Positions 1 to 64,000 of a stretch of DNA of 64,000 nucleotides are shown in pieces. Made by a program: the position numbers and the translations under genes. The stretch comes from Nanobdellota archaeon. Its GTDB lineage: Archaea; Nanobdellota; Nanobdellia; Pacearchaeales; GW2011-AR1. The notes beneath the pieces were generated by a model. It worked only from the letters and a program-made list of their open reading frames with translations, ran no database searches and had not been told where the DNA came from. Within the stretch, counting starts at the first letter, position 1; each line of letters opens with the position of its first letter. Where the stretch lies: contig JBBTAN010000017.1 in the NCBI GenBank assembly GCA_038044205.1, positions 30,027 to 94,026 on the forward strand, read 5' to 3'.

Positions 1-13
1 TTTTTATTATCAC

Positions 14-58
14 CCAGCAATTCCTCCCGCCGCTAAAGCAAGCGGGCTTCCTTGCTGG
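14..58 (+). ncRNA. GC-rich nested hairpin with UAAA tetraloop, copy 1 of 3
   Basis: outer stem ccagcaa 14-20 / ttgctgg 52-58; inner stem cccgc 26-30 / gcggg 42-46; apex gc-taaa-gc; same architecture with compensatory changes at 23701-23756. Confidence 0.45.
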
Positions 59-96
59 AAAACCCTGTGAAGAAATATATAAAAGGAATAAATTAA

Positions 97-426
97 ATGT
101 ATAATACAAAAGAAGAAGCAGAAATATCTGCTCAAAAATCAAAGGATATGCTTGATAAATATTGGAAAATAAATATAAAGAAATGTAATAAAGGTTGGTT
201 TTTTGTTCTAACTAATGGATGTAGATCTATATATAAACATTCTAATGGAAAATATTCATGTATGATTACAGATACCCAGAATTATCTTGGCCCTGATGAA
301 GAATGGAGAAATAGAGAATTATTCTATAAACCTGAAAATAGTTTTTCTAAATCTCTTTTAGGAGCTATCAAAAAAGCTGAAAGGATATGGCAAAAATACA
401 TAAAACATATAAATGATTCTTATTAA
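97..426 (+). CDS. hypothetical protein
   Basis: 109-aa ORF with SD-like aaaagga upstream; no family recognised. Confidence 0.6.
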   Translation: MYNTKEEAEISAQKSKDMLDKYWKINIKKCNKGWFFVLTNGCRSIYKHSNGKYSCMITDTQNYLGPDEEWRNRELFYKPENSFSKSLLGAIKKAERIWQKYIKHINDSY

Positions 427-438
427 AAGGAGAAAAGA

Positions 439-624
439 ATGTCACAAGAAGTAAATGATCTACTAAATAAAAAAATTACTTTTCTATTAACAGATGGAAC
501 AACTGTTATAGGTAGGCTAATTAAAGAAAATGTAGATACCGTTGATATGGAATCTTTTGAAGAAAGACCTGCTAATAATTTTAGAATCAGAAAGTCTAAT
601 ATCGTATATTACAAATACGAATAA
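439..624 (+). CDS. small protein, weakly Sm/Hfq-fold-like
   Basis: 61 aa, SD aaaggag; LLNKKITFLLTDGTTVIGRL..VDM resembles an Sm-type strand pattern, weak. Confidence 0.5.
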   Translation: MSQEVNDLLNKKITFLLTDGTTVIGRLIKENVDTVDMESFEERPANNFRIRKSNIVYYKYE

Positions 625-640
625 GAAAGGAGAAAGTAAC

Positions 641-898
641 ATGTTTACCAGAACTAGCTACGCAGTCAAGAGCGGTGATAGGCAAATGATCTTCAACCTC
701 TTTAGGAACAATGATTATAAGGAAACATTTAAGGGACGAGAAGATGATACGGTTGTTAGAATCGAATCTAATGAATATGAGAAAATGGAAAAGGCTGTAC
801 ATGATATGCAGGTACTCAGAGACGGCCTGAAAGAACAGCTTACTTCAATAGATACAGAAGAGGATCTTGATCCAGATGACACCGGAACCGAAAACTAA
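641..898 (+). CDS. hypothetical protein, acidic C-terminus
   Basis: ATG 641 follows SD aaaggagaaag; the track start at 542 lies inside the previous gene. Confidence 0.6.
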   Translation: MFTRTSYAVKSGDRQMIFNLFRNNDYKETFKGREDDTVVRIESNEYEKMEKAVHDMQVLRDGLKEQLTSIDTEEDLDPDDTGTEN

Positions 899-911
899 AG
901 GAAATAATTAA

Positions 912-1151
912 ATGAAAAATAAACTAGATGAACATATTGATAAAACGGCTGAATTAGTTATGGAACGTCTTATTAATCCCAATGTCACAAATGCCACTCC
1001 TATAGAAAGCGATATAATTAATCTTTTATCTTATATTTATCAAGAATTAAAAGAAAAAGATAATGAAATAAAATATCTAGAAGAACAAATATGTAAAATA
1101 GAAAAGAAATTATCTTTTACTGCGAATGTTGTTATGGAAATGGATAGGTAG
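912..1151 (+). CDS. hypothetical coiled-coil protein
   Basis: 79-aa ORF with SD-like aaagga. Confidence 0.55.
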   Translation: MKNKLDEHIDKTAELVMERLINPNVTNATPIESDIINLLSYIYQELKEKDNEIKYLEEQICKIEKKLSFTANVVMEMDR

Positions 1152-1211
1152 TTTTCTAAATCCATAAACTTATTACTATAAAAATATAATCAAATAAGAA
1201 AGGATAACTAT

Positions 1212-1823
1212 ATGAAAGATTATCCCTCTATCGCACGTTCAAATAAAGCTCCTATTGGAGAACATTGTATAGCTTTCTATAAATATGATGGGAGTAATTT
1301 ACGCTGGGAATGGTCCAAGAAAAAGGGATGGAATAAATTCGGAACTAGGAATCATCTATTTGATAAAAATGATCTACAGTTCGGACAAGCTATTCCTCTT
1401 TTTCTTGAAACCATTGCACCTAAATTAGATGATATAATTAAACAAGAATTTAAAAATATTGATATAGTAACTGTATTTACTGAATATTTTGGTCCATCTT
1501 CTTTTGCTGGACAACACCTTCCTGATGAAAAGAAAGAACTTCGTCTTTTTGATGTTTGTCCTCATAAAAAATGTATGATGAATCCTAAAGATTTTATTAA
1601 TATTTTTGGTTCTTTACCATTTGCAGCCCAAGTTGTTTATGAAGGAATACTCGCTGAACAATTTATTGATGATATAAGAAATAATAAATATCCTGTAAAT
1701 GAAGGTGTTGTCTGTAAAGGAGGTGATAGACATAATCTATGGATGGTAAAAATTAAAACAAATATATATAAACAGAAATTAATTGATACTTATGGAAATA
1801 GATGGAACAATTATTGGGAATAA
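1212..1823 (+). CDS. RNA/DNA ligase-family nucleotidyltransferase, short Rnl-like
   Basis: motif I FYKYDGSN (KxDG), then TEYFG, EGVVCKG and WMVKIKT in the order of ligase motifs III, IV and V. Confidence 0.7.
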   Translation: MKDYPSIARSNKAPIGEHCIAFYKYDGSNLRWEWSKKKGWNKFGTRNHLFDKNDLQFGQAIPLFLETIAPKLDDIIKQEFKNIDIVTVFTEYFGPSSFAGQHLPDEKKELRLFDVCPHKKCMMNPKDFINIFGSLPFAAQVVYEGILAEQFIDDIRNNKYPVNEGVVCKGGDRHNLWMVKIKTNIYKQKLIDTYGNRWNNYWE

Positions 1824-1837
1824 ATTATATTTTATAT

Positions 1838-1880
1838 TCAATTGATCCTTTCGTCTCAAAACCTTTATTATTCTATGGTA
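1838..1880 (+). promoter_or_regulatory. degenerate motif-2 element
   Basis: TCAATTGATCCTT followed by ttattc and tatggtAGATGAGAAA; tandem with the full copy at 1919. Confidence 0.4.
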
Positions 1881-1918
1881 GATGAGAAAGAACAAAGAAA
1901 AATAAAATAATTTATATT

Positions 1919-1961
1919 CCAACTGATCCGACATGCTTCTTGTTCCTTCTCATTCTATTAT
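1919..1961 (+). promoter_or_regulatory. motif-2 element (CCAACTGATCCGA-N24-TATTAT)
   Basis: 13-mer shared with 7 other sites; a -10-like hexamer lies 12 nt before ATG 1974. Confidence 0.55.
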
Positions 1962-1973
1962 AGAACAAAGGAA

Positions 1974-2300
1974 ATGACTATGAAACTAGGAGAAATTTTT
2001 ATAATAGTAGCTATTGCAATGATACTTGGTTCTTTATTTTTCTCTTATATAAAAGAATTTAGAGATTCTGTTAAACCTCAATTAGGAAAACAAGTAATTG
2101 AATTGCCAAAAGAAAAACAGATAATATATGAAGAACAAGTAGATAATACAAATATTGGTTTCTTGATAAATATGGCAATAATCTGGTTGGTATTGGATAT
2201 GAAAAGAATTGGATTTATAAAAATATTATTGGAAAAACTTCTTTCGTTGCTTCTCATTTTACTTTGGAACAAAGAAAGAAAACATCATGAAACCAATTGA
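1974..2300 (+). CDS. membrane protein, family T
   Basis: N-terminal TM helix plus IKEFRDSVKPQ, shared with the 2287 gene. Confidence 0.55.
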   Translation: MTMKLGEIFIIVAIAMILGSLFFSYIKEFRDSVKPQLGKQVIELPKEKQIIYEEQVDNTNIGFLINMAIIWLVLDMKRIGFIKILLEKLLSLLLILLWNKERKHHETN

Positions 2301-2601
2301 ACTTGCAATTACTGTTTTTATTATTTCTATTGTTGGCTATATTTTTATTTCAGGTATAAAAGAATTCAGAGACTCTTTAAAACCTCAACCTGTTATAGAA
2401 AAACAAATCCAATCAAAGGAAAATATTCAAGTAAATTATAAAAAAGAAATAGCTAAATTAAATATTATTATTTTAGATATGGAACAAAAAATCAGAGACC
2501 TAGAAAAACTACACGTTGAACAAGAATCTTTTATTTCAGATACAAGGAATATAGAAAAAAGACTGCGACAACTAGAAAAAATTCATTGCGAAAAAGAATA
2601 G
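2287..2601 (+). CDS. membrane-anchored coiled-coil protein, family T
   Basis: TM helix plus IKEFRDSLKPQ; paralog of 1974. Confidence 0.6.
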   Translation: MKPIELAITVFIISIVGYIFISGIKEFRDSLKPQPVIEKQIQSKENIQVNYKKEIAKLNIIILDMEQKIRDLEKLHVEQESFISDTRNIEKRLRQLEKIHCEKE

Positions 2602-2605
2602 AATG

Positions 2606-2614
2606 TTGTATAAT
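2606..2614 (+). promoter_or_regulatory. TTGTATAAT -10-like element upstream of tRNA-Leu
   Basis: gTTGTATAATTAGTTt ends 12 nt before the tRNA 5' end; near-identical strings at 13456 and 47040. Confidence 0.5.
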
Positions 2615-2626
2615 TAGTTTAGAAAT

Positions 2627-2717
2627 GCGGTAGTAGCCGAGCGGCACAGGCAAGGCGCTTAAAACGCCTCGGAAGTAGCAATACTTCTTGTGAGTTCGAA
2701 TCTCACCTACCGCACCA
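2627..2717 (+). tRNA. trnL: tRNA-Leu (anticodon UAA), type II with long variable arm, CCA encoded
   Basis: acceptor gcggtag/ctaccgc; anticodon stem aggcg/cgcct with loop cTTAAaa; variable arm gaagta-gcaa-tacttc; T arm gtgag-ttcgaat-ctcac. Confidence 0.9.
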
Positions 2718-2746
2718 TTTCTTGTTTTTATTAAAGGAAATATAAA

Positions 2747-3532
2747 ATGATAACAAAAGATGAGTTAGTTCAATTATGGAATTCAGATATTACTGTAGTG
2801 AAAGTTAGAGAAAAGTTAGGGAGAATTTCAGAGAGACAATTGTATAAATACCTAAAATTGTACGACATCCCCAAAAGAAAAAGGGGAGGAGTTAGGAAAC
2901 AAACGACATATCCACAAACCATAGAATCTGCTTATGTTATGGGACTTGCTATTGGCGATGGAAATATTTCTAAATTAAAAAGAACTTTAAGACTTAGATT
3001 GTATTGCGATGAAAGATATAAAAAACTTATAGATAAATGGAAGTTATCTTGTGAAAATGTATTTCAAAGAAGAGTGTCTATATCAAATCATCATTGTGGC
3101 AAATGTAAAATCATATCTATACATACTAATGCTCTTTCTACTTTTCCTTGGGAACCAAATAAAGGACATAAATGGAAGCAAAAAGTAAAGATTCCAGATT
3201 GGATAATTGAAAACGAGGAATTTTTACATGCTTGTATGAGAGGTTTGTTTGAAACAGATGGTTGTTAGTATACACAGATAATAAAAACAAAAAATCATGA
3301 ATATTGTTATGAAAGAGCTAATTTTTGCAATTCGTCAAAAGAATTAATAAAACAGGTGATAAATTATCTTAAAAAATATGATATTCATTTTTGCGTATTC
3401 AAAAGAAAATATAGAAAAGGTATCATTAGAATTACTAGACAGAAATTTAAATCTACCTCAACAAATTATGCTATTGCTGTAAATGGATATGAAAAATTAA
3501 AAGAATTGACAGGATTTGTAAAGAAGGAATAA
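2747..3532 (+). pseudogene. LAGLIDADG homing endonuclease interrupted by an in-frame TAG at 3266-3268
   Basis: motifs MGLAIGDGN and RGLFETDGC; after the TAG the same frame stays open for 87 more codons (..FCNSSKELIKQVINYLKKYDIHF..), ending at TAA 3530. Confidence 0.75.
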
Positions 3533-3539
3533 AAAAAAT

Positions 3540-3670
3540 AACAGGTTGCAATGTAGATGACCGATATATTAGGTGGGAAATGGGCCGGAGCGTCATGTCC
3601 TCCGTTATTATCTCCTTAACCGAAAGCTGCCGCCCATGCTGAAGGCTTTCCTTTTACATTGCAACCTGTT
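3540..3670 (+). ncRNA. hairpin-closed GC-rich structured element U1
   Basis: perfect 16-bp closing stem aacaggttgcaatgta 3540-3555 / tacattgcaacctgtt 3655-3670 around a GC-rich core of about 100 nt. Confidence 0.45.
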
Positions 3671-3684
3671 TTTAATTAAAAAAT

Positions 3685-3799
3685 AGAAAATAAATAATGT
3701 CCTTTGTGTGGAGCCAAGCCAGCCGGTGATAAACACACCGTTAGTTTTCTCGGCGTAGTCTGTTGCTGGTAACTGTAGGACTACTATTATTTATTTTCT
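3685..3799 (+). ncRNA. hairpin-closed structured element U2
   Basis: closing arms agaaaataaataatgtcct / aggactactattatttattttct; GC-rich core with gtgtg/cacac and ccagc/gctgg pairings. Confidence 0.4.
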
Positions 3800-3814
3800 T
3801 TTTATTTTTTATTT

Positions 3815-3909
3815 AGAAAAATAATAATATTGCTTATTGCAAACTACTTGGCCAGGATAACATGTATTTTGTTCGGCCAATTCAGTAGAAATACTATTAT
3901 TATTTTTCT
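3815..3909 (+). ncRNA. hairpin-closed structured element U3
   Basis: 15-bp closing stem agaaaaataataata 3815-3829 / tattattatttttct 3895-3909; inner ttggcc/ggccaa stem. Confidence 0.4.
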
Positions 3910-3919
3910 TTTTTATTTT

Positions 3920-4009
3920 GGCAGATGATACCGCATTGTGGCGGATAAATTGGAGCAAAATGCGCGGGATGCAATCTATTTTCCAATTTTAGGATTGTTA
4001 TCATCTGCC
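3920..4009 (+). ncRNA. hairpin-closed structured element U4
   Basis: 11-bp closing stem ggcagatgata / tatcatctgcc followed by a T run; core contains attgtggc and attttccaatt strings. Confidence 0.4.
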
Positions 4010-4024
4010 TTTTTAAATAAAAAA

Positions 4025-4107
4025 AATATATTAGTTCTCTTTTGTGTAGAGTGTCATTTAACCGCCTATAATGACAACAAATTCATCCAATTTGTAGCTA
4101 ATATATT
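4025..4107 (+). ncRNA. hairpin-closed structured element U5
   Basis: closing stem aatatattag / ctaatatatt; inner stem gtcatt/aatgac. Confidence 0.35.
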
Positions 4108-4189
4108 TAAAACAAAGTCACTTGTAGTGAGGGAATGGAACGAATAGATAGTGAACTGCGCTTCCCATCTATCTAAAACCCACAATCCC

Positions 4190-4229
4190 GCCAGATGAAT
4201 CTCCATATAATCTGGCCTTTGTTTTTTTA
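4190..4229 (+). terminator. hairpin plus T-run closing the noncoding array
   Basis: gccagat 4190-4196 / atctggc 4210-4216 followed by ctttgttttttt. Confidence 0.5.
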
Positions 4230-4241
4230 TTAGGGAGAAAA

Positions 4242-4619
4242 ATGAAAAATATAGAAAATAAATCCGTTATTGAGGAGATGAACTTTTATCCACGTAAAAT
4301 GAAATGTTTTAAATGTGGAATTACAATTGTTTTTTATGGAAATAAGAAGCCAAGTATTAGTTATGATGATTGGGATTTGAGGGATAATAAAGAAATATGT
4401 TATAGGTGTGCAACTACTAATTGTAGGTCAATAGATCCAATGAATATGAGTTTACTTCATTATGCTGCTTTAGAAAATAGATTAGAATCATGTAAATTTT
4501 TAATAAATAAAATAGATATAAATATATTAAATGATAGAAATGAAACACCATTAGATTTGGCGAAGGATAAAAAATTAATTTATTTTTTAGAAAGTAAGGG
4601 AGCAAAAAGGAGTAAGTAA
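4242..4619 (+). CDS. zinc-ribbon plus ankyrin-repeat protein, family F N-terminus
   Basis: FKCGITIVFYG..CYRCA Cys pairs; C-terminal LLHYAALENRLESCKFLINK..NETPLDLA ankyrin signature. Confidence 0.75.
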   Translation: MKNIENKSVIEEMNFYPRKMKCFKCGITIVFYGNKKPSISYDDWDLRDNKEICYRCATTNCRSIDPMNMSLLHYAALENRLESCKFLINKIDINILNDRNETPLDLAKDKKLIYFLESKGAKRSK

Positions 4620-4620
4620 A

Positions 4621-4884
4621 ATGAGAGAAGAAACTGTTGTTGAGACAAAAGCATGGAAACTTACTTGTAATGATTGTGGTAGGATAGAATTTTATTATGG
4701 AGATAAATTGCCTACTCATTTTTGGTTAGGATGGAATTTAGATGGAGGTGAACTTTGTTTTACCTGTGCATCAGTAGCAGGTAAACCAACTAACGCATCT
4801 CAGGAATTAGCTCAGAGAAAAGAGGATAAAAAGAATAAAAAAGGAGTAAGTAAACATGGAAAGACACACAAGACCACCTCTTAA
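4621..4884 (+). CDS. zinc-ribbon protein, family F
   Basis: CNDCGRIEFYYG..CFTCA parallels the N-terminus of 4242. Confidence 0.6.
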   Translation: MREETVVETKAWKLTCNDCGRIEFYYGDKLPTHFWLGWNLDGGELCFTCASVAGKPTNASQELAQRKEDKKNKKGVSKHGKTHKTTS

Positions 4885-5170
4885 AGCACCATTTTCAGTT
4901 GGAACTAAACTTAGATATATAGGAGATAGGAAAGTATCTTCTCTTATTGATGGAAAATATGTTCCTATTCTTTTTAATGGAATGGAAACTAAAATTATTT
5001 CCATTAGCCCTGGCTGGCAAGGAACGGGAATGATTATAGATGTAAATGATGAAACAGGTGAGGATATAATTGATTGCACTCATGATGATACTTCAGTATA
5101 TGAAACAGTAAATGGAGAGAAAAGATTGATTCACAATGAAAATAAAAAAGAATGGCAGGTAATAGAATGA
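4856..5170 (+). CDS. hypothetical protein, family E
   Basis: SD aaggagtaagtaaac; PPLKAPFSVGTKLRYIGDR..KKEWQVIE. Confidence 0.65.
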   Translation: MERHTRPPLKAPFSVGTKLRYIGDRKVSSLIDGKYVPILFNGMETKIISISPGWQGTGMIIDVNDETGEDIIDCTHDDTSVYETVNGEKRLIHNENKKEWQVIE

Positions 5171-5478
5171 AAAATACAAATCCACCATTAGAAGCTCCAT
5201 TTCCAGTTGGGACTAAATTAAAATATATTGGAGACAGGAGAAGTTGTGCTTTTATTAATGGAGAATATGTTCCTTGTATGTATAATGGCCTGGAAATAGA
5301 AATTATTTCCATTGACAAAGGAAGACATGGAACAGGACAAGTTCTTTTTGTAGATGAAGAAACAGGCGAAGAAGCATATTATAATACTGTAAATGGAAGC
5401 TCAGTATATGAAAATATAAAAGGTGAGAAGAGGTGTATTTTTCCTGAAAGTAAAAATGAATGGCAAGTAATAGAATAG
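5167..5478 (+). CDS. hypothetical protein, family E
   Basis: ATGA overlap with the 4856 stop; PPLEAPFPVGTKLKYIGDR..KNEWQVIE. Confidence 0.65.
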   Translation: MKNTNPPLEAPFPVGTKLKYIGDRRSCAFINGEYVPCMYNGLEIEIISIDKGRHGTGQVLFVDEETGEEAYYNTVNGSSVYENIKGEKRCIFPESKNEWQVIE

Positions 5479-5492
5479 AAAGGAAAATAAAC

Positions 5493-5915
5493 ATGAACTG
5501 GGACCATAAGGATATTTGGCGGAAACGTGAAGATAAATTTTTAATTGAAATTTCTAGGCATGAAGTGGATTATAAAGAGAAAGATAAAGGATCAAGTAGA
5601 TGGTGTATTTATATTTATATCTATCCTGGATATTTTTTGTTTGAGAAAATTTTAAAAGAAGGAAGACATTCTGATATTATTAATGATATGCCATTGCATG
5701 GTGGAGAGTCTTATTTTCAGAAACATATAAATGAAAAAGGAGAAATAACAAGTATACAAATTGGTGCAGATTACGATCATCTCCATGATGACAGATATTC
5801 ATTCTACAATACAAAAGAAAATGCTTCTTCAGTGTTTGCAGATGCTGATAATCTTTTTAACTGGGCAAAAATAAATAATAAAGAAAAAGAATCAATTGTA
5901 TTTTATGATATTTAA
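5493..5915 (+). CDS. hypothetical protein
   Basis: ATG 5493 after SD gaaaggaaaataaac; the track start at 5460 overlaps the previous gene. Confidence 0.6.
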   Translation: MNWDHKDIWRKREDKFLIEISRHEVDYKEKDKGSSRWCIYIYIYPGYFLFEKILKEGRHSDIINDMPLHGGESYFQKHINEKGEITSIQIGADYDHLHDDRYSFYNTKENASSVFADADNLFNWAKINNKEKESIVFYDI

Positions 5916-5926
5916 AAGGAGTAAAA

Positions 5927-6460
5927 ATGGAAATCATCAATATGTCAGTTGAGTTCAAAGTTATGGAAGAATTAAAAAATAAATTGTGTAGTATTAATAG
6001 TGATTTACATATTTCTTTCTATATAGATAGAAGAAAATCGACAGTTGGTTTAACTTTTGATGAAAAATGTATTGAATGGCAAATTGATGTTAAAGATAGA
6101 GAAAGATTTGTATTGAAAACATATTGTATATCTGAAAATATTATGAGAGGAATAAGAACCAATAGCGACAGTAAAAGATATCCAGATATTCATCCAGAAT
6201 CAGAAGATGTTACATCTGTTGTAAATGATATTCTTTTTATTATAAAAGAATATAATAAAAGTATTAGTGACATGCCAGAGAAGCAACGGAAATTTATAGA
6301 GGATGGAGCTAAGAAATGTCCTTATTGCGATAATTGGTTATTTCTTACTTCTTGTAATTTCCCTTCTATACGTTTTGGAACAGTTGAATTTTATGTTACA
6401 TGTAAATCTTGTAATAAAAATATAAATGTTATATATAAATTGGATCGTTTTGAGGAATAG
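5927..6460 (+). CDS. hypothetical protein with C-terminal zinc ribbon
   Basis: 177 aa, SD aaaggag; CPYCDN..CKSCNK. Confidence 0.65.
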   Translation: MEIINMSVEFKVMEELKNKLCSINSDLHISFYIDRRKSTVGLTFDEKCIEWQIDVKDRERFVLKTYCISENIMRGIRTNSDSKRYPDIHPESEDVTSVVNDILFIIKEYNKSISDMPEKQRKFIEDGAKKCPYCDNWLFLTSCNFPSIRFGTVEFYVTCKSCNKNINVIYKLDRFEE

Positions 6461-6509
6461 GATATGAGCAAATCTACATTAGTTGAGAAAGCATTATTGG
6501 CATTTTAAC

Positions 6510-6586
6510 GAGGGCGTAGCTCAGTTGGCTAGAACAAAAAGCTTTTAACTTTTAGGCCGTGAGTTCGAGCCTCACCGCTCTCACCA
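6510..6586 (+). tRNA. trnK: tRNA-Lys (anticodon UUU), CCA encoded
   Basis: acceptor gagggcg/cgctctc; anticodon stem aaaag/ctttt with loop cTTTTaa; T arm gtgag-ttcgagc-ctcac; one C-A mismatch in the D stem. Confidence 0.85.
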
Positions 6587-6621
6587 TTTTAACAAACAAA
6601 AATATAGAAAGGAGAGTAAAT

Positions 6622-7200
6622 TTGACTCACATTCCTATTGTAATTGAAAAGACTAAAGGCGGAGAACGCGGCTATGATATTTATAGCCGTTTACTCAAAG
6701 ATAGTATTATTTTTATTGGTGATTCAATTGATGATAATTTAGCTAATTCTGTTATTGCGCAAATGTTATTTCTCAGCCTAGAGAAAAAAGAAAAAGAAAT
6801 ATCTATTTATATTAATAGTCCAGGTGGTAATGTTACTTCAGGCATGGCTATATATGATACTATGCGTTATATTTCTAATCCTATTGCGACTTTCTGTCTT
6901 GGACAATGCGCCAGCATGGCTGCTGTTCTTTTAGCGGCTGGAGATAAAGGAAGACGGTTCTCTCTTCCTAATTCAAGAATTATGATTCATCAACCTTGGG
7001 GCGGGGCGTCGGGAAGCGCGTCTGATATTAGAATCCAAGCTAATGAAATTGAACGTCTAAAAAAATCAATTAATAAAATATTAGTAGATCATTCTGGTAA
7101 ACCTATTGAGACTGTAGAAAAAGATACAGATAGGGATTTTTTTATGAGTCCAAAAGAAGCTATTGAATATGGTTTAATTGATACTGTTCTTGGAGAATAA
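6622..7200 (+). CDS. clpP: ATP-dependent Clp protease proteolytic subunit ClpP
   Basis: TTG start after SD aaaggagag; [35 protein letters not shown] (Ser), MIHQPWGG (His), EAIEYGLID; the track ORF start lies inside the tRNA. Confidence 0.9.
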
Positions 7201-7203
7201 TAA

Positions 7204-7530
7204 ATGGATTTCTTACCTAAAAAAAGAATAATTAGAGAATTTTCATTAGGTGTTTTAAAAAATCCACAAGTATGGCCTCAAAATTTTCTTTTTGTTATGA
7301 AAATAAAAAATGATTTACATTTAGAATTATTAGGAGTTGTATTTGCAAATGAATATATTGTTCATGCTATTAAACAAGATAAACCTATCTGGGACTCAAT
7401 AGCAGCAGGAGAAGATGAAATTTATATCTATAAATCCTATGAAGATATGATAGATGATAATTGGTTTGTTAATCCGCATAGCTATAATCAACAATGCTGT
7501 GCAATTAAACTCAAATGGAGTGGAGAATAA
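7204..7530 (+). CDS. hypothetical protein
   Basis: 108-aa ORF, SD ggag 8 nt upstream. Confidence 0.6.
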   Translation: MDFLPKKRIIREFSLGVLKNPQVWPQNFLFVMKIKNDLHLELLGVVFANEYIVHAIKQDKPIWDSIAAGEDEIYIYKSYEDMIDDNWFVNPHSYNQQCCAIKLKWSGE

Positions 7531-7544
7531 TTTTTTTCTATTTT

Positions 7545-7582
7545 CCAATTGATCCGACCATGAACCAAATTTATTTTATTTT
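7545..7582 (+). promoter_or_regulatory. motif-2 element (CCAATTGATCCGA-N19-TATTTT)
   Basis: preceded by tattttCC; 24 nt upstream of ATG 7606. Confidence 0.55.
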
Positions 7583-7605
7583 TATTTTTGAAAAGGAGAA
7601 AATAA

Positions 7606-7935
7606 ATGAAAAAGCAATTTGTTGCTGTATTAAATATTACTGTTTATAATGAAGATAATTATTCAAATGATATATCTGCTATTACTGGAAATTCAATTGA
7701 TGAAATAACAATAAAAATAAAAGAAAATATTAAAAATGGAATTCATTTTAATTCTGTAGAGATCTATGAAGTAAATAATAATCCTATTATTTTAGATTTA
7801 AATGAATTATATAAAGAGATAGAAAAAGAAAGAAAGGCTGAATATAGAAAGAAAAATAAAGAAGCTAAAATTAAACAGGAAGCTAGGGATAAAGAATTAT
7901 ATTTGGAATTAAAAAAGAAATACGAAAAGGAATAA
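7606..7935 (+). CDS. hypothetical protein
   Basis: 109 aa, SD aaaaggag; very rich in AAA, ATA and TTA codons. Confidence 0.65.
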   Translation: MKKQFVAVLNITVYNEDNYSNDISAITGNSIDEITIKIKENIKNGIHFNSVEIYEVNNNPIILDLNELYKEIEKERKAEYRKKNKEAKIKQEARDKELYLELKKKYEKE

Positions 7936-7940
7936 ATAAA

Positions 7941-8453
7941 ATGGGAAAGTTTGAAAATTCAGATATAGATGAGCAAATTATTATTGATCTTGAAAATAAA
8001 ATGAAACAGTGTATGGATGAATATGGGAACATGACTCTGGGGTATCATGATACCTATAAAGCATTGAAATTGGCTAAAAATAGTAAAGATGAAGCAGCTA
8101 TAAAAGAAGCTCAAAGAAATCATCAAAAAACTATTGAAAATGATAATGATAAAAGGATTGAAAACGGTAAGAAATATAATGAATTATATTTAGAATTAAT
8201 TAAAATATTAACATCTATTAGAATACCTAAAACATACCATATTAGAGATGGATGTCACAATTGTGTTTATGGTTTTGATATGGGAGGCGAAACGTCAGGA
8301 GAACAACTTATCTGTACAATTCGCAAGCCAAATATAAAAACTGAAAGACTTTATAGTAATTATGATCATACTAGCTCTGGTACATCAAAAGATATTTTTT
8401 ATTGCAGACAAGTAGAATCATCTGGTTATTGTGATGGGCATAAAAAGGAGTAA
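7941..8453 (+). CDS. hypothetical protein
   Basis: 170 aa with SD. Confidence 0.65.
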   Translation: MGKFENSDIDEQIIIDLENKMKQCMDEYGNMTLGYHDTYKALKLAKNSKDEAAIKEAQRNHQKTIENDNDKRIENGKKYNELYLELIKILTSIRIPKTYHIRDGCHNCVYGFDMGGETSGEQLICTIRKPNIKTERLYSNYDHTSSGTSKDIFYCRQVESSGYCDGHKKE

Positions 8454-8457
8454 AAAT

Positions 8458-9012
8458 ATGAAATATTTTTTTGTTATTGATACTGAACAATATGCTGGAA
8501 ATTTTCAAAGAGAGATGGCTGCTTATATTACAGGAAGATGGGATTTTGAAACTCATGGGGAAAAAGAAGCTGATGCATTTATTAAAGAAGAAGGAGAAGA
8601 GACTTCCAGAAAATTTGATGAGACTATTATAGGTATAAATGATGATGAACATGGATGGTTTGTTGCTGCGCTTATTGCTACTCCAGGTTGGTTTAACAAT
8701 GGTCTAGGAGGCGAGTTTAGGGACGGTCAAGATAAAGAGGCAGAAAAACACTACAATAAAGAATCAAAGAGATGGGAAGGTAAGTATGGAGATAAAGCGG
8801 AAAAATATAATGGGCAAAAATATCCTTCATATCAAAGTATTGGAGTTGTATTCAGCAAGAAACCAACTGATAAAATGATAGAAACTATGAAACGTAGGGC
8901 TAAAGATTATGCTAAAAATTATAAAGATTGTATTGGTAGAAAACAAAAAATAAATATTACTAATTTTAGGCTAGTTACAGAAAAAATTATTAAAAAAGAA
9001 ATTTATATTTAG
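8458..9012 (+). CDS. hypothetical protein
   Basis: ATG 8458 after SD aaaaggagtaaaaat; MKYFFVIDTEQYAGNF.. Confidence 0.65.
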   Translation: MKYFFVIDTEQYAGNFQREMAAYITGRWDFETHGEKEADAFIKEEGEETSRKFDETIIGINDDEHGWFVAALIATPGWFNNGLGGEFRDGQDKEAEKHYNKESKRWEGKYGDKAEKYNGQKYPSYQSIGVVFSKKPTDKMIETMKRRAKDYAKNYKDCIGRKQKINITNFRLVTEKIIKKEIYI

Positions 9013-9024
9013 GAGTAAAAGAAA

Positions 9025-9354
9025 ATGAAAACAGAAACAGATTTTCCTGAAAATATTACTATTGGCGATAAATATGGACCTGCTATGAAAATAACTGATC
9101 AGGATGAAGCTAATATTTATTTTGAGAAGTGTGTTCGTCATCAAATGTGGTTTAATAAATCTAGAGATGAAGCAGTAAGTATTGAGAAACAGAACCTTGG
9201 TTATTTTTCTGGTTATTATGATTCTGAAACTATGGAAAGGGTGCAGAAATTATTTAATTGTTCTCATCCGGTTTTTGGTAAAGTAACAGCAGGTAATCCT
9301 CCTACACCTGAAGAAGCATTTAATGCTGGCGTAAAAATTGGAAAGAAAAAATAA
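9025..9354 (+). CDS. hypothetical protein
   Basis: 109 aa, SD aggag. Confidence 0.65.
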   Translation: MKTETDFPENITIGDKYGPAMKITDQDEANIYFEKCVRHQMWFNKSRDEAVSIEKQNLGYFSGYYDSETMERVQKLFNCSHPVFGKVTAGNPPTPEEAFNAGVKIGKKK

Positions 9355-9366
9355 AAAGAGGAAGAA

Positions 9367-9762
9367 ATGAAAAATGATTCTTCAGTTGAAACAGTTTTTG
9401 AATGCCAGAGATGTAAAGGAACATTTAAAACTAGAGAGGCTTTTAATAAACACCTAAATATTAAATTAAAAGTAGGAGATCTTACTTCCTGTGATGGACT
9501 AGAACTATTTATTATTGAAAGAATAGATGATTGCAAGATAATTGCTAAATTATTTTCTCTAGATGCAGAACTAAAAGAAGATGCTGAAGTATTTGAATTT
9601 GAACATGATCAATTAACTAAAGCAACAAATTGCGAAATTAAAACGGCTATTGAAGAAGCTATTGAAACTATTAAAGATAAAGAATTCACTATAAAAGAAT
9701 TTAAAAATGATATTAATTTTATAAAGAAACAAATTAAATATTTGAAAGCAAGGGGTAAGTAA
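9367..9762 (+). CDS. hypothetical protein, N-terminal CxxC motif
   Basis: 131 aa with SD; FECQRCKGTFKTREAFNKH. Confidence 0.6.
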   Translation: MKNDSSVETVFECQRCKGTFKTREAFNKHLNIKLKVGDLTSCDGLELFIIERIDDCKIIAKLFSLDAELKEDAEVFEFEHDQLTKATNCEIKTAIEEAIETIKDKEFTIKEFKNDINFIKKQIKYLKARGK

Positions 9763-10197
9763 ATGTATAAAAGCGATTCTCCATATTATAAAGTATTGGA
9801 ACTAGCTGGAGCAACTATTAAAAGGTTCGGAGAATTCGGTTCCTATCAAGGTGAATGGTGGGCTGAAGTAATATATAAAGATAAACGTGGTTGGGTAAAT
9901 GGTTTTTATGGATCCTGTACTGGTTGTGATGCACTATTAGCTGAATTTGGTAGAGCCGATCATAACTGTAATGGAGAGGAATACTATGATCCTATTTATA
10001 AAATGAATTTCAGAGAAAATTGCAAAACATGTCAAAATATAAAAAAGAGATTAATTGAATTGGGAGAAAAATACTTAGAAAATATTATGTCTAAAGCAGA
10101 TGCAATCACTCTAGCAAGAAAAAATTCAGATTGGGATGTTGAAGCAGATAAAATGGTTGATTTTATTAAAAATAAACAAAAAGGAATTAAAAAATGA
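9763..10197 (+). CDS. hypothetical Cys-rich protein
   Basis: 144 aa; GSCTGCD and CKTCQ motifs. Confidence 0.65.
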   Translation: MYKSDSPYYKVLELAGATIKRFGEFGSYQGEWWAEVIYKDKRGWVNGFYGSCTGCDALLAEFGRADHNCNGEEYYDPIYKMNFRENCKTCQNIKKRLIELGEKYLENIMSKADAITLARKNSDWDVEADKMVDFIKNKQKGIKK

Positions 10198-10460
10198 AAG
10201 ATGACAAAGTTATAACTGAAGACCCTCTTTTGCCTGCACCTTCTGTTATTATGAAGAAGTATTCTAGCAAACTAAGTTTAGAAGGATACGAAGAAGCAAG
10301 AATCCTTTTATCATTCCTTGATAGAGAAGCTGATAATAAAATGAAAGAAAAATTTATTAAATTTCTAAGAGATATAACTATTAAATATATCGAAAAATGG
10401 GATATAAAAGAACATGTGGAACAAGATTATCTTGACGAGATCAGTGAAATTACTAAATAA
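10194..10460 (+). CDS. hypothetical protein
   Basis: 88 aa, ATGA overlap with the previous stop. Confidence 0.6.
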   Translation: MKDDKVITEDPLLPAPSVIMKKYSSKLSLEGYEEARILLSFLDREADNKMKEKFIKFLRDITIKYIEKWDIKEHVEQDYLDEISEITK

Positions 10461-10477
10461 ACAAAAAGGAAATAAAA

Positions 10478-10978
10478 ATGGACGATGAAAATCTAATCAA
10501 AGAAGAAACAATAACTACAACTACTTATACATTACCAGATGGTAGAAAATATACAGATTACGCTGTAGCTAAATCTTTCCTAAACTCATATAAAAAAGAA
10601 CTTGAAAGACAACAAATAGCACAAAAACAACAAGAAGAAGAAAAGGAAATACTAAAATCTTTATTCTGCGAAGGAAATCCTAAATATGGAGGATTTTGGA
10701 TATATCTCTCTGACAAAGAATCATTTAATAAAATAAAGAAAATTAAATTAGATCATGATAAGCATGATTGGGAAAAAGGTTGGAATTATGTGGAATTTAA
10801 AGAATATAAATCTTGCAATAATGATGATTATGAAGATGAAGACGAAGAAGGGAAACCTGATGGAAATTTTAATGTAACAACTATCGACACAGAAATAGAA
10901 TTAAATAATAAAGCAATTAATTATTATAATAATAAAGCTAAAGAACTAAATGAAAGAAAAAATAATAATCCTGTTTAA
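10478..10978 (+). CDS. hypothetical protein
   Basis: 166 aa with SD. Confidence 0.65.
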   Translation: MDDENLIKEETITTTTYTLPDGRKYTDYAVAKSFLNSYKKELERQQIAQKQQEEEKEILKSLFCEGNPKYGGFWIYLSDKESFNKIKKIKLDHDKHDWEKGWNYVEFKEYKSCNNDDYEDEDEEGKPDGNFNVTTIDTEIELNNKAINYYNNKAKELNERKNNNPV

Positions 10979-11001
10979 TTTTTATATTTTATTTTCACCC
11001 A

Positions 11002-11036
11002 ATGCCCGGAACCATGACACCTGTTCTTTTTATTTT
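11002..11036 (+). promoter_or_regulatory. motif-1 element (ATGCCCGGA-N20-TATTTT)
   Basis: exact 9-mer, copy 1 of 12. Confidence 0.55.
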
Positions 11037-11119
11037 TTACCGTTGACAAATAAAAAACAATAAAGGAATTTATTAATAAATTAAATAATATATATTTATA
11101 TTATTTAAAGAGGAATAAA

Positions 11120-11788
11120 ATGAAAAAAATGTCTAAATGGGAACAATCAATTATTAATAAATTCATAAAACAAGCTGAAGCTGAAGATGATAAAAAATTT
11201 CCTAAACAAAATATGGCGAATGTAAATGATATGAAAAAAGAAGGATTACCTTTGCTTCATTACGAAGTAAAATATCAACAAATAGAGGAAATTAAAAAAT
11301 TGATTGATTTGGGGGCTGACATCAACATTAGCGTACCCCCTGTAAATATGACACCTTTACTTTGGGCAATCTCGTATGGATTTTATGAAATTGCTGAATT
11401 ACTTATCAACAAGGGAGCGGATGTTAATAAAAGTGGTGGAATTGTAAAAACAACTCCACTTCAGTGGGCACTCTCAACTAAACGTACATCCTCACCTAAT
11501 ATACTTCCTGAAAAACGAAGAGAACTTGTTAATATACTTATTACTAATGGTGCTGATGTTAATGCCGTGCATTCTTCAAATGGGTATACCCCACTTCATA
11601 TCGCAGCTTCTCATGGTCACAAGGATGCTGTTGCTATGTTGCTCCTTGCTGGTGCAAATGTTAATATCAAAACATATAATGGAGAAACTCCACTGGACCT
11701 TGCGGTAAAGTTAAACCAGAAAAACAAAAGAAAAGGTAAGGAAGTTATAGAATTAATTAAAAAAGCAATTGATGGTAACAACAAATAA
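11120..11788 (+). CDS. ankyrin-repeat protein
   Basis: TPLLWAISYGFYEIAELLINKGADVN and TPLHIAASHGHKDAVAMLLLAGANVN repeats. Confidence 0.9.
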   Translation: MKKMSKWEQSIINKFIKQAEAEDDKKFPKQNMANVNDMKKEGLPLLHYEVKYQQIEEIKKLIDLGADINISVPPVNMTPLLWAISYGFYEIAELLINKGADVNKSGGIVKTTPLQWALSTKRTSSPNILPEKRRELVNILITNGADVNAVHSSNGYTPLHIAASHGHKDAVAMLLLAGANVNIKTYNGETPLDLAVKLNQKNKRKGKEVIELIKKAIDGNNK

Positions 11789-11809
11789 AGAAATCTATTA
11801 TTTTCCCTG

Positions 11810-11844
11810 ATGCCCGGAACAAAATTACCTACCGTACCCATTCC
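11810..11844 (+). promoter_or_regulatory. motif-1 element (ATGCCCGGA-N20-CATTCC)
   Basis: exact 9-mer preceded by ttttccctg; followed by GC-rich hairpin actgtgg 11848-11854 / ccacagt 11883-11889. Confidence 0.5.
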
Positions 11845-11934
11845 TAGACTGTGGAATATCGCCATTGTCCAGACAAATGCCGCCACAGTGCTTTAAAACA
11901 TCATTTAAATGGCAATGAATAATATATTATATAT

Positions 11935-11977
11935 CCAACTGATCCGACCATTGGATTTTTTATTTTTATTTTATTGT
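11935..11977 (+). promoter_or_regulatory. motif-2 element (CCAACTGATCCGA-N24-TATTGT)
   Basis: followed by AGATGAGAAA, as at 1870 and 28095. Confidence 0.55.
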
Positions 11978-12043
11978 AGATGAGAAATATTTTATATATT
12001 TTATTTTATTTGTTTTGTTCCCAATAATAAAAAGGAATACAAA

Positions 12044-12322
12044 ATGGACAACAAAAACAAAGAAATTACAGATGAAACAGAAATGTTACTAATAAGAGTA
12101 GAAAATGGAAAAGTACACGTAAGTCGTTCTTCTTTTTCCCATCCTATACATATACTTGTTGCTGATTATGATAATCCTAATGATGAAGATATTATCCAAG
12201 AATCAAAATCTTTCTATTTTCCATTAGAAGAAAAGTGTTTAGTTCAACATGTCTGGGAAAGTGTATTAATGCCTAAAGATACAGAAGAATTAAGAAAAAC
12301 TTTTTTCACTAAAAATAAATAA
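12044..12322 (+). CDS. hypothetical protein, family G
   Basis: GKVHVSRSSFSHPIHILVADYDNP..LMPKDTEELRKTFFTKN, shared with the C-terminal half of 12498. Confidence 0.65.
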   Translation: MDNKNKEITDETEMLLIRVENGKVHVSRSSFSHPIHILVADYDNPNDEDIIQESKSFYFPLEEKCLVQHVWESVLMPKDTEELRKTFFTKNK

Positions 12323-12390
12323 ATAATAAAATAATAACTATATATTTTATTTTGTTTTTCAATATAAATAAAATACATTTCCACCCAACC

Positions 12391-12433
12391 CCAACTGATC
12401 CGACAATGAATATTTTTATTTTATTTTTATTGT
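12391..12433 (+). promoter_or_regulatory. motif-2 element (CCAACTGATCCGA-N24-TATTGT)
   Basis: preceded by ccacccaacc. Confidence 0.55.
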
Positions 12434-12497
12434 ATGAGAAAATGAATAATTAATATATTTATATTTTTTTTTGTTTTAAAAATGAAAGGAAACAAAA

Positions 12498-13193
12498 ATG
12501 AAAATCGAATATTATGATTGCATAAATACTATACTCAATTACATAAAAGAAAATATTAAATCTATTTATTATGAGAAACCTATCCGATGCCAATTATTAA
12601 ATCAGAATGATGGAATTTCTAAAGGATTCTCTTTAGATTTTGAAAATGAAAATGTGATTATTTATTGTTATGAAAACCTCTATCCTGAAAAAAGTTTTAA
12701 AATTATTTATGAAATAAAACATGAAATGCCAGAAACAAATATTATTTATGGATTTTCTATGGAATCTTGTAAAAATACAGCTAATGCTATTGTTAATTAT
12801 ATAGAAAATTTCCTAGGTCTTGAAAAATCACAAATACATCCTATTCATCCAGACTATGAAATGAATAATGGAATAGAAATGCTAGTCATTGTGTTTAGTA
12901 ATGGGAAAGTCCAAGGTATAAATCGTTCCAATTTTTCCTATCCTATACATATTTTAGTTGCCGATTATGATAACCCTTATAACGAAAATCGGAAACTAGG
13001 ATCAAAAACATGTTGCATATCAGGATTACAATGTCTAGTTAGACCTGTTTGGGAAGGTTCATTAATGCCTAAAAATACAGAAAAATTAAGAAAAACTTTT
13101 TTCACTAAAAAAGAGCGTATCCTAACTGACGAAGAAAAAGAAGCAATTTATTATCATAACCATCCTGGTGAAATTAATAATGGACCATTTTAA
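12498..13193 (+). CDS. hypothetical protein, family G C-terminal domain
   Basis: 231 aa; GKVQGINRSNFSYPIHILVADYDNP..LMPKNTEKLRKTFFTKK. Confidence 0.7.
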   Translation: MKIEYYDCINTILNYIKENIKSIYYEKPIRCQLLNQNDGISKGFSLDFENENVIIYCYENLYPEKSFKIIYEIKHEMPETNIIYGFSMESCKNTANAIVNYIENFLGLEKSQIHPIHPDYEMNNGIEMLVIVFSNGKVQGINRSNFSYPIHILVADYDNPYNENRKLGSKTCCISGLQCLVRPVWEGSLMPKNTEKLRKTFFTKKERILTDEEKEAIYYHNHPGEINNGPF

Positions 13194-13206
13194 AAAGGAG
13201 AATCGA

Positions 13207-13380
13207 ATGAAACTCAACGAACCTTTTGATGCTTATATTGATTCCGAACATCAGCTAGACCATAAATACGCAGAATCCCTTGGCCTAAAAATTAAAAAGA
13301 AAAATATTATTATTATTGATTCTTTTGCCATACCTGATAAAAATAAAGAAAATAATAATAAAGAAAATGAAAACAAGTAA
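13207..13380 (+). CDS. hypothetical small protein
   Basis: ATG 13207 after SD aaaaaggag. Confidence 0.5.
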   Translation: MKLNEPFDAYIDSEHQLDHKYAESLGLKIKKKNIIIIDSFAIPDKNKENNNKENENK

Positions 13381-13455
13381 TTATATTTATTTTATTTGTT
13401 ATTTATATTTTGTTTTTCTCCAGCCACAGAATAAATGAAGGAATCTAAATAATTA

Positions 13456-13464
13456 TTGTATAAT
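13456..13464 (+). promoter_or_regulatory. TTGTATAAT -10-like element upstream of tRNA-Met
   Basis: ends 13 nt before the tRNA 5' end; same 9-mer as at 2606. Confidence 0.5.
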
Positions 13465-13477
13465 TTAATGAATTCAC

Positions 13478-13556
13478 GGGCCTGTAGCTCAATTGGTTTT
13501 AGAGCATCGGACTCATAATCCGGGGGTTCCAGGATCATGCCCTGGCAGGCCCACCA
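13478..13556 (+). tRNA. trnM: tRNA-Met-type (anticodon CAU; Ile2 not excluded) with atypical T-loop, CCA encoded
   Basis: perfect acceptor gggcctg/caggccc; D stem gctc/gagc; anticodon loop cTCATaa; T stem ccagg/cctgg but T loop atcatgc lacks TTC. Confidence 0.8.
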
Positions 13557-13662
13557 TTTTCAATCTTTCCCAAAAAAGAAAAAATAAATAAAGGAATCCG
13601 TTTCAATAACATACAATTTATATTAGTCCACAATATTGTGGTTTGATATATGGAGGTCCAAT

Positions 13663-14325
13663 ATGAAAGAACAGGAAAAGATTAAAGCTATTGAGTTGAG
13701 AAAACAAGGGTTATCAGTCAATAAAATAGCAAAAGAAGTTGGTGCTTCAAAAGGAACTGTCAGTGTATGGGTTAGAGATATTCAATTAACAAAAGAACAA
13801 AAGATTCAATTAGCTAAAAATAGAAATCCAGGTTATTCAGGATTTAGCACAAAAGAAATATTAGCAGAAGAAAAAGAAAAAAGAATAGAATCACAAAACA
13901 AAGGGAGAGAAATAGTAAAAAGTTGTGAAGAAGGATATAGGTATGGATGTATGTTATACTGGACAAAAGGTGAAAAAAATAAAAATTGTGTTGTATTCTC
14001 GAATACAGATGTAAATATAATGATTCTATTTATTAATTTTTTGAGAAAATATTTTAACTGCAATAATAAAGATTTTTCTATTTCTGTAACCGCTAATGTC
14101 AATAGTGAATATTCTTCTTCAGATATAGAAAATTTTTGGATCCAGAACCTTGGTATTGAAAAAGAATGTTTAAAAAAATCAACATTCAAGAAAAACGATA
14201 AAGAAAATAATGAATATCCTTATGGGAAATGTCGTATAGCTCTAAATAATACAGATGTAATTCAGCAGATTTATGGCTCTATTCAAGAAATTGGTGGATT
14301 CGTCCAGGAAGAATGGCTATATTGA
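13663..14325 (+). CDS. HTH plus LAGLIDADG-like homing-endonuclease-like protein, family H
   Basis: IELRKQGLSVNKIAKEVGASKGTVSVWV (HTH); CMLYWTKGEKNKN..FINFLRKYF..FW resembles a single-motif LAGLIDADG-type domain from memory. Confidence 0.5.
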   Translation: MKEQEKIKAIELRKQGLSVNKIAKEVGASKGTVSVWVRDIQLTKEQKIQLAKNRNPGYSGFSTKEILAEEKEKRIESQNKGREIVKSCEEGYRYGCMLYWTKGEKNKNCVVFSNTDVNIMILFINFLRKYFNCNNKDFSISVTANVNSEYSSSDIENFWIQNLGIEKECLKKSTFKKNDKENNEYPYGKCRIALNNTDVIQQIYGSIQEIGGFVQEEWLY

Positions 14326-14432
14326 TTTTTTATTTTTTAGAAAAAGAAAAATAAATAAAGGAATTTTTATACCCTATGCCGAATCTAAATATATCCAACA
14401 TCATTTCGATGTTTGGTATAAGGAGATTCGGT

Positions 14433-15143
14433 ATGAAAAAAGAAGAAAAAGCCAAAGCTATTGAATTACGCAAGCAAGGGTTTTCATTGCGTACAATATC
14501 AAAACAACTAGGCGCATGTAGAAGTAGTGTAAGTTATTGGGTTAGAAATGTTTTATTAACAGATGCTCAAAAAACACAATTGATAGCTAATAAAAATAAT
14601 AGTGGATATTTAGGATTTGGAGCAAGAGTTGTAGCTGCTAAAGCTAAAGAAAAAAGGATGGAGTATCAAAATATAGGAATAGAAAAAGCTAGTAATTGCG
14701 ATATAGAATATTCAATGGGATGTATGTTGTATTGGGCCGAAGGTAGTAAAAATAAAAATGCTGTAATATTTACAAACACAGATGTTGATATGATGGTATT
14801 TTTTGTGAATTTTATGAGAAAATATTTCAATTGTAATAATGAAGACTTTGCAGTATCTATAAATACTTATTTAGATAATGGCTACACTGAAATTGAAGTG
14901 GAAAATTTTTGGATGGAAAAATTTAAACTTGACAGAACTTGTTTAAGAAAATCAATTTTTAGAAAAGGTGATGGGACAGGTAAATATCCTTATGGAACAT
15001 GTAGAATAAGTATAGGTAGCACAAAAATAGTTCAACAGATATATGGTTCTATACAAAAATTAATTGGTTTTAAAAGGGAATTGTGGTTAAATGGTAGCAG
15101 GGGTTGGAAAGGCCAAAATAAAAATTTAGAATCAATCAAATAA
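14433..15143 (+). CDS. HTH plus LAGLIDADG-like homing-endonuclease-like protein, family H
   Basis: paralog of 13663: IELRKQGFSLRTISKQLGACRSSVSYWV, CMLYWAEGSKNKN, FVNFMRKYF. Confidence 0.5.
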   Translation: MKKEEKAKAIELRKQGFSLRTISKQLGACRSSVSYWVRNVLLTDAQKTQLIANKNNSGYLGFGARVVAAKAKEKRMEYQNIGIEKASNCDIEYSMGCMLYWAEGSKNKNAVIFTNTDVDMMVFFVNFMRKYFNCNNEDFAVSINTYLDNGYTEIEVENFWMEKFKLDRTCLRKSIFRKGDGTGKYPYGTCRISIGSTKIVQQIYGSIQKLIGFKRELWLNGSRGWKGQNKNLESIK

Positions 15144-15151
15144 TAAAAAAT

Positions 15152-15227
15152 GGGCTAGTGGGGATGGTCTCCTCGCAACGTCTTATAAGCGTTGTTTTCT
15201 CAGTTCAATTCTGAGCTAGGCTTACCA
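15152..15227 (+). tRNA. trnI: non-canonical tRNA-like gene, anticodon UAU (Ile, AUA)
   Basis: T arm ctcag-ttcaatt-ctgag; anticodon stem aacgt/gcgtt with loop cTTATaa; acceptor gggctag/ctaggct has a G-G mismatch; crowded D arm; 3' tail t-acca. Confidence 0.55.
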
Positions 15228-15235
15228 TAAAAAAG

Positions 15236-15253
15236 AGATAGTATCAACTATCT
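15236..15253 (+). repeat. hairpin agatag-tatcaa-ctatct, copy 1
   Basis: near-identical hairpin at 15670-15687; the pair brackets gene 15270-15614. Confidence 0.6.
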
Positions 15254-15269
15254 TATTGGAGTAAATGTA

Positions 15270-15614
15270 ATGAGACGGAATTATTTAGTTCCTAAAGAAA
15301 AGTGTTATGATTGCAATGTAAATATAGGTGAGTTTCATGTTGATGGTTGTGATATAGAGATATGTCCAGAGTGTGGTGGTCAATGGATATCCTGTGAATG
15401 TGAAATAGATGAAGATGAACGTATTCCTTACGATGGGTATTTTCCAGGGACATTAGAGGCTATTGAATGTAATTTATATAGTAGATGGGATGAAGAGAAA
15501 AAGAGATGGATTAAGTGTTCAGCAGATGATATGGATGCAGGTCCGGACCTTAATCGTATTAGAGAAATAGGGACATGGGACAAAAAATCAAAAAAGTGGG
15601 TTGTCGTACAGTAA
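15270..15614 (+). CDS. Cys-rich hypothetical protein
   Basis: 114 aa with SD; CYDCNVNIGEFHVDGCDIEICPECGGQWISCEC. Confidence 0.7.
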   Translation: MRRNYLVPKEKCYDCNVNIGEFHVDGCDIEICPECGGQWISCECEIDEDERIPYDGYFPGTLEAIECNLYSRWDEEKKRWIKCSADDMDAGPDLNRIREIGTWDKKSKKWVVVQ

Positions 15615-15669
15615 CTTTAGAAAATAAAAATAAATAATTATTTTTTATTGTTGTGGACCAAAAATAAAA

Positions 15670-15687
15670 AGATAGAATCAACTATCT
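15670..15687 (+). repeat. hairpin agatag-aatcaa-ctatct, copy 2
   Basis: followed by tgtttatattttt; possible weak terminator. Confidence 0.6.
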
Positions 15688-15913
15688 TGTTTATATTTTT
15701 TATAAGTAAAATAAAAAAAGAAAGGAAGTAATATGTTGATTGAAATCAACTGTAAATTTTGAGAAAGTTTATAACAATTAAATAAAAAACAATATATATT
15801 ATATTAAACTGTAAGTGTTTTATAAAAAATAAAAAAATAATATATAAATATACACTCTATAAAAAATAATATATTTATATTTTACGCCCTAAATAAAAAA
15901 AGGAAAAATAAAA

Positions 15914-16087
15914 ATGTTATCATTTATATTATTTAGTTTATATTGTATGATATTATTTGGATTGACAATTTGTTTAGTTGAGAGAATATGTTATTTTTTG
16001 AATATAGGAGATACTATAGCAAAGTGGACTAAAAGGTGGTGGTTATGAGTATGGCAGATATTACATTTGGAATATTTACAGGGATAG
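15914..16087 (+). CDS. small membrane protein
   Basis: 57 codons, SD aaaaggaaaaataaaa, N-terminal TM segment; the 3' end overlaps the next ORF. Confidence 0.4.
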
Positions 16088-16170
16088 GTATATTATTTAT
16101 ACTTGGTCTTATTTTTATGGAATATGAGACATTTGAAGAAACAATGGATAGGTTGGAAAATAAAAAATGA
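16044..16170 (+). pseudogene. small TM protein with a 1-nt frameshift at a G4 run
   Basis: MSMADITFGIFT (frame of ATG 16044, SD aaggtgg) continues as GIGILFILGLIFMEYETFEETMDRLENKK only if gggg at 16080-16083 is read as ggg. Confidence 0.4.
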
Positions 16171-16340
16171 TAGATAATATAAAAGAAGCATTGTCCATAT
16201 TGAGATCAGGTAAGGATAATTATAGTCAAGCATTAGAGTTAAAGGAATTGGCATTGAGGATGAGGCGTGAGATAATTAATGAAATAGGTATAGTTGAATA
16301 TATAAAATTAGAAGAGAGGAATCGTCTAAAAGGAAAATGA
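16167..16340 (+). CDS. hypothetical small protein
   Basis: 57 aa, checked codon by codon. Confidence 0.5.
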   Translation: MIDNIKEALSILRSGKDNYSQALELKELALRMRREIINEIGIVEYIKLEERNRLKGK

Positions 16341-16344
16341 AAAA

Positions 16345-16635
16345 ATGTCATTTATTAAAATTATTTCTTTGGAATATAAGGATAAACAGGAGATCAAGGT
16401 TCATCCACTTTTTAGAGTTATTTCTGTTAATAAAAATGAAAATAATTATTTATATATTTCTGGTATTCATGATGGATATAAAGAAAGTTCAGATGGTTTA
16501 AAAATTGAAACAAGAATAGTATATATTACAAAAGAAGGCGATGTAGACAATGGAGTTATATGTTTTAGAAATCATATAGGTAGTGTAGTACATTTAGGTG
16601 AGATTTACCATATATTTATTAGCAATAAGGGGTAA
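16345..16635 (+). CDS. hypothetical protein
   Basis: 96 aa with SD. Confidence 0.6.
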   Translation: MSFIKIISLEYKDKQEIKVHPLFRVISVNKNENNYLYISGIHDGYKESSDGLKIETRIVYITKEGDVDNGVICFRNHIGSVVHLGEIYHIFISNKG

Positions 16636-16652
16636 AAAAGGAAAATAAAAAA

Positions 16653-16853
16653 ATGAATGAATGGAATAGTTGTATGTCTCATCCTAATAATGATAAAATT
16701 GTTTTGATTCGTCTTGATACTGGAGAATATGTAGTTGGCAGATGTCATAAAGGGGAGTGGCAAAGACCAGATTCGCATGGTAATTATTATATTTTATTTG
16801 GTGCAAGTAAATGGATTGATATACCTGATGAAAGTAATTTTAAAAATAAATAA
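16653..16853 (+). CDS. hypothetical protein
   Basis: 66 aa with SD. Confidence 0.6.
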   Translation: MNEWNSCMSHPNNDKIVLIRLDTGEYVVGRCHKGEWQRPDSHGNYYILFGASKWIDIPDESNFKNK

Positions 16854-16868
16854 AAAGGAAAAATAAAA

Positions 16869-16946
16869 ATGATTACTATGTTATTAGGATTTATTATAGG
16901 TATATGTTTATGTTATTGGATTTTTGGAGATGAAGATGAAAAGTAA
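16869..16946 (+). CDS. very small membrane peptide
   Basis: 25 aa, MITMLLGFIIGICLCYWIFG, SD aaaaggaaaaataaaa. Confidence 0.4.
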   Translation: MITMLLGFIIGICLCYWIFGDEDEK

Positions 16947-16950
16947 TAAA

Positions 16951-16991
16951 AATAAACATATATAATTTATTATTTTATTTTTTAAAAGGAG
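16951..16991 (+). repeat. 41-nt exact repeat, copy 1 (aataaacatatataatttattattttattttttaaaaggag)
   Basis: identical at 17886-17926; contains TATAAT and supplies the SD of the next gene. Confidence 0.8.
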
Positions 16992-16997
16992 AAGTAA

Positions 16998-17360
16998 ATG
17001 AAGGCAGAGAATAGGGTTATACTTGATTGGATAGCTAATGGTCGTGAGGTAATAAAATCAGGTGGATGTAATTATATATTTCATAATAATTCTGATACAG
17101 ATGGTTGGGATATTTTGGAATTTATATTGAAGAACAGAGGGAGGAAGGCAGCTATATATGAACTTGAGAATGCTTATTGTTTTATGAATCATAGGGATTT
17201 AGGAGAGGATAGTTGGGAATTTCATGATTCATATTTTATAAAAAAGAATCAGCCGAATCGTATGAATTTCAGAAAGAAGGATAGTTTCTGGTTAGTTAGG
17301 TTTGAGGAAGTTAAAGTTGAAGATGGAGTAAATAATTCTTTATCTGAATTATTTACATAG
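16998..17360 (+). CDS. hypothetical protein, family I
   Basis: 120 aa; ..NGREVIK..WLVRFEE parallels 17371. Confidence 0.65.
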   Translation: MKAENRVILDWIANGREVIKSGGCNYIFHNNSDTDGWDILEFILKNRGRKAAIYELENAYCFMNHRDLGEDSWEFHDSYFIKKNQPNRMNFRKKDSFWLVRFEEVKVEDGVNNSLSELFT

Positions 17361-17370
17361 GGGAGAAGTA

Positions 17371-17703
17371 ATGAAAAGAAGTAATCAAATATTAATGAAG
17401 AAGATTTCTAATGGAAGGCAAGCTATTAGATTTAATAATTTAGGTGAAGAAGAATATATTTGTCAATTTAATAAAGGATTATGTAATTATGATATTATTT
17501 TGGGGGCTATTTTAAAAAATAATAGGAAAAGGGTTGATGTTATAGAGCTTGAGTGTGCTCATACATTAGTTAGTAGGAAAGAGTTAGAAGAGATGGATGA
17601 TATGGACCAGCGTATATTTTTTAATACATGGTTTATAAAAGAAAAACAGTCGAAGAAAATAGATTTGTCTAAAAGACATGATTGGTTAGTTAGGTTTAAA
17701 TAA
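17371..17703 (+). CDS. hypothetical protein, family I
   Basis: 110 aa; ..NGRQAIR..WLVRFK. Confidence 0.65.
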   Translation: MKRSNQILMKKISNGRQAIRFNNLGEEEYICQFNKGLCNYDIILGAILKNNRKRVDVIELECAHTLVSRKELEEMDDMDQRIFFNTWFIKEKQSKKIDLSKRHDWLVRFK

Positions 17704-17726
17704 TTTAATTTAATTATGGAGGGACA

Positions 17727-17900
17727 ATGAGAGAAGAAGATCGGAATCGACTAATAGAGATAAAAAAGAAGATAAAATTGGGTATTATTTCCAGTCCAAT
17801 TGAGAAGAAATTTTTAGAGCAAATGTGGAACAATTACAGAGTAGAATATTGCGAGATAGAGCAATTGGTAGGGGATTATGGAATAAATAAACATATATAA
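17727..17900 (+). CDS. hypothetical small protein
   Basis: 57 aa, SD ggaggg; the 3' end runs into repeat copy 2. Confidence 0.5.
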   Translation: MREEDRNRLIEIKKKIKLGIISSPIEKKFLEQMWNNYRVEYCEIEQLVGDYGINKHI

Positions 17901-17926
17901 TTTATTATTTTATTTTTTAAAAGGAG
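17886..17926 (+). repeat. 41-nt exact repeat, copy 2
   Basis: identical to 16951-16991. Confidence 0.8.
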
Positions 17927-17933
17927 GAAGTAG

Positions 17934-18119
17934 ATGAAAAAAGAAGAAATTACGCCAGAATCTGCAAAGTTGGAAATGGATGAGATAGTTAAACTTAATG
18001 ATGTTGATCCTGAAGCAGGACATAGTAAAGCAGATGATCTTTTATGTCGTATTGCTAAAAAACATGGTTATGGAGATATTGTTAAATCTTTTAATAAAAT
18101 GGATAGATGGTATGCCTAA
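17934..18119 (+). CDS. hypothetical small protein
   Basis: 61 aa with SD. Confidence 0.6.
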   Translation: MKKEEITPESAKLEMDEIVKLNDVDPEAGHSKADDLLCRIAKKHGYGDIVKSFNKMDRWYA

Positions 18120-18138
18120 TAAAAAATTATATATAATT

Positions 18139-18414
18139 ATGGAATTATTAATCCATGAAATAAAAGAAAAAGGATTGCCTGTAGGTTATATAGTAAAAGA
18201 TATATTTGATATGGATAATTTATTGATTATAGAAGAAGATGAAAAAATTAATTTAGTTACTGATGAAGGTATTGAACCTCAATATGAGGGCAGTAAAAAG
18301 CAAAAGAAATTAGATGATTTAGATTTAGTAGCATTGGCTAAATTTTATTCTTATTCTTTGCGTGGTAAAGAGTTAGAAGAAATTAAAAATAGAATAATTA
18401 ATAATTTATTTTAA
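18139..18414 (+). CDS. hypothetical protein, start uncertain (18112 or 18139)
   Basis: in-frame ATGs at 18112 and 18139; no clear SD. Confidence 0.45.
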   Translation: MELLIHEIKEKGLPVGYIVKDIFDMDNLLIIEEDEKINLVTDEGIEPQYEGSKKQKKLDDLDLVALAKFYSYSLRGKELEEIKNRIINNLF

Positions 18415-18428
18415 TTGGAGACAATTGA

Positions 18429-18815
18429 ATGAAAAAGGGATTTACTTTAGCAGAGTTTTTAGTTGTAGCTGCTATTATAGGTATTTTGAGTGCTTTTTTA
18501 TATCCTGCTTTATATAAGTCAAGAGAAGAATATAGAAAACAAAATAATCCAGATAGTAATTTATGGTTAAGTGTTATCAGTAGAGGAGAAAAAGATATAG
18601 TAGCTTGGGTATCTATATATCCAATCCAAACTGACGTTTCAACTTCTATGGTTGGTTATAATGACAAGCATGAAGTAATATATACAGGCACAGGTCTTTC
18701 TTTTTGTTATTCTATAAAAATAGATGAGGTAGGTAAATATAAAGAAAAGTATAAGGATATATGGATATACACAAGTGATACGGTAGTTGAGAATGTTCCA
18801 GCGGAGAAACAATAA
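18429..18815 (+). CDS. type IV pilin/pseudopilin-like protein
   Basis: N-terminus MKKGFTLAEFLVVAAIIGILSAFLYPAL matches the prepilin cleavage/N-methylation motif G-FTL-E plus a hydrophobic helix. Confidence 0.75.
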   Translation: MKKGFTLAEFLVVAAIIGILSAFLYPALYKSREEYRKQNNPDSNLWLSVISRGEKDIVAWVSIYPIQTDVSTSMVGYNDKHEVIYTGTGLSFCYSIKIDEVGKYKEKYKDIWIYTSDTVVENVPAEKQ

Positions 18816-19087
18816 TGAAAATCAGGTTAAAAATTGATTTAGATTTATGTGATGGGTTTTATGATATAGGTGATAATGAGATGTCGGATATAGAATATGG
18901 CGAGATATTAGATTGTTTAAAAGAAATCTATGTTACAGGTCTTTTAGAATATTATCGTACAGATTTAGAGAATGTTAAAAAAATAGAGGATGCTGGAATA
19001 AGAAACAGATGTTGTGAGTGGAATAGAAAGGTAACAAAGATGATACAGAATTCCAAATTACGTTTTAAAGAAAGGATTGATAAATAA
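18815..19087 (+). CDS. hypothetical protein, family U
   Basis: MKIRLKIDLDLCD.. parallels MKVRLTIDFDLGD.. of 28649. Confidence 0.6.
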   Translation: MKIRLKIDLDLCDGFYDIGDNEMSDIEYGEILDCLKEIYVTGLLEYYRTDLENVKKIEDAGIRNRCCEWNRKVTKMIQNSKLRFKERIDK

Positions 19088-19290
19088 TGGTTAAAATTTT
19101 AGGTAAATGTGAGGACGATTATTCTAAACCAATATGGTATGTTGTTTGGGAGGGAGAAAAAGATAAAGTATTAGATGCTTTAGTTGAGCTAAAAAATAAA
19201 TCTTATTATCCAGATAGGCTTGAACTTGTAGTAGTTGAAGAAATTAATGGTAATCTTGGAGGTGCTGTTGGTCATCCTTGGAATGAGTAA
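19087..19290 (+). CDS. hypothetical protein
   Basis: 67 aa, ATGA-type overlap. Confidence 0.55.
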   Translation: MVKILGKCEDDYSKPIWYVVWEGEKDKVLDALVELKNKSYYPDRLELVVVEEINGNLGGAVGHPWNE

Positions 19291-19311
19291 TAATTTTTAA
19301 AGGAGTAAAAA

Positions 19312-19524
19312 ATGCCAGAGAATGAAGTAGTTGATGATGTTGATAATAGTGTTAAGGATAGTAAATATAAGAAAACATATGTATATAAAACAAGTAAAAA
19401 GGAAAAGTTTTGGAATTTTATGATGAATTATAATAAGGATGGCAGGAAGGGAAAGGATGATAGAAAAGTAGAGAGATTCCATAGACGTAGGCTACATATT
19501 AAAAAATTAAATAATAGGAGTTAA
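19312..19524 (+). CDS. basic hypothetical protein
   Basis: 70 aa, SD aaaggag. Confidence 0.55.
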   Translation: MPENEVVDDVDNSVKDSKYKKTYVYKTSKKEKFWNFMMNYNKDGRKGKDDRKVERFHRRRLHIKKLNNRS

Positions 19525-19527
19525 TTG

Positions 19528-19743
19528 ATGAATTCATCTGATAAATGGCTTGCAGGCACTGTGATAATTATTGTTTTTTTGATTTGCACTTCGCTTGTTA
19601 CTGGTTATATTTATAATTGTAAACATGAGGCAGAAATGGCTGAAAAAGGATATATATATGTTCCATCTTCTACAAATAATTCTCGTTGGGAAAAATTAAA
19701 AGATATAAATAAACAGATAGTTGAAAAGGATATAAATAAATGA
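19528..19743 (+). CDS. membrane-anchored hypothetical protein
   Basis: ATG 19528 lies 8 nt after ggag; TM segment WLAGTVIIIVFLICTSLVTGYIY. Confidence 0.6.
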   Translation: MNSSDKWLAGTVIIIVFLICTSLVTGYIYNCKHEAEMAEKGYIYVPSSTNNSRWEKLKDINKQIVEKDINK

Positions 19744-19988
19744 AAGTAATAAGTTCTAAATTAGTAGAATGTGGTGCTGTTGCGGCTATAAGAGAAGTAG
19801 TAATAGAAGCAAGTGTAGAAGAAAAGAGATTATTAGCTAAATCATTAAAAGTAGTAAATAGTTATCAGAAATTAGCTAAAAAAGAATTAAAAATGGATAA
19901 AGGAAATAAACCAGATTGGAAGATGTTTGAATTTTTTAATGATAATGGAAATATAAAGGTAGTAGTAAAGGATGGTGCTTGCGGTTAA
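19740..19988 (+). CDS. hypothetical protein
   Basis: 82 aa, ATGA overlap. Confidence 0.55.
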   Translation: MKVISSKLVECGAVAAIREVVIEASVEEKRLLAKSLKVVNSYQKLAKKELKMDKGNKPDWKMFEFFNDNGNIKVVVKDGACG

Positions 19989-20400
19989 TAAAAGGAAATT
20001 GATTTTAGATGAAAAAGTAGTTGAAAATAAAAATTTAACTACTTTGCAGAAAACAGATATAAGAAATGAATTCATTAGATCTCGTATTGAGCGTTTAGGA
20101 AATTTATCTAAAGATTTGGTTATAGAAGTTAAATGTAGTGTTACAGATGTTATCCCTATTATTGAGAGTAAGGACGGTAAGCTAATTAGCAATAAGATAG
20201 TAGGGGCAAACATAATTGCTACTGCTCCTGCTATATGGGATATAACTATAACATGCGATATTGATTTATTGAATAAAGTAAGAAAGATAAATAAAAATGA
20301 TAAAATAATTATATTATGTAACACTCCTCATGTTATAAATAGCAATAGGCCAATAAGGAAGATTGCTAGTGCGGTTGCAACTGATATAATCATGAAATAG
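19972..20400 (+). CDS. hypothetical protein, start uncertain
   Basis: 142-aa ORF overlapping the previous gene; TTG at about 20000 is an alternative start. Confidence 0.5.
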   Translation: MVLAVNKRKLILDEKVVENKNLTTLQKTDIRNEFIRSRIERLGNLSKDLVIEVKCSVTDVIPIIESKDGKLISNKIVGANIIATAPAIWDITITCDIDLLNKVRKINKNDKIIILCNTPHVINSNRPIRKIASAVATDIIMK

Positions 20401-20403
20401 TTG

Positions 20404-20438
20404 ATGCCCGGAAGATGGTCGGTTGGGGGTCATATTAT
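20404..20438 (+). promoter_or_regulatory. motif-1 element (ATGCCCGGA-N20-TATTAT)
   Basis: exact 9-mer; motif 2 follows 20 nt later. Confidence 0.6.
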
Positions 20439-20458
20439 TTTACAGATGGATTATTTTC

Positions 20459-20496
20459 CCAATTGATCCGAATAATTCATCTGAATTATTTATTAT
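20459..20496 (+). promoter_or_regulatory. motif-2 element (CCAATTGATCCGA-N19-TATTAT)
   Basis: 24 nt upstream of ATG 20521. Confidence 0.55.
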
Positions 20497-20520
20497 GGAG
20501 TAGGAGGAAAAATATCACTT

Positions 20521-21174
20521 ATGTCTATATGCACAAATAATAAAATAGAAAAGAATGCTGTAGTAAATATAAATGTAAATAATTATAGAGGCCGTATTTC
20601 TAAAAATGAATATTTATATGGAACTGGTTTTATTCTACATACTAAACATGGGCAATTACTAGTTACTGCTTGTCATATAGCTGTAATTCAAGCTATGTCT
20701 ATTTCTATAAAAAATGAGAATGGCCCAGTGGAAATAGAATATAAATCAGAGTTTAAAGTAATAGATAAAACAGATATTTCTTTTGCACAAATTAAAATCA
20801 ATAATATCAGTGGATTACAGGCATATCCTTATCCTATATATGATGGATTGCCTTCTTATTTATATGGATATTATGGATATTCTGATAAACCAGTAAAAAT
20901 AAAAGGAACTGTAATTCATTCAGATCAACCTGATCCTCTTCCTTATTTAAAACGATTACATATAAAAATGAAAAAAAATATATTTGAAAGTGAAATAAAA
21001 AATATCGGAACTAATTTCAAAGTTATTATGAATGATTGTGGTATTGAACATTCTATGCCTGGGATTTCTGGTGGTCCGTTATTGTATAGAGATAAAGTAA
21101 TAGGAGTTGTATTTGGAGATTGTCCACCCAAAATAGCTGCTTTCTCTATTAGACATTTACCTGGAATTAAATAG
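20521..21174 (+). CDS. trypsin-like (chymotrypsin-fold) serine protease
   Basis: GTGFILHTKHGQLLVTACHI (His), TDISFAQI (Asp), MPGISGGPLLYRDKVIGVVFG (GxSGGP Ser). Confidence 0.8.
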   Translation: MSICTNNKIEKNAVVNINVNNYRGRISKNEYLYGTGFILHTKHGQLLVTACHIAVIQAMSISIKNENGPVEIEYKSEFKVIDKTDISFAQIKINNISGLQAYPYPIYDGLPSYLYGYYGYSDKPVKIKGTVIHSDQPDPLPYLKRLHIKMKKNIFESEIKNIGTNFKVIMNDCGIEHSMPGISGGPLLYRDKVIGVVFGDCPPKIAAFSIRHLPGIK

Positions 21175-21243
21175 ATTGATTAATATTATATTTTTTAATA
21201 ATAAATAAATTATATTTATTATTAAACAATGAAAGGAGAAGAA

Positions 21244-21492
21244 ATGTCAGGAATAGGACTAAAAGAAAAAGTAGATAAAGAAACTGATTGTTCCGCATGT
21301 ATTCATGATACAGTTTGCTATAAAGGAAAAGAATTACGATGTATTAATTTTCTCTTTGGCAGGTCCAATAAAAATTTTGGATGTGATCAATGTGTACATA
21401 TTTATCGCAGAGACCCAGTAGAACGTCCATGCTTTAAATGTAATGATTTTAATGTTATATTTGCAGGAAAGTTAAATCTGTTAATAAATTAA
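21244..21492 (+). CDS. Cys-rich hypothetical protein
   Basis: ATG 21244 after SD gaaaggagaagaa; CSACIHDTVCY..CDQC..CFKC. Confidence 0.6.
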   Translation: MSGIGLKEKVDKETDCSACIHDTVCYKGKELRCINFLFGRSNKNFGCDQCVHIYRRDPVERPCFKCNDFNVIFAGKLNLLIN

Positions 21493-21603
21493 CAGAAGAT
21501 GAGGCGATGGGCTTTTTAGTTGTTGCAAATCATTTTATTAATTATTTAGAAAGAACTTATAAAATTAAATTAGAAGAAAACAAAAACAAAAAGGAGACAT
21601 GAA

Positions 21604-22029
21604 ATGGGATGGTGTGGCTATGGTATTTACGATGGAGATGACACCCAAACTTGTCATTTAGATTTCATTAAATGGGCAAAAATTCCAGTTGATGAAGATA
21701 TTGTTTTCGATAACTGGATAAAGTCAGGTATTAAAACTACTATCCCTGCTAAATATAGAAAATTATTTAAAAAAAATATTAATTTTGTTATTAAAAAGAT
21801 ACCTGGAAATAAAAAATTTAATGAAGATACTGCTATTGAGTGGCAAATGCTATTATCTTTATTTTTAGATTCTAACATTGTTCCACCTGTCAATATTAGA
21901 AAAAATGGGATTGCTGCTACTGAATATTTGCTTGGTGAACATGCTGAAGAGTTTGATAAACCTGGAATTAGAAAAAGGATATTAAGAAATTTTATTAAAC
22001 GCGCAGAAAAAACAAAAAAGATAAAGTAA
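21604..22029 (+). CDS. hypothetical protein, N-terminus resembles DUF4259-type MGxWGxGxxDxD
   Basis: MGWCGYGIYDGDDTQT; family assignment from memory, weak. Confidence 0.6.
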   Translation: MGWCGYGIYDGDDTQTCHLDFIKWAKIPVDEDIVFDNWIKSGIKTTIPAKYRKLFKKNINFVIKKIPGNKKFNEDTAIEWQMLLSLFLDSNIVPPVNIRKNGIAATEYLLGEHAEEFDKPGIRKRILRNFIKRAEKTKKIK

Positions 22030-22035
22030 TTAAAA

Positions 22036-22173
22036 TTAGATATATAGTTATTTGTACGAGCTTTGCCACTATATATCTAAACTGTCTATGCTCGACCGAG
22101 GCAGCATTAAAATGGAAAATAGATAACGTTTATTTATTTTTTGTTTCAATGGTGAGTAGGAGGGCGTTTTTTT
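22036..22173 (+). ncRNA. structured tandem repeat unit A
   Basis: 13-bp hairpin ttagatatatagt 22036-22048 / actatatatctaa 22068-22080 with a GC-rich loop; shares order and 3' block aatggtKAGgaRRRGSc with unit B. Confidence 0.45.
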
Positions 22174-22177
22174 AGAA

Positions 22178-22310
22178 TTAAATATATAGTATTGTTAATC
22201 CGCCTCTACTATATATTTAAACCGTCTAATCCGCCTTTTCTGAGACGGCATTAATAAAAATATATAACCCCTTATTTATTTTTATTTAATGGTTAGGAAA
22301 AGGCTTTATT
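22178..22310 (+). ncRNA. structured tandem repeat unit B
   Basis: hairpin ttaaatatatagt 22178-22190 / actatatatttaa 22208-22220 (G-C of unit A replaced by A-T); second hairpin ccgtct/agacgg; aatccgcc occurs in both loops. Confidence 0.45.
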
Positions 22311-22401
22311 ATTTTTATTTCTGTATATTGTTATCATATACAGTGGATTGAAACCAGAAACGCCACTAAACGCATTGTAGACCACGGAGAACCATTTTTC
22401 A

Positions 22402-22437
22402 ATGCCCGGAGGGATTAGACCTACCGCGTCCTATTAT
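22402..22437 (+). promoter_or_regulatory. motif-1 element (ATGCCCGGA-N21-TATTAT-N5-GTGGC)
   Basis: the only copy with a 21-nt spacer. Confidence 0.55.
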
Positions 22438-22486
22438 CGACCGTGGCAATCAATTCTTTTTATTTTCACACAAAAAGGAAAAATTT

Positions 22487-22741
22487 ATGTCAATTAAACA
22501 ATTAAGATCAATATCAAGCAGACAAGTAAGCATGTTATTTTATTACTATAATTTATCTAAAGAAAAAGAAAATTATCCAACTGCTCAACAAGAAATTAAT
22601 TATCTTTGTAGTCTTGGTTATATGAAATTTAATGAAAAAGATAAAAAGTTTGAATTGACGACAGAAGGAAGACAAGAAGTAGATTGGCTTATGTTGGAAG
22701 CCAATGAAGCATTCGAGAAATTTGGAGAGGAGAAGAAGTAG
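22487..22741 (+). CDS. small hypothetical protein, possible winged helix
   Basis: 84 aa; LCSLGYMKFNEKDKKFELTTEGRQEV resembles 26127 (LADQGLIDYGDKNWKITDEGKKEI). Confidence 0.6.
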   Translation: MSIKQLRSISSRQVSMLFYYYNLSKEKENYPTAQQEINYLCSLGYMKFNEKDKKFELTTEGRQEVDWLMLEANEAFEKFGEEKK

Positions 22742-22862
22742 ATGTATGAATTTAGTTTTATTAATCCTGTATATGGGTTAGCATATATAGGTGGGTTGAA
22801 ACTTAAAACATCGAAAATTAAAAAGAATTATGATTGCGATTAACAAAGAAAGGGAGAGGGGA

Positions 22863-23069
22863 ATGTTTAGTTACAAAATTTACGCAATGGATCTTTTCTA
22901 TCCTGATGGTGATAGAGTTTGTGTTCGTTGTGGGAATGGAGATATGAAACACTGTATTGATGAGATTGACACTTGGATGAAAGAACATAAAAATAATAAT
23001 GATTTTAATATTTTTGATGAAAATGGGTTGGCACTTGATTCAGATGAAATTTATTCTTTGGCGAGTTAA
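22863..23069 (+). CDS. small hypothetical protein
   Basis: ATG 22863 after SD agggagagggga. Confidence 0.55.
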   Translation: MFSYKIYAMDLFYPDGDRVCVRCGNGDMKHCIDEIDTWMKEHKNNNDFNIFDENGLALDSDEIYSLAS

Positions 23070-23086
23070 ATGAAAGGAGAAATAAC

Positions 23087-23650
23087 ATGGCACTCAATGA
23101 ACAGTTCAAGACAGAGCGAATTAAGCGTGGATTGAGTCAATGTTTGTTTGCCAGGGCACTTAATACAAATCAGGCTTATATTTCTATGATGGAGAGTGGA
23201 AAGAAACCTATTACTGAATCTGAATTTGTTGATATTCTGAAAAAGTTGACTGAATATGATGAAAGGATTAAAAATCCAGTTACCATTGCTCCAGTTGTTG
23301 AGAAGAAAGAAATTGTAATTGAGAAGGTTGAGAAACCTGATATTGTTGTTCCTATTTCTGAAAATGTTGAAATTGTTTATCATCAAAGAACTATTGAAGA
23401 GATGATAAAAGAATATAAAGACAAGGGGTATACTAATTTGCAGATTATGTGCATTGTCAATTCAAGTCGTTGGATTAAAAAGGCTAATGAATTTAGAAAG
23501 TTGTTGGGTATTGATACTATTGGCGTTGATGAAGCTGTAGAAGTTGAGGATAAGGAAGAAGTTAATGAAATTATTGAAGAAGATGTTTTTAACGAGAGTA
23601 TTGTTGAAGAAAATAACAATGAAATAGAAGAGACAGAGGAAATTGTGTAA
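23087..23650 (+). CDS. XRE/Cro-type helix-turn-helix protein with acidic tail
   Basis: KTERIKRGLSQCLFARALNTNQAYISMMESGKKPI is a classic HTH_3 pattern; no TTA codon seen. Confidence 0.8.
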   Translation: MALNEQFKTERIKRGLSQCLFARALNTNQAYISMMESGKKPITESEFVDILKKLTEYDERIKNPVTIAPVVEKKEIVIEKVEKPDIVVPISENVEIVYHQRTIEEMIKEYKDKGYTNLQIMCIVNSSRWIKKANEFRKLLGIDTIGVDEAVEVEDKEEVNEIIEEDVFNESIVEENNNEIEETEEIV

Positions 23651-23700
23651 GGAGAAATAAAATGAAATGGACTCGTTTCTTTCCTGTGTAATTTTCATTG

Positions 23701-23756
23701 TCAACCGCGATTTCTCCCCACCTAAAGGAAGGGAACTCCTCGCGGGAAGAGGTTGA
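23701..23756 (+). ncRNA. GC-rich nested hairpin with UAAA tetraloop, copy 2
   Basis: outer caacc/ggttg and gcga/tcgc; inner ccc/ggg; apex cc-taaa-gg; 3' ACTCC; covaries with copy 1. Confidence 0.45.
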
Positions 23757-23766
23757 AAATTTTCTA

Positions 23767-23801
23767 ATGCCAGGAAAGGCATAGAGACATGCAAGCATTC
23801 T
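23767..23801 (+). promoter_or_regulatory. degenerate motif-1 element (ATGCCAGGA-N20-CATTCT)
   Basis: one mismatch in the 9-mer. Confidence 0.35.
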
Positions 23802-23849
23802 CTATTGTGGTCCAAATTTTCGTGAAAGTAAAAGAAAAGGAGAAAGAAC

Positions 23850-24440
23850 ATGGAACAGGCTGTTAAATTTGATGCGAACAATATCAATTACACGGTTAAG
23901 CAATTGTGTGATGCTGTAAATGGAGTTTTTGTAAACAATAGTGATAAATATAACATCATTAATCATTTTTTGAATAATGAAATTGAAACTGCTCAATTGC
24001 ACGATATTATTACTGATACTGTTGAAAATGTTATTTCTGATTATAATTTCAGGTCTATCGTTAAAAACGTTATGCGAGATATGCCTACTGAAATAGTTAA
24101 TAGCGATGAAGTTGAATCTATTGTTGATGAAAAGATCAAGGAAATTGTTAACGATAAAAATGAGGCTATTCAGCAGACTATTGAAAATATTGCTGATGCC
24201 ACTCAAGATAATAGTAAAACTGTCAAAGATCTTAATCTTAAACTTGATGCTATCAATATTCGTATTGATAGACTTTATGCTTTGGATGTTATTTCTGCAA
24301 ATAAAACTGTAAAAGAGCTTACGAGTAAGCTTGATGCTGCCAATATGTGTATTGATAGACTCTATGCTTTGCTGAAGGAGAGCTATAAACTTATTGCCCA
24401 CTTCGATATGGAAAATAGTCCCAAGAAGAGGTTTGAGTGA
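23850..24440 (+). CDS. coiled-coil protein with internal repeat
   Basis: 196 aa; LKLDAINIRIDRLYALD / SKLDAANMCIDRLYALL repeat; no TTA, CTA or TCA codons across most of the gene. Confidence 0.7.
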   Translation: MEQAVKFDANNINYTVKQLCDAVNGVFVNNSDKYNIINHFLNNEIETAQLHDIITDTVENVISDYNFRSIVKNVMRDMPTEIVNSDEVESIVDEKIKEIVNDKNEAIQQTIENIADATQDNSKTVKDLNLKLDAINIRIDRLYALDVISANKTVKELTSKLDAANMCIDRLYALLKESYKLIAHFDMENSPKKRFE

Positions 24441-24444
24441 ACTA

Positions 24445-24471
24445 CCCTATGCTAAAGCCACAGGGCTTTCC
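24445..24471 (+). ncRNA. UAAA-tetraloop hairpin, copy 3
   Basis: ccct-at-gc-taaa-gc-cac-aggg followed by CTTTCC. Confidence 0.35.
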
Positions 24472-24490
24472 GGCGCTAAACGTCTGTAAT

Positions 24491-24535
24491 AAAGATCAGG
24501 TGATTTAGAAATTTACCACCTGATCTTTATTTTTA
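24491..24535 (+). terminator. rho-independent terminator-like hairpin
   Basis: 12-bp stem aaagatcaggtg / cacctgatcttt followed by a T-rich tract. Confidence 0.6.
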
Positions 24536-24546
24536 AGGAGTGAAAA

Positions 24547-24918
24547 ATGAGATTAACACCTGTGCAGAAGAAATTTCTTGATAGTTTAGAAGAAGAAATT
24601 ACAGATAAAGAAGATCGTTATGAAGAAGATCGTTACAAATGTAATATTGGCTGCGAAAAACATGAATGGCGCACTGCTGTTAGTTTACAAAAAAAAGGAT
24701 TGATAAAAATTACTTTGTCAGTTGATGATAAAGTTGGTATATATAATTATTTTGAGGTTCAGCTTGTTGATAGAAGAAAAAAGATAGAGTGTAGTTATAT
24801 TAATTCTTTTATTAGAGAACAAAGAGCTAAATCTTATTTAGATGCTGGTAAAAATCATGGCGAATATAATATTGGTGTTTTGGACACATTGAATGCACTT
24901 GAAGATTTCATTAAATAA
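24547..24918 (+). CDS. hypothetical protein, family J
   Basis: MRLTPVQKKFL..EWRTAVSLQKKGL. Confidence 0.65.
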   Translation: MRLTPVQKKFLDSLEEEITDKEDRYEEDRYKCNIGCEKHEWRTAVSLQKKGLIKITLSVDDKVGIYNYFEVQLVDRRKKIECSYINSFIREQRAKSYLDAGKNHGEYNIGVLDTLNALEDFIK

Positions 24919-24933
24919 AAAAGGAGTAAAAAA

Positions 24934-25239
24934 ATGAGATTAACACCTGTGCAGAAGAAATTTCTTAATAGTATAGAATATGAATTTATTAAAAATAATA
25001 CATTAGATACCAATGTTATGGTTGAGTGTTCTGGTTATGAATGGCGAACAGCAGTTAGTCTATCTAAAAAAGGATTGGTTAAACTTGATAGAGAAATCAC
25101 TGATAAAATTAGATCAAAAGATAAATTTAAAGTTAAAGTTGTAGATAATAATAATAATTTAAAAATGAGTCTTATTTTTTATTCTATTAAGGAATTACTT
25201 TCTGAACTTGAAAATATTATTAAAATAAATGGAAAATAA
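24934..25239 (+). CDS. hypothetical protein, family J
   Basis: first 33 nt identical to 24547; EWRTAVSLSKKGL. Confidence 0.65.
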   Translation: MRLTPVQKKFLNSIEYEFIKNNTLDTNVMVECSGYEWRTAVSLSKKGLVKLDREITDKIRSKDKFKVKVVDNNNNLKMSLIFYSIKELLSELENIIKINGK

Positions 25240-25241
25240 AA

Positions 25242-25424
25242 ATGAATATTATTTATAAAATTAAACAACTCATTGAGAAAAAGAGAGAAAATATAAAAAA
25301 CTGGGATGGGATGATTGGTATTGCAGATGATGCTGAAGCTTCTTATTATGAAGGTAAAGTTACTGAAGTTAAATCTTTTATTGAGGAACTAGAAGAAATT
25401 GTTAATGGAGAAAAAAATGGATAA
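25242..25424 (+). CDS. small helical protein, family K
   Basis: ASYYEGKVTEVKSFIEELEEIV. Confidence 0.55.
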   Translation: MNIIYKIKQLIEKKRENIKNWDGMIGIADDAEASYYEGKVTEVKSFIEELEEIVNGEKNG

Positions 25425-25611
25425 TGAAGATAAAATAAATGAAATAAAAAGATTAATTGTTCAGTTTGAAGGTACTCTTGAGTTGATGTCGCAAGTTCGT
25501 ACAGAATTTGATCTACAGCAAAATCTTATTCAAGGATCTTATTATCAAGGGAAAATAGGTGGTGTGGAGTCAGTTATTTCCGACCTGAAAAATATTATTA
25601 ATAAGGAGTAA
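25417..25611 (+). CDS. small helical protein, family K
   Basis: ATG 25417; GSYYQGKIGGVESVISDLKNII. Confidence 0.55.
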   Translation: MDNEDKINEIKRLIVQFEGTLELMSQVRTEFDLQQNLIQGSYYQGKIGGVESVISDLKNIINKE

Positions 25612-25615
25612 GTAA

Positions 25616-25837
25616 ATGGATATAATTAATGAAAATAAAATTAATGAAATTTGGATGGTTATAGGTAAATATAAACAACTTATTGATTGTTGGAAAGAAA
25701 TTAGCGAAGAAACTGAAGATCATGAAAAGGCATCTTATTATGATGGTAAAATCTCTACTGCTGAATCTTTTATTTCAGACCTAAAAGATATTCTAAAAGA
25801 AAATAAGGATATTGAAGAAATTCTGTGTGATGAATAA
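25616..25837 (+). CDS. small helical protein, family K
   Basis: ASYYDGKISTAESFISDLKDIL. Confidence 0.6.
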   Translation: MDIINENKINEIWMVIGKYKQLIDCWKEISEETEDHEKASYYDGKISTAESFISDLKDILKENKDIEEILCDE

Positions 25838-25852
25838 TAAGGAGTAAGTAAA

Positions 25853-26137
25853 ATGAATGGAACAATTGATTATCTTAAACTTTTTGAGGCATTTAAGACT
25901 CTGTGTAGGGATAGGAAACTGAAGAGTGTTAATGTTAAGGCAAGTGAGGATAAGCTTATTGGAGTATCTGTTACAATTAAGGTTGTTTGTAAGGATATGA
26001 ATAAAGCAAAGAGAGTGGTTGATTACGCTTTTAATGAGTCGCTAATGTCTGATTATTTTTGTATGATTAGTGCAAGCCAAATTTTTGCCGATATTTCTTT
26101 TGTCTGTGTGCCAAAGGAAAAGAATAATGACAGTTGA
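25853..26137 (+). CDS. hypothetical protein
   Basis: 94 aa with SD. Confidence 0.6.
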   Translation: MNGTIDYLKLFEAFKTLCRDRKLKSVNVKASEDKLIGVSVTIKVVCKDMNKAKRVVDYAFNESLMSDYFCMISASQIFADISFVCVPKEKNNDS

Positions 26138-26336
26138 CCAATTAATTCTTTTTATTTATAGATATGAAAATATTTATCCGTATATGAAATATCCTTATAG
26201 TGGATTTGAGGAAAATTTTAAATATCTTGCCGATCAGGGATTGATTGATTATGGAGACAAAAATTGGAAAATTACTGATGAAGGTAAAAAAGAAATAGAG
26301 AATATTTTAAATAGTTTTAAAAAGAATAAGGAGTAA
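26127..26336 (+). CDS. small hypothetical protein, possible winged helix
   Basis: ATG 26127; similar C-terminal half to 22487. Confidence 0.5.
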   Translation: MTVDQLILFIYRYENIYPYMKYPYSGFEENFKYLADQGLIDYGDKNWKITDEGKKEIENILNSFKKNKE

Positions 26337-26339
26337 GTA

Positions 26340-26714
26340 ATGAAAATTTACAACAAGAGGGAAATGGCTGATGTTGTTCTTTCTAGTCTTATTTCTATAG
26401 TTAAGAAATATAGAAATAAGAATCATATTGAAATTGGTTCTTATCAGAATGGTCGAGAACAAGGCCATTCTATTATTCTTTGGAATCAGGATAATTTTAA
26501 TAGTAAATGGATTGCTTTTTCTGAATATAGAAATTCAGATGAATTAGTTGTTTATGAAAGTAGACATGATCCTATGCAGGGATTAACTGATTCAGCCTGG
26601 GAAAATAAGAAATTTTATAATTTTGATAAAAAGGGCAAGGGATATAAGAATGCTATTGTTATCTTTGATATGATTAAAGAATTTTATACTGTAAAAGAAG
26701 TTGTGAATAACTAA
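26340..26714 (+). CDS. hypothetical protein
   Basis: 124 aa with SD. Confidence 0.65.
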   Translation: MKIYNKREMADVVLSSLISIVKKYRNKNHIEIGSYQNGREQGHSIILWNQDNFNSKWIAFSEYRNSDELVVYESRHDPMQGLTDSAWENKKFYNFDKKGKGYKNAIVIFDMIKEFYTVKEVVNN

Positions 26715-26730
26715 AAAAGGAGAAAATAAA

Positions 26731-27021
26731 ATGAATCTTAATTTTCAGTCAAACAAGTGCGTTAGTTGTGGTGAGGTTAATTTACCAAAGCATAATGAGT
26801 GTCACAAATGTGGTTTTGATACTGTTAATGGGAATATTAGAAAAATAGGAAAAATTATTAACGGTTATAGTGATGACGTTAATGGTGTTAGAGGATATGT
26901 TACTTACCTTCTTACTGATTTGCACTATTTTTGCAAGCACGAAAATTTAGACTTGAATGAACTTGTTACTGAAGCTGCTAGTAATTTTAATATGGAAATT
27001 TATAGTCAAAACTGTAAATAA
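26731..27021 (+). CDS. zinc-ribbon protein, family L
   Basis: CVSCGE..CHKCG..IRKIGKIINGY parallels 31348. Confidence 0.65.
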   Translation: MNLNFQSNKCVSCGEVNLPKHNECHKCGFDTVNGNIRKIGKIINGYSDDVNGVRGYVTYLLTDLHYFCKHENLDLNELVTEAASNFNMEIYSQNCK

Positions 27022-27042
27022 AAAAAGAAAAGGAGAAGTAAC

Positions 27043-28014
27043 ATGGCGCACGAACTTAGTATTACAAGGGAAGGTATTGTTGAGTTTGCTTGGTCTGGGA
27101 AGACGCCTTGGCATAATCTGGGCGTTAAGGTTGATGGATTGATGGATCCTATTCAGGCGCTTGAACAGGCTCATTTGAACTGGGATGTCAATCTTGTTCC
27201 TCTTACTATGCCTAATGGAAATGTTGTTCCTGATAAGCGGGCAAGTGTTAGGAGTGATACTGGGGCTTATTTGGGTACTGTCGGAACCCAATATACTCCA
27301 CTTCAGAATAAGGAACAGGCTGAGTTTATTAGAGATTTGATCGGAGGGACTGGAACTAAAGTTGAGTGTTGTGGTGCTTTGTTTGGTGGAAGTAAGACTT
27401 TCTGGACTGTTAGGGTTGGTGAAGATATTTATATCAAGCCGGAAGATTCTATTCAGCGTTATCTTATTGTTGCTAATGGCCATGATGGAAGTCTTTCGTT
27501 TAAAGCTTTCTGGTCTCCTATTCGTGTTGTTTGTAACAATACTCTTTCTATGTCTTTGAATAGGAAAGATAATGGTTTTTCTATTCGTCATAAGACTGGG
27601 GTTAAAGACCATGTTGAAGAGGCTAGGGAGATTTTGGGATTGACCGAACTTTATTACAAGAATTTGACTGAAAGTTTTCAGGCTATGGTAAATAAACAAC
27701 TTGATGCGGCTGGATATAAGGAGTATTTGGAATCTATCTTTCCTATTACTGATGGCAAGAAGATTAGTAAGCAACAGGCTGATATGATTCAGGTAATGAA
27801 TGTTAATTTTGAGTCTGGTCGTGGTGCTAATATTGCTGGAAAGACTGTTTGGGGTGCCATGAATAGTGTAACTGAATATATAGATCATCAAAAGAGATTA
27901 AATAAAACTGATGATGTTGTTGATGCTACTTCCCGTCATTTCGAGTCTGTTCTTTATGGACAGGGACAAACTATTAAGCAGAAGGCTTACGATAAGGCGC
28001 TGGCTCTAGTCTAA
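27043..28014 (+). CDS. DUF932 (phage/plasmid-like protein) family
   Basis: MAHELSITREGIVEFAWSGKTPWHNLG..ALEQAHLNWDV..ANGHDGSLSFKAFWSPIRVVCNNTL matches my memory of DUF932/TIGR03299; AAG, CTT and TTG codon bias. Confidence 0.8.
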   Translation: MAHELSITREGIVEFAWSGKTPWHNLGVKVDGLMDPIQALEQAHLNWDVNLVPLTMPNGNVVPDKRASVRSDTGAYLGTVGTQYTPLQNKEQAEFIRDLIGGTGTKVECCGALFGGSKTFWTVRVGEDIYIKPEDSIQRYLIVANGHDGSLSFKAFWSPIRVVCNNTLSMSLNRKDNGFSIRHKTGVKDHVEEAREILGLTELYYKNLTESFQAMVNKQLDAAGYKEYLESIFPITDGKKISKQQADMIQVMNVNFESGRGANIAGKTVWGAMNSVTEYIDHQKRLNKTDDVVDATSRHFESVLYGQGQTIKQKAYDKALALV

Positions 28015-28056
28015 TATATTTAATTTTCCAATTAATAGAAAAGGAGTAAAAAATGG

Positions 28057-28094
28057 ACAATTGATCCGATTGACTTTTTGAAATGTAGTATTGT
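28057..28094 (+). promoter_or_regulatory. motif-2 element (ACAATTGATCCGA-N19-TATTGT)
   Basis: sits directly on an orphan SD plus ATG (aaaaggagtaaaaaATGGACAATTGA); followed by AGAAGAGAAA. Confidence 0.5.
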
Positions 28095-28161
28095 AGAAGA
28101 GAAAAACAAAAATATAATTACATGGTGTTGTTATATTTTTGTAAAGAAAAAGGAGAAGAAA

Positions 28162-28434
28162 ATGGAAAAGAATGCTGTCAACATGTTGCCTCTTGTTATG
28201 TATCCTGAAAATGATATGTATCCTGATGAAAAGTATTCTCATATTATCATGATTGTTGAAACTCATTCTAAAAATAAGAAAGAACTTACAGATAATGCCA
28301 TGAAATTCCTCAAAGAACATAATTTCTTTGATGTTATGAAAAATGGGGATTTGTGCCAAGTTCTTGTAGCTAGTAATAAAATCCAACCTATGCAGTTGCC
28401 TATTAAACTCAAAGATGAAACAACTACTGTCTAA
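28162..28434 (+). CDS. hypothetical protein
   Basis: ATG 28162 after SD aaaaaggagaagaaa. Confidence 0.6.
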   Translation: MEKNAVNMLPLVMYPENDMYPDEKYSHIIMIVETHSKNKKELTDNAMKFLKEHNFFDVMKNGDLCQVLVASNKIQPMQLPIKLKDETTTV

Positions 28435-28491
28435 TATAAAAAATTATAAAATAAATAGGCAATAATATCGTGTCTCGCTGTATTATTGCCG

Positions 28492-28523
28492 ACAACCTCA
28501 TCATTGTGGTGAGGTTGTTTTAT
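28492..28523 (+). terminator. rho-independent terminator-like hairpin
   Basis: acaacctca / tgaggttgt followed by tttt; preceded by a second hairpin ggcaataata / tattattgcc at 28458-28490. Confidence 0.6.
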
Positions 28524-28648
28524 ATATTATTTTTATTTTTATTTTCCAGTCCACGTTTGCCGTAAATATAATATATTTTATTTTTATTATTTTTATTTTA
28601 TTATAATATATATTATTTATTTATATTTAAACAACAAAGGAGAAATAA

Positions 28649-29107
28649 ATGAAAGTGCGTTTGACGATTGATTTTGATTTAGGCGACAAATATAATGAAA
28701 AAGATTTTAATTTTTTGGAAGATAGATTACCTAAATATTATTTTTGTGATCCACATAGTAATCTTGCAGAAATGGCTATGGTTAATGGAATTCCTAAAAA
28801 AGATGAAACTATTGAGGATGTTGCTTGTTGTGAAAGTTCTCAAAAACATTACTTGGAAATGGTGCAAATAGCAGATACTGCTACCTGCAAATTTGAACAA
28901 ATAAAGGAGAAGAAAATGGACGCACAAGAAGCATTAAATATACTACGTAGAATAATCCATAAAGTTGATTATGATCATTCTGATATTTTATTCTATAACG
29001 CTAAAGAAGCTGTTGAAATTCTTACAAAAGAAATAAATAAACCAAAATATAAACCTGTTGATAATATTATTATTTCTACACCTACAACTAAATGGAAGAT
29101 TCCCTGA
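28649..29107 (+). CDS. hypothetical protein, family U N-terminus
   Basis: 152 aa; stop TGA 29105-29107 overlaps the ATG of motif 1. Confidence 0.65.
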   Translation: MKVRLTIDFDLGDKYNEKDFNFLEDRLPKYYFCDPHSNLAEMAMVNGIPKKDETIEDVACCESSQKHYLEMVQIADTATCKFEQIKEKKMDAQEALNILRRIIHKVDYDHSDILFYNAKEAVEILTKEINKPKYKPVDNIIISTPTTKWKIP

Positions 29108-29141
29108 TGCCCGGATAGGCATTTCCCTGCCTACTGATTAT
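29107..29141 (+). promoter_or_regulatory. motif-1 element (ATGCCCGGA-N20-GATTAT)
   Basis: exact 9-mer in a TGATG stop-start overlap. Confidence 0.55.
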
Positions 29142-29186
29142 AGATTGAAAATATAGAAAAGTAAGATAAAGAAAGGAGTAAGTAAC

Positions 29187-29885
29187 ATGTTGTCAGTTGA
29201 TAGTAAACAAGTAAATAATAAATGTATTATTTCTGCTGATTTTACAACTAATTGTCCAAGAAGGAGAAATGGAACTCCATGTAAATATTGTTATGTTGAA
29301 TCAAGTAGAAATAATAAATGGAATCCAAAACCAATTTCAGATTATTTGCCTTACACTGGTTGGGTAAAAAGAATAAGAAATCATACAAAATTTAAATTGA
29401 AAAAGGCTGGAGGATTGAGACTTTTTTCCTATGGCGATTACATGCCAGAACATGACAAAGATATTATTTTATTTTTGGACGACTGTTCCAAGTACAATGT
29501 AGACGTAAAGGTAATCACAAAACAGAGAGATTTTATCAAAAAATATCATAATCATCCAGCTATAAAAGTTATTCATATTAGTATAGATAATCTAAAAGAA
29601 AATGGATCTCATGTAAGTCATAAGTCTGCAAGGTTTTATAGAAATAAATATAAAAAAGTATTAGTTAGGTCTGTTGCTTGTAATTGGGATGATGTAAATA
29701 AATTTGGTAAAGCTAAATGGTGTGATATTATTACTTTGAATCATAAAATTATTCCAGGTAAAAGATTTCATTTATTTAGTAAAAATGAAAGGAAAGAAGC
29801 AAATAATATTTATCCAGGGAAGATATGCTGTATTACTAATCATTGTAATACGTGCAAAATTAAATGTAGAAAAAATAAGGAGTAA
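29187..29885 (+). CDS. Cys-rich protein, possible Fe-S enzyme
   Basis: 232 aa; CPRRRNGTPCKYC (Cx8Cx2C) near the N-terminus and CCITNHCNTCKIKC at the C-terminus; function not established. Confidence 0.65.
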   Translation: MLSVDSKQVNNKCIISADFTTNCPRRRNGTPCKYCYVESSRNNKWNPKPISDYLPYTGWVKRIRNHTKFKLKKAGGLRLFSYGDYMPEHDKDIILFLDDCSKYNVDVKVITKQRDFIKKYHNHPAIKVIHISIDNLKENGSHVSHKSARFYRNKYKKVLVRSVACNWDDVNKFGKAKWCDIITLNHKIIPGKRFHLFSKNERKEANNIYPGKICCITNHCNTCKIKCRKNKE

Positions 29886-29888
29886 AAT

Positions 29889-30140
29889 ATGGATTTAATT
29901 AATCCTAAAGGAGCGTTGAGTAAGGAAGAAATTGCACAAGCTATTGCTATTGGGCGACAATTATGGCAGGTAACTGTTACAATTAAAACTTCTGTCTTTC
30001 CTGAAATCTGGTCCGGTCCTCATGTTAATAGTGTGTGGTATAATTATGACGATGCTGAAACCCATAGAAAGTGGTTAAGTAAATGTGAAATGTGTTGGAA
30101 GACAAAGACAGAAGAATATAAGGAAAAGTTAAATGGATAA
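29889..30140 (+). CDS. hypothetical protein
   Basis: 83 aa with SD. Confidence 0.6.
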   Translation: MDLINPKGALSKEEIAQAIAIGRQLWQVTVTIKTSVFPEIWSGPHVNSVWYNYDDAETHRKWLSKCEMCWKTKTEEYKEKLNG

Positions 30141-30405
30141 TATTATATTTGAGAAAAAAGATAATAATTCATTTAGTTTTCATAGTTCGGTTAGTTCTGT
30201 TTGTGCTTTTCCTTTTATAAATATAGATTTAGGTCATGTAGGAGATAAGGAACATGTATTTGTTGAGATTAGACCTTATGATAGCGAAATAAGAATGAGC
30301 ATCAATCTTAATAAACTTGATTTTTTTAATTTAGTTGATAGCTTTAGTCAATTAAAAGAAAAAATTGAAAGTGGTGAAATTAAATGGAAGGAGAAATTAA
30401 CATGA
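30133..30405 (+). CDS. hypothetical protein, family M
   Basis: FPFINIDLGHVGD..SGEIKWKEK. Confidence 0.6.
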   Translation: MDNIIFEKKDNNSFSFHSSVSSVCAFPFINIDLGHVGDKEHVFVEIRPYDSEIRMSINLNKLDFFNLVDSFSQLKEKIESGEIKWKEKLT

Positions 30406-30680
30406 ATGCAGTTTTGAATCAGAAGGGAAAATTTGAATATCAGTTTTATAAGGTTTATAGTAATAATGTTATGTTGCCATTTATCAATTTTCATGTTGGA
30501 TATATTGATGAGGGAGAAGAATGTATTTATATGGAAACTACTCCTATTTATGGTGGAAATAATTATTCTTGTTTGACAAAGAATGAATTTGATATTTATG
30601 TTAAAAGTTTGAATGAGTTTAAATCCAAGGTCGATAGTGGTGAAATTAAGTGGCCTGAAAAGGAAGAAATAAATGAATGA
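30402..30680 (+). CDS. hypothetical protein, family M
   Basis: ATG 30402; LPFINFHVGYIDE..SGEIKWPEK. Confidence 0.6.
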   Translation: MNAVLNQKGKFEYQFYKVYSNNVMLPFINFHVGYIDEGEECIYMETTPIYGGNNYSCLTKNEFDIYVKSLNEFKSKVDSGEIKWPEKEEINE

Positions 30681-30888
30681 AATAACTGACGAAGTAATTG
30701 AAAAATATATTAAAAATGATGGTAAAAATTGTCCTTACTGTGGAAATGAAAATTTAATATTTGGAGAATTAGAATTAAATTCTACATACAATGTAGTTTA
30801 CAGGGATGTGACATGTGGAAATTGTCATAGAAAATGGAATAATATTTTTACACTCACTAATATTGATTATAATCCAAAACAAAAATAA
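30673..30888 (+). CDS. zinc-ribbon protein, family N
   Basis: CPYCGN..CGNCHRKWNNIFTLTNI parallels 56326. Confidence 0.6.
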   Translation: MNEITDEVIEKYIKNDGKNCPYCGNENLIFGELELNSTYNVVYRDVTCGNCHRKWNNIFTLTNIDYNPKQK

Positions 30889-30902
30889 AAAAGAAATAAT
30901 AA

Positions 30903-31061
30903 ATGAATGAAGAAAATACAGTACGCATGAAGGAAGTAGAAGTTGTAGAGTTAGAAGAAGGTGAAATTGATGAAGTTTACAGCATGAATCCTTACAAGAC
31001 TAGGCGAATAAAAATTAAATATTGGGTTAGAAAAAAGAAATTAGTCCCTGTTTATTTTTGA
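30903..31061 (+). CDS. hypothetical small protein
   Basis: 52 aa, checked codon by codon. Confidence 0.45.
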   Translation: MNEENTVRMKEVEVVELEEGEIDEVYSMNPYKTRRIKIKYWVRKKKLVPVYF

Positions 31062-31075
31062 AAGGAGTAAGTAAA

Positions 31076-31342
31076 ATGAAAAATGAAAATCCGTTGGTTC
31101 TTTCAGAAAACAATTGCAAGAATTTGTATAAAGCTATACAAACTAATTTGGACATTTTATGTACTATGTGCGGAGACATACTTCTTCCTGATGAAATGAA
31201 GTTATCAGATACAAGTGCAGATAATTTTAATATTATTGCAGATAGAGCAGGGAAAGCATTAAGTATTTTTGAGGGAAAAGATGATACTAATAAAATTATT
31301 TGGAATAAAGCTAATAGAATTAGGAAAAATAAAAAGGAGTAA
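31076..31342 (+). CDS. hypothetical protein
   Basis: ATG 31076 after SD aaaggagtaagtaaa. Confidence 0.6.
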   Translation: MKNENPLVLSENNCKNLYKAIQTNLDILCTMCGDILLPDEMKLSDTSADNFNIIADRAGKALSIFEGKDDTNKIIWNKANRIRKNKKE

Positions 31343-31347
31343 GTAAC

Positions 31348-31635
31348 ATGGAAAAAGAAACTTGTTCTTCTTGTGGCGCTATAAATTCTTCTTCTGATGA
31401 ATGTAAGGGTTGTGAAGCTCCTACTGTTGGTAGCAGTATCAGGAGAGTTGCGAAAATTGTTAAAGGTTATTGTGGCACTTGTGAGGATAAAGAATCAGAT
31501 ATTCTTGATCTTTTGATTGATATTATGCTTTACTGTAAGGATGATAAGCTGGATTTTGATAAGGTTCTGAAGTCTGCTAATAGACATTACGATGTCGAGA
31601 GCAAGTTTCAGGATAGTTGTGTTTACAAGGAGTAA
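31348..31635 (+). CDS. zinc-ribbon protein, family L
   Basis: CSSCGA..CKGCE..IRRVAKIVKGY. Confidence 0.65.
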   Translation: MEKETCSSCGAINSSSDECKGCEAPTVGSSIRRVAKIVKGYCGTCEDKESDILDLLIDIMLYCKDDKLDFDKVLKSANRHYDVESKFQDSCVYKE

Positions 31636-31638
31636 AAA

Positions 31639-31866
31639 ATGAAAATTGATTTTATTTTTAAAGGTAACAAGGTTTTCCCTGAAGATATAGATAATAAATC
31701 TATTCCTTTACATGATATGGTCGAATATGGAGTGAGTAAATATACAGGAGCAGGTGGTGAGCAATATGTTATTGCTTTGACAAAAGAGTTTGCTGAACAT
31801 TATTGGAGCACTGGAGATTCAAAAGAAATATATTTTGATGATACAATGAGATTTTACTGGAGATAG
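31639..31866 (+). CDS. hypothetical protein
   Basis: 75 aa with SD. Confidence 0.6.
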   Translation: MKIDFIFKGNKVFPEDIDNKSIPLHDMVEYGVSKYTGAGGEQYVIALTKEFAEHYWSTGDSKEIYFDDTMRFYWR

Positions 31867-31874
31867 TTTTCCCG

Positions 31875-31909
31875 ATGCCCGGAAAGAGCGTAGACGGTTC
31901 AAGTATTAT
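31875..31909 (+). promoter_or_regulatory. motif-1 element (ATGCCCGGA-N20-TATTAT-N5-GTGGC)
   Basis: about 70 percent identical over about 50 nt to the 55205 copy. Confidence 0.6.
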
Positions 31910-31960
31910 ATTTCGTGGCCAAAACAGTTAGAAAGTATAATTTAGCAAGGAGAAAGAAAA

Positions 31961-32758
31961 ATGAAAATGAGTGAATGTAACAAGGTTTTTTATTACAAGA
32001 ATTTCAAGACATATCTTCCTGAAGGTGACTATATTATTATTGTTGCTGGAAGACTCTATAAGGGAAAAGATTTTACCCATGCCAATATCGCTGCAAAGCG
32101 TTATGTTGTTCATGAATTTAAACATTACATGAGAAACTATAAAAAATGGACTGCCAAGCCTGGTGTTAATTATTATTTCGCTATTAGGAAATCTGATATT
32201 GAGATGCTGGAAGGTGATGCTTATTCTTATGTTCCTGTTCTTATTGGCGGAGTGAAAGTTATCCTCAATGTTGGCGGTGGATCTGGATTTGAAAAGGACA
32301 TTTGGGAGAACTGGGTTCGAGATGTAGCTGAAATTAGTGTAAATCATCCTATTAAAGATATAAATAAAATTGCCGATATTGCTATTTCACCTTCCAAGTT
32401 TAAGGAACTTGGTATTCCTGATATTACTTTCAAAACTGATAAAGAATCTCTTGAGTATAGGGAAAGAGAAATAAATCATTTTAATGAATTGGTTGCCAAG
32501 GAACTTATTTCTTCTAAATTGGTTGGAATGAAGGTTTATACTCATAATTGGGCTACTTGGCTCAGACCTGAAGGCTCTACTAATATTGAATACTTTGACA
32601 GGGTTGAACGTCCAAAGAATAAAAGAATATTGAAAGGTTATTTGAATGATTATCCTCATGTTTATCATATTCTAAAATATGATTATATTGATTGGATAAA
32701 GACTTGTGAGATGAATGGAGTTAAATTTAATAAATTGGCTATGGAGGTTACTGTATAA
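31961..32758 (+). CDS. hypothetical protein
   Basis: 265 aa with SD. Confidence 0.7.
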   Translation: MKMSECNKVFYYKNFKTYLPEGDYIIIVAGRLYKGKDFTHANIAAKRYVVHEFKHYMRNYKKWTAKPGVNYYFAIRKSDIEMLEGDAYSYVPVLIGGVKVILNVGGGSGFEKDIWENWVRDVAEISVNHPIKDINKIADIAISPSKFKELGIPDITFKTDKESLEYREREINHFNELVAKELISSKLVGMKVYTHNWATWLRPEGSTNIEYFDRVERPKNKRILKGYLNDYPHVYHILKYDYIDWIKTCEMNGVKFNKLAMEVTV

Positions 32759-32770
32759 GGAGAAATAAAA

Positions 32771-33190
32771 ATGGAAATGGATACAGAGCTAAATTATCAA
32801 TATGTTTCTATAGTAATAGAAAAGAAAAATATAAATAATTGTTGGAAAGCTATAGATAGCCTTGACATTTTTGATGAAGTATATAAAGATATTCGTGATG
32901 CTATTGGACAGTTTAGATATGAAGCTATTTTTGAATATGATGATAACAACAATAGGACTGACAATATTTCTATTATAGCTAAACATAATGATTTCAGCGA
33001 AAAAGATGAAAAGTTATTGTCTGCTATTGCTCCATTTGTAAAACCTGATTCTTATGTTATTTTTATGACAGAAGATCAAGTTGCTTGGAAATATACATTT
33101 GAGAAAGGTAAATTAGTTAAATATGTTAGATCTAATGAATGGAATGAAGTTCCAAAAATATGCGAAGTATTGAAATATTTTAGTTTTTAA
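32771..33190 (+). CDS. hypothetical protein, family O
   Basis: 139 aa; ..AWKYTFEKGKLVKYVRSNEW. Confidence 0.65.
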   Translation: MEMDTELNYQYVSIVIEKKNINNCWKAIDSLDIFDEVYKDIRDAIGQFRYEAIFEYDDNNNRTDNISIIAKHNDFSEKDEKLLSAIAPFVKPDSYVIFMTEDQVAWKYTFEKGKLVKYVRSNEWNEVPKICEVLKYFSF

Positions 33191-33204
33191 AAAAGGAGAA
33201 AGAA

Positions 33205-33588
33205 ATGAGTATTCATGTTAATACTTTTATGAGAGTTGTTATTGAAAATAAAAATATAGAAAAATGTTTGAAGGTTATGTCAAAAATTAAAAATGAATGT
33301 TCCGGTATTGATCCTGCAAAAAACAAATATAATGATATAGAGGAAGCATTCAATACATGGGGATATGATTGTTTTATTGAAGAGAATGGAAATGCTGCTA
33401 TAGGGGAGAGGCTTTCTGAAAAGTGGTGGAATGATGATATTCTATGGAAGAAGATTGCTAAATATGTAACACCTGATTCTTTTATTGAGTTTTCTGGAGA
33501 GGAAGGTGAAGAATGGAAGTATATTTTTGGAAATGGTAAAATGATTGAATATGAACGTTCCAAGGAATGGATTAAAAAGGAGAATTAA
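33205..33588 (+). CDS. hypothetical protein, family O
   Basis: IEEAFNTWGYDCFIEENGN..EWKYIFGNGKMIEYERSKEW. Confidence 0.65.
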   Translation: MSIHVNTFMRVVIENKNIEKCLKVMSKIKNECSGIDPAKNKYNDIEEAFNTWGYDCFIEENGNAAIGERLSEKWWNDDILWKKIAKYVTPDSFIEFSGEEGEEWKYIFGNGKMIEYERSKEWIKKEN

Positions 33589-33591
33589 AAA

Positions 33592-33998
33592 ATGAATATT
33601 AGAATTAAAGAAGGGAAAATGGTTATTCACAAAATATTTGAAGATAGATGTCTCGATATCCTTAGTAGAAACTATGGCCTTATTCTTGTATTGAGGAAGC
33701 TTTCGCATCTTTAGGATATATAATTTTTAGAGATAATGATACGGGGCATATTGTTGTAAACAATAGAATTGTTGGTCCTTGGCGTTCAGATGAGAATATG
33801 TGGCGTATTATTGAGTCATATATCATAAAAGGTAGCTATCTTATTTTTATTGGAGATAATGGGAAAGTATTTCAAATCGCTTATGAGAATGAGAAAATAG
33901 TTGAATATGCACAATATTCTGATTGGGAGAAAATTACAAAAAACTGGCAAAAGAAAATATGGTTTGATTGGAGAGAAAAGTCAACAACTCCTGCCTAG
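33592..33998 (+). pseudogene. family O paralog split by a frameshift
   Basis: the N-terminal 40 codons from ATG 33592 stop at TAG 33712; the homologous remainder IEEAFASLGYIIFRDNDTG..KIVEYAQYSDWE is in the -1 frame, open from 33669. Confidence 0.6.
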
Positions 33999-34048
33999 AG
34001 GTAGATATTTTTTATAGAAAATAATTATTAAAAAAGGAAAATTAAAAA

Positions 34049-34735
34049 ATGCCAACTATAATGAAAAGAAAAGGAAATAAGGTTAGGACTGATGATTATG
34101 TTATCACTGTTCCTAATGATCATTCAGGTATTTCTATTGTATGCGACAATAGAGTTGATGATGGTGATGATTTTAGAACTGATGGTTATGTGTATAATAA
34201 AAATAAAAGAATAAGGAAATGGTTGTCTAATTTGCAACAGTTTAAAATTTGGCATCCAGTATATGAAAATATTGAAACACTGGAACAACGTAGGTATAAA
34301 GTTGCTTGTAGATGTAATATAAAAATGAATACTTCTTGGGCAAATATAAATAAAAAGTTTAAAGGGGATGTAAGTGGTATTTACAATAATAATACTTTTG
34401 TAATTGTTAAACATGATGATTACCTTTCATCTTATTCTTTTGAAAACTATATTTATACTCATAAAAGAATGGCAAAGAAAAATCAAAAGTTAGTTGATGA
34501 GTATTTTGCTGCGGAGATTAATTTTGATAAATGGTCAAGATGGAAGGCAGTATTTAATGTTTCTTTTATTCATGCTATCAATAAAAAATATGAAAATGAA
34601 ATAAGGAAAATGAATAAAGAAGGTAGATTTGTTTGCAAAATGGATATAAATGGTAGAACTTATTGGTTTAATCAAAGAGATAATTATCTTTCTGAATTGG
34701 CTTATCCAGAAAATATTATTAATTTTTCTTTGTAA
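34049..34735 (+). CDS. hypothetical protein
   Basis: 228 aa with SD. Confidence 0.7.
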   Translation: MPTIMKRKGNKVRTDDYVITVPNDHSGISIVCDNRVDDGDDFRTDGYVYNKNKRIRKWLSNLQQFKIWHPVYENIETLEQRRYKVACRCNIKMNTSWANINKKFKGDVSGIYNNNTFVIVKHDDYLSSYSFENYIYTHKRMAKKNQKLVDEYFAAEINFDKWSRWKAVFNVSFIHAINKKYENEIRKMNKEGRFVCKMDINGRTYWFNQRDNYLSELAYPENIINFSL

Positions 34736-34757
34736 CTAAAAGAAAGGAGTAAGTACA

Positions 34758-34982
34758 ATGGTTCCTAATCATATTTGTGAGTATTATAAAGTTACTAATG
34801 AATCTATGCAGAATATTTATAGATCTTATGGAAAAGTTATTGATAGTATTACTGATCTTAATTCTGCAGTTATCAATCATCCAACTATGAGTTGTGGAAG
34901 AAAAAATAAAATTGACAACAATATTGCAGAAGCTATTAAATTACTTCAGGATGTATTTGGAGTGTATTCGAGACAGAAGTAA
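34758..34982 (+). CDS. hypothetical protein
   Basis: 74 aa with SD. Confidence 0.6.
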   Translation: MVPNHICEYYKVTNESMQNIYRSYGKVIDSITDLNSAVINHPTMSCGRKNKIDNNIAEAIKLLQDVFGVYSRQK

Positions 34983-35002
34983 AACAAAAAAGGAGAAATG
35001 TA

Positions 35003-35185
35003 ATGAATAAGTTTCTTTCGTTTGCTGATGCGAAGGCGTTTGTTAGCGGGATGAATCTGAAGAGTAATAAGGAATGGGCTGAGTATTGTAAGTCTGGTAA
35101 TAAGCCTAACAATATCCCCTCTAATCCTAATACTGTGTACAAGGACAATGGATGGACTACTTGGGGTGATTATCTGGCCCAGTAG
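35003..35185 (+). CDS. stand-alone copy of a short KSGxKPxxIPSxPxxxYKxxGWxxWGDYL module
   Basis: FLSFADAKAFVSGMNLKSNKEWAEYCKSGNKPNNIPSNPNTVYKDNGWTTWGDYLAQ; from memory this module is usually fused N-terminally to phage or giant-virus helicases and nucleases. Confidence 0.6.
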   Translation: MNKFLSFADAKAFVSGMNLKSNKEWAEYCKSGNKPNNIPSNPNTVYKDNGWTTWGDYLAQ

Positions 35186-35195
35186 AATATAGGAT

Positions 35196-35236
35196 ATAAG
35201 AGGGAGAAGACACTTATTCTCCCTCTTATATTTTTA
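35196..35236 (+). terminator. rho-independent terminator-like hairpin
   Basis: 13-bp stem ataagagggagaa / ttctccctcttat followed by atttttattt. Confidence 0.65.
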
Positions 35237-35273
35237 TTTATATAGCAAGTAAAATAATATAGAAAGGAAATAA

Positions 35274-35816
35274 ATGAATAGTAAAAATGCTTTTTCTCAT
35301 AGTTGGAACTATATAGAAACAAAGCCGACTATTCTTCCTAATGGCTATAAAATTATGCGGGAATGGCAGGAAGAGGCTTTTAACTTCCTCAACCATCATC
35401 CTAATTGGATTCTTAACGCTCCTATGGCAAGTGGCAAGTCCCTTGAAATTTGTTATTTGGCTACTGAATATCTTCTTCAACATCCTGATAGGAAAGTTGT
35501 CATCTCTGTCCCACAAACCATTATTGCTAGTGGGTTTACAAATAATTATATTCAATTTCCAGACGGTAAACAGGTTAAATTTATCCCTACCGACCTTTGT
35601 AATAATAAAAAGAATGGAGCCAATACACAGGCTCTGATTGATTTTATTACTAAGCCTAATAAAAGGAATGATATAATTAGGGGATTTAATAAAAATTATC
35701 AATTTCATGGTGCTTGGGATACTGGTAGATGGGGATTTGATTATGAATGTTATGAGTATCTTGGAACAGGAAAGAATGTAACAAAAATGGGAACAGTTGT
35801 TTTTTACAAGAAGTAA
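35274..35816 (+). CDS. helicase N-terminal fragment (Walker A only)
   Basis: WQEEAFNFLNHHPNWILNAPMASGKSLEICYLA..VVISVPQTIIASGF resembles SF2 motifs I and Ia; no DExH or later motifs before the stop. Confidence 0.5.
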   Translation: MNSKNAFSHSWNYIETKPTILPNGYKIMREWQEEAFNFLNHHPNWILNAPMASGKSLEICYLATEYLLQHPDRKVVISVPQTIIASGFTNNYIQFPDGKQVKFIPTDLCNNKKNGANTQALIDFITKPNKRNDIIRGFNKNYQFHGAWDTGRWGFDYECYEYLGTGKNVTKMGTVVFYKK

Positions 35817-35838
35817 AACAAAAAAAGGAGTAAGTAAA

Positions 35839-36150
35839 ATGAATGAAAAGAATTATTTGGTTCAGTATGTTAGAGGGAGTCATGGTAGGAAAGTTGGTGT
35901 TGTGGTTGCTACTATTAAAGATGGACTTTTTTGGTTTGGATGGTCATTGTGTAATGAAAAGGATGAATTTAATAGGAAGATTGCTTATGATATTGCTTAT
36001 GGAAGAGCTAATAAGTATAGTAATCCTGTTGAAAAATATGATAGTGGACAATTTTCTAATCTTCCAAATTCGGTAAAAAAGACAGTTAAAAAGATTTACA
36101 GCAGGTGTGTTGCTTATTTTAAACAGCCTGTAAACACTGGAAAGGAGTAA
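35839..36150 (+). CDS. hypothetical protein
   Basis: ATG 35839 after SD aaaaggagtaagtaaa. Confidence 0.65.
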   Translation: MNEKNYLVQYVRGSHGRKVGVVVATIKDGLFWFGWSLCNEKDEFNRKIAYDIAYGRANKYSNPVEKYDSGQFSNLPNSVKKTVKKIYSRCVAYFKQPVNTGKE

Positions 36151-36155
36151 GTACA

Positions 36156-36319
36156 ATGGGAACCAGGAGCATCACTGTTATTGAAGAGGATGGAGAGGCT
36201 CTTGTGAGCATTTACAGACAGATGGATGGATATCCAATGAAGTAGTTGAAGTTGAATATATCGGGAAAGCAAAGGATGGTATGACGGATGGACTTATAGT
36301 TTCTTCTTTTAATGGTTAG
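36156..36319 (+). pseudogene. chimeric gene remnant
   Basis: a 29-codon N-terminus MGTRSITVIEEDGEALVSIYRQMDGYPMK stops at a TAG ending at 36245; an overlapping frame encodes EVVEVEYIGKAKDGMTDGLIVSSFNG, which matches the C-terminus of family A. Confidence 0.55.
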
Positions 36320-36333
36320 AAAAGGAGGGGAAA

Positions 36334-36678
36334 ATGGAAATGGACAGACTTGTAAATAAATATAAAAGATCAACTGGTTGGAATGATACTACTTTTCTTT
36401 ATTTGTTTATGGAATTTCTTGATAGTCAGGATCTGAATATGAAAGTTGATAGATTTCTTAAGATTAAGGCAGATGAGGAATTAGCTTTTAGTAGAGAATC
36501 CGAACCAAATTTTAATCCAGAACAATTTCCTGATAATGTAAATGATCATTTTAATGTAGAAGATTTAAAGACAAAGGTTGGGGACGTTTTAGACGAAAAC
36601 CTGAAAACAAAAATTATTTCCGATACTATTAATAACGGAAATCATCCGGTTTCAGAACATTTAACTGGGAGAAAATAA
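36334..36678 (+). CDS. hypothetical protein
   Basis: 114 aa, SD aaaaggagggg. Confidence 0.65.
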   Translation: MEMDRLVNKYKRSTGWNDTTFLYLFMEFLDSQDLNMKVDRFLKIKADEELAFSRESEPNFNPEQFPDNVNDHFNVEDLKTKVGDVLDENLKTKIISDTINNGNHPVSEHLTGRK

Positions 36679-36980
36679 TGAAAAATAAAAATATTTTCTT
36701 TGGATTGCGTCATAAAAACACTGGAGAGTTTTGTAGTTTTGAGGCTAATACAAGTTTAAGTATTGGAGGTAGAGAAGCTGGTGATATAGAACATTTTCTA
36801 TGCAAATCTGATAGTTATGATAGTCGTATTTGGACAGTAAATAAAAAAGAAATAGCTGAAAACGCTCGTGTTAATAATACTGAATTATATAATGCGGAAT
36901 ATATGACACCACACCATGATTCTAGTTTTATCCCTGATGATTGGGAAGTTGTTGAACTTGAAATTAAAGTAAAAGACTAA
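36678..36980 (+). CDS. hypothetical protein
   Basis: 100 aa, ATGA-type overlap. Confidence 0.6.
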   Translation: MKNKNIFFGLRHKNTGEFCSFEANTSLSIGGREAGDIEHFLCKSDSYDSRIWTVNKKEIAENARVNNTELYNAEYMTPHHDSSFIPDDWEVVELEIKVKD

Positions 36981-36998
36981 CAAAAAGGAGTAAGTAAC

Positions 36999-37730
36999 AT
37001 GGGGATCACTATTCATTACAAAATGAAGTTTACTGGTACTGAAAAGGAGCTTACTGATAAGCTTGGACTTGTTGCTAATTATGCTAATGAACTTATGTTC
37101 AAAGATGTAAAAAAGAATATTTATAAATTTGATTTCAACACAGATATTAATAAAATTGATTCTTTTACTCCTACTATTATTGTTAAAAATGAAGATCTTC
37201 ATAAATATGCTGGTGCTTATCTCAAACCTATTATGGTTGATGGTAAGTATGTTGTTATTGATGAGGATTATCGTTGGGCTAAAATTCAGACTCAACCTTG
37301 GGAAGATAGACGTAATGAAAATGGAGTTATGGTTTCTTCTACAGTGAAAGGTGGTAATGGTATTTGTCTTGATACTTGGTTTGGAGAAGGTTGTGAACCA
37401 ACTAATTTCGGGTTCTATCGTAAAGGAAAGGGTAAGATTTGGAAGGGGAAATCCTTTACTAAAACTCAATACGCTGAAGAGTTTGTAAAAGCTCATATTT
37501 CTGTTTGCCATCTTTTGAAGTTTGCTCAAAAAATTGGTCTTGTTACTAAAGTTAGTGATGAAGGTGATTTTTACGAGACTAATGATATGACTAAATTGGT
37601 TGATAATTCGGAGGAAAATCTTCAACTTATTGCTGGCATGGTTGATATGTTTAAAAAGATGGATATTAATTTTGATGGTAAGGGACTTGAAGCTGATAGG
37701 CTTCTCAAAAATTATCAACTGAAAACCTGA
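36999..37730 (+). CDS. hypothetical protein
   Basis: 243 aa with SD; about 240 consecutive codons without TTA, CTA or TCA. Confidence 0.7.
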   Translation: MGITIHYKMKFTGTEKELTDKLGLVANYANELMFKDVKKNIYKFDFNTDINKIDSFTPTIIVKNEDLHKYAGAYLKPIMVDGKYVVIDEDYRWAKIQTQPWEDRRNENGVMVSSTVKGGNGICLDTWFGEGCEPTNFGFYRKGKGKIWKGKSFTKTQYAEEFVKAHISVCHLLKFAQKIGLVTKVSDEGDFYETNDMTKLVDNSEENLQLIAGMVDMFKKMDINFDGKGLEADRLLKNYQLKT

Positions 37731-37742
37731 AAGGGAAAATAA

Positions 37743-38042
37743 ATGAAAACATTTACTATTACTGGAGTTTTGGAAAAGAGTGATGAACCATATTGTGGAG
37801 ATAATGAAGTTCTATTTGGCTATATTGATGCAGAAGATAAAGATCAGGCATTGAATAATTATTTGGAAGAACTTTATAATAGTTGTGGGTTTAGGGATAA
37901 GGGAAGGGGCATTGTTATTACAGGTATCTTTGAAGGTAAATTGCTTAATCTTTTTACTGATAAAGAACAATGTTTTGCCAATAATGGAGATATGACTAAA
38001 CTTGGATATAAGACTAATAATATTTCTTTGCAATATAAATAA
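37743..38042 (+). CDS. hypothetical protein
   Basis: 99 aa with SD. Confidence 0.6.
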   Translation: MKTFTITGVLEKSDEPYCGDNEVLFGYIDAEDKDQALNNYLEELYNSCGFRDKGRGIVITGIFEGKLLNLFTDKEQCFANNGDMTKLGYKTNNISLQYK

Positions 38043-38114
38043 TTTATTATATTTTTATATAATTTAGTCTTCTATTGTTAAATTTTCAGAAACAAAAGAA
38101 AAGGAGTAATTAAC

Positions 38115-38618
38115 ATGGGAATGGACGTTTATGGACGCAGGAACAAGGAAGCTTACTTTCGTGCTAATTGTTGGTCTTGGAGACCTATTCATTTTCTTAT
38201 TAAAATTGCGGATAATAATATTAATATTTTTGATGAAAAGACTATGAATTTAATAGGATCCAATGATGGCGCTGGCCTTAAAACTCAAAAAGAATGTAAT
38301 TTATTGGCTGATGAACTTGAGAGGTTGCTTGATAATCCTGATTTGATTACCAGAGAAGGTAGTCTTGTTGTTTCGGAATCTAATTGGGATTGTGAAGATG
38401 GAGAAGAAAAATGTCAATGTATTTCTTTTAAACCTATTTATCATAGACCAGATAGATCTGATTTTTGTACTAAAGATGGACATTTTATTAATCTAAATGA
38501 AGCAAAGAAAAAGAATATTCCATTGGATGATTTGTGTTCTCCTTATTCGACTTCATTTCCTCATGTAAAAGAATTTATTGAATTTCTTAGAATTTGTGGA
38601 GGATTTAAAGTATGTTAA
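38115..38618 (+). CDS. hypothetical protein
   Basis: 167 aa with SD. Confidence 0.65.
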   Translation: MGMDVYGRRNKEAYFRANCWSWRPIHFLIKIADNNINIFDEKTMNLIGSNDGAGLKTQKECNLLADELERLLDNPDLITREGSLVVSESNWDCEDGEEKCQCISFKPIYHRPDRSDFCTKDGHFINLNEAKKKNIPLDDLCSPYSTSFPHVKEFIEFLRICGGFKVC

Positions 38619-38642
38619 TTTAACAAAAAAGGAGTAAACAAA

Positions 38643-38933
38643 ATGAGCCACTATCATGGAACAGGAACTATATGTAAAATTATTTCATATAATGATTATT
38701 TTAAAATAAATTCTCATCCGAAAAATCACATACTTATTTTTATTAAAATGAAAGATGGATCATTGTTTTATCGTAATAAAAAATACTGTGTAGATTTTAC
38801 GCCACAAACAGGACAAGTAGTTGATGTTTATTTCGACCCAAGTAAAACAATTCTAATTTCACCGAAATCAGAAATGTCATCTGAAAATTTAAATAAAGAT
38901 CTAAATATATTTTTCACAAAAAATTTAAATTAA
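38643..38933 (+). CDS. hypothetical protein
   Basis: 96 aa with SD. Confidence 0.6.
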   Translation: MSHYHGTGTICKIISYNDYFKINSHPKNHILIFIKMKDGSLFYRNKKYCVDFTPQTGQVVDVYFDPSKTILISPKSEMSSENLNKDLNIFFTKNLN

Positions 38934-38953
38934 ACAAAAAAGGAGTAAGTGAA

Positions 38954-39145
38954 ATGTTTAGGACAGTCTTTCTTGAGGCGACATTTAACGTTAATTTGAC
39001 AGTAGAAGTTGACGAAGGTGTTGATATGGATGAAGTTATGGATTCTATCCATGCTGAATTTTCTAGCGATATGCCATTTGAAAAGTGCGAAGTCACCAAT
39101 CAGAATCTCAATGTAATTGATTATGCAGTTGTCGATTCAAAATAA
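38954..39145 (+). CDS. hypothetical small acidic protein
   Basis: 63 aa with SD. Confidence 0.55.
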   Translation: MFRTVFLEATFNVNLTVEVDEGVDMDEVMDSIHAEFSSDMPFEKCEVTNQNLNVIDYAVVDSK

Positions 39146-39181
39146 AAAAAATAAATATAAATTCTTTTATTTCAAGGACTT

Positions 39182-39219
39182 ACAACTGATCCGAAATAGA
39201 TTTTTCTATTTTCTATTGT
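39182..39219 (+). promoter_or_regulatory. motif-2 element (ACAACTGATCCGA-N19-TATTGT)
   Basis: here it precedes motif 1 (reverse of the usual order). Confidence 0.5.
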
Positions 39220-39242
39220 AATATAGAAGGAAATTTATTTTC

Positions 39243-39277
39243 ATGCCCGGAAGGGGCAAGGAATGGACAATTATTCT
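39243..39277 (+). promoter_or_regulatory. motif-1 element (ATGCCCGGA-N20-TATTCT)
   Basis: its reading frame runs 25 codons and ends in an ATGA overlap with ATG 39317. Confidence 0.55.
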
Positions 39278-39316
39278 CAACTGTCAAGGAATACTTGTTG
39301 GTTGGAAAGGAGAAAA

Positions 39317-39610
39317 ATGAAAAAAGATATTCTAATGTCTGGTATAGATACTCTTCATCCAAGTGATGTTCGAACTAATACTTATTATGTTCTTGCTAAT
39401 GATACTGGTTCGAAAATTAAATTTTTATATTATTTTATAGATAATAAAATTGAATCTGGTAATTTTAATTATTATAAATGTTATATATTCCCTACTATAG
39501 AATCTATTAAAGATTATATTTATGATCCAAAAAATAAGTTGAAGGACTATAAACCAGTGCAAGTTACAGAAGAACAGATTAGAAATTTTTCTTTTAAATG
39601 TAAGGAGTAG
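39317..39610 (+). CDS. hypothetical protein, family P
   Basis: ATG 39317 after SD ggaaaggag; YYVLANDTGSKIKFLYYF..IRNFSFK. Confidence 0.6.
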   Translation: MKKDILMSGIDTLHPSDVRTNTYYVLANDTGSKIKFLYYFIDNKIESGNFNYYKCYIFPTIESIKDYIYDPKNKLKDYKPVQVTEEQIRNFSFKCKE

Positions 39611-39613
39611 GAA

Positions 39614-39883
39614 ATGTTTCAATACATTATTGAAGATGATAGTAAAACTTTTTATGTTTTTATTAATGATAAAGAAGAATTCTTTATTGATCCTGTTCAT
39701 CAATTAGATGGTAAGAGGATATTTACTAAACAGTTTAATTCTAAAATATGTTTTATTTCAACTGATATTAAATATATGAAAAATCTTCGAGATGCGAATA
39801 TGACTCTTGTAAAAGGTTGTAAAATTATTAAAGTAAGAGCAGATTCTACTACAGAATTTAATTTTGACTATAAAATGGAGTAA
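39614..39883 (+). CDS. hypothetical protein, family P
   Basis: FYVFINDKEEFFIDP..TTEFNFD. Confidence 0.6.
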   Translation: MFQYIIEDDSKTFYVFINDKEEFFIDPVHQLDGKRIFTKQFNSKICFISTDIKYMKNLRDANMTLVKGCKIIKVRADSTTEFNFDYKME

Positions 39884-39885
39884 AA

Positions 39886-40125
39886 ATGGACTCTATAGAA
39901 GTCAAACAAAAGCCATTTCAACATTATATTTTAGTCAATGATAAAAATGAATTTTTATATTATTTTGACCCAAAAGATCTGAGTAAAGTTACAACTAAAA
40001 ATATAGAAGATGCTTATTTGCAATCAGATTATGATCGTATTAAAAATTATAAAACAGAAGGATTTAGAATTGTAAAAGTAACTGTTGAAACTATTTTAAA
40101 TTATTCATTTGAGGATGTAAAATGA
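39886..40125 (+). CDS. hypothetical protein, family P
   Basis: HYILVNDKNEFLYYFDP..ILNYSFED. Confidence 0.6.
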   Translation: MDSIEVKQKPFQHYILVNDKNEFLYYFDPKDLSKVTTKNIEDAYLQSDYDRIKNYKTEGFRIVKVTVETILNYSFEDVK

Positions 40126-40490
40126 AAATAAATAAAAATCCTATTTTAAATATCACGACAATGTTGGAGCAAACATTGGAGAAGATGAACTTTGATTATG
40201 ATTTTTTTATTGATGTAGTAAAGTATGAAACAAACCTAGTAATGGAAAATGGAATATTTATTATTATTGAAGATTATAGAATTGGATGGTGCGACGATGA
40301 AGATAAGAACTCAATTTACGTAATAGATAGCGATCCATTAAACTCTGTGGAAGAGTTTAAAAATTGCGATGATAAAGAAGAATTTGAAAATGTTGTTAAT
40401 TTTATTATTTCTTTGATAGAGAATTATATTAAGCACAAAGAAGAACTTAGACGAAAATTCATTGAAAGGAATAAAACCCCTGTTCTTTAG
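40122..40490 (+). CDS. hypothetical protein
   Basis: 122 aa, ATGA overlap. Confidence 0.6.
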   Translation: MKINKNPILNITTMLEQTLEKMNFDYDFFIDVVKYETNLVMENGIFIIIEDYRIGWCDDEDKNSIYVIDSDPLNSVEEFKNCDDKEEFENVVNFIISLIENYIKHKEELRRKFIERNKTPVL

Positions 40491-40508
40491 TTTAGCGGTA
40501 GAAAAATT
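40491..40508 (+). repeat. 18-nt repeat TTTAGCGGTAGAAAAATT, copy 1
   Basis: identical at 40857-40874; both copies are followed by AATGAAAGG and CTTGT boxes. Confidence 0.75.
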
Positions 40509-40551
40509 TCTTTTTAATGAAAGGGAATCATCTAACTGGACTTGTAGGGAC

Positions 40552-40560
40552 TTGTATAAC
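40552..40560 (+). promoter_or_regulatory. TTGTATAAC -10-like element within three tandem CTTGT boxes
   Basis: CTTGT at 40541, 40551 and 40560; 21 nt upstream of ATG 40581. Confidence 0.4.
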
Positions 40561-40580
40561 TTGTGTAAAAAAGAAAGGAA

Positions 40581-40856
40581 ATGAAAATGGAAGATGAACT
40601 TCTTGATACTGTTACGACTGATATTAATCCTAAAGATACTGGTGGGGAAAGTGTTTTGCTTCGCACTAAAATTTACGCAAATGGAGATCCTGGAGGTATT
40701 TTTATCAATCAAGAATTCACTATTAATTCGTATTGTAACAGGGCTACTTTTGATCTTGTTGGCGCAGTTCTGACACCTGATATTTTGCGTAAGATGGCTA
40801 ATGATTTGGAAGAAGCTATGTGTAAAGCCAAAGCTAAAACTATTGTAAATGTTTAA
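40581..40856 (+). CDS. hypothetical protein (start 40581 or 40587)
   Basis: 91 aa with SD aaagaaagga. Confidence 0.65.
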   Translation: MKMEDELLDTVTTDINPKDTGGESVLLRTKIYANGDPGGIFINQEFTINSYCNRATFDLVGAVLTPDILRKMANDLEEAMCKAKAKTIVNV

Positions 40857-40874
40857 TTTAGCGGTAGAAAAATT
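40857..40874 (+). repeat. 18-nt repeat TTTAGCGGTAGAAAAATT, copy 2
   Basis: see 40491. Confidence 0.75.
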
Positions 40875-40999
40875 GCAGTTGGAATGAAAGGAGGAATAAT
40901 ATGTAAATATATATTATTTTTTCAATTGTGTCACTTGTGTAACTAATTTTTTGTAAGTGTAGGTCATAAATGACCTGAAAAATGAAAGGAAAAAGTAAA

Positions 41000-41530
41000 A
41001 TGGACACTAACACTAATCTGACTGTTGAGGAGATTGAGCAGATTGCGGCTGATAAGGCTAAGGCTGAGATTCTTGACCTTGAGAACAAGCGCGAGGAGGT
41101 TATTAGGGCTTCCCTTGTTGCGGTTAAGGAGGTTGAGGATAAGTTTGCTGCTGATGTCAAGGCTATTGAGGCTGTCATTGCTGAAAAGACTGGAAAGGCT
41201 TATACTCGCAAAGGTATTCGCCGGGGGCGCAAGCCTGTTGCTCCTGGTACTGCCAAGGGAACTAGACGTAAGATGGACCTTAAGAAGTCTGTCTACAATG
41301 TCCTTTCTACTTGTGAAGAGCCGATGACTGCTACGGCTGTTGCTGATTGCCTTGTTGCCGATAATTTTGACCTTCAGGGGCTTGAGGTTAAGGCGTTCAA
41401 GGCGCGTATTGCTACTTTGATGGCGTCTAATTCCGTCTTTGCCAAGGCTAAGGACGCCGAGGGTAATGAGCTTCGCGGCAAGTATATTGCCGTTGTTGAG
41501 GCTCCCGCTACCGCCCCTGCTACCACGTAA
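41000..41530 (+). CDS. Lys/Ala/Glu-rich protein, possible DNA-binding (winged-helix or histone-H1-like), likely highly expressed
   Basis: ATG 41000 after SD gaaaggaaaaagtaaa (alternative 40982); basic linker RKGIRRGRKPVAPGTAKGTRRK; by hand count AAG about 20 to 1 over AAA, with no TTA or ATA. Confidence 0.65.
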   Translation: MDTNTNLTVEEIEQIAADKAKAEILDLENKREEVIRASLVAVKEVEDKFAADVKAIEAVIAEKTGKAYTRKGIRRGRKPVAPGTAKGTRRKMDLKKSVYNVLSTCEEPMTATAVADCLVADNFDLQGLEVKAFKARIATLMASNSVFAKAKDAEGNELRGKYIAVVEAPATAPATT

Positions 41531-41550
41531 TTGATCTAATAAAACCTACT

Positions 41551-41580
41551 AGGGGAGAGTTTATTAAACTCTCCCCTTTC
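41551..41580 (+). terminator. terminator-like hairpin
   Basis: 10-bp stem aggggagagt / actctcccct followed by ttt. Confidence 0.6.
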
Positions 41581-41637
41581 CCTATTATAGAGGGACAATT
41601 TATTTTCTAATTTTATGGCCAAGAAAAGGAGAAAAAT

Positions 41638-41880
41638 ATGAATTTATATCTTATTAAAAATCCTTATTATAGTCCTTATTGTTCCGCTGTAGTTTGTGCA
41701 AAGAATGAAAAAAGTGCAAGGTTGATTCATCCTGATGGATATGAATGGCAAAATAATAAAAAAACATGGAATGATATGTCTGCGTGGTGTAATCCAGAAA
41801 ATGTTATAGTGGAATATCTTGGAAAAGCAAGAAAAGGAATGAAATCTGGAGTTATAGAATTTACTTTTGATAATTCATAG
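41638..41880 (+). CDS. hypothetical protein, family A
   Basis: YCSAVVCAKNEKSARLIHPDG..VIVEYLGKARKGMKSGVI. Confidence 0.65.
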   Translation: MNLYLIKNPYYSPYCSAVVCAKNEKSARLIHPDGYEWQNNKKTWNDMSAWCNPENVIVEYLGKARKGMKSGVIEFTFDNS

Positions 41881-41895
41881 TGAAAGGAGAAAAAC

Positions 41896-42363
41896 ATGAG
41901 TAAGTTTGGAAGTGGTTATAGTTGGAATGGTTCTGATGAATTCCCTGTACTTTGTTATTTTGATGATAATAAAAATTTATTTATTGATGACGTTCCTGCC
42001 ACTGTAAATACTCCTGATATTGTTAGAACTATAATAAAATATTTGCTTATTGATAAAAAAAATATTGAAATATGTTTTTATTTTAATTATAAGGGTTATT
42101 ATGATCCAGGAAAACTAAACGATCTACCTGAAAATTGTTACCCACCTGAAAGTGAAGATGAGAGAGAAATAACGGATTTTTATGTATGGGATATTGATAG
42201 TAAAGATATTATTTATATCTCTGATGAAGATAAAAAGACTATTATGGATAATTGGAAATATATTGACAAAAAGCTTTATGAGATTGAAATTGACACTAAA
42301 TCTGATGATTCTTATGATCCGCCTGATGTCGATGATTATGAACCTTCCTATAGAAGCTTCTAA
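41896..42363 (+). CDS. hypothetical protein, family B
   Basis: SGYSWNGSDEFPVLCYFDD..DSYDPPDVDDYEPSYR. Confidence 0.65.
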   Translation: MSKFGSGYSWNGSDEFPVLCYFDDNKNLFIDDVPATVNTPDIVRTIIKYLLIDKKNIEICFYFNYKGYYDPGKLNDLPENCYPPESEDEREITDFYVWDIDSKDIIYISDEDKKTIMDNWKYIDKKLYEIEIDTKSDDSYDPPDVDDYEPSYRSF

Positions 42364-42375
42364 AGGAAATAAAAA

Positions 42376-42897
42376 ATGAAAAGAATATATTTATCAATTG
42401 ATCTTGATTATTTTTATTCTATAGAGTCTGCTGAATATATTATAGATAGTGTACTTGAGATTGAAATTCCAACTGTTTTTGTTGTTATGCACCAGTATTT
42501 AGTTAAACATATAAATAAATTTCATCCAGATGTCCTTATCAATATTGACGCCCATGATGACTGTGCAATTCATGCAGTCAAACATCCTAAAGACTATAAT
42601 TGGGTAAATAAAATTGCTAAAAGTATTAGAAAAAATGGTGTATATAAATGGGTTACTTCAGATGATAGTGGATTTTGTGTTGGAGAGGATGGTTACAATA
42701 ATCAGTGGGAAGACAATCGTATTCCTTGGAAGAAATATTATTCAATCTTTAAATATTCTGATGATTTACATTTTAGTAAAATAGCTAATAAAAAAGAAAT
42801 AGTTGCTTGTGGAATTGCTCTATCACCTGATTTTACTCCTCATCCAATTCGAGAATGGGCGAAGAAAAGATTTAAATTTATTAATAAATATGTTTGA
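42376..42897 (+). CDS. hypothetical protein with SIDLDYF and IDAHDD metal-site-like strings
   Basis: 173 aa with SD; the motif resemblance to ureohydrolases is weak and in the wrong order. Confidence 0.6.
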   Translation: MKRIYLSIDLDYFYSIESAEYIIDSVLEIEIPTVFVVMHQYLVKHINKFHPDVLINIDAHDDCAIHAVKHPKDYNWVNKIAKSIRKNGVYKWVTSDDSGFCVGEDGYNNQWEDNRIPWKKYYSIFKYSDDLHFSKIANKKEIVACGIALSPDFTPHPIREWAKKRFKFINKYV

Positions 42898-43094
42898 ATG
42901 GAATTATTTATCAAACTTTTGATAAAAAGAAAATAAACAATCCAGTTGCAACTATTAATAGTCTTATTCTTTCGCCTGAACAAACTAGGCAAGCATATCA
43001 AGATTCTATGGCTTGCAGGTGTGGAAATTGTATTTGTTGTGTTATTAGAAATAAAATTATAGAAAAGAATATGTATTTTTCTTTTGTGGAGTAA
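42894..43094 (+). CDS. small Cys-rich protein, TTG start
   Basis: 66 aa; CRCGNCICC. Confidence 0.45.
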   Translation: MNGIIYQTFDKKKINNPVATINSLILSPEQTRQAYQDSMACRCGNCICCVIRNKIIEKNMYFSFVE

Positions 43095-43098
43095 ATAA

Positions 43099-43503
43099 AT
43101 GAAAATAGCAATCAGGTTTGGCGATAATGATTTTTATAATACTTTCATTCCTCTGTTAAATATTATTAAAGATGCTTATTTAAAAAATAATACTTTCACA
43201 GAAGATAAAAATAAATTATGTTTTATAATCAGAGAACTTGCTTCTATTACTTATTTAACTCATCAGAATCATTATGACTATAATGGATTAGATAAAATAG
43301 AAAATGGTTTAGAAACTGGTAGCCATAAAGAAATTATATTTATTAAAAAATATTTTAATAAAAAGATAACCCCTGATAGAATTTTAGTAAATGATGAAGT
43401 CGATAAATATATAGAAAAATGTGAAGGAGGGGATAATGGAGATACTTATATACTGGAGATAAATCCTCATCGTGAAGAAGATAGTTATGCTTATAGCATC
43501 TAA
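43099..43503 (+). CDS. hypothetical protein
   Basis: 134 aa, SD ggag. Confidence 0.65.
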   Translation: MKIAIRFGDNDFYNTFIPLLNIIKDAYLKNNTFTEDKNKLCFIIRELASITYLTHQNHYDYNGLDKIENGLETGSHKEIIFIKKYFNKKITPDRILVNDEVDKYIEKCEGGDNGDTYILEINPHREEDSYAYSI

Positions 43504-43729
43504 AAAAGTAAAAAATGTATAATGATGCTTATAATAAGTGGCGTTAAAGTAAAAAACTTACAGATGAAGAATTAAATTATTGACAATATGCAGATTGCTA
43601 TTAAAGCACTTGATAATATAAATAATATGAATCACGAACGAACTATTATTGGTATTAGAAAAGATGTAAGTTGGCTTTATGATATAAAATCAGATAGATC
43701 GTTGACTAAAAAATAAAAAGGAGTAAAAA

Positions 43730-43975
43730 ATGGAACTCATTTCTGTTGTATTGGTTAAATTTGATGAAGTAAATCCATATCTTGAATTTGTTTATTCTTT
43801 TGATTCTACTCATATTAGAAAAGCAGAAAAGTTATTTTGTGAAACTATTAAAAAATATGAGCCTAATATAAATAAAGAACATCTGGATGCGGCTATTGAA
43901 GGTGGATTTTATGATTGTGAAAATTGCGATGCTATTTATATGAAATGGAATACTTTAAATGGCTTTGTAGAATAA
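43730..43975 (+). CDS. small protein, family C
   Basis: MELISVVLVKFDE..YEPNINKEHLDAAIEGGFYDC. Confidence 0.6.
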   Translation: MELISVVLVKFDEVNPYLEFVYSFDSTHIRKAEKLFCETIKKYEPNINKEHLDAAIEGGFYDCENCDAIYMKWNTLNGFVE

Positions 43976-43986
43976 GGAGAAAAAAC

Positions 43987-44238
43987 ATGGACCTTGTTTC
44001 TATTATTTGTGTTCATCTTGAAGGTGGAAATATTGAATTGGATTCTGTTTATAGTTATGACGACAATCCTGCTGATATTGATAAAATTAATGACAAGTTC
44101 TGCGAAATGATTAAGAAAAAGAATCCAGATATATCGGAAGACGATTTGGACGATGCTGTTCTTAATGAGAAGTTTGAATTTTGTGATGGTTCGGTTATTT
44201 ATCTCAAGTCGCATAAAATTAAGAAGTTTTATAGTTAA
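43987..44238 (+). CDS. small protein, family C
   Basis: ATG 43987 after SD aaggagaaaaaac; MDLVSIICVHLEG..NPDISEDDLDDAV. Confidence 0.6.
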   Translation: MDLVSIICVHLEGGNIELDSVYSYDDNPADIDKINDKFCEMIKKKNPDISEDDLDDAVLNEKFEFCDGSVIYLKSHKIKKFYS

Positions 44239-44264
44239 CTTTAAACAAGAAAAGGAAAATAAAA

Positions 44265-44471
44265 ATGAATAAAACTGAATCTACTGATGTTTACAATGGA
44301 GATATAAATATATCTGATATTATTTCTTATATTAGAGCTAATATCCGCTATATTAAAGAAAGTGAATTGCTCGAAAAGGATTATGTCGCTGGATTTGTTG
44401 ATGCGATGGAAGGTATTGAAAAGTATATAAATAAAAGGAGTAATGAAAATGGAACAAAAGAATATAGATGA
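44265..44471 (+). CDS. hypothetical protein
   Basis: 68 aa with SD. Confidence 0.55.
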   Translation: MNKTESTDVYNGDINISDIISYIRANIRYIKESELLEKDYVAGFVDAMEGIEKYINKRSNENGTKEYR

Positions 44472-44643
44472 ACTAAATAAAAATTTTACTATTGCTAAAA
44501 ATGAATTTGATGAAATGTATGTAAAATTTAATAGTTTGAAACATGAGATAGAAACTTCTAAAAGAAATGAACGTATTGGACAAATTATTAGCGCCTGTAT
44601 TGGAGCTATTATTGGTTCTCTTTTTGTTTACTATTATCTATAA
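44449..44643 (+). CDS. tail-anchored membrane protein
   Basis: ATG 44449 lies 9 nt after ggag; C-terminal TM IISACIGAIIGSLFVYYYL. Confidence 0.55.
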   Translation: MEQKNIDELNKNFTIAKNEFDEMYVKFNSLKHEIETSKRNERIGQIISACIGAIIGSLFVYYYL

Positions 44644-44658
44644 GAAAGGAAAATAAAA

Positions 44659-45060
44659 ATGTCTAACGAAGCGAAGGTTTGCAGTCTTCCTAAGTGTGAC
44701 TTTTGCAGGGAAAACAATGTTGATACTGATGCTATTTATGATGGAAAGACTACTATGGGATGTTGGGGTAATATGTGCGAGAAGCATTTTAAACAATATG
44801 GAGTTGGTTTAGGTCTTGGTAAAGGACAGAAACTTGTTGTTAAAACTCCTTCCACTAATAAGAATACAGATAAAGTTGTAAATGCTATTGATAATACTGA
44901 TCCTTCTGATGAAGATTCTATGATGGAACTTCTTATGGATTCTGTTAGGGAAGTTGAGTGTCCACTTTGCCATGAATCTAGGTCTGTTGAGCCTGATGCT
45001 AACTACACTTTTATTTGCGAAGGTTGTGGAGCTAAAGTAAAAGTTAATTCTATTTTCTAA
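44659..45060 (+). CDS. Cys-rich hypothetical protein
   Basis: 133 aa; CSLPKCDFC..GCWGNMCEKH..CPLCH..CEGCG. Confidence 0.65.
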   Translation: MSNEAKVCSLPKCDFCRENNVDTDAIYDGKTTMGCWGNMCEKHFKQYGVGLGLGKGQKLVVKTPSTNKNTDKVVNAIDNTDPSDEDSMMELLMDSVREVECPLCHESRSVEPDANYTFICEGCGAKVKVNSIF

Positions 45061-45069
45061 GGAATACAA

Positions 45070-45225
45070 ATGAAAATAACAGTTTTTACTCATGATTTTC
45101 ACAGTAAATCTTTGGAAGGTAATTATTTACGATATAAAAATATAAATCCCGAACAAGCTGAAGCTTATATGAGATGTTTGGAAGAATATAAAAAGAAAAA
45201 TTCTAAAATCTTTAGTAAGGAATAA
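45070..45225 (+). CDS. small protein, family W
   Basis: 51 aa; INPEQAEAY shared with 45388. Confidence 0.45.
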   Translation: MKITVFTHDFHSKSLEGNYLRYKNINPEQAEAYMRCLEEYKKKNSKIFSKE

Positions 45226-45228
45226 AAA

Positions 45229-45375
45229 ATGAAATTAGGCATTTTTTGTTTTGGATGTTTTGTAGGCGGGATGTTTATGATGGCTGTAAATTATAGCCAA
45301 TTTTTATTGGGTTGGACAGCAATGGCTGGCATTGGAGTTATTGTTGATAGTATTATTAATTATATCAAGAAGTAA
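45229..45375 (+). CDS. small two-TM membrane protein
   Basis: 48 aa, checked codon by codon. Confidence 0.45.
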   Translation: MKLGIFCFGCFVGGMFMMAVNYSQFLLGWTAMAGIGVIVDSIINYIKK

Positions 45376-45387
45376 GGAGTAAATCAA

Positions 45388-45582
45388 ATGACTATTGATC
45401 ACTGTAAGGAAATGATTGAGAAGTATAAGATAATTAATCCTGAGCAGGCTAAGGCTTATCAGGAAGTTATTAATGATGCTAATTTTATTGCTTGTAATGG
45501 TAATAATTTTACTACATTGAATCAGCTTAATACTATTATTGTTAAAAAGTATAATAAGGAGAAAGAAAATGAAGGAATTTAG
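45388..45582 (+). CDS. small protein, family W
   Basis: IINPEQAKAY. Confidence 0.55.
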   Translation: MTIDHCKEMIEKYKIINPEQAKAYQEVINDANFIACNGNNFTTLNQLNTIIVKKYNKEKENEGI

Positions 45583-45772
45583 GGTTAGCTGGGAAATTGA
45601 CATTGATGCTAATAGTCCTTATGAGGCTGCTAAAGAGGCTTTTAAAATTATGCAAGAGCCAGGATCTTCTGCTACATTTTTTGAAGTTACTTCACCTAAA
45701 GGAAATAAATATCAATATGATCTTGAGTATGGTGATGATGATAATAAAGATAATTATGATGAGAATGGTTGA
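45569..45772 (+). CDS. hypothetical acidic protein
   Basis: ATG 45569 after SD aaggagaaagaaa; stop TGA 45770-45772 overlaps the motif-1 ATG. Confidence 0.6.
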   Translation: MKEFRVSWEIDIDANSPYEAAKEAFKIMQEPGSSATFFEVTSPKGNKYQYDLEYGDDDNKDNYDENG

Positions 45773-45806
45773 TGCCCGGAATGATAGAAAACTGGCGTTC
45801 TATTAT
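45772..45806 (+). promoter_or_regulatory. motif-1 element (ATGCCCGGA-N20-TATTAT)
   Basis: followed by hairpin acgccaaa-tgg-tttggcgt (45815-45833) abutting the SD; its frame ends in an ATGA overlap with ATG 45849. Confidence 0.6.
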
Positions 45807-45848
45807 AGTTTGTAAACGCCAAATGGTTTGGCGTAAGGAGAAAGAAGA

Positions 45849-46091
45849 ATGAAAATTTTCAATGTTATTTCTGTTAGTTATGATGCTGACGATAAGCAAC
45901 CTACACTTGAACTTGTTTATCCTTACAGTAGTTTGGAAAATGCTAGAAAGAAGTTTTACGCTCTTGTTAGGGAAAGCGAACCTGATATTTCTGATAACGA
46001 TTTGAAACTTCTTTCCAAAGATCGTAAATATATTTATCAAGATGAAGATTGTGTACTTTTTATTGATTCTAAAACTATTGACCAGTATTAA
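45849..46091 (+). CDS. small protein, family C
   Basis: MKIFNVISVSYDA..SEPDISDNDLKLL. Confidence 0.6.
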   Translation: MKIFNVISVSYDADDKQPTLELVYPYSSLENARKKFYALVRESEPDISDNDLKLLSKDRKYIYQDEDCVLFIDSKTIDQY

Positions 46092-46109
46092 AAGAAAAGG
46101 AGAAAAAAC

Positions 46110-46583
46110 ATGCGTGGTTATAGTTGGAATGGTTCTGATGAATTTGCTGTTCTTTGTTATTTTGATGAAGATAATAAAAATTTACTTATTGATGAAAGTC
46201 CTGCCCCAGTTGATACTCCAGTTGAGATTCTAAATATCATTGCAAATCTTCTTACTGAAGCTCAAAATATTGAAATTTATTTTAAATTTAATTACAACGG
46301 TTATTATGATCCAGGAGAACTAAATGATCTACCTGAAAATTGTCACCCCCCTGAAAATGAAAATGAAGATAAAAGAGAGGTAACTGGTCTTTATGTTAAA
46401 GATGTAGATACAAAGGGACTTATTTATATTACCGATGAAGACAAAAAGACTCTTATGAGTAATTGGAAGTATATCGACGAAAAGCTTTATAGTGTTAAAA
46501 TTGATACTAAATCTGATGATTCTTATGATCCGCCTGATGTCGATACTTATGAACCTTCCTACAGAAAGTTTTATTGGAAATAA
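46110..46583 (+). CDS. hypothetical protein, family B
   Basis: RGYSWNGSDEFAVLCYFDE..DSYDPPDVDTYEPSYR; the 3' end is nearly identical at the nucleotide level to 41896. Confidence 0.65.
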   Translation: MRGYSWNGSDEFAVLCYFDEDNKNLLIDESPAPVDTPVEILNIIANLLTEAQNIEIYFKFNYNGYYDPGELNDLPENCHPPENENEDKREVTGLYVKDVDTKGLIYITDEDKKTLMSNWKYIDEKLYSVKIDTKSDDSYDPPDVDTYEPSYRKFYWK

Positions 46584-46585
46584 AA

Positions 46586-46814
46586 ATGAAAAGAATATAC
46601 TTATATTGAAAGTATTAAAACTTTTAACAGTGCAGAAGAAAATACAGAAAATTTTGTCTATAGTGAAGAATTGTTAGAATTGTTTGAGAGCATAATTAAA
46701 GAAGATGATCCAACTATTACTGATGAAAATTTTGTAAAATATGAACAATATTATGATTTTAAAGATGGGAAAAGGAGTATTCTTATATTTAATCATGATT
46801 TGACACTGTATTAA
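46586..46814 (+). pseudogene. duplication junction: 7-codon stub of the 42376 gene fused to a start-less family C copy
   Basis: ATGAAAAGAATATACTTATATTGA (MKRIYLY-stop) copies the start of 42376; from 46608 another frame encodes ..NFVYSEELLELFESIIKEDDPTITDENF.. with no ATG. Confidence 0.55.
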
Positions 46815-46831
46815 GAAAAGGAGAAAGTAAA

Positions 46832-47035
46832 ATGGACAGTCCAAAGTATCCTCATATCAAGGTTAAGTTGGTTGGTACTGATGGAAATGCTTTTGCCCTT
46901 TTGGGTAAGGTTAAGAATGCTCTTATGAAGAACAATGTTCCGCAAATTGAGATTGATGAATTTCTTAAAACGGCTATGAGTGGAGATTATGATGATCTTC
47001 TTTGTACTTGTATGAACACTGTGGATGTTGACTAA
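46832..47035 (+). CDS. hypothetical small protein
   Basis: 67 aa with SD. Confidence 0.6.
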   Translation: MDSPKYPHIKVKLVGTDGNAFALLGKVKNALMKNNVPQIEIDEFLKTAMSGDYDDLLCTCMNTVDVD

Positions 47036-47037
47036 AA

Positions 47038-47055
47038 ACTTGTAAATAATTAGTT
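47038..47055 (+). promoter_or_regulatory. 18-nt repeat ACTTGTAAATAATTAGTT, copy 1 (-10-like TTGTAAATAAT)
   Basis: identical at 47266-47283; resembles gTTGTATAATTAGTT upstream of tRNA-Leu. Confidence 0.5.
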
Positions 47056-47079
47056 AAAACTAAAAAAGGAGTAAATAGT

Positions 47080-47250
47080 ATAGATGAGATTAATGAATTG
47101 AGCATTGCTGTTATTAAATTACAGAAAAGCACAGAAGGTTTACTAAAAGAAATTGAAATTGGCAAAAAGAGAGATAAAATTATCAATATTATTAGTTGTA
47201 TTATATTTGGACTTTTTGGTTGTATTATAACTTTTCTTCTTTTGCGGTAA
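47080..47250 (+). CDS. tail-anchored small membrane protein with apparent ATA start
   Basis: open frame IDEINELSIAVIKLQ..IISCIIFGLFGCIITFLLLR; no ATG, GTG or TTG between the upstream stop and ATA 47080, which sits 8 nt after ggag. Confidence 0.4.
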   Translation: MDEINELSIAVIKLQKSTEGLLKEIEIGKKRDKIINIISCIIFGLFGCIITFLLLR

Positions 47251-47265
47251 AAGTAGTTAAGTAAA

Positions 47266-47283
47266 ACTTGTAAATAATTAGTT
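47266..47283 (+). promoter_or_regulatory. 18-nt repeat ACTTGTAAATAATTAGTT, copy 2
   Basis: followed by hairpin gttctaa-atagg-ttagaac, then SD and ATG 47324. Confidence 0.5.
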
Positions 47284-47323
47284 CTAAATAGGTTAGAACT
47301 AAAATGTAAAAAAGGAGAATGAA

Positions 47324-47563
47324 ATGGCAAGGGTTAATGCAAGTAGTAAGGTTGTTGTTGATATTATGGAAGGAGTTATTAGAGGATTTTTTACCGGAGG
47401 TGCAACTCCTACAGAGTTTGTTGCTGCTGTTAATAATGCTTTCTTTCATGGGGAGATTATCGAAGAAGACTATAACCTTGGGGAAAAGAATGATGAATAT
47501 CTTGGCGAGTTTTATGACGGGATTGAAAAGATGAGTTCTGCGGCTAAAAAGATGGAAAAGTAA
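47324..47563 (+). CDS. hypothetical protein
   Basis: 79 aa with SD. Confidence 0.6.
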   Translation: MARVNASSKVVVDIMEGVIRGFFTGGATPTEFVAAVNNAFFHGEIIEEDYNLGEKNDEYLGEFYDGIEKMSSAAKKMEK

Positions 47564-47601
47564 TTTATTCTTTTTAGAACTAAAAAAGAAAGGAAGTAAA
47601 A

Positions 47602-48144
47602 ATGATTAATTTCAGGAATTTTGGTAAGTGGGCTAATGATGGAGTTCGTTCTATTGGCCAGAAGATTGTTGCTTATGCTATTATGAATGAACAGAAGAAA
47701 TTGCTTGAGAAGGCTCTTGAGCCTCTTAAAGAGACTATCAAGGAGATTACTACTAATGATGGTATCAAAGACCCCAAAAAGCTTACTTATAGGCTTGACG
47801 GTCAAATGTCTGGCAAGTATCCTCTTGCGTGGTCTACTGTTAGCCTCAAGCCTGATGTTGACGTTGATAAGGCTATTCCTGCCCTTGCCAAGAAGTATGG
47901 TTGTGATGAGGATCTAAAGACTATTGAAGCGGCTATTATTAAAGAGAATAAGTTTGTCAAGGCTGATTTGAAGGCTGCTATTAAGGATATTGAGAATTGG
48001 GAGAAGAAGTATAGCAAGAATATTCCTACTCTCAATGTCTTTGAGAATAGTGAAGCTGTTGATGCTGGTTGTGTTATTACTGTTGATGAAAATGGGGATG
48101 GTTATACCGTTGTGAAGAAGGATGAAGACACCGTTACTGCTTAA
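47602..48144 (+). CDS. hypothetical protein, AAG/CTT-biased codons
   Basis: 180 aa with SD; a strong terminator follows. Confidence 0.7.
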   Translation: MINFRNFGKWANDGVRSIGQKIVAYAIMNEQKKLLEKALEPLKETIKEITTNDGIKDPKKLTYRLDGQMSGKYPLAWSTVSLKPDVDVDKAIPALAKKYGCDEDLKTIEAAIIKENKFVKADLKAAIKDIENWEKKYSKNIPTLNVFENSEAVDAGCVITVDENGDGYTVVKKDEDTVTA

Positions 48145-48149
48145 TTATT

Positions 48150-48188
48150 AAGGGGAGGGGCGCGCACCCCTCCCCTTTTTCTTTTATT
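48150..48188 (+). terminator. strong rho-independent terminator
   Basis: aaggggagggg-cgcgca-cccctcccctt followed by tttttctttt. Confidence 0.85.
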
Positions 48189-48249
48189 TTTAATTTTAAT
48201 ATTATATTAATAAAATGGTAGAGTTTTTATTCAGAATGATTATGGACAA

Positions 48250-48405
48250 ATGCTTATGTTAAATGAAGATAATCTTGAAGAATTTATTACTTGTATCCAT
48301 TGCAATAGAGAAGGATTTGTGTCTGAACTTGAGTATTGCAATAATTGTGAATCCTGTTCAGATTGTTGCGACTGTCCAGAAAAAGATGAAAAAGACAACG
48401 AATAA
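48250..48405 (+). CDS. small Cys-rich zinc-finger-like protein
   Basis: MLMLNEDNLEEFITCIHCNREGFVSELEYCNNCESCSDCCDCPEKDEKDNE; preferred over the overlapping track ORF 48263-48469. Confidence 0.5.
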   Translation: MLMLNEDNLEEFITCIHCNREGFVSELEYCNNCESCSDCCDCPEKDEKDNE

Positions 48406-48453
48406 AGATATAATGATACTGTGGTTTATTCTGAAAAATAAAAGGAGAAAAAA

Positions 48454-48774
48454 TTGTATATTACTTTGATTAAAATAAATACAGAATATTTTATTTTGGC
48501 ATTTGAAACGGGGGCTATATCTGCTAAAAAAACAGAAAAAGAATGGATTGATTATTTAGAAGATCTATTTATGAAAAATAATAATATGAATAATATTTTA
48601 ATTCAGCCTTCGGTTATTAAAATTGAATCAGCAAATGATATTAGAGAAAATCTATGTAAGTCTAAAATTCCTATTATTAAAAAATTTCCTGTGTTTACAG
48701 GTATTGTTGCAGATGGTCCAGAAGTAGAAAATAGATGGAATAATGGAACTAAACCAAAAACAATAAGGGAGTAA
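48454..48774 (+). CDS. hypothetical protein, TTG start
   Basis: SD aaaaggagaaaaaa then TTG. Confidence 0.55.
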   Translation: MYITLIKINTEYFILAFETGAISAKKTEKEWIDYLEDLFMKNNNMNNILIQPSVIKIESANDIRENLCKSKIPIIKKFPVFTGIVADGPEVENRWNNGTKPKTIRE

Positions 48775-48779
48775 GTAAA

Positions 48780-48887
48780 ATGAATCAATTAATATTTATT
48801 TATATTATTAGTTTATCATTGGGACTTTTATTGGGAATTGCAACTAAATATATTTATTTTAAAGTATGTAAATATAAGGAGACATAA
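48780..48887 (+). CDS. very small membrane protein
   Basis: 35 aa, SD aagggagtaagtaaa. Confidence 0.45.
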   Translation: MNQLIFIYIISLSLGLLLGIATKYIYFKVCKYKET

Positions 48888-48888
48888 A

Positions 48889-49086
48889 ATGTATGGATTG
48901 AATGACACTGGTAAAAAGGAAATAAATTATGCAGATCGAGATTCTTCTGTTGAAGAAGCTCTTATTGAACTAGGTAAACTATCTGATGAATTGAAATATT
49001 CGGAAGATTTAGTTGATTCTAGGAAAATGGCAAAAATCTTTGCTGAAATATATAAAAATGGCTATAAAGATGGACAAGAAGCATAA
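48889..49086 (+). CDS. hypothetical small protein
   Basis: ATG 48889 after SD aaggagacataaa; ends ..IYKNGYKDGQEA. Confidence 0.55.
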   Translation: MYGLNDTGKKEINYADRDSSVEEALIELGKLSDELKYSEDLVDSRKMAKIFAEIYKNGYKDGQEA

Positions 49087-49099
49087 TATATTTTTTCTG

Positions 49100-49134
49100 A
49101 TGCCCGGAGACGATTTGGACCCTGTTCTTATTAT
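49100..49134 (+). promoter_or_regulatory. motif-1 element (ATGCCCGGA-N20-TATTAT)
   Basis: the hexamer abuts the ggag of the next gene's SD. Confidence 0.55.
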
Positions 49135-49146
49135 GGAGTAGAAAAC

Positions 49147-49272
49147 ATGGTAGTAAGAACACCAAAAGAAAGAGAATATAAAGGTATAGCAGGTATTATT
49201 GCTCCTATTATATTTTTTGCTTTAGTTATTAGTATGTTTTTTATATCTTTTATTAAAGTTATTTTCACTTAA
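49147..49272 (+). CDS. small membrane protein
   Basis: 41 aa, checked codon by codon. Confidence 0.45.
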   Translation: MVVRTPKEREYKGIAGIIAPIIFFALVISMFFISFIKVIFT

Positions 49273-49289
49273 CAAAAAGGAGAAATCAA

Positions 49290-49466
49290 ATGGCAAAAGA
49301 AATTATCAAAAACAGTCCCAAGGAAAAAGAATTTGCTATTCAATGTTTTATTGATGGTCAAAGAGTTCAAACCCATAAACTAAATAAAGAAGAAGCTGCT
49401 AATTTTATTGTTACTGCAAAGCATTTAATTGATTATTTGTCTAAAGAATATGGAATTGAAAAATAA
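49290..49466 (+). CDS. hypothetical small protein
   Basis: 58 aa, SD aaaaaggag. Confidence 0.5.
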   Translation: MAKEIIKNSPKEKEFAIQCFIDGQRVQTHKLNKEEAANFIVTAKHLIDYLSKEYGIEK

Positions 49467-49598
49467 GTAAATAAAAAGGAAAGTAAAATGAATAGAAAGA
49501 CAAGAGAAGAAATTATATTAAAAATAGCTAAAAGTTTAGGTTTTGATACTTTTGAACCAATTCCTGAAAGATGTTCTGATTCAACAAATGATTATTAA

Positions 49599-49758
49599 AT
49601 GTCAGAAATTTATGCAGATGAAATTAAAAAAAGCATTGGAATCTATTTATGATTTAGGTTATCAAGAAGGTGACAGTGACGGTTATAGATTAGGTTATTT
49701 GGAAGGTAAAGGAGGTTTCCCAGATAGACATAAAATCTACGTTACAGGATATATTTAG
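49599..49758 (+). pseudogene. small protein split at an A7 run
   Basis: MSEIYADEIKK (ATG 49599) joins ALESIYDLGYQEGDSDGYRLGYLEGKGG.. only if aaaaaaa at 49626-49632 is read as six A. Confidence 0.4.
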
Positions 49759-49780
49759 ATATAAATAAAGGAGAATAATT

Positions 49781-49930
49781 ATGCCAGATGAAATTAGTGG
49801 TGCGGATAAAATAAGACCAGATAAAAATAAAATAAATGAACAAGTAAATAAAAAGAAAAGGAAAATATGTAAGGATTTTGAAAATAATTTATTTAATTTA
49901 TTGAAAAAAGTAGATAAGGAGAAAAAATGA
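49781..49930 (+). CDS. hypothetical small basic protein
   Basis: 49 aa with SD; ATGA overlap with the next gene. Confidence 0.45.
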   Translation: MPDEISGADKIRPDKNKINEQVNKKKRKICKDFENNLFNLLKKVDKEKK

Positions 49931-50145
49931 GTGATAGTAAAACTTCTGTAAAATTTAATTTAAGTGGTTCATTTTGCACTTTGCTAACTATTCTTTTTAT
50001 TGGATTAAAATTAACCAATTATATTACATGGAGTTGGATTTGGATTCTTTCTCCTTTATGGATTCCTGTTAGTTTTTGTATATTAATTCTTTGTGTGATT
50101 GGTCTAATTTGTTGGTCAGAGGATAAGAAAGAGAAAAATGAGTAA
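49927..50145 (+). CDS. two-TM membrane protein, family Q
   Basis: LFIGLKLTNYITWSWIWILSPLWIPV. Confidence 0.65.
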   Translation: MSDSKTSVKFNLSGSFCTLLTILFIGLKLTNYITWSWIWILSPLWIPVSFCILILCVIGLICWSEDKKEKNE

Positions 50146-50380
50146 AAAGACAAAAGAATATTCAGTTAGTATTGATTTCTGCGGTCTATTATGTTTACTT
50201 TTTATTGCTCTAAAACTAACTAATTATATTGATTGGTCTTGGATTTGGGTATTGGCCCCTATCTGGATACCAATTACTATTGTATTATCAATTACCGCCA
50301 TGTTCTTTGGAGTAATGGGAATTGTTATATTTTTTGTTTATTTAACTGAAGTTATTGCTAATAATAAAAGGAATAAGTAA
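50138..50380 (+). CDS. two-TM membrane protein, family Q
   Basis: LFIALKLTNYIDWSWIWVLAPIWIPI. Confidence 0.65.
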   Translation: MSKKTKEYSVSIDFCGLLCLLFIALKLTNYIDWSWIWVLAPIWIPITIVLSITAMFFGVMGIVIFFVYLTEVIANNKRNK

Positions 50381-50559
50381 TGAAAGATAGAAAGTGCCCA
50401 AGACAAGGATTTTTAACAACTCCTGAATTATGCGCTCAAAGAAGAGCAAGAGATTTTGATAGATGTAAAATTTGTAAACATAGAAAAGAATATGATGAGG
50501 AAGATGCTAAAATAAGTGCTGAAGTTAAGCCGCAAGAAGAAAACAAAGAAAAGGAGTAA
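50380..50559 (+). CDS. hypothetical small basic protein
   Basis: 59 aa, checked codon by codon. Confidence 0.5.
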   Translation: MKDRKCPRQGFLTTPELCAQRRARDFDRCKICKHRKEYDEEDAKISAEVKPQEENKEKE

Positions 50560-50564
50560 GTAAA

Positions 50565-50813
50565 ATGATTGTTTCTATTGTTCATCTTGATATTAAAAAT
50601 GGTTTTCCTGTAGTTGAAACAATTTATACATATGAAAATAAAAATTTAGAAGATTTAAAAGATAAATTTTTTGCAACAATTAAAAAGGATGACCCAAATA
50701 TAAGCCCTGAAAATTTAGAAAAATGCCTGAACTCTTTATATTACCAATATAAAAATAATAATAAATCTATTTCTTTACATTGGCATTTTGTTGAACAGGA
50801 AGTGCGAACGTAA
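50565..50813 (+). CDS. small protein, family C
   Basis: MIVSIVHLDIKNG..DDPNISPENLEKCL. Confidence 0.6.
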   Translation: MIVSIVHLDIKNGFPVVETIYTYENKNLEDLKDKFFATIKKDDPNISPENLEKCLNSLYYQYKNNNKSISLHWHFVEQEVRT

Positions 50814-50834
50814 CAAAGAAAAGGAGTAAGCAAC

Positions 50835-51071
50835 ATGAAAGTTATTTCTGTTTTTACTATTGGACATTGTGAAGGAAAACCTGTTATTGATAATTTTTAT
50901 TCTTTTGAAAACGATGATATTTACGACGCAGAAAGAATGTTTTTTGATTTATTGAAAAAAGACAATGAAAATATCAGACATGAAGATATTGCTGCACATA
51001 TTAGAAATGGACTTTATGATTGTAAAAATGGTGATACTATTTTTATCAATACATCTTCTATTGAGAAGTAA
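50835..51071 (+). CDS. small protein, family C
   Basis: MKVISVFTIGHCEG..DNENIRHEDIAAHI. Confidence 0.6.
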   Translation: MKVISVFTIGHCEGKPVIDNFYSFENDDIYDAERMFFDLLKKDNENIRHEDIAAHIRNGLYDCKNGDTIFINTSSIEK

Positions 51072-51093
51072 ACAAAGAAAAGGAGTAACTAAC

Positions 51094-51546
51094 ATGGAAG
51101 TCAAGGAACAAGTTAGAAAGTTTGAATGGAATGAATTTGATATTATTCAGAATCAAGCCAAATTCTTGATGGAAGAAGAAAATATTGATGAAAAGAAAGC
51201 ATTTGATATTACTTGCGAAGACCCTGATCTTATTTCTTTTGAATGGGATTCTTTTCTTGATATGGTTACAGAAGAACTAAAAGAAATGAATCCAGGTGGT
51301 GATTGGGCTTGTAATGTTAAGGGGTTTGGTTGGCGTAAACTTGATGGGCATACTTATTTTAATGCCAAGGATGCTAAAGAATTTTTTAGTAAGATTCTTC
51401 CTGATTGCGAATGTAGATTTATTATGAATATTTTTCCTTGTGAAAAAACTATTTCTATTAACAATTTTCACCATGACTCGCCTTATGGTGAAGAATGGTA
51501 TTATTTGGAACCTGTCTTTTTTAGCGAGGAAAGTAAAAATGAATAA
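51094..51546 (+). CDS. hypothetical protein
   Basis: ATG 51094 after SD aaaggagtaactaac. Confidence 0.65.
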   Translation: MEVKEQVRKFEWNEFDIIQNQAKFLMEEENIDEKKAFDITCEDPDLISFEWDSFLDMVTEELKEMNPGGDWACNVKGFGWRKLDGHTYFNAKDAKEFFSKILPDCECRFIMNIFPCEKTISINNFHHDSPYGEEWYYLEPVFFSEESKNE

Positions 51547-51745
51547 AACAGACAATGCGCTCCATCTTGCTAATACAGGGCATTATACAATGGAAATGTT
51601 CTGGGAAAGAATGACAACTAAAGAATGGAAACTTATTCTTTTAGATGGTAATGATAAAATTTGCTGTCATGGAGTTCCTCGACAGTTAGTTGCAAAGAAG
51701 TTAGGTTGTGGCATTGTTGAAGTAAGGAAAGCACCTTTGGAATAA
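51539..51745 (+). CDS. hypothetical small protein
   Basis: ATG 51539 overlaps the previous gene's end. Confidence 0.5.
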   Translation: MNKTDNALHLANTGHYTMEMFWERMTTKEWKLILLDGNDKICCHGVPRQLVAKKLGCGIVEVRKAPLE

Positions 51746-51761
51746 AGAAAGGGAAATAAAT

Positions 51762-52970
51762 ATGTCTTCTTCTCTTATTGTTCCTGTCTGTCGCATTAAA
51801 AATAATAGAGAGCATCCTAATGCTTCCCTATTGGGTATTTGTGATGTCCTCGGATATCAAATGGTCGTCCCGCTCAAAGAGGCTCCTGATGGTCCTATTG
51901 CACGTTATTTTAAAAAGAATATGGTAGATGATAAGGGTAAGAAGATTCCAACTAATCAAGATGATCCTGAAGCTGAAGTTATTAATTTGGATTTTATGTA
52001 CCCAGAAGATAAATTAGTTGTATATTTCCCTTTCGACACTATTCTTTCTTCTGAATGGGCTTGTAAATTTGGTGTTCAATCTCTTCTCAAAGGTGCTAAT
52101 AATGATAGAGTAGGAAAGATTAAACTTAGAGGCGAACCAAGTTTTGGACTTGTTGTTGATATTCCTGAAGGTGTTGACTGGCAAGAAGGAACTAATGTTG
52201 CTGATTACTATGGCGCTATTAAATATGAACCGCCAGTTAGACAAATTTGTGGTGATGCTCATTATGCGGACCCTGATATTGATCCTTTCTTTGAAAAATT
52301 TACTGATGTTCAGAATGGTAGAATTTATACTGATATTTTTGAAGACGGTGAAGAAATCATTGCTACAGAAAAGTTGCATGGGTGCAACGGAAAAGTAGCG
52401 CTTATAAATAATAATTATGTTGCTGGTTCAATGAATCATAGAAGGAAGCGTCCAGTTAGGATGGAAGGTGAAAATGTTATTGAATGTTCTTTTGATGATA
52501 AGGAAATGAAAGAAAATATATATTGGTTTCCTTGGACTGTTTCTACTGTTAGGACAATGATGGAAAGTATAAAAAATATGGGGAATATTGTTCTTTATGG
52601 TGAGATTTATGGAGGGAGTATACAGAGTCTTACTTATGGAATTCCAAAAGGTAAAGGATTAGGATTCAGGGCTTTCGGACTAACAGTAAATGGTAAGTAT
52701 ATGGACTGGGACGATTTTGAATCAACTTGTAAAAAATATGGAGTTGATATTGTTCCTGTTATTTATAGGGGGCCATTTAGCATGGCTATTGCTAAACAAC
52801 ATGCTAATGGAAAAACTACTCTTACTAAAGATGGACAAATTAGAGAAGGAGTAGTTTGCTATCCAGTAAAAGAAAGAACAAATTCAAGGATTGGTAGATG
52901 TATACTGAAATATATTTCGGATGAATATTTACTTTCCAAACATCAAGATAATGACACAAAGGATATTTAA
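51762..52970 (+). CDS. ATP-dependent RNA ligase with N-terminal OB-like domain (Rnl5/DraRnl-like architecture)
   Basis: N-terminal VCRIKNNREHPNASLLGICDVLGYQMVV; motif I TEKLHGCNG (KxHG); later YGEIYGGSIQ, REGVVCYPV and ILKYIS in ligase motif order. Confidence 0.75.
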   Translation: MSSSLIVPVCRIKNNREHPNASLLGICDVLGYQMVVPLKEAPDGPIARYFKKNMVDDKGKKIPTNQDDPEAEVINLDFMYPEDKLVVYFPFDTILSSEWACKFGVQSLLKGANNDRVGKIKLRGEPSFGLVVDIPEGVDWQEGTNVADYYGAIKYEPPVRQICGDAHYADPDIDPFFEKFTDVQNGRIYTDIFEDGEEIIATEKLHGCNGKVALINNNYVAGSMNHRRKRPVRMEGENVIECSFDDKEMKENIYWFPWTVSTVRTMMESIKNMGNIVLYGEIYGGSIQSLTYGIPKGKGLGFRAFGLTVNGKYMDWDDFESTCKKYGVDIVPVIYRGPFSMAIAKQHANGKTTLTKDGQIREGVVCYPVKERTNSRIGRCILKYISDEYLLSKHQDNDTKDI

Positions 52971-52994
52971 ATAAAAAATAATAAATAAATCAAT

Positions 52995-53020
52995 AGGGGG
53001 CTTCTACAGCCCCTTATTTT
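52995..53020 (+). terminator. rho-independent terminator-like hairpin
   Basis: aggggc-ttctaca-gcccct followed by tatttt. Confidence 0.6.
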
Positions 53021-53042
53021 AATTGATAGTATATTTTCTCTC

Positions 53043-53077
53043 ATGCCCGGAGCAAATCGCTCTCAATGCCCTATTAT
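53043..53077 (+). promoter_or_regulatory. motif-1 element (ATGCCCGGA-N20-TATTAT)
   Basis: motif 2 follows 16 nt later. Confidence 0.6.
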
Positions 53078-53093
53078 TCGTTATAGGCCAATT

Positions 53094-53131
53094 CCAATTG
53101 ATCCGAATAAACATAATTTTCTTTTTATTAT
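53094..53131 (+). promoter_or_regulatory. motif-2 element (CCAATTGATCCGA-N19-TATTAT)
   Basis: the hexamer abuts the SD gaaaggag of ATG 53147. Confidence 0.5.
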
Positions 53132-53146
53132 GAAAGGAGAATAAAA

Positions 53147-53518
53147 ATGAAAATTTCAACATGTAATGTAAAATTAAATGGAGTAAGGTCGATAACGAAT
53201 AAAATATTAAAAGAATATGATTTGCCAGACATTAAAAGTATCAATGAAGGAGATTGTTATCGTTGGGCATGGGGATTTTACAAAAAATACGGTGGAACTC
53301 TTTGCACTGTAAGTTTCTATAATTATGGATTTGGTCATGCTTTCATTAAAATAAATAATAAATATTATGATGCGGAAAGTCCTAATGGAGTAAAGGATTG
53401 GAGAAATTTAAAATTATGGCCCAATGCTCCTATATCCGAAAGACAATATAATAATTTAAAAAATAAAAGAGTAATGAGAATGACAGTTGCTGAATATAGA
53501 AAATTTTGGGACTTTTAA
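53147..53518 (+). CDS. hypothetical protein, possible Cys-His peptidase-like fold
   Basis: GDCYRWAWGF..GFGHAFIKINNKYYDAE pattern; weak. Confidence 0.6.
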   Translation: MKISTCNVKLNGVRSITNKILKEYDLPDIKSINEGDCYRWAWGFYKKYGGTLCTVSFYNYGFGHAFIKINNKYYDAESPNGVKDWRNLKLWPNAPISERQYNNLKNKRVMRMTVAEYRKFWDF

Positions 53519-53530
53519 TGGAGGATAAAA

Positions 53531-53983
53531 ATGTCTATTACTTTTGATAAATCTATTGAGAATAAAGTAATAGAAATGTTAGATAGAGGACCAATTGATC
53601 TTATTATTTCAAGGATTTTAGAAGTATGGAATCCTTTTGATATATTAATGAGTAAAAATTTAGAAGAAGTTAAAATTGATGTATTGCACTATATAAAAAA
53701 CAAAGATTTCCAGAGAAAATATTTAGAAAATATATTTGGTTTAAATGAAAATTATATTAGAGATCTTAATTATGATATTCGCAGAATAGCTTGGTTTGTA
53801 TATAACGGTTGGGAAGATGCTGTAGATATTGATGTTGGCATAAATGGATTTGATACCAGATTTATTTGCCATGACGGCAATCATAGGTTGTGTGCGGCAA
53901 TAATAAAAGGAGATAAGACTATTAAAGCAAAAGTTAGTGGAGGTTGTGATATTATTTCTTATTATTGTGGATTAGTTGACTAA
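53531..53983 (+). CDS. ParB/Srx-like nuclease-domain protein
   Basis: FICHDGNHRLCAAIIKGDKTIKAKV matches the DGxHR core of ParB-like nuclease domains. Confidence 0.6.
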   Translation: MSITFDKSIENKVIEMLDRGPIDLIISRILEVWNPFDILMSKNLEEVKIDVLHYIKNKDFQRKYLENIFGLNENYIRDLNYDIRRIAWFVYNGWEDAVDIDVGINGFDTRFICHDGNHRLCAAIIKGDKTIKAKVSGGCDIISYYCGLVD

Positions 53984-53995
53984 AAAGGAGAATAA

Positions 53996-54277
53996 ATGAA
54001 TAAAAATTATTATGATATTCGTATTTCTATTTTATTGGAAAAGAAAAATAATATAAATGATATTATTTTTATATTAAATAGATTTTGTTCTGATTTTTCT
54101 TCAAAGGAGACAGAAGAGGGATTGGTTGTCAATTTTAAATCATTTCCCAGTTATTTAGAAGATAAAGATATTGCCACTGGGTTGAAGGATATTATTTTTG
54201 AGACTAATGGTAAACCTTGTAAAATTGAGATGATTTTTATCCATACTAAACAAGTAGAAAATAATTTCTTTTTCTAA
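53996..54277 (+). CDS. small protein, family D (1 of 6)
   Basis: YYDIRISIL..NGKPCKIEMIFIH. Confidence 0.6.
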   Translation: MNKNYYDIRISILLEKKNNINDIIFILNRFCSDFSSKETEEGLVVNFKSFPSYLEDKDIATGLKDIIFETNGKPCKIEMIFIHTKQVENNFFF

Positions 54278-54287
54278 AGGAGAAAAA

Positions 54288-54581
54288 ATGAATAAATTTT
54301 ATAGAATTCATATTACTGTGAAAGATTTGCCAAAAGATAGAATTTCTATTATTTTTGATAAATTGCAGGAATATCACTGGTCTTTTTGCTTAAACGATGA
54401 TGATATTTATCTTGATAAAGATATTTGTTATATATATTATTATACAGTAGAAGATGTATCTATTGTATATCCTCCTGAAGCTACCGAAGAAACAATTAAA
54501 ACAAGATTGAAAAATATTATAACTAATGATAATAAATATTTTTATGAGATAAATATCGTTTTGGAACAATGCAGTTGTTAA
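54288..54581 (+). CDS. small protein, family D (2 of 6, most divergent)
   Basis: FYRIHITV..; same size and position in the array. Confidence 0.55.
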   Translation: MNKFYRIHITVKDLPKDRISIIFDKLQEYHWSFCLNDDDIYLDKDICYIYYYTVEDVSIVYPPEATEETIKTRLKNIITNDNKYFYEINIVLEQCSC

Positions 54582-54603
54582 AACAAAAAAGGGAATAAAT
54601 AAA

Positions 54604-54888
54604 ATGGACAAAAATGAATATGAAGTTTCTATTGATATAGAATTTGAAGAAAATGATCGCGAAATAAGTATTGGATGTGCTTTAAAAAAGATTAGTAAAA
54701 CTTTTGCTTTTTATGGCGGGAATAATAAATTTAGAGCTTTCTCTATGTATGTAGAATCATATTTACTTGACCATGAACTTGCTGAATCAATTAAAAATGC
54801 TGTTTGGGACGCCAATAGAAGAAAATGTAAAATTGATATTAATATTTCTCATAGAGTATATAATAATTTTTCTTATGAAAGTAAATAA
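54604..54888 (+). CDS. small protein, family D (3 of 6)
   Basis: EYEVSIDI..NRRKCKIDINISH. Confidence 0.6.
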   Translation: MDKNEYEVSIDIEFEENDREISIGCALKKISKTFAFYGGNNKFRAFSMYVESYLLDHELAESIKNAVWDANRRKCKIDINISHRVYNNFSYESK

Positions 54889-54902
54889 AAAGGAAAATAA
54901 AA

Positions 54903-55205
54903 ATGAGAACGACTTTCAATATTGATAATATTCATAATTATGAAATAAGTATTGAAACTAAAGATGATATTCAATTTGACTTTATTTCAGAATCATTGAA
55001 GAAGTTTGGAAAATTTTATAGCAATAAATATAAAGATAATTTTGGAGGAAATTGGTATTCTGAAGGGATTTATACAGATCTTACAAAAGAGAATTTGCTT
55101 AAAGATATACGACAAACTATTTTTACTGCAAATAATCAATCTTTTGCTGTGGATATTATGATTACGTTCAATGTTAGAGAGACATATAGCTTTGATTCTT
55201 GGTGA
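54903..55205 (+). CDS. small protein, family D (4 of 6)
   Basis: NYEISIET..NNQSFAVDIMITF; stop TGA overlaps the motif-1 ATG. Confidence 0.6.
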   Translation: MRTTFNIDNIHNYEISIETKDDIQFDFISESLKKFGKFYSNKYKDNFGGNWYSEGIYTDLTKENLLKDIRQTIFTANNQSFAVDIMITFNVRETYSFDSW

Positions 55206-55239
55206 TGCCCGGAAAGAGTTTGTACAGGGTAAGTATTAT
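55205..55239 (+). promoter_or_regulatory. motif-1 element (ATGCCCGGA-N20-TATTAT-N5-GTGGC) embedded in a coding start
   Basis: exact 9-mer; the same nucleotides encode MPGKSLYRVSIIYCGK of the family D gene. Confidence 0.5.
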
Positions 55240-55525
55240 CTATTGTGGCAAAATTATGGTTAAAGGTGCAGATGAAAAAATGATTGGTGATATTTTTTCT
55301 AATTTGAAAAATTATATTACTTCCATCAATATGAATGAAACTAAATTTGGATTATATTTTTATGCTAATAAGTTCTCTACGGAATTTGATAAAAAACAAT
55401 TGTCTGAACTTCTTTATTGTAGAATCAATAGTATCAATGGAAAACCCTGCGATATTGAATTTTTTATTTCTCATAGTATTACAGATAGGTTTTATTTTCC
55501 TCTCCCTCAAAAGAAAGAAAAATGA
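55205..55525 (+). CDS. small protein, family D (5 of 6), apparently starting on the motif-1 ATG
   Basis: the homologous N-terminal strand LYRVSIIY (compare HYRVSVRII in 55809) lies upstream of the internal ATGs 55256 and 55280; NGKPCDIEFFISH. Confidence 0.55.
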   Translation: MPGKSLYRVSIIYCGKIMVKGADEKMIGDIFSNLKNYITSINMNETKFGLYFYANKFSTEFDKKQLSELLYCRINSINGKPCDIEFFISHSITDRFYFPLPQKKEK

Positions 55526-55794
55526 AAATGAAAAAGAAATTGTATTTGTATAAAATTTGGATGGATGGTGATGCTGGTTGGGACGAATATGATTCTGCTG
55601 TTGTTTGCGCTGAAAATGTAGGTGAAGCTAAAAGAATTCATCCTGGCGGTTATCCTTTTAATAGGCGCACTGACAAGTGGGAACATAATTATGGTTGGAC
55701 AACTGATCCTAATGATGTCCAAGTTCAGTATATTGGAGTTGCAAATAAAGATATGGAACCAGGTGTTGTAGTTGCTTCTTTTAATGCCGGTTAA
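55522..55794 (+). CDS. hypothetical protein, family A
   Basis: YDSAVVCAENVGEAKRIHPGG..VQVQYIGVANKDMEPGVVVASF. Confidence 0.65.
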   Translation: MKMKKKLYLYKIWMDGDAGWDEYDSAVVCAENVGEAKRIHPGGYPFNRRTDKWEHNYGWTTDPNDVQVQYIGVANKDMEPGVVVASFNAG

Positions 55795-55808
55795 AAAAAG
55801 GAGAGAAC

Positions 55809-56099
55809 ATGGAAAGTGAAAATCATTATCGAGTTTCAGTTAGAATTATTAATTTTAATGTAAATAAAGCATTATATATTCTTTCTTTTCTTTATGATTG
55901 TGAATTTACTATTTCTTGTAACACTACCCCTGCTATCTATGGATATAAAGAAGATTATTTTTCTCTTTGTGCAAATGAAAGTAATATTGCTGATAGTATT
56001 AGTAAAGAAATACTTAAAGCAAATAATGGTCAGTGCGATATCGAGATTGATATTTATACAAAGACTGAAAAGAAATATTCTTTTAAGGACAAGGAGTAA
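55809..56099 (+). CDS. small protein, family D (6 of 6)
   Basis: HYRVSVRII..NGQCDIEIDIYT. Confidence 0.6.
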   Translation: MESENHYRVSVRIINFNVNKALYILSFLYDCEFTISCNTTPAIYGYKEDYFSLCANESNIADSISKEILKANNGQCDIEIDIYTKTEKKYSFKDKE

Positions 56100-56102
56100 G
56101 AA

Positions 56103-56306
56103 ATGGAACTTCGCAGGTTAGGCAAGGAAGAAGTAAAAAACGATACTTTTCTTTTAGATCTTCCTATTGTTTGTGAAGGGAATCAAGATGCTATTGAATC
56201 TATGATTAAACAAATGGGTTTGAAGTGGGTGAGTGATAATAGTATTTATGGCGGTTATTGGGTTGATACCCATATCGGAGAGAAAACTTGTTATCTGCCC
56301 ACCTGA
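56103..56306 (+). CDS. hypothetical small protein
   Basis: 67 aa with SD. Confidence 0.55.
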   Translation: MELRRLGKEEVKNDTFLLDLPIVCEGNQDAIESMIKQMGLKWVSDNSIYGGYWVDTHIGEKTCYLPT

Positions 56307-56325
56307 TCTTTTTAAGGAGTAAATA

Positions 56326-56568
56326 ATGAAAGGGATTTCTGCTGAAAAGAAAAAGAAATATATAAAATCAACTGGTGGTTTTTGTATTTATTGTGGAAAG
56401 AAAAAGTTGGTGGTTGGTCCAATTTATTTTTATAGTTATGGAATTTTTAGAACAGTTATTTGTAGTTCTTGTAAAAAATTGTGGGAAGATAAATTTATTT
56501 TATCCAATGTTGTTGATTTGGTGGAAGATGAAAAGAAAGTAAGTAAAAAACAAAAAAGGAGTAAGTAA
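56326..56568 (+). CDS. zinc-ribbon protein, family N
   Basis: CIYCGK..CSSCKKLWEDKFILSNV. Confidence 0.6.
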   Translation: MKGISAEKKKKYIKSTGGFCIYCGKKKLVVGPIYFYSYGIFRTVICSSCKKLWEDKFILSNVVDLVEDEKKVSKKQKRSK

Positions 56569-56569
56569 C

Positions 56570-57286
56570 ATGAACGATGTTGAAATTGATGAGACTGTTG
56601 AGAAGATCAAGGAATTTTCCAATAAGGGTATCCCTTGTTATGTTTGGGGTAGGATTACTGGACCTTATTCTGGTTGTTTTTATCTTAATGTTATTGGTAT
56701 TGTGAAAGATGATAAGTGTTACGTAACCGCTGAACTTAATTCTTATCTTTCTTACAAGCAGTATGTCGCCCCTTCTGATTACAAGTCTGATTATCTTACA
56801 GTTGGTTGTGTAAAAATTGAAAATATTGAGGATGTTTTGGGAAGGGGTTATAGGGAGATTAAAGTTAAGCCCCTTACTGATATTGTTGAGGATGTTCCTT
56901 ATGCTTGTGTTGGACAGGTTATTGATATGATTGATGACCTTGGTTATGATAGGCCGGAAGGATTTGTTTGTAAGTGTTGCGATACCCCTTTTGAGGATAA
57001 GGATGATGTTATGTATCTTGAGGGAGAGTTTAGAGGCAATGGTGGTATTGGTATTGAAGTTGGTGCGCCAGTTTGTCAAAACTGCTATTTGGAACGTCAT
57101 TGTTCTTATTGTGGGGAGGAAATTGAAATTTATCAAGGGGATCTTGATGAGGATAGTCATTGTATTTATTGCTGCAAGGAAAAGATTTGTATTAAGTGTG
57201 GAGAAAAAATTAAAATTGATTGGTATAATAAGGAAAAGGATGTTGAGAATTTTATAAAGGGAATCTGTAGCGATTGCGCGGAGTAA
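56570..57286 (+). CDS. multi-zinc-finger Cys-rich protein
   Basis: 238 aa; CKCCD, CQNC, CSYCG, CIYCC, CIKCG and CSDC pairs; about 197 codons without TTA, CTA or TCA. Confidence 0.7.
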   Translation: MNDVEIDETVEKIKEFSNKGIPCYVWGRITGPYSGCFYLNVIGIVKDDKCYVTAELNSYLSYKQYVAPSDYKSDYLTVGCVKIENIEDVLGRGYREIKVKPLTDIVEDVPYACVGQVIDMIDDLGYDRPEGFVCKCCDTPFEDKDDVMYLEGEFRGNGGIGIEVGAPVCQNCYLERHCSYCGEEIEIYQGDLDEDSHCIYCCKEKICIKCGEKIKIDWYNKEKDVENFIKGICSDCAE

Positions 57287-57298
57287 AGGAGAGAAAAC

Positions 57299-57466
57299 AT
57301 GAAAAAGATTTTTATTGAAGTTAAAGGTGGAGTTGTTACAGGAGTTCTTACTGATATAGATACCAACCTTGATGTTATTGTTGTTGATTATGACAATGAC
57401 GATAAACCTATTCTACAAGTGCGAGAGGATTTTATCAAAGAAAATACAACTCATTATATCTACTAA
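57299..57466 (+). CDS. hypothetical small protein
   Basis: 55 aa, SD aaaggagagaaaac. Confidence 0.5.
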   Translation: MKKIFIEVKGGVVTGVLTDIDTNLDVIVVDYDNDDKPILQVREDFIKENTTHYIY

Positions 57467-57474
57467 CCATAAAG

Positions 57475-57500
57475 GCCAAACTTTAATTAGTTTGGCTTTT
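57475..57500 (+). terminator. rho-independent terminator-like hairpin
   Basis: gccaaact-ttaatt-agtttggc followed by tttt. Confidence 0.6.
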
Positions 57501-57532
57501 AATTATAGAGGCTAAATAAAAAAGGAGAACAA

Positions 57533-57908
57533 ATGCCAGAGAAATGTCTATTTAATAAAAAATATAAATTATATTATGTAAAAGATAATATTATTATCTA
57601 TGGCCCTCATGATAAATTAATAAATACGGATAATATATATGGTGATTGTTCTTTTATTTTTGGAGATGCGAAAAATATATACGGAACAGTTACTAATTTG
57701 ATTGGGGATGTTACAGGTTCTTCTGGAGATGTAACTTATAATTGGAGATGTTACAGGTATTAATGGAGATTTTAGTGGGCTTGAAGGAAAAATTAATTAT
57801 ATTTCTGATGAAGAAAGAAAAAATGGAATATCTGTTGAGGATTTATTGAAAGAAGAAAGAGAAAATAGAAATTGTTTGTCTCAAATAATGAAAGGAGAAA
57901 GTAAATGA
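57533..57908 (+). pseudogene. GD-repeat protein split by a frameshift
   Basis: ..IYGDCSFIFGDAKNIYGTVTNLIGDVTGSSGDVTY then stop; the repeat continues as LIIGDVTGINGDFSGLEGKIN.. in the +1 frame, open from 57735 and ending in an ATGA overlap with 57905. Confidence 0.55.
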
Positions 57909-58111
57909 ATGATAGATTTCTTGAGAAGAGGCTTCAGCTTTACAATAGATATTTAGTTAGAAAGTTACAAGGATTTTATTGGAGAGATGGGTTTTGGGGT
58001 AAAAGATCTTTTAGAAAATTATATCCTGTTGGCAATAAAAATAAAGGAACTCATTGCAGAACTATTAATTTTATTCATATTGAAAAGTATTGGGAATCAA
58101 GGAGTAAGTAA
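57905..58111 (+). CDS. hypothetical basic protein
   Basis: 68 aa. Confidence 0.55.
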   Translation: MNDRFLEKRLQLYNRYLVRKLQGFYWRDGFWGKRSFRKLYPVGNKNKGTHCRTINFIHIEKYWESRSK

Positions 58112-58411
58112 ATGAATTATAGTAATATTAGTAATGATGAATGGTCCGCTACTAAACATATTAGAAATGCTAAATTCAATTATGAATTAGCGGTATTTGA
58201 ATTCATGCGAGATAAATGGATTCTTGATCCTAAATATAAAAATAAATTTATTGCTATTCATAATGGAAAGATAATTGCTATTGGGGATGATTTTGTTGCT
58301 CTTGCTAGAGAAGTAAGAGATTTATCAGAGATAGAAGGACCAATTCCTATTTGTTTTGTTGAGGAAAAGAATAATATAGAACATTTTGATGGAACAGTAT
58401 TGTCGAATTAA
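58112..58411 (+). CDS. hypothetical protein (DUF5678-like pattern, weak)
   Basis: NKFIAIHNGKIIAIGDDFVALAREV. Confidence 0.6.
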   Translation: MNYSNISNDEWSATKHIRNAKFNYELAVFEFMRDKWILDPKYKNKFIAIHNGKIIAIGDDFVALAREVRDLSEIEGPIPICFVEEKNNIEHFDGTVLSN

Positions 58412-58433
58412 AAATAGTGAAAGGAGTAAGTGA

Positions 58434-58727
58434 ATGAATAAAAGTGATTTTCTTGGTCTTGTTTCTTCTTCTGTGGACAATAATCCTGATTGGGTGAAGG
58501 ATATTATGTCGGCTATATCTCTTGCTATTACAGATAAATATGAGAAAGAAATGAATAAAAAAGCAATTGCTGATGTTGCTATTTGTCATTTGATGAATGA
58601 AAAAATTAACTCTGAAAAGATCAATGCTTGGGGTCGAAGAGTTATTGTTAAAGCTATTAATGATGGTAGTTTTGGCGGGACTGAATGGGCAACTGAAATA
58701 ATTGAAAAGTTGACTAAAAAGGAATAA
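58434..58727 (+). CDS. hypothetical protein
   Basis: 97 aa with SD. Confidence 0.6.
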   Translation: MNKSDFLGLVSSSVDNNPDWVKDIMSAISLAITDKYEKEMNKKAIADVAICHLMNEKINSEKINAWGRRVIVKAINDGSFGGTEWATEIIEKLTKKE

Positions 58728-58730
58728 AAA

Positions 58731-59051
58731 ATGAACGATTATAAGACTGTTGTTGTATTTAGAAAGTTGAAAGATAGTGGAGATATTCTTGCTTTGTTCC
58801 CACAGGAGTATTCTGATATTACTGGAAATCTTTGTTCTTCTTTTGAACATGTAGGCGGTCATGGTGGGGCTGATTATTCTCATTGTATTAAGCAAACTCT
58901 TCCTTGTAATCCTGCTGAATATGAAGATACCAAAAACGAACTAGAAAAAATTGGATATGATCTTATTATTAAAAATAGTTCTCGGCCAAATAGAGATAAA
59001 AAGATCAGGTTGAGGGAATTGAAAGAATTGGACCTTAATAGGAGTAAGTAA
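58731..59051 (+). CDS. hypothetical protein
   Basis: 106 aa with SD. Confidence 0.6.
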   Translation: MNDYKTVVVFRKLKDSGDILALFPQEYSDITGNLCSSFEHVGGHGGADYSHCIKQTLPCNPAEYEDTKNELEKIGYDLIIKNSSRPNRDKKIRLRELKELDLNRSK

Positions 59052-59336
59052 ATGAATAATAATTATATTATTAGACTGAAAGATCTTTACAATGAAACTG
59101 TAGTGGCTATTGCAAAGAAATGTATGAATACTACTGATAATGTTTTCCCTGAAGTGCGAAACTATATTGGAGGTTCTAAAATGACAGCATTGGTAGTTCT
59201 TGCTTGTTGTATGAATAATAATTACTCTGATGTTTATGATGATATTGATCGTGCTATCTATTCTATGTCCACTGATGTAATGCAATCTATAGCCAATTGT
59301 TATTCTAATTCTATTGTTTGTTTTGGAAAGGAGTAA
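59052..59336 (+). CDS. hypothetical protein, family R
   Basis: LKDLYNETVVAIAKKCM..MTALVVLACCMNNN. Confidence 0.6.
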   Translation: MNNNYIIRLKDLYNETVVAIAKKCMNTTDNVFPEVRNYIGGSKMTALVVLACCMNNNYSDVYDDIDRAIYSMSTDVMQSIANCYSNSIVCFGKE

Positions 59337-59340
59337 ATAA

Positions 59341-59613
59341 ATGAATAATACAACTATCCGAGAACTAAAAGAACTTTATATTCTTGAGGTTGAAAGAATT
59401 GCGAATAAATGTTTATATAAATACGATATTCCACAAGAGGTAAAAGAATATATTGATTCTCCATTGACAGCTTTAGTTGTTATTCTTTGTACAGATAGTG
59501 ATTATTGGAGAAAAAATAATGATGCAGTTAATGCTATGTGTTCTGATGTAATGAAATGTATGTCTAATAATTTATCTGAATCTGTTCTTTGTTTTGAATA
59601 TAGCGAAGAATAA
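59341..59613 (+). CDS. hypothetical protein, family R
   Basis: LKELYILEVERIANKCL..LTALVVILCTDSD. Confidence 0.6.
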   Translation: MNNTTIRELKELYILEVERIANKCLYKYDIPQEVKEYIDSPLTALVVILCTDSDYWRKNNDAVNAMCSDVMKCMSNNLSESVLCFEYSEE

Positions 59614-59630
59614 AAAAAAGGAGAAAGTAA

Positions 59631-59942
59631 ATGAAAAAGAATAAGTTGAATTTGTATAGACTTTGGGTTGATGAAAAAGATTATTATCCTGGTTTTTTTG
59701 ATTTTTGTGGGAAATATGAATCTGTTATTGTTTGTGCGAAGAATGAAAAGGAAGCTAAATTAATTACCCCTACTAAAGAAGATCAAAAATTACAAGATGA
59801 TGGAACATGGTTTTATGATCATGGATGGGTCACATCTCCAGATAAAGTTCATATCCAACATATTGGAGTTGCTAATGAAAATATAAAACCAGGTATTGTA
59901 GTTGCTTCTCTTGTTGGAGAAAGTGATATATATCCAGATTGA
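59631..59942 (+). CDS. hypothetical protein, family A
   Basis: YESVIVCAKNEKEAKLITP..VHIQHIGVANENIKPGIVVASL. Confidence 0.65.
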   Translation: MKKNKLNLYRLWVDEKDYYPGFFDFCGKYESVIVCAKNEKEAKLITPTKEDQKLQDDGTWFYDHGWVTSPDKVHIQHIGVANENIKPGIVVASLVGESDIYPD

Positions 59943-59964
59943 CATAAAATAAAGGAATAAGTAA

Positions 59965-60256
59965 ATGACAGATAAAGAAAAAGAAATTATTGATTCAGTA
60001 ACAATTAATTTTTATAGTTCTATAAAACATAAATATTGTTTAGATATAGAAAATATTGCTAAAAGTCTTCCGCCAAGCGATAGAGCAATACAATGCACGA
60101 AATATAGATAAATCATCTATTATTTCTCTTTTTATTCTTGCTTGTAGTAACAATAGAAAAGATTATGGAAGTGGTAATTTTAGATATGATATTTCTGATA
60201 TAGCTTTTGATACTATGTATGGGGACATTCTAAAAAAGGAGAAAGAAAATGAGTGA
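59965..60256 (+). pseudogene. family R paralog split by a frameshift
   Basis: the N-terminal part from ATG 59965 (..CLDIENIAKSL..) stops at 60111; the homologous remainder AIEQYNARNIDKSSIISLFILACSNN.. is in the +1 frame. Confidence 0.55.
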
Positions 60257-60527
60257 TGATGAAATGAGTGATGTTAAACCTGATTCCTTTTATGTTAATG
60301 GAAATATTGATGATATGAGGACTATTTATTTGAAGGATTTGGCAGAAATTGTAAAGAAAAGCCTTAATACTCCAATTCAGAATGTTGTAGAGGATTATAT
60401 TTATTCTCCATTTATGGCTTTATTTGTTATTGTTTGTAGCGAAACCAAAGATTATAGTAAAAATAATGTTGTTGAGGTTGCTCGCAATATTATTTATGAA
60501 GATGTGAAAAATTGGATAACCGAATAA
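60249..60527 (+). CDS. hypothetical protein, family R
   Basis: IYLKDLAEIVKKSL..FMALFVIVCSETKD. Confidence 0.6.
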   Translation: MSDDEMSDVKPDSFYVNGNIDDMRTIYLKDLAEIVKKSLNTPIQNVVEDYIYSPFMALFVIVCSETKDYSKNNVVEVARNIIYEDVKNWITE

Positions 60528-60542
60528 AAAAGGAAAAAGAAA

Positions 60543-60740
60543 ATGAATAATATTGATAGCATTAAACGTATTATTAAATATTTGTCAGGTAATGAAGATA
60601 TTGATTTAATTAGTACTCAAATAGAACTAAAAAATGCTTTGTCTTTTATTTGTAATGAATTTGAGGAAATTAGAAAATTGATTGAGAACAAAGATACCGG
60701 AGGTTTTAGTAGAACTGAATGGTCAGAAAAAAATAAGTAA
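60543..60740 (+). CDS. hypothetical small protein
   Basis: 65 aa with SD. Confidence 0.55.
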   Translation: MNNIDSIKRIIKYLSGNEDIDLISTQIELKNALSFICNEFEEIRKLIENKDTGGFSRTEWSEKNK

Positions 60741-60751
60741 GGAGAAAGAAA

Positions 60752-61279
60752 ATGACAAGTGTTGATCTTTGTCCAAGGATATATGTTGCTTCTCTTGCTG
60801 ATTACAATAATGGTAATCTTCATGGAATTTGGATTGATCTTGATGAAAATACTGATGTTGATGAAGTTTTTGAGAAGATTAATAAAATGCTAAGTGAATC
60901 TAAATATCCTGTTGCAGAAGAGTTTGCTATACATGATTATGATGATTTTGGAGGTATGGAAATTAATGAAAATGAATCAATTGAAAATGTAGTTGAAATG
61001 GCTAATTATCTTACTAAACATGGTGAAGCCTTTGCTCTTTGGTCTAATAATGTTGGGTTTGAAGGAGCTAAAGATAATTTTGAAGAGGCTTATGTTGGAC
61101 ATTATGATTCTAAAAAGCAATATGCTGAACAGTTTGCTGATGATATTTATTCAGCAAAGGATTTGGGAGAATTAGCTATTTATATTGATTGGGAAAAGTA
61201 TGCTGATGATTTGTTTAGTAATGATTATTGCGATATAGAAGGTAATAGATCTGGTATTTATGTCTTTCGTAACATCTAA
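60752..61279 (+). CDS. ardA: ArdA antirestriction protein (DNA mimic, anti type I R-M)
   Basis: CPRIYVASLADYNNGNLHGIWIDLDENTDVDEV..VAEEFAIHDYDDFGG..YIDWEKYADDLF..IYVF matches the ArdA family signature closely; highly acidic. Confidence 0.9.
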   Translation: MTSVDLCPRIYVASLADYNNGNLHGIWIDLDENTDVDEVFEKINKMLSESKYPVAEEFAIHDYDDFGGMEINENESIENVVEMANYLTKHGEAFALWSNNVGFEGAKDNFEEAYVGHYDSKKQYAEQFADDIYSAKDLGELAIYIDWEKYADDLFSNDYCDIEGNRSGIYVFRNI

Positions 61280-61285
61280 AAAATA

Positions 61286-61315
61286 AGGGCCAACATTAAG
61301 TTGGCCCCTATTTTA
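61286..61315 (+). terminator. rho-independent terminator-like hairpin
   Basis: agggccaac-attaa-gttggcccct followed by atttta. Confidence 0.6.
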
Positions 61316-61334
61316 ATAGAAGACAAATTTTCCC

Positions 61335-61369
61335 ATGCCCGGAGACAAATCTATAGCCATTCCTATTAT
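61335..61369 (+). promoter_or_regulatory. motif-1 element (ATGCCCGGA-N20-TATTAT)
   Basis: preceded by attttccc. Confidence 0.6.
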
Positions 61370-61413
61370 ATAGTAGAAATAAAACAATATACTTGTCAAA
61401 AAGGAGAAAGAAA

Positions 61414-61671
61414 ATGATTAATTCTTTAAATTCAAAGTTTGAATGTATTCTTATGGCGCCATCATTTGGTTGGTTTAGGCCAACATGTAGGCGTCCACAA
61501 TCGCCTTGGAAAATTGCACATTGGTATCTTAATAAATTGATTGAAAGAGGAGAACGTTTAGAAGAAGGTATTGATATTGTTATTCGCAAAATAAATAATG
61601 ATTTAGAAACACGTTTTACTATTGTAAAAAGTAAATGGAATAATAAATGGACTCTAAAAAAAAGAGAATAA
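61414..61671 (+). CDS. hypothetical basic protein
   Basis: ATG 61414 after SD aaaaaggagaaagaaa. Confidence 0.6.
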   Translation: MINSLNSKFECILMAPSFGWFRPTCRRPQSPWKIAHWYLNKLIERGERLEEGIDIVIRKINNDLETRFTIVKSKWNNKWTLKKRE

Positions 61672-61674
61672 AAA

Positions 61675-62091
61675 ATGAATAGAATTTCTGTTCCCGATAC
61701 TAATGTTAATATTGAATCAGAAACAATAGAGGCTTATTCTATTGTAACTAATCTTGGTCCTGATTTTGTTAAGAAGAGGTTGGATGAGACAAATGAAACT
61801 ATTAATGAATGGCAAAATAAACAAAAATATCATATTAAATGTATTAAAATAAATATAATTGTTGGTCTTATTGCTACTGGTTTGGCTTATCTATCCTATT
61901 ATTGGGCGCAAGATATTTGGATTACTATTGCTTTCTTTATTTTTGCCTGCCCTATGTCTATTTATTTTATTATTACAGATTATTATTTATATAAAATACT
62001 TGAGAATGGGATAAAAGTTCAGGCTGAATATAAAGACAAATGGTTGTATTATGATAGAATAATTAATAATTATATAACCAAGAGAAACTAA
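61675..62091 (+). CDS. two-TM membrane protein
   Basis: 138 aa; IIVGLIATGLAYLSYYW and ITIAFFIFACPMSIYFIIT. Confidence 0.65.
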   Translation: MNRISVPDTNVNIESETIEAYSIVTNLGPDFVKKRLDETNETINEWQNKQKYHIKCIKINIIVGLIATGLAYLSYYWAQDIWITIAFFIFACPMSIYFIITDYYLYKILENGIKVQAEYKDKWLYYDRIINNYITKRN

Positions 62092-62102
62092 AGGAGTAAA
62101 AA

Positions 62103-62444
62103 ATGGAGCAAGTCAATAAAGAAATTTTGGGAATGTGGAAGAATAAGGCTTTTCAAGTAATTGATTCTTTTTCTAAAATGGGAGATGATAGTTCAAATAG
62201 AAAAAGTTTTAGAGGAAAACTTGGTATTATCAAATCAAGACTTCAAGATATAGTAAATGGTAATTCTCGTGATGATAATAATGATTCTATGGAAATTCTA
62301 TCTGATCTACTTATTGACACTTCATGGGGACTATCTGAACCTATACACCTTGCTTTCTTTTTGTTTATAGGAATGAATGTTAGTCCAAAAACATTTATTA
62401 GTTATTGCCGAGCTATTAAAAATAATATTTATTCAATGAAATAA
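62103..62444 (+). CDS. hypothetical protein
   Basis: 113 aa with SD. Confidence 0.6.
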   Translation: MEQVNKEILGMWKNKAFQVIDSFSKMGDDSSNRKSFRGKLGIIKSRLQDIVNGNSRDDNNDSMEILSDLLIDTSWGLSEPIHLAFFLFIGMNVSPKTFISYCRAIKNNIYSMK

Positions 62445-62453
62445 GGAGTTACA

Positions 62454-62771
62454 ATGTATATTGCAAGCGTCAAATCACCTTGTGGACTTGGTAATTTTTC
62501 TATTAGTGGAGATGAAAAAGGTATTGCTAGAGCTATATATTATTTTCTTGGTTTTCTTATTGAGGAAAAGGAATTAGAACCCCATGTTATTACTATAGCT
62601 GATGGAGAAGGAAATTATTTTGAAGTGCGTTCTGAAAATAATTTGTCTAGGATAACTAAAGATATATCTACATATTTTGATGGACATGGAAGGGAAATAA
62701 CAAAAGAAGAATATTTTAAATATATGGAAAATGAAAATTTGTTCGTCATTCAAAGAATAAGGAGTAGATAA
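62454..62771 (+). CDS. hypothetical protein, family S
   Basis: GDEKGIARAIYYFLGFLIEEKELEPHVITIADGEGNYFE. Confidence 0.6.
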   Translation: MYIASVKSPCGLGNFSISGDEKGIARAIYYFLGFLIEEKELEPHVITIADGEGNYFEVRSENNLSRITKDISTYFDGHGREITKEEYFKYMENENLFVIQRIRSR

Positions 62772-62965
62772 TGGAACATGAATATAAAGAAATTAGGCAA
62801 ATGTGGGCAAGAAAAGAGAATGGTGAATTTATTAAACATGCAGATTGTAGAATTAGAACTTGGTCACATTCTTATAGTATTAGCATTGCCTTTCCTAATG
62901 AAATTGTAATTCCTATTCCTGTTGAAGTTACTACCATAATTAAAGAAACAAGAAGAAAGGAATAA
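62771..62965 (+). CDS. hypothetical small protein
   Basis: 64 aa, ATGA-type overlap. Confidence 0.55.
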   Translation: MEHEYKEIRQMWARKENGEFIKHADCRIRTWSHSYSISIAFPNEIVIPIPVEVTTIIKETRRKE

Positions 62966-62969
62966 TTTA

Positions 62970-63293
62970 ATGCTTATGTTGAAAGTGGAAAACTACTTTG
63001 ATGAAGAAATTGTTATTTGTGGAGATGAGTATGCAGTAGCAAAAAGTTTTTATTTTATTGCTTTGGGGATGAAAGAGAAAGATAGATTCCCTATGAAAGT
63101 TACTATAACTGACAATAAGGGGTATTATTACGAAGCTCTTATGACAGAAGAATTAGATGATAAAGGTACTTTACAATTTACACTATACGTAGTTGATGAA
63201 GATGGTCCTATTTATTATGGAAAGTCAGGAGAAAAGATTACGGAAGAACAATATGAAACTAATGAGTATGGATACGAAAAGGAGCAAAAATAA
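62970..63293 (+). CDS. hypothetical protein, family S
   Basis: GDEYAVAKSFYFIALGMKEKDRFPMKVTITDNKGYYYE. Confidence 0.6.
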   Translation: MLMLKVENYFDEEIVICGDEYAVAKSFYFIALGMKEKDRFPMKVTITDNKGYYYEALMTEELDDKGTLQFTLYVVDEDGPIYYGKSGEKITEEQYETNEYGYEKEQK

Positions 63294-63626
63294 ATGTCTT
63301 TTATGGAAAAGCAAGTTGAATATGGAACTTGGATTGAAGTTAATACTAACTGCGGTATTTCTTTTTTCCCGGCCGATCTACTCGATAATAAAGATATTAT
63401 TTATCTGAAAAACAATCCTGATGTTGATGATATTCCTAATCAACTAATAGATAAGATAAAGCAATATATTGAAGGTAATGAAATCTGGACTGTTGAAGTT
63501 ACTGATGGTTATGGCGCTAGGCTTTCCGCACCAGGTTATATGGATTGCACGGAATGGTCTGTCTTTGAGACAGAACAAGAAGCTATTGATTACATTGACG
63601 AATTTTATGGAGATGATGAAGAATAG
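63294..63626 (+). CDS. hypothetical acidic protein
   Basis: 110 aa with SD. Confidence 0.6.
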   Translation: MSFMEKQVEYGTWIEVNTNCGISFFPADLLDNKDIIYLKNNPDVDDIPNQLIDKIKQYIEGNEIWTVEVTDGYGARLSAPGYMDCTEWSVFETEQEAIDYIDEFYGDDEE

Positions 63627-63777
63627 ATAAAAATTTATTTAAATTTTGAATATCGGAATTTTGTTATGGTGATATAGTTAAGGTTGAAGTTAAAGCTCAA
63701 ATTGAACCGTTGAATAAAGAAATTATTGGTCTTAAAAATAGAATCGAAAAACTGGAAAAGAATAAGGAGTAAGTGAA

Positions 63778-64000
63778 ATGGGATACTGCGTTACTTGTGA
63801 TTGCAACGTTACTATTAATTCCGATAATATTAAGAATGTTCTTTCTATTATCAACAAAACTAATGGTGGTTTTTATAGAGATGACAATGAACCTTTTACT
63901 TCTATTATTAAAGCATTTTCCGTATGGGGATATTTGGCAGACATTGATGAAAATATGAATATTATCATTAATGAAAGAAATGCTGAAAAATGGATAGATG
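63778..64000 (+). CDS. family O paralog, partial at the window edge
   Basis: ATG 63778 after SD aaggagtaagtgaa; IIKAFSVWGYLADIDENMNIIINERNAEKW parallels IEEAFNTWGYDCFIEENGN.. of 33205; preferred over track ORF 63773. Confidence 0.55.
   Translation, partial: MGYCVTCDCNVTINSDNIKNVLSIINKTNGGFYRDDNEPFTSIIKAFSVWGYLADIDENMNIIINERNAEKWID

Follow-up and report, generated by a model that had tools for sequence, protein, structure and literature searches.

The locus studied here raises the question of whether six short, consecutive open reading frames (D1-D6), encoded within 2.1 kb and interrupted by one unrelated gene, belong to a single protein family, and what their products could do. The window (the whole 64-kb stretch of DNA that was analysed) contains all six at 53996-56099, as an earlier sequence-only reading had proposed, all on the + strand and coding for proteins of 93-106 aa (Table 1).

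Table 1. Positions of the D genes and of other features in the window
Feature	Position	Strand	Description
ClpP-type protease gene	6559-7200		Also matches phage head-maturation protease families
Family-A paralogue	41638-41880
Upstream motif-1 copy	53041-53090	+	ATGCCCGGA at 53043, TATTAT 20 nt downstream
Gene previously labelled Cys-His peptidase-like	53147-53518
Gene previously labelled ParB-like nuclease	53531-53983
D1	53996-54277	+	93 aa; NCBI AABY32_01530; AAGGAG Shine-Dalgarno
D2	54288-54581	+	97 aa; most diverged member
D3	54604-54888	+	94 aa; most central member; the one modelled
D4	54903-55205	+	100 aa; 7-residue N-terminal extension; Phe replaces Cys
Motif-1 copy	55203-55253	+	TGATGCCCGGAAAGAG-N-TATTAT-N-TGTGGC
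D5	55205-55525	+	106 aa from ATG 55205
Family-A gene	55522-55794	+	90 aa; phrog_5444, E 3.7e-15, function unknown
D6	55809-56099	+	96 aa; AAGGAG Shine-Dalgarno
Family-A paralogue	59631-59942
ArdA anti-restriction gene (PF07275)	60752-61279		4.7 kb downstream of the array

A tandem array of diverged paralogues

Within the set, BLASTP links D1 with D3 (E-value 4e-8), D1 with D5 (2e-6), D3 with D4 (1.5e-5), and D3 with D6 (3e-4). In addition, a leave-one-out HMM test was performed, in which each held-out member was compared with 1000 shuffles of itself. Scores of 29-42 bits were obtained for D1 and D3-D6 and of 17 bits for D2, with best shuffles at 9-19 bits, and every member outscored all of its own shuffles, D2 being the weakest (D1, 40.1 bits versus 12.0 for the best shuffle; D2, 17.1 versus 11.2; D3, 42; D4, 28.7; the long form of D5, 32.1; D6, 30.7 versus 18.8). 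D2 also aligns collinearly with the profile of the remaining members (hhalign, P = 6e-4). As judged from these sequence comparisons, it is confirmed that the six ORFs form one paralogous family, with homology beyond chance. Since the copies share only 16-30% identity, the array is old and stable, and the duplications that produced it are ancient; similarity at the DNA level is confined to one 42-nt stretch.

A Shine-Dalgarno sequence (AAGGAG, AAGGGA or AAGGAA) precedes each of D1-D4 and D6, the TGA stop of D4 overlaps the ATG at 55205 (TGATG), and the six members occupy different reading frames. The possibility of a single long gene with recoded stop codons was rejected because of these different frames and separate Shine-Dalgarno sequences, and because genes of the window terminate at all three standard stop codons (TAA, TGA, and TAG). 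Five of the six proteins are mildly acidic (pI 4.7-5.7, net charge -2 to -6), D5 being the sole basic member (pI 9.1).

No seventh copy was found among the other ORFs of the window (best E 0.45). A HMMER search of 1.84 billion representative proteins returned only the six D copies and one metagenomic relative of 105 aa, P0007 (E 2.5e-4), with no further copies from elsewhere on the contig, the gene products of which are in the searched collections; word-indexed searches of 5.8 billion proteins gave nothing beyond P0007. The contig of P0007 is AT-rich (26.5% GC) and the gene beside P0007 matches PHROG families, and no neighbours common to this contig and the window were found. Neither megablast with the locus nor tblastn with P0007 produced a match in 50,697 phage records, and scans of IMG/VR that started from P0007 or from the RNA ligase likewise returned nothing. 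The array is carried by one genome only and shows no strain or copy-number variation, all five Hainich contigs being 100% identical to the window. The locus, with six co-oriented homologous genes and a single relative elsewhere, exceeds the three adjacent copies required of a tandem paralogue array, and as a lineage-specific expansion it is of an ordinary type.

Small host-interaction genes are also duplicated in tandem in the gene accordions of large DNA viruses, such as that of poxvirus K3L, which are recent, near-identical, and variable in copy number. The D array resembles them in the duplication of a small gene in tandem, followed by divergence. In contrast to accordions, the D copies retain only 16-30% identity and all recovered contigs are 100% identical.

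Searches of Pfam, PHROGs, NCBIfam, and PADLOC with all D members gave no significant match and place them in no known defence or anti-defence family (PADLOC, PHROGs), but the curated libraries searched hold few anti-defence proteins, so that the lack of a match does not exclude such a function. In Pfam no member has a match at E ≤ 1, in PHROGs none falls below E 0.009, and the best PADLOC match, Cas5b, is not significant and concerns D1 only (E 0.0076). The library matches to DUF4833, tRNA_NucTransf2, TrAA12, and Cas5b (E 0.008-0.09) were set aside as sub-threshold noise. A LAGLIDADG endonuclease, the best PDB sequence match of the family profile (E 0.024), is not credible.

Predicted fold and conservation of the core

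The fold was predicted with AlphaFold2 from a seven-sequence alignment (the six D proteins and P0007), with D3 as the modelled member. The resulting model (pLDDT 92.2, pTM 0.81) comprises β1 (4-14), α1 (20-30), β2 (35-39), β3 (42-52), α2 (56-71), and β4 (75-83), and hydrophobic residues recur at i,i+2 in the strands and i,i+4 in the helices. We confidently assign the family, on the basis of this model, to the ferredoxin-like β-α-β-β-α-β sandwiches, a class in which both helices pack against the same side of a four-stranded sheet. The D3 model is the sole reliable one, the single-sequence prediction for D2 (pLDDT 56) being too poor to use; the earlier suggestion that all six share a fold is supported by the high-confidence family model and by the fit of all members to one profile.

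The top Foldseek matches in the PDB are all ferredoxin-like, and generic (TM ~0.5, range 0.45-0.58; best E 1.2e-3), comprising PII-like SbtB, PII, ACT, and DUF77 proteins, designed ferredoxins, and ribosomal protein S6. The best among them are PII-like proteins (Synechocystis SbtB, 7r32 and 6wue; PII, 1hwu; 3dfe), which share with D a length of ~90-110 aa and the same sandwich, yet reach a TM of only 0.45-0.54. ACT and DUF77/MTH1187/YkoF-type proteins (2nyi, 1zpv, 1yqh, 1vk8, 2eky) are of the same fold class and size (E 2.5e-3 to 1.1e-2). Since SbtB binds AMP, ADP, cAMP, and c-di-AMP, these matches could indicate that the D proteins bind or sponge up small ligands in the manner of PII or ACT proteins, forming oligomers with nucleotides or metabolites at their subunit interfaces and, for example, sequestering host signalling molecules. 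We consider this quite unlikely: the matches are weak, designed ferredoxins and S6 scoring equally, identity to PII-like proteins is 9-20%, and neither the Pfam P-II and ACT models nor any other family HMM is matched. In the D3 model a two-residue β2-β3 turn takes the place of the PII T-loop, only D2 having an insertion in this region (12 residues), and the conserved nucleotide-binding loop, whether Gly-rich or basic, is absent. The β1-α1 loop lacks the conserved Gly and any other ligand-contacting residue of the ACT/DUF77 proteins, and in D is among the most variable parts (positions 14-19, column entropy 1.9-2.25 bits). Moreover, six copies with unrelated surfaces would suit one common ligand poorly.

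The same fold class includes the RRM/S6-type nucleic-acid binders (S6 permutants reach a TM of 0.58), and with an RNA ligase gene 1 kb upstream of the array it could be imagined that the D proteins act as its nucleic-acid-binding partners. This is exceedingly improbable, since all members but D5 are acidic, no RRM match is found in Pfam, and at positions 7, 9, 11, and 78 the exposed β1/β4 face bears Glu, Asp, and Ser instead of the aromatic and basic residues of RNP1 and RNP2, which RRMs expose on β3 and β1. Across the family, the exposed β1 positions 7, 9, 11, and 13 carry E/D/R, S, or mixed polar residues, and every copy has an acidic residue or Asn at position 78 in β4.

Conservation is limited to ~20 hydrophobic core positions, retained in all copies including D2, and to one Asn after helix 2. 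Apart from this residue, N71, located in the α2-β4 turn, the family has no invariant polar residue and the A-N-x-x-x-C loop no invariant position; the alignment offers no conserved candidate residue for catalysis or ligand binding. The Cys of the C-terminal motif, previously read as a feature of all six members, is present in D1, D3, D5, and D6, whereas D2 has Tyr and D4 Phe at this position, so that it is better regarded as a core residue than as a ligand. D2 also lacks the C-terminal aromatic tail.

Pairwise identity is 45% over the 20 core columns and 13% over the 73 other columns, for which 7.7% is expected from composition. The earlier description of a conserved scaffold with a diverged surface agrees with these values, while the variable binding surfaces proposed along with it are putative. 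A kept core with a diverged surface is the default pattern of any old paralogous family, and a neutral, slowly decaying family would likewise show core-only conservation.

Genomic setting, the motif-1 element, and the start of D5

Around the array, small ORFans form a unidirectional block in DNA of 27% GC. Besides the features in Table 1, the window contains DUF932, two RNA ligases, ankyrin proteins, four tRNAs, and ~20 other small paralogue families. The family-A gene interrupts the array as reported before and has no similarity to D. In contrast, the labels previously given to two genes upstream, ParB-like nuclease and Cys-His peptidase-like, received no significant support when the two genes were compared with Pfam, PHROG, NCBIfam, and the sequences of the PDB. 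An 'HDGNHR' motif, noted by eye in the first of these genes, is the only remaining support for its label. For the upstream 150-aa gene, tblastn of phage records gave one weak and partial match, to a Caulobacter phage.

Judging from the gene content of the window, the contig, labelled Nanoarchaeota at NCBI, is probably a ~500-kb AT-rich huge phage. No capsid or terminase gene was seen in the window, and the 10 kb to its right hold more small ORFans and one metallophosphatase, with no phage hallmark gene. As most of the window is unannotated, guilt by association is a weak guide to the function of the array.

A search of the literature for tandem small-protein arrays in huge phages gave a single precedent, that of the paralogues of ΦKZ. 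This phage has paralogous head proteins (gp92-97, 153, 162, and 163), some of which are injected and several individually dispensable, and paralogous baseplate proteins (gp131-135) (PMC12676376). As in the D array, several diverged copies, partly in tandem, are found in a very large phage genome, and by analogy the D proteins may be virion-associated or injected internal proteins, similar to these head and inner-body families, a view with which the match of the ClpP-type protease gene to head-maturation protease families would be consistent. However, the ΦKZ proteins are structural or injected, belong to a Pfam family (PF12699), and are far larger than the ~95-aa orphan D proteins, which resemble neither PF12699 nor any of the structural PHROGs. 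With no structural gene nearby, and an RNA ligase, ArdA, and small ORFans as neighbours, a virion role seems very unlikely.

A further element of the locus, the motif-1 repeat, proved to be real: 13 copies of ATGCCCGGA-N20-TATTAT, on the + strand only, align with a fixed 20-nt spacing (repeat family D16). A scan of IMG/VR with this pattern gave 41 single matches, roughly as many as chance was estimated to produce, and the pattern recurred within none of the contigs. One copy lies upstream of the array, where a gap of 176 nt follows the RNA ligase gene, and possibly marks the boundary of the gene block bearing D1-D4. Another extends over the stop codon of D4 and, in the long form of D5, over the first ~16 codons, which makes the start and the first strand of D5 ambiguous. 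Because of this overlap with a non-coding repeat, the archives differ in their annotation: the ENA call starts at ATG 55205 (106 aa) and the NCBI call at ATG 55256 (89 aa, P0005). A third option, ATG 55280 (81 aa), has AAGGTG 11 nt upstream; in the short forms most or all of β1 is lost. The D5 segment 'YRVSI', which would fit the N-terminal strand described earlier, falls inside the DNA repeat; an independent profile instead aligns D5 without gaps from residue 16, and the family Tyr then corresponds to D5 Y13.

The repeat over the 5' end of D5, on which gene callers disagree, could also mean that the array is largely relict, with one or few functional copies and the others drifting toward loss: D5 would have been damaged by motif-1, and D2, with only 17 bits and neither the Cys nor the C-terminal tail, would have lost the family motifs, in line with a surface identity near chance. 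Yet each of the six ORFs remains intact and of family length, even though identity is low and stop codons arise easily in DNA of 27% GC, and the core positions and ribosome-binding sites are kept. That all six are open with their own ribosome-binding sites argues for retained, separate functions, and we find a relict array decidedly unlikely.

Proposed origin and role of the D proteins

In the reading that we favour, one small gene would have undergone ancient tandem duplication, giving rise to the six protein-coding paralogues in a unidirectional accessory, non-structural region of a huge-phage-like element. Each would encode a soluble ~95-aa protein with the ferredoxin-like sandwich, in which selection may have kept only the hydrophobic core, the Asn after helix 2, and the C-terminal aromatic tail, while nearly every surface position drifted to near saturation. 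As no catalytic or ligand-binding set of polar residues is conserved, the products are most likely stoichiometric binding modules rather than enzymes; these small modules may act during infection, and each copy may have a host or defence partner of its own. The genes, their homology, fold, core-only conservation, and setting are results of this analysis; the binding role, the targets, and the specialisation of the copies are proposals. Taken as a whole, this account of ancient ferredoxin-like paralogues that bind host or defence factors stoichiometrically in a phage-like element is put forward tentatively, as plausible but somewhat short of probable.

Among the small counter-defence proteins of phages and plasmids, ArdA offers a parallel in the same window, being likewise small, mostly acidic, non-enzymatic, and located in a unidirectional accessory block, but without any sequence or fold relationship to D. 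A DNA-mimic mechanism is not indicated for the D proteins, because they are only mildly acidic and D5 is basic.

In a bolder reading, which we consider unlikely, the six same-fold, surface-diversified binders would constitute a new anti-defence or host-takeover family, each member neutralising a different host factor or immune component, in a ~500-kb phage of anoxic groundwater that possibly infects ultra-small (CPR or DPANN-associated) hosts. In this scenario two transcription units, expressed at different times, would meet at the internal motif-1 copy, which might also give rise to a short D5 lacking β1.

In practical terms the benefit of this analysis is modest: for an orphan family that neither Pfam nor PHROG models, it provides a confident fold assignment and defined core positions, and the absence of conserved catalytic residues narrows experiments on D to binding assays. 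Two archive issues are also flagged, the conflicting annotation of the D5 start and the presence of a probable huge phage contig under a Nanoarchaeota label. Should each copy prove to act on a host or defence protein of its own, nature would here have retargeted one scaffold six times within a compact array, which would then be a source of new inhibitors.

Six tandem paralogues of one small-protein family

The region 53996-56099 consists of seven tightly packed plus-strand ORFs, namely the six paralogous family D genes (D1-D6) and a 90-aa gene unrelated to them. The latter matches phrog_5444 (E 3.7e-15; function unknown) and has two paralogues in the window, in agreement with the sequence-only reading, in which a member of another small-gene family, A, interrupts the array. 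The D genes differ in reading frame, each of D1-D4 and D6 is preceded by an SD-like sequence, 7-10 nt upstream of its ATG, and all three stop codons terminate ORFs in the window (TAA 118, TGA 28, TAG 20; n = 166 ORFs), which rules out one long recoded gene. Five of the products are mildly acidic (pI 4.7-5.7) and D5 is basic (pI 9.1).

Table. Features of the array, motif-1 copies and other annotated genes (window positions)
Feature	Position	Strand	Size or support
D1	53996-54277	+	93 aa
D2	54288-54581	+	97 aa
D3	54604-54888	+	94 aa
D4	54903-55205	+	100 aa
D5	55205-55525	+	106 aa in longest ATG form
Gene unrelated to family D	55522-55794	+	90 aa; between D5 and D6
D6	55809-56099	+	96 aa
Motif-1, ATG positions	11002, 11810, 20404, 22402, 23767, 29107, 31875, 39243, 45772, 49100, 53043, 55205, 61335	+	
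Motif-1, 13th copy	55203-55253	+	overlaps D4 stop (TGATG) and first ~16 codons of long D5 ORF
ClpP	ORF from 6559	+	Pfam 1e-80; also phage head-maturation protease PHROGs
DUF932	27043-28014		E 3e-52
ArdA anti-restriction protein	60752-61279		E 7.5e-35
RNA ligase	51762-52970		Pfam
Second RNA-ligase-like ORF	1212-1823		
Ankyrin-repeat protein	11120-11788		E 6e-35; second ankyrin ORF elsewhere
tRNA-Leu (TAA)	2627-2717		among small ORFs
tRNA-Lys (TTT)	6510-6586		among small ORFs
tRNA-Met (CAT)	13478-13556		among small ORFs
tRNA-Ile (TAT)	15152-15223		among small ORFs

The proposal that the six genes form a single family is borne out by BLASTP within the set (D1-D3 4e-8, D1-D5 2e-6, D3-D4 1.5e-5, D3-D6 3e-4), with identities among copies of 16-30%, and by leave-one-out tests, in which a profile from the other members scored the held-out protein against 1000 shuffles of the same protein. 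The scores were 42 bits for D3, 40 for D1, 38 for P0007 (a metagenomic relative from outside the window), 32 for D5, 31 for D6, 29 for D4 and 17 for D2, with 9-19 bits for the top-scoring shuffle of each, indicating similarity beyond chance. D2 is the outlier; given its hhalign comparison with the other members (P = 6e-4, collinear alignment) and its position and length, it is a probable but not a certain member.

When the 389 window ORFs of 40 aa or longer were scanned with the six-member profile, a seventh member did not emerge (best E 0.45). In 5.8 billion proteins, word-indexed searches matched only P0007 and the window's own proteins, which appear at NCBI as the hypothetical proteins AABY32_01530-01560 ('MAG: Nanoarchaeota archaeon'), and HMMER, run in full over 1.84 billion cluster representatives, recovered the six copies and P0007 as the one outsider (105 aa, E 2.5e-4). 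P0007 has the N-terminal YYEVDIEV, an internal FTANGESCDIEVKM and the YSF tail of the family; it comes from metagenomic contigs of 0.8-1.2 kb with 26.5-27.8% GC, and its adjoining gene matches PHROG families of unknown function. Since the collections searched include the contig's own gene products and held no further copies, the family appears confined to the array. Searches of Pfam, PHROGs, NCBIfam, PADLOC and PDB sequences gave nothing significant; as a sequence family, D is new to these libraries.

Predicted fold and conserved core

The structure prediction and fold search suggested in the sequence-only reading point to a ferredoxin-like α/β sandwich. AlphaFold2, run on D3 with a 7-sequence alignment, gave a mean pLDDT of 92.2 and a pTM of 0.81 (90.6-92.2 across five models), with β1 (4-14), α1 (20-30), β2 (35-39), β3 (42-52), α2 (56-71) and β4 (75-83), after which the tail is unstructured. 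Against the PDB, Foldseek returned only generic members of the same fold class (best E 1.2e-3, TM 0.45-0.58 among the better matches), including PII-like SbtB, PII, ACT domains, DUF77/MTH1187-type proteins, ribosomal protein S6 permutants and de novo designed ferredoxins, and the viral library gave eIF2α domains and uncharacterised phage proteins at an equal level. The modelled fold class is thus clear, but the matches do not single out a superfamily within it. A role as ligand binder or sponge of the PII/ACT type would suit this fold, but the T-loop of PII-type proteins is missing from the D3 model, the loop residues are not conserved and the TM scores are weak, so that such a role is unlikely.

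On the D3 model, the conserved columns are alternating, inward-facing positions of β1 (Y6, V8, I10, I12) and β4 (C75, I77, I79, I81), helix positions with i/i+4 spacing in α1 (I23, L27, I30) and α2 (L59, I63, V67), a few other hydrophobic residues, and F89/Y91 of the tail. Pairwise identity is 45% in the 20 core columns and 13% in the other 73, against a composition expectation of 7.7%, which agrees with the strong divergence described previously for the rest of each protein. The sole invariant polar residue is N71, which directly follows α2 and precedes the α2-β4 turn; an acidic residue or Asn occupies position 78, and Ser predominates at position 9. The C-terminal Cys motif reported earlier does contain a conserved position, C75, but the Cys itself is replaced by Tyr in D2 and by Phe in D4, which argues for a core residue and against a role in metal binding or catalysis. 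The conserved columns mapped onto the model revealed no candidate for an active site or a ligand pocket.

The array is an old tandem expansion of a small ferredoxin-like protein; all six reading frames are still intact at family length and retain the positions that determine the fold. As nothing beyond the core is conserved, we tentatively favour the D proteins being non-enzymatic binding modules, each copy of which would have its own partner. Binding of RNA is very improbable, as the exposed sheet face is acidic.

The motif-1 element and the start of D5

Motif-1, the repeat element noted before, could be confirmed: the plus strand of the window has 12 copies of ATGCCCGGA, the minus strand has none, and one further plus-strand copy reads ATGCCAGGA. 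TATTAT recurs downstream, at exactly 20 nt in 8/13 copies and at 21 nt in one, with hexamer variants at the equivalent place in the remaining four. The architecture is (T-rich)-ATGCCCGGA-N20-TATTAT, often followed by TGTGG, the T-rich run upstream being frequent. All copies except one lie in intergenic spacers (12/13), eight of them 0-25 nt after the upstream stop, and the next start follows at about 47-234 nt. The 'MPG...' mini-ORFs opened by the element have 3-33 codons and are unrelated outside the motif, which suggests a signal at the DNA or RNA level rather than a peptide. It appears promoter-like in architecture; the hexamer spacing does not fit sigma-70. In the copy at 49100 an SD directly follows TATTAT, and those at 23767 and 29107 have a perfect ATGCC...GGCAT hairpin instead. 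Scanning IMG/VR for the element revealed no further genome or contig with several copies.

As previously described, motif-1 also interrupts the array, its thirteenth copy lying over the D4 stop and the D5 5' end. The strand 'YRVSI' proposed for D5 proved to be partly encoded by the TATTAT box. With a profile built without D5, the protein aligns gap-free from residue 16 and the family's invariant Tyr is D5 Y13, the codon of which also lies inside the extended repeat. Start calls for D5 differ, with 106 aa in ENA and 89 aa from ATG 55256 in NCBI, and a third ATG is found at 55280, with AAGGTG 11 nt upstream. The start at 55256 keeps just the tail of β1, a core strand of the family model, and that at 55280 drops all of it; hence, D5 is either translated through motif-1 or a damaged copy. 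That the array is partly relict seems improbable, and it is doubtful that it is an inhibitor scaffold retargeted six times, with an internal transcription signal dividing it.

Genomic setting and possible partners

The window comes from the 499,814-bp contig Hain_H43_01um_R3_3_length_499814 (ERZ1292626; 0.1-µm fraction, anoxic Hainich groundwater well H43), at roughly 154-218 kb, reversed. It has 27-34% GC (about 29% overall), G > C on the plus strand throughout, and about 166 small ORFs (87% coding), with nearly all plausible genes on the plus strand; the pattern of small ORFs continues 10 kb past it. Long minus-strand ORFs of 180-314 aa (e.g. 26947-27891, 36885-37718, 56495-57160, 58347-58895) are antisense to well-supported plus-strand genes and have low-complexity translations rich in Ile, Asn and Phe; rather than genes, they look like shadow ORFs that arise from the AT-rich, skewed composition. 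PHROG matches are many. The content points to a huge phage, or failing that a large mobile element, that was binned with an archaeon, and not to a chromosome of Nanoarchaeota, although we only infer this, since no capsid or terminase genes were seen in the stretch examined.

At E <= 1e-4, Pfam matched only about a dozen of the 150 plus-strand ORFs scanned, among them those for ClpP, DUF932, ArdA, RNA ligase, ankyrin repeats and HTH proteins. The GTG start used for ClpP is overlapped by the Lys tRNA and is probably too far upstream; tRNA-Ile(TAT) was called by ARAGORN and falls below the Rfam tRNA gathering score. Two paralogues that lie side by side (13636-14325, 14376-15143; about 230-255 aa) and carry HTH_23-type domains at the N-terminus are flanked by tRNA-Met and tRNA-Ile. 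The labels 'ParB-like' and 'Cys-His peptidase-like', given earlier to two genes upstream of the array, received no significant support. The former was based on the 'HDGNHR' motif of 53531-53983 (150 aa). A search of 5.8 billion proteins found no homologue of this product beyond the genome itself, Pfam and PDB gave no match, and a hypothetical Caulobacter phage CcrPW protein matched it only in part (48% over 35% of the product).

ArdA, DUF932, the two RNA-ligase-like genes and the ankyrin protein are candidate counter-defence or host-interaction genes across the block. Because the array lies amid accessory genes, among them ones for anti-restriction and RNA repair, the partners of the D proteins would most plausibly be host or defence components. 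Virion or injected proteins, for which the paralogue families of ΦKZ are a precedent (PMC12676376), are quite unlikely here.

BLASTP alone finds about 20 small paralogue families within the 64-kb window, indicating that genes have been duplicated throughout this genome and still are. Duplications much younger than family D, with 70-83% DNA identity, were observed at 4868-5167/5176-5475, 41952-42375/46157-46586, 12120-12315/12919-13111 and 14213-14300/14983-15070; some are tandem, and one pair is 4.2 kb apart. Very large phage genomes routinely contain tandem families of small ORFans, and the ferredoxin-like fold is among the commonest known. Thus, despite its new sequence family, the array is of an ordinary kind.
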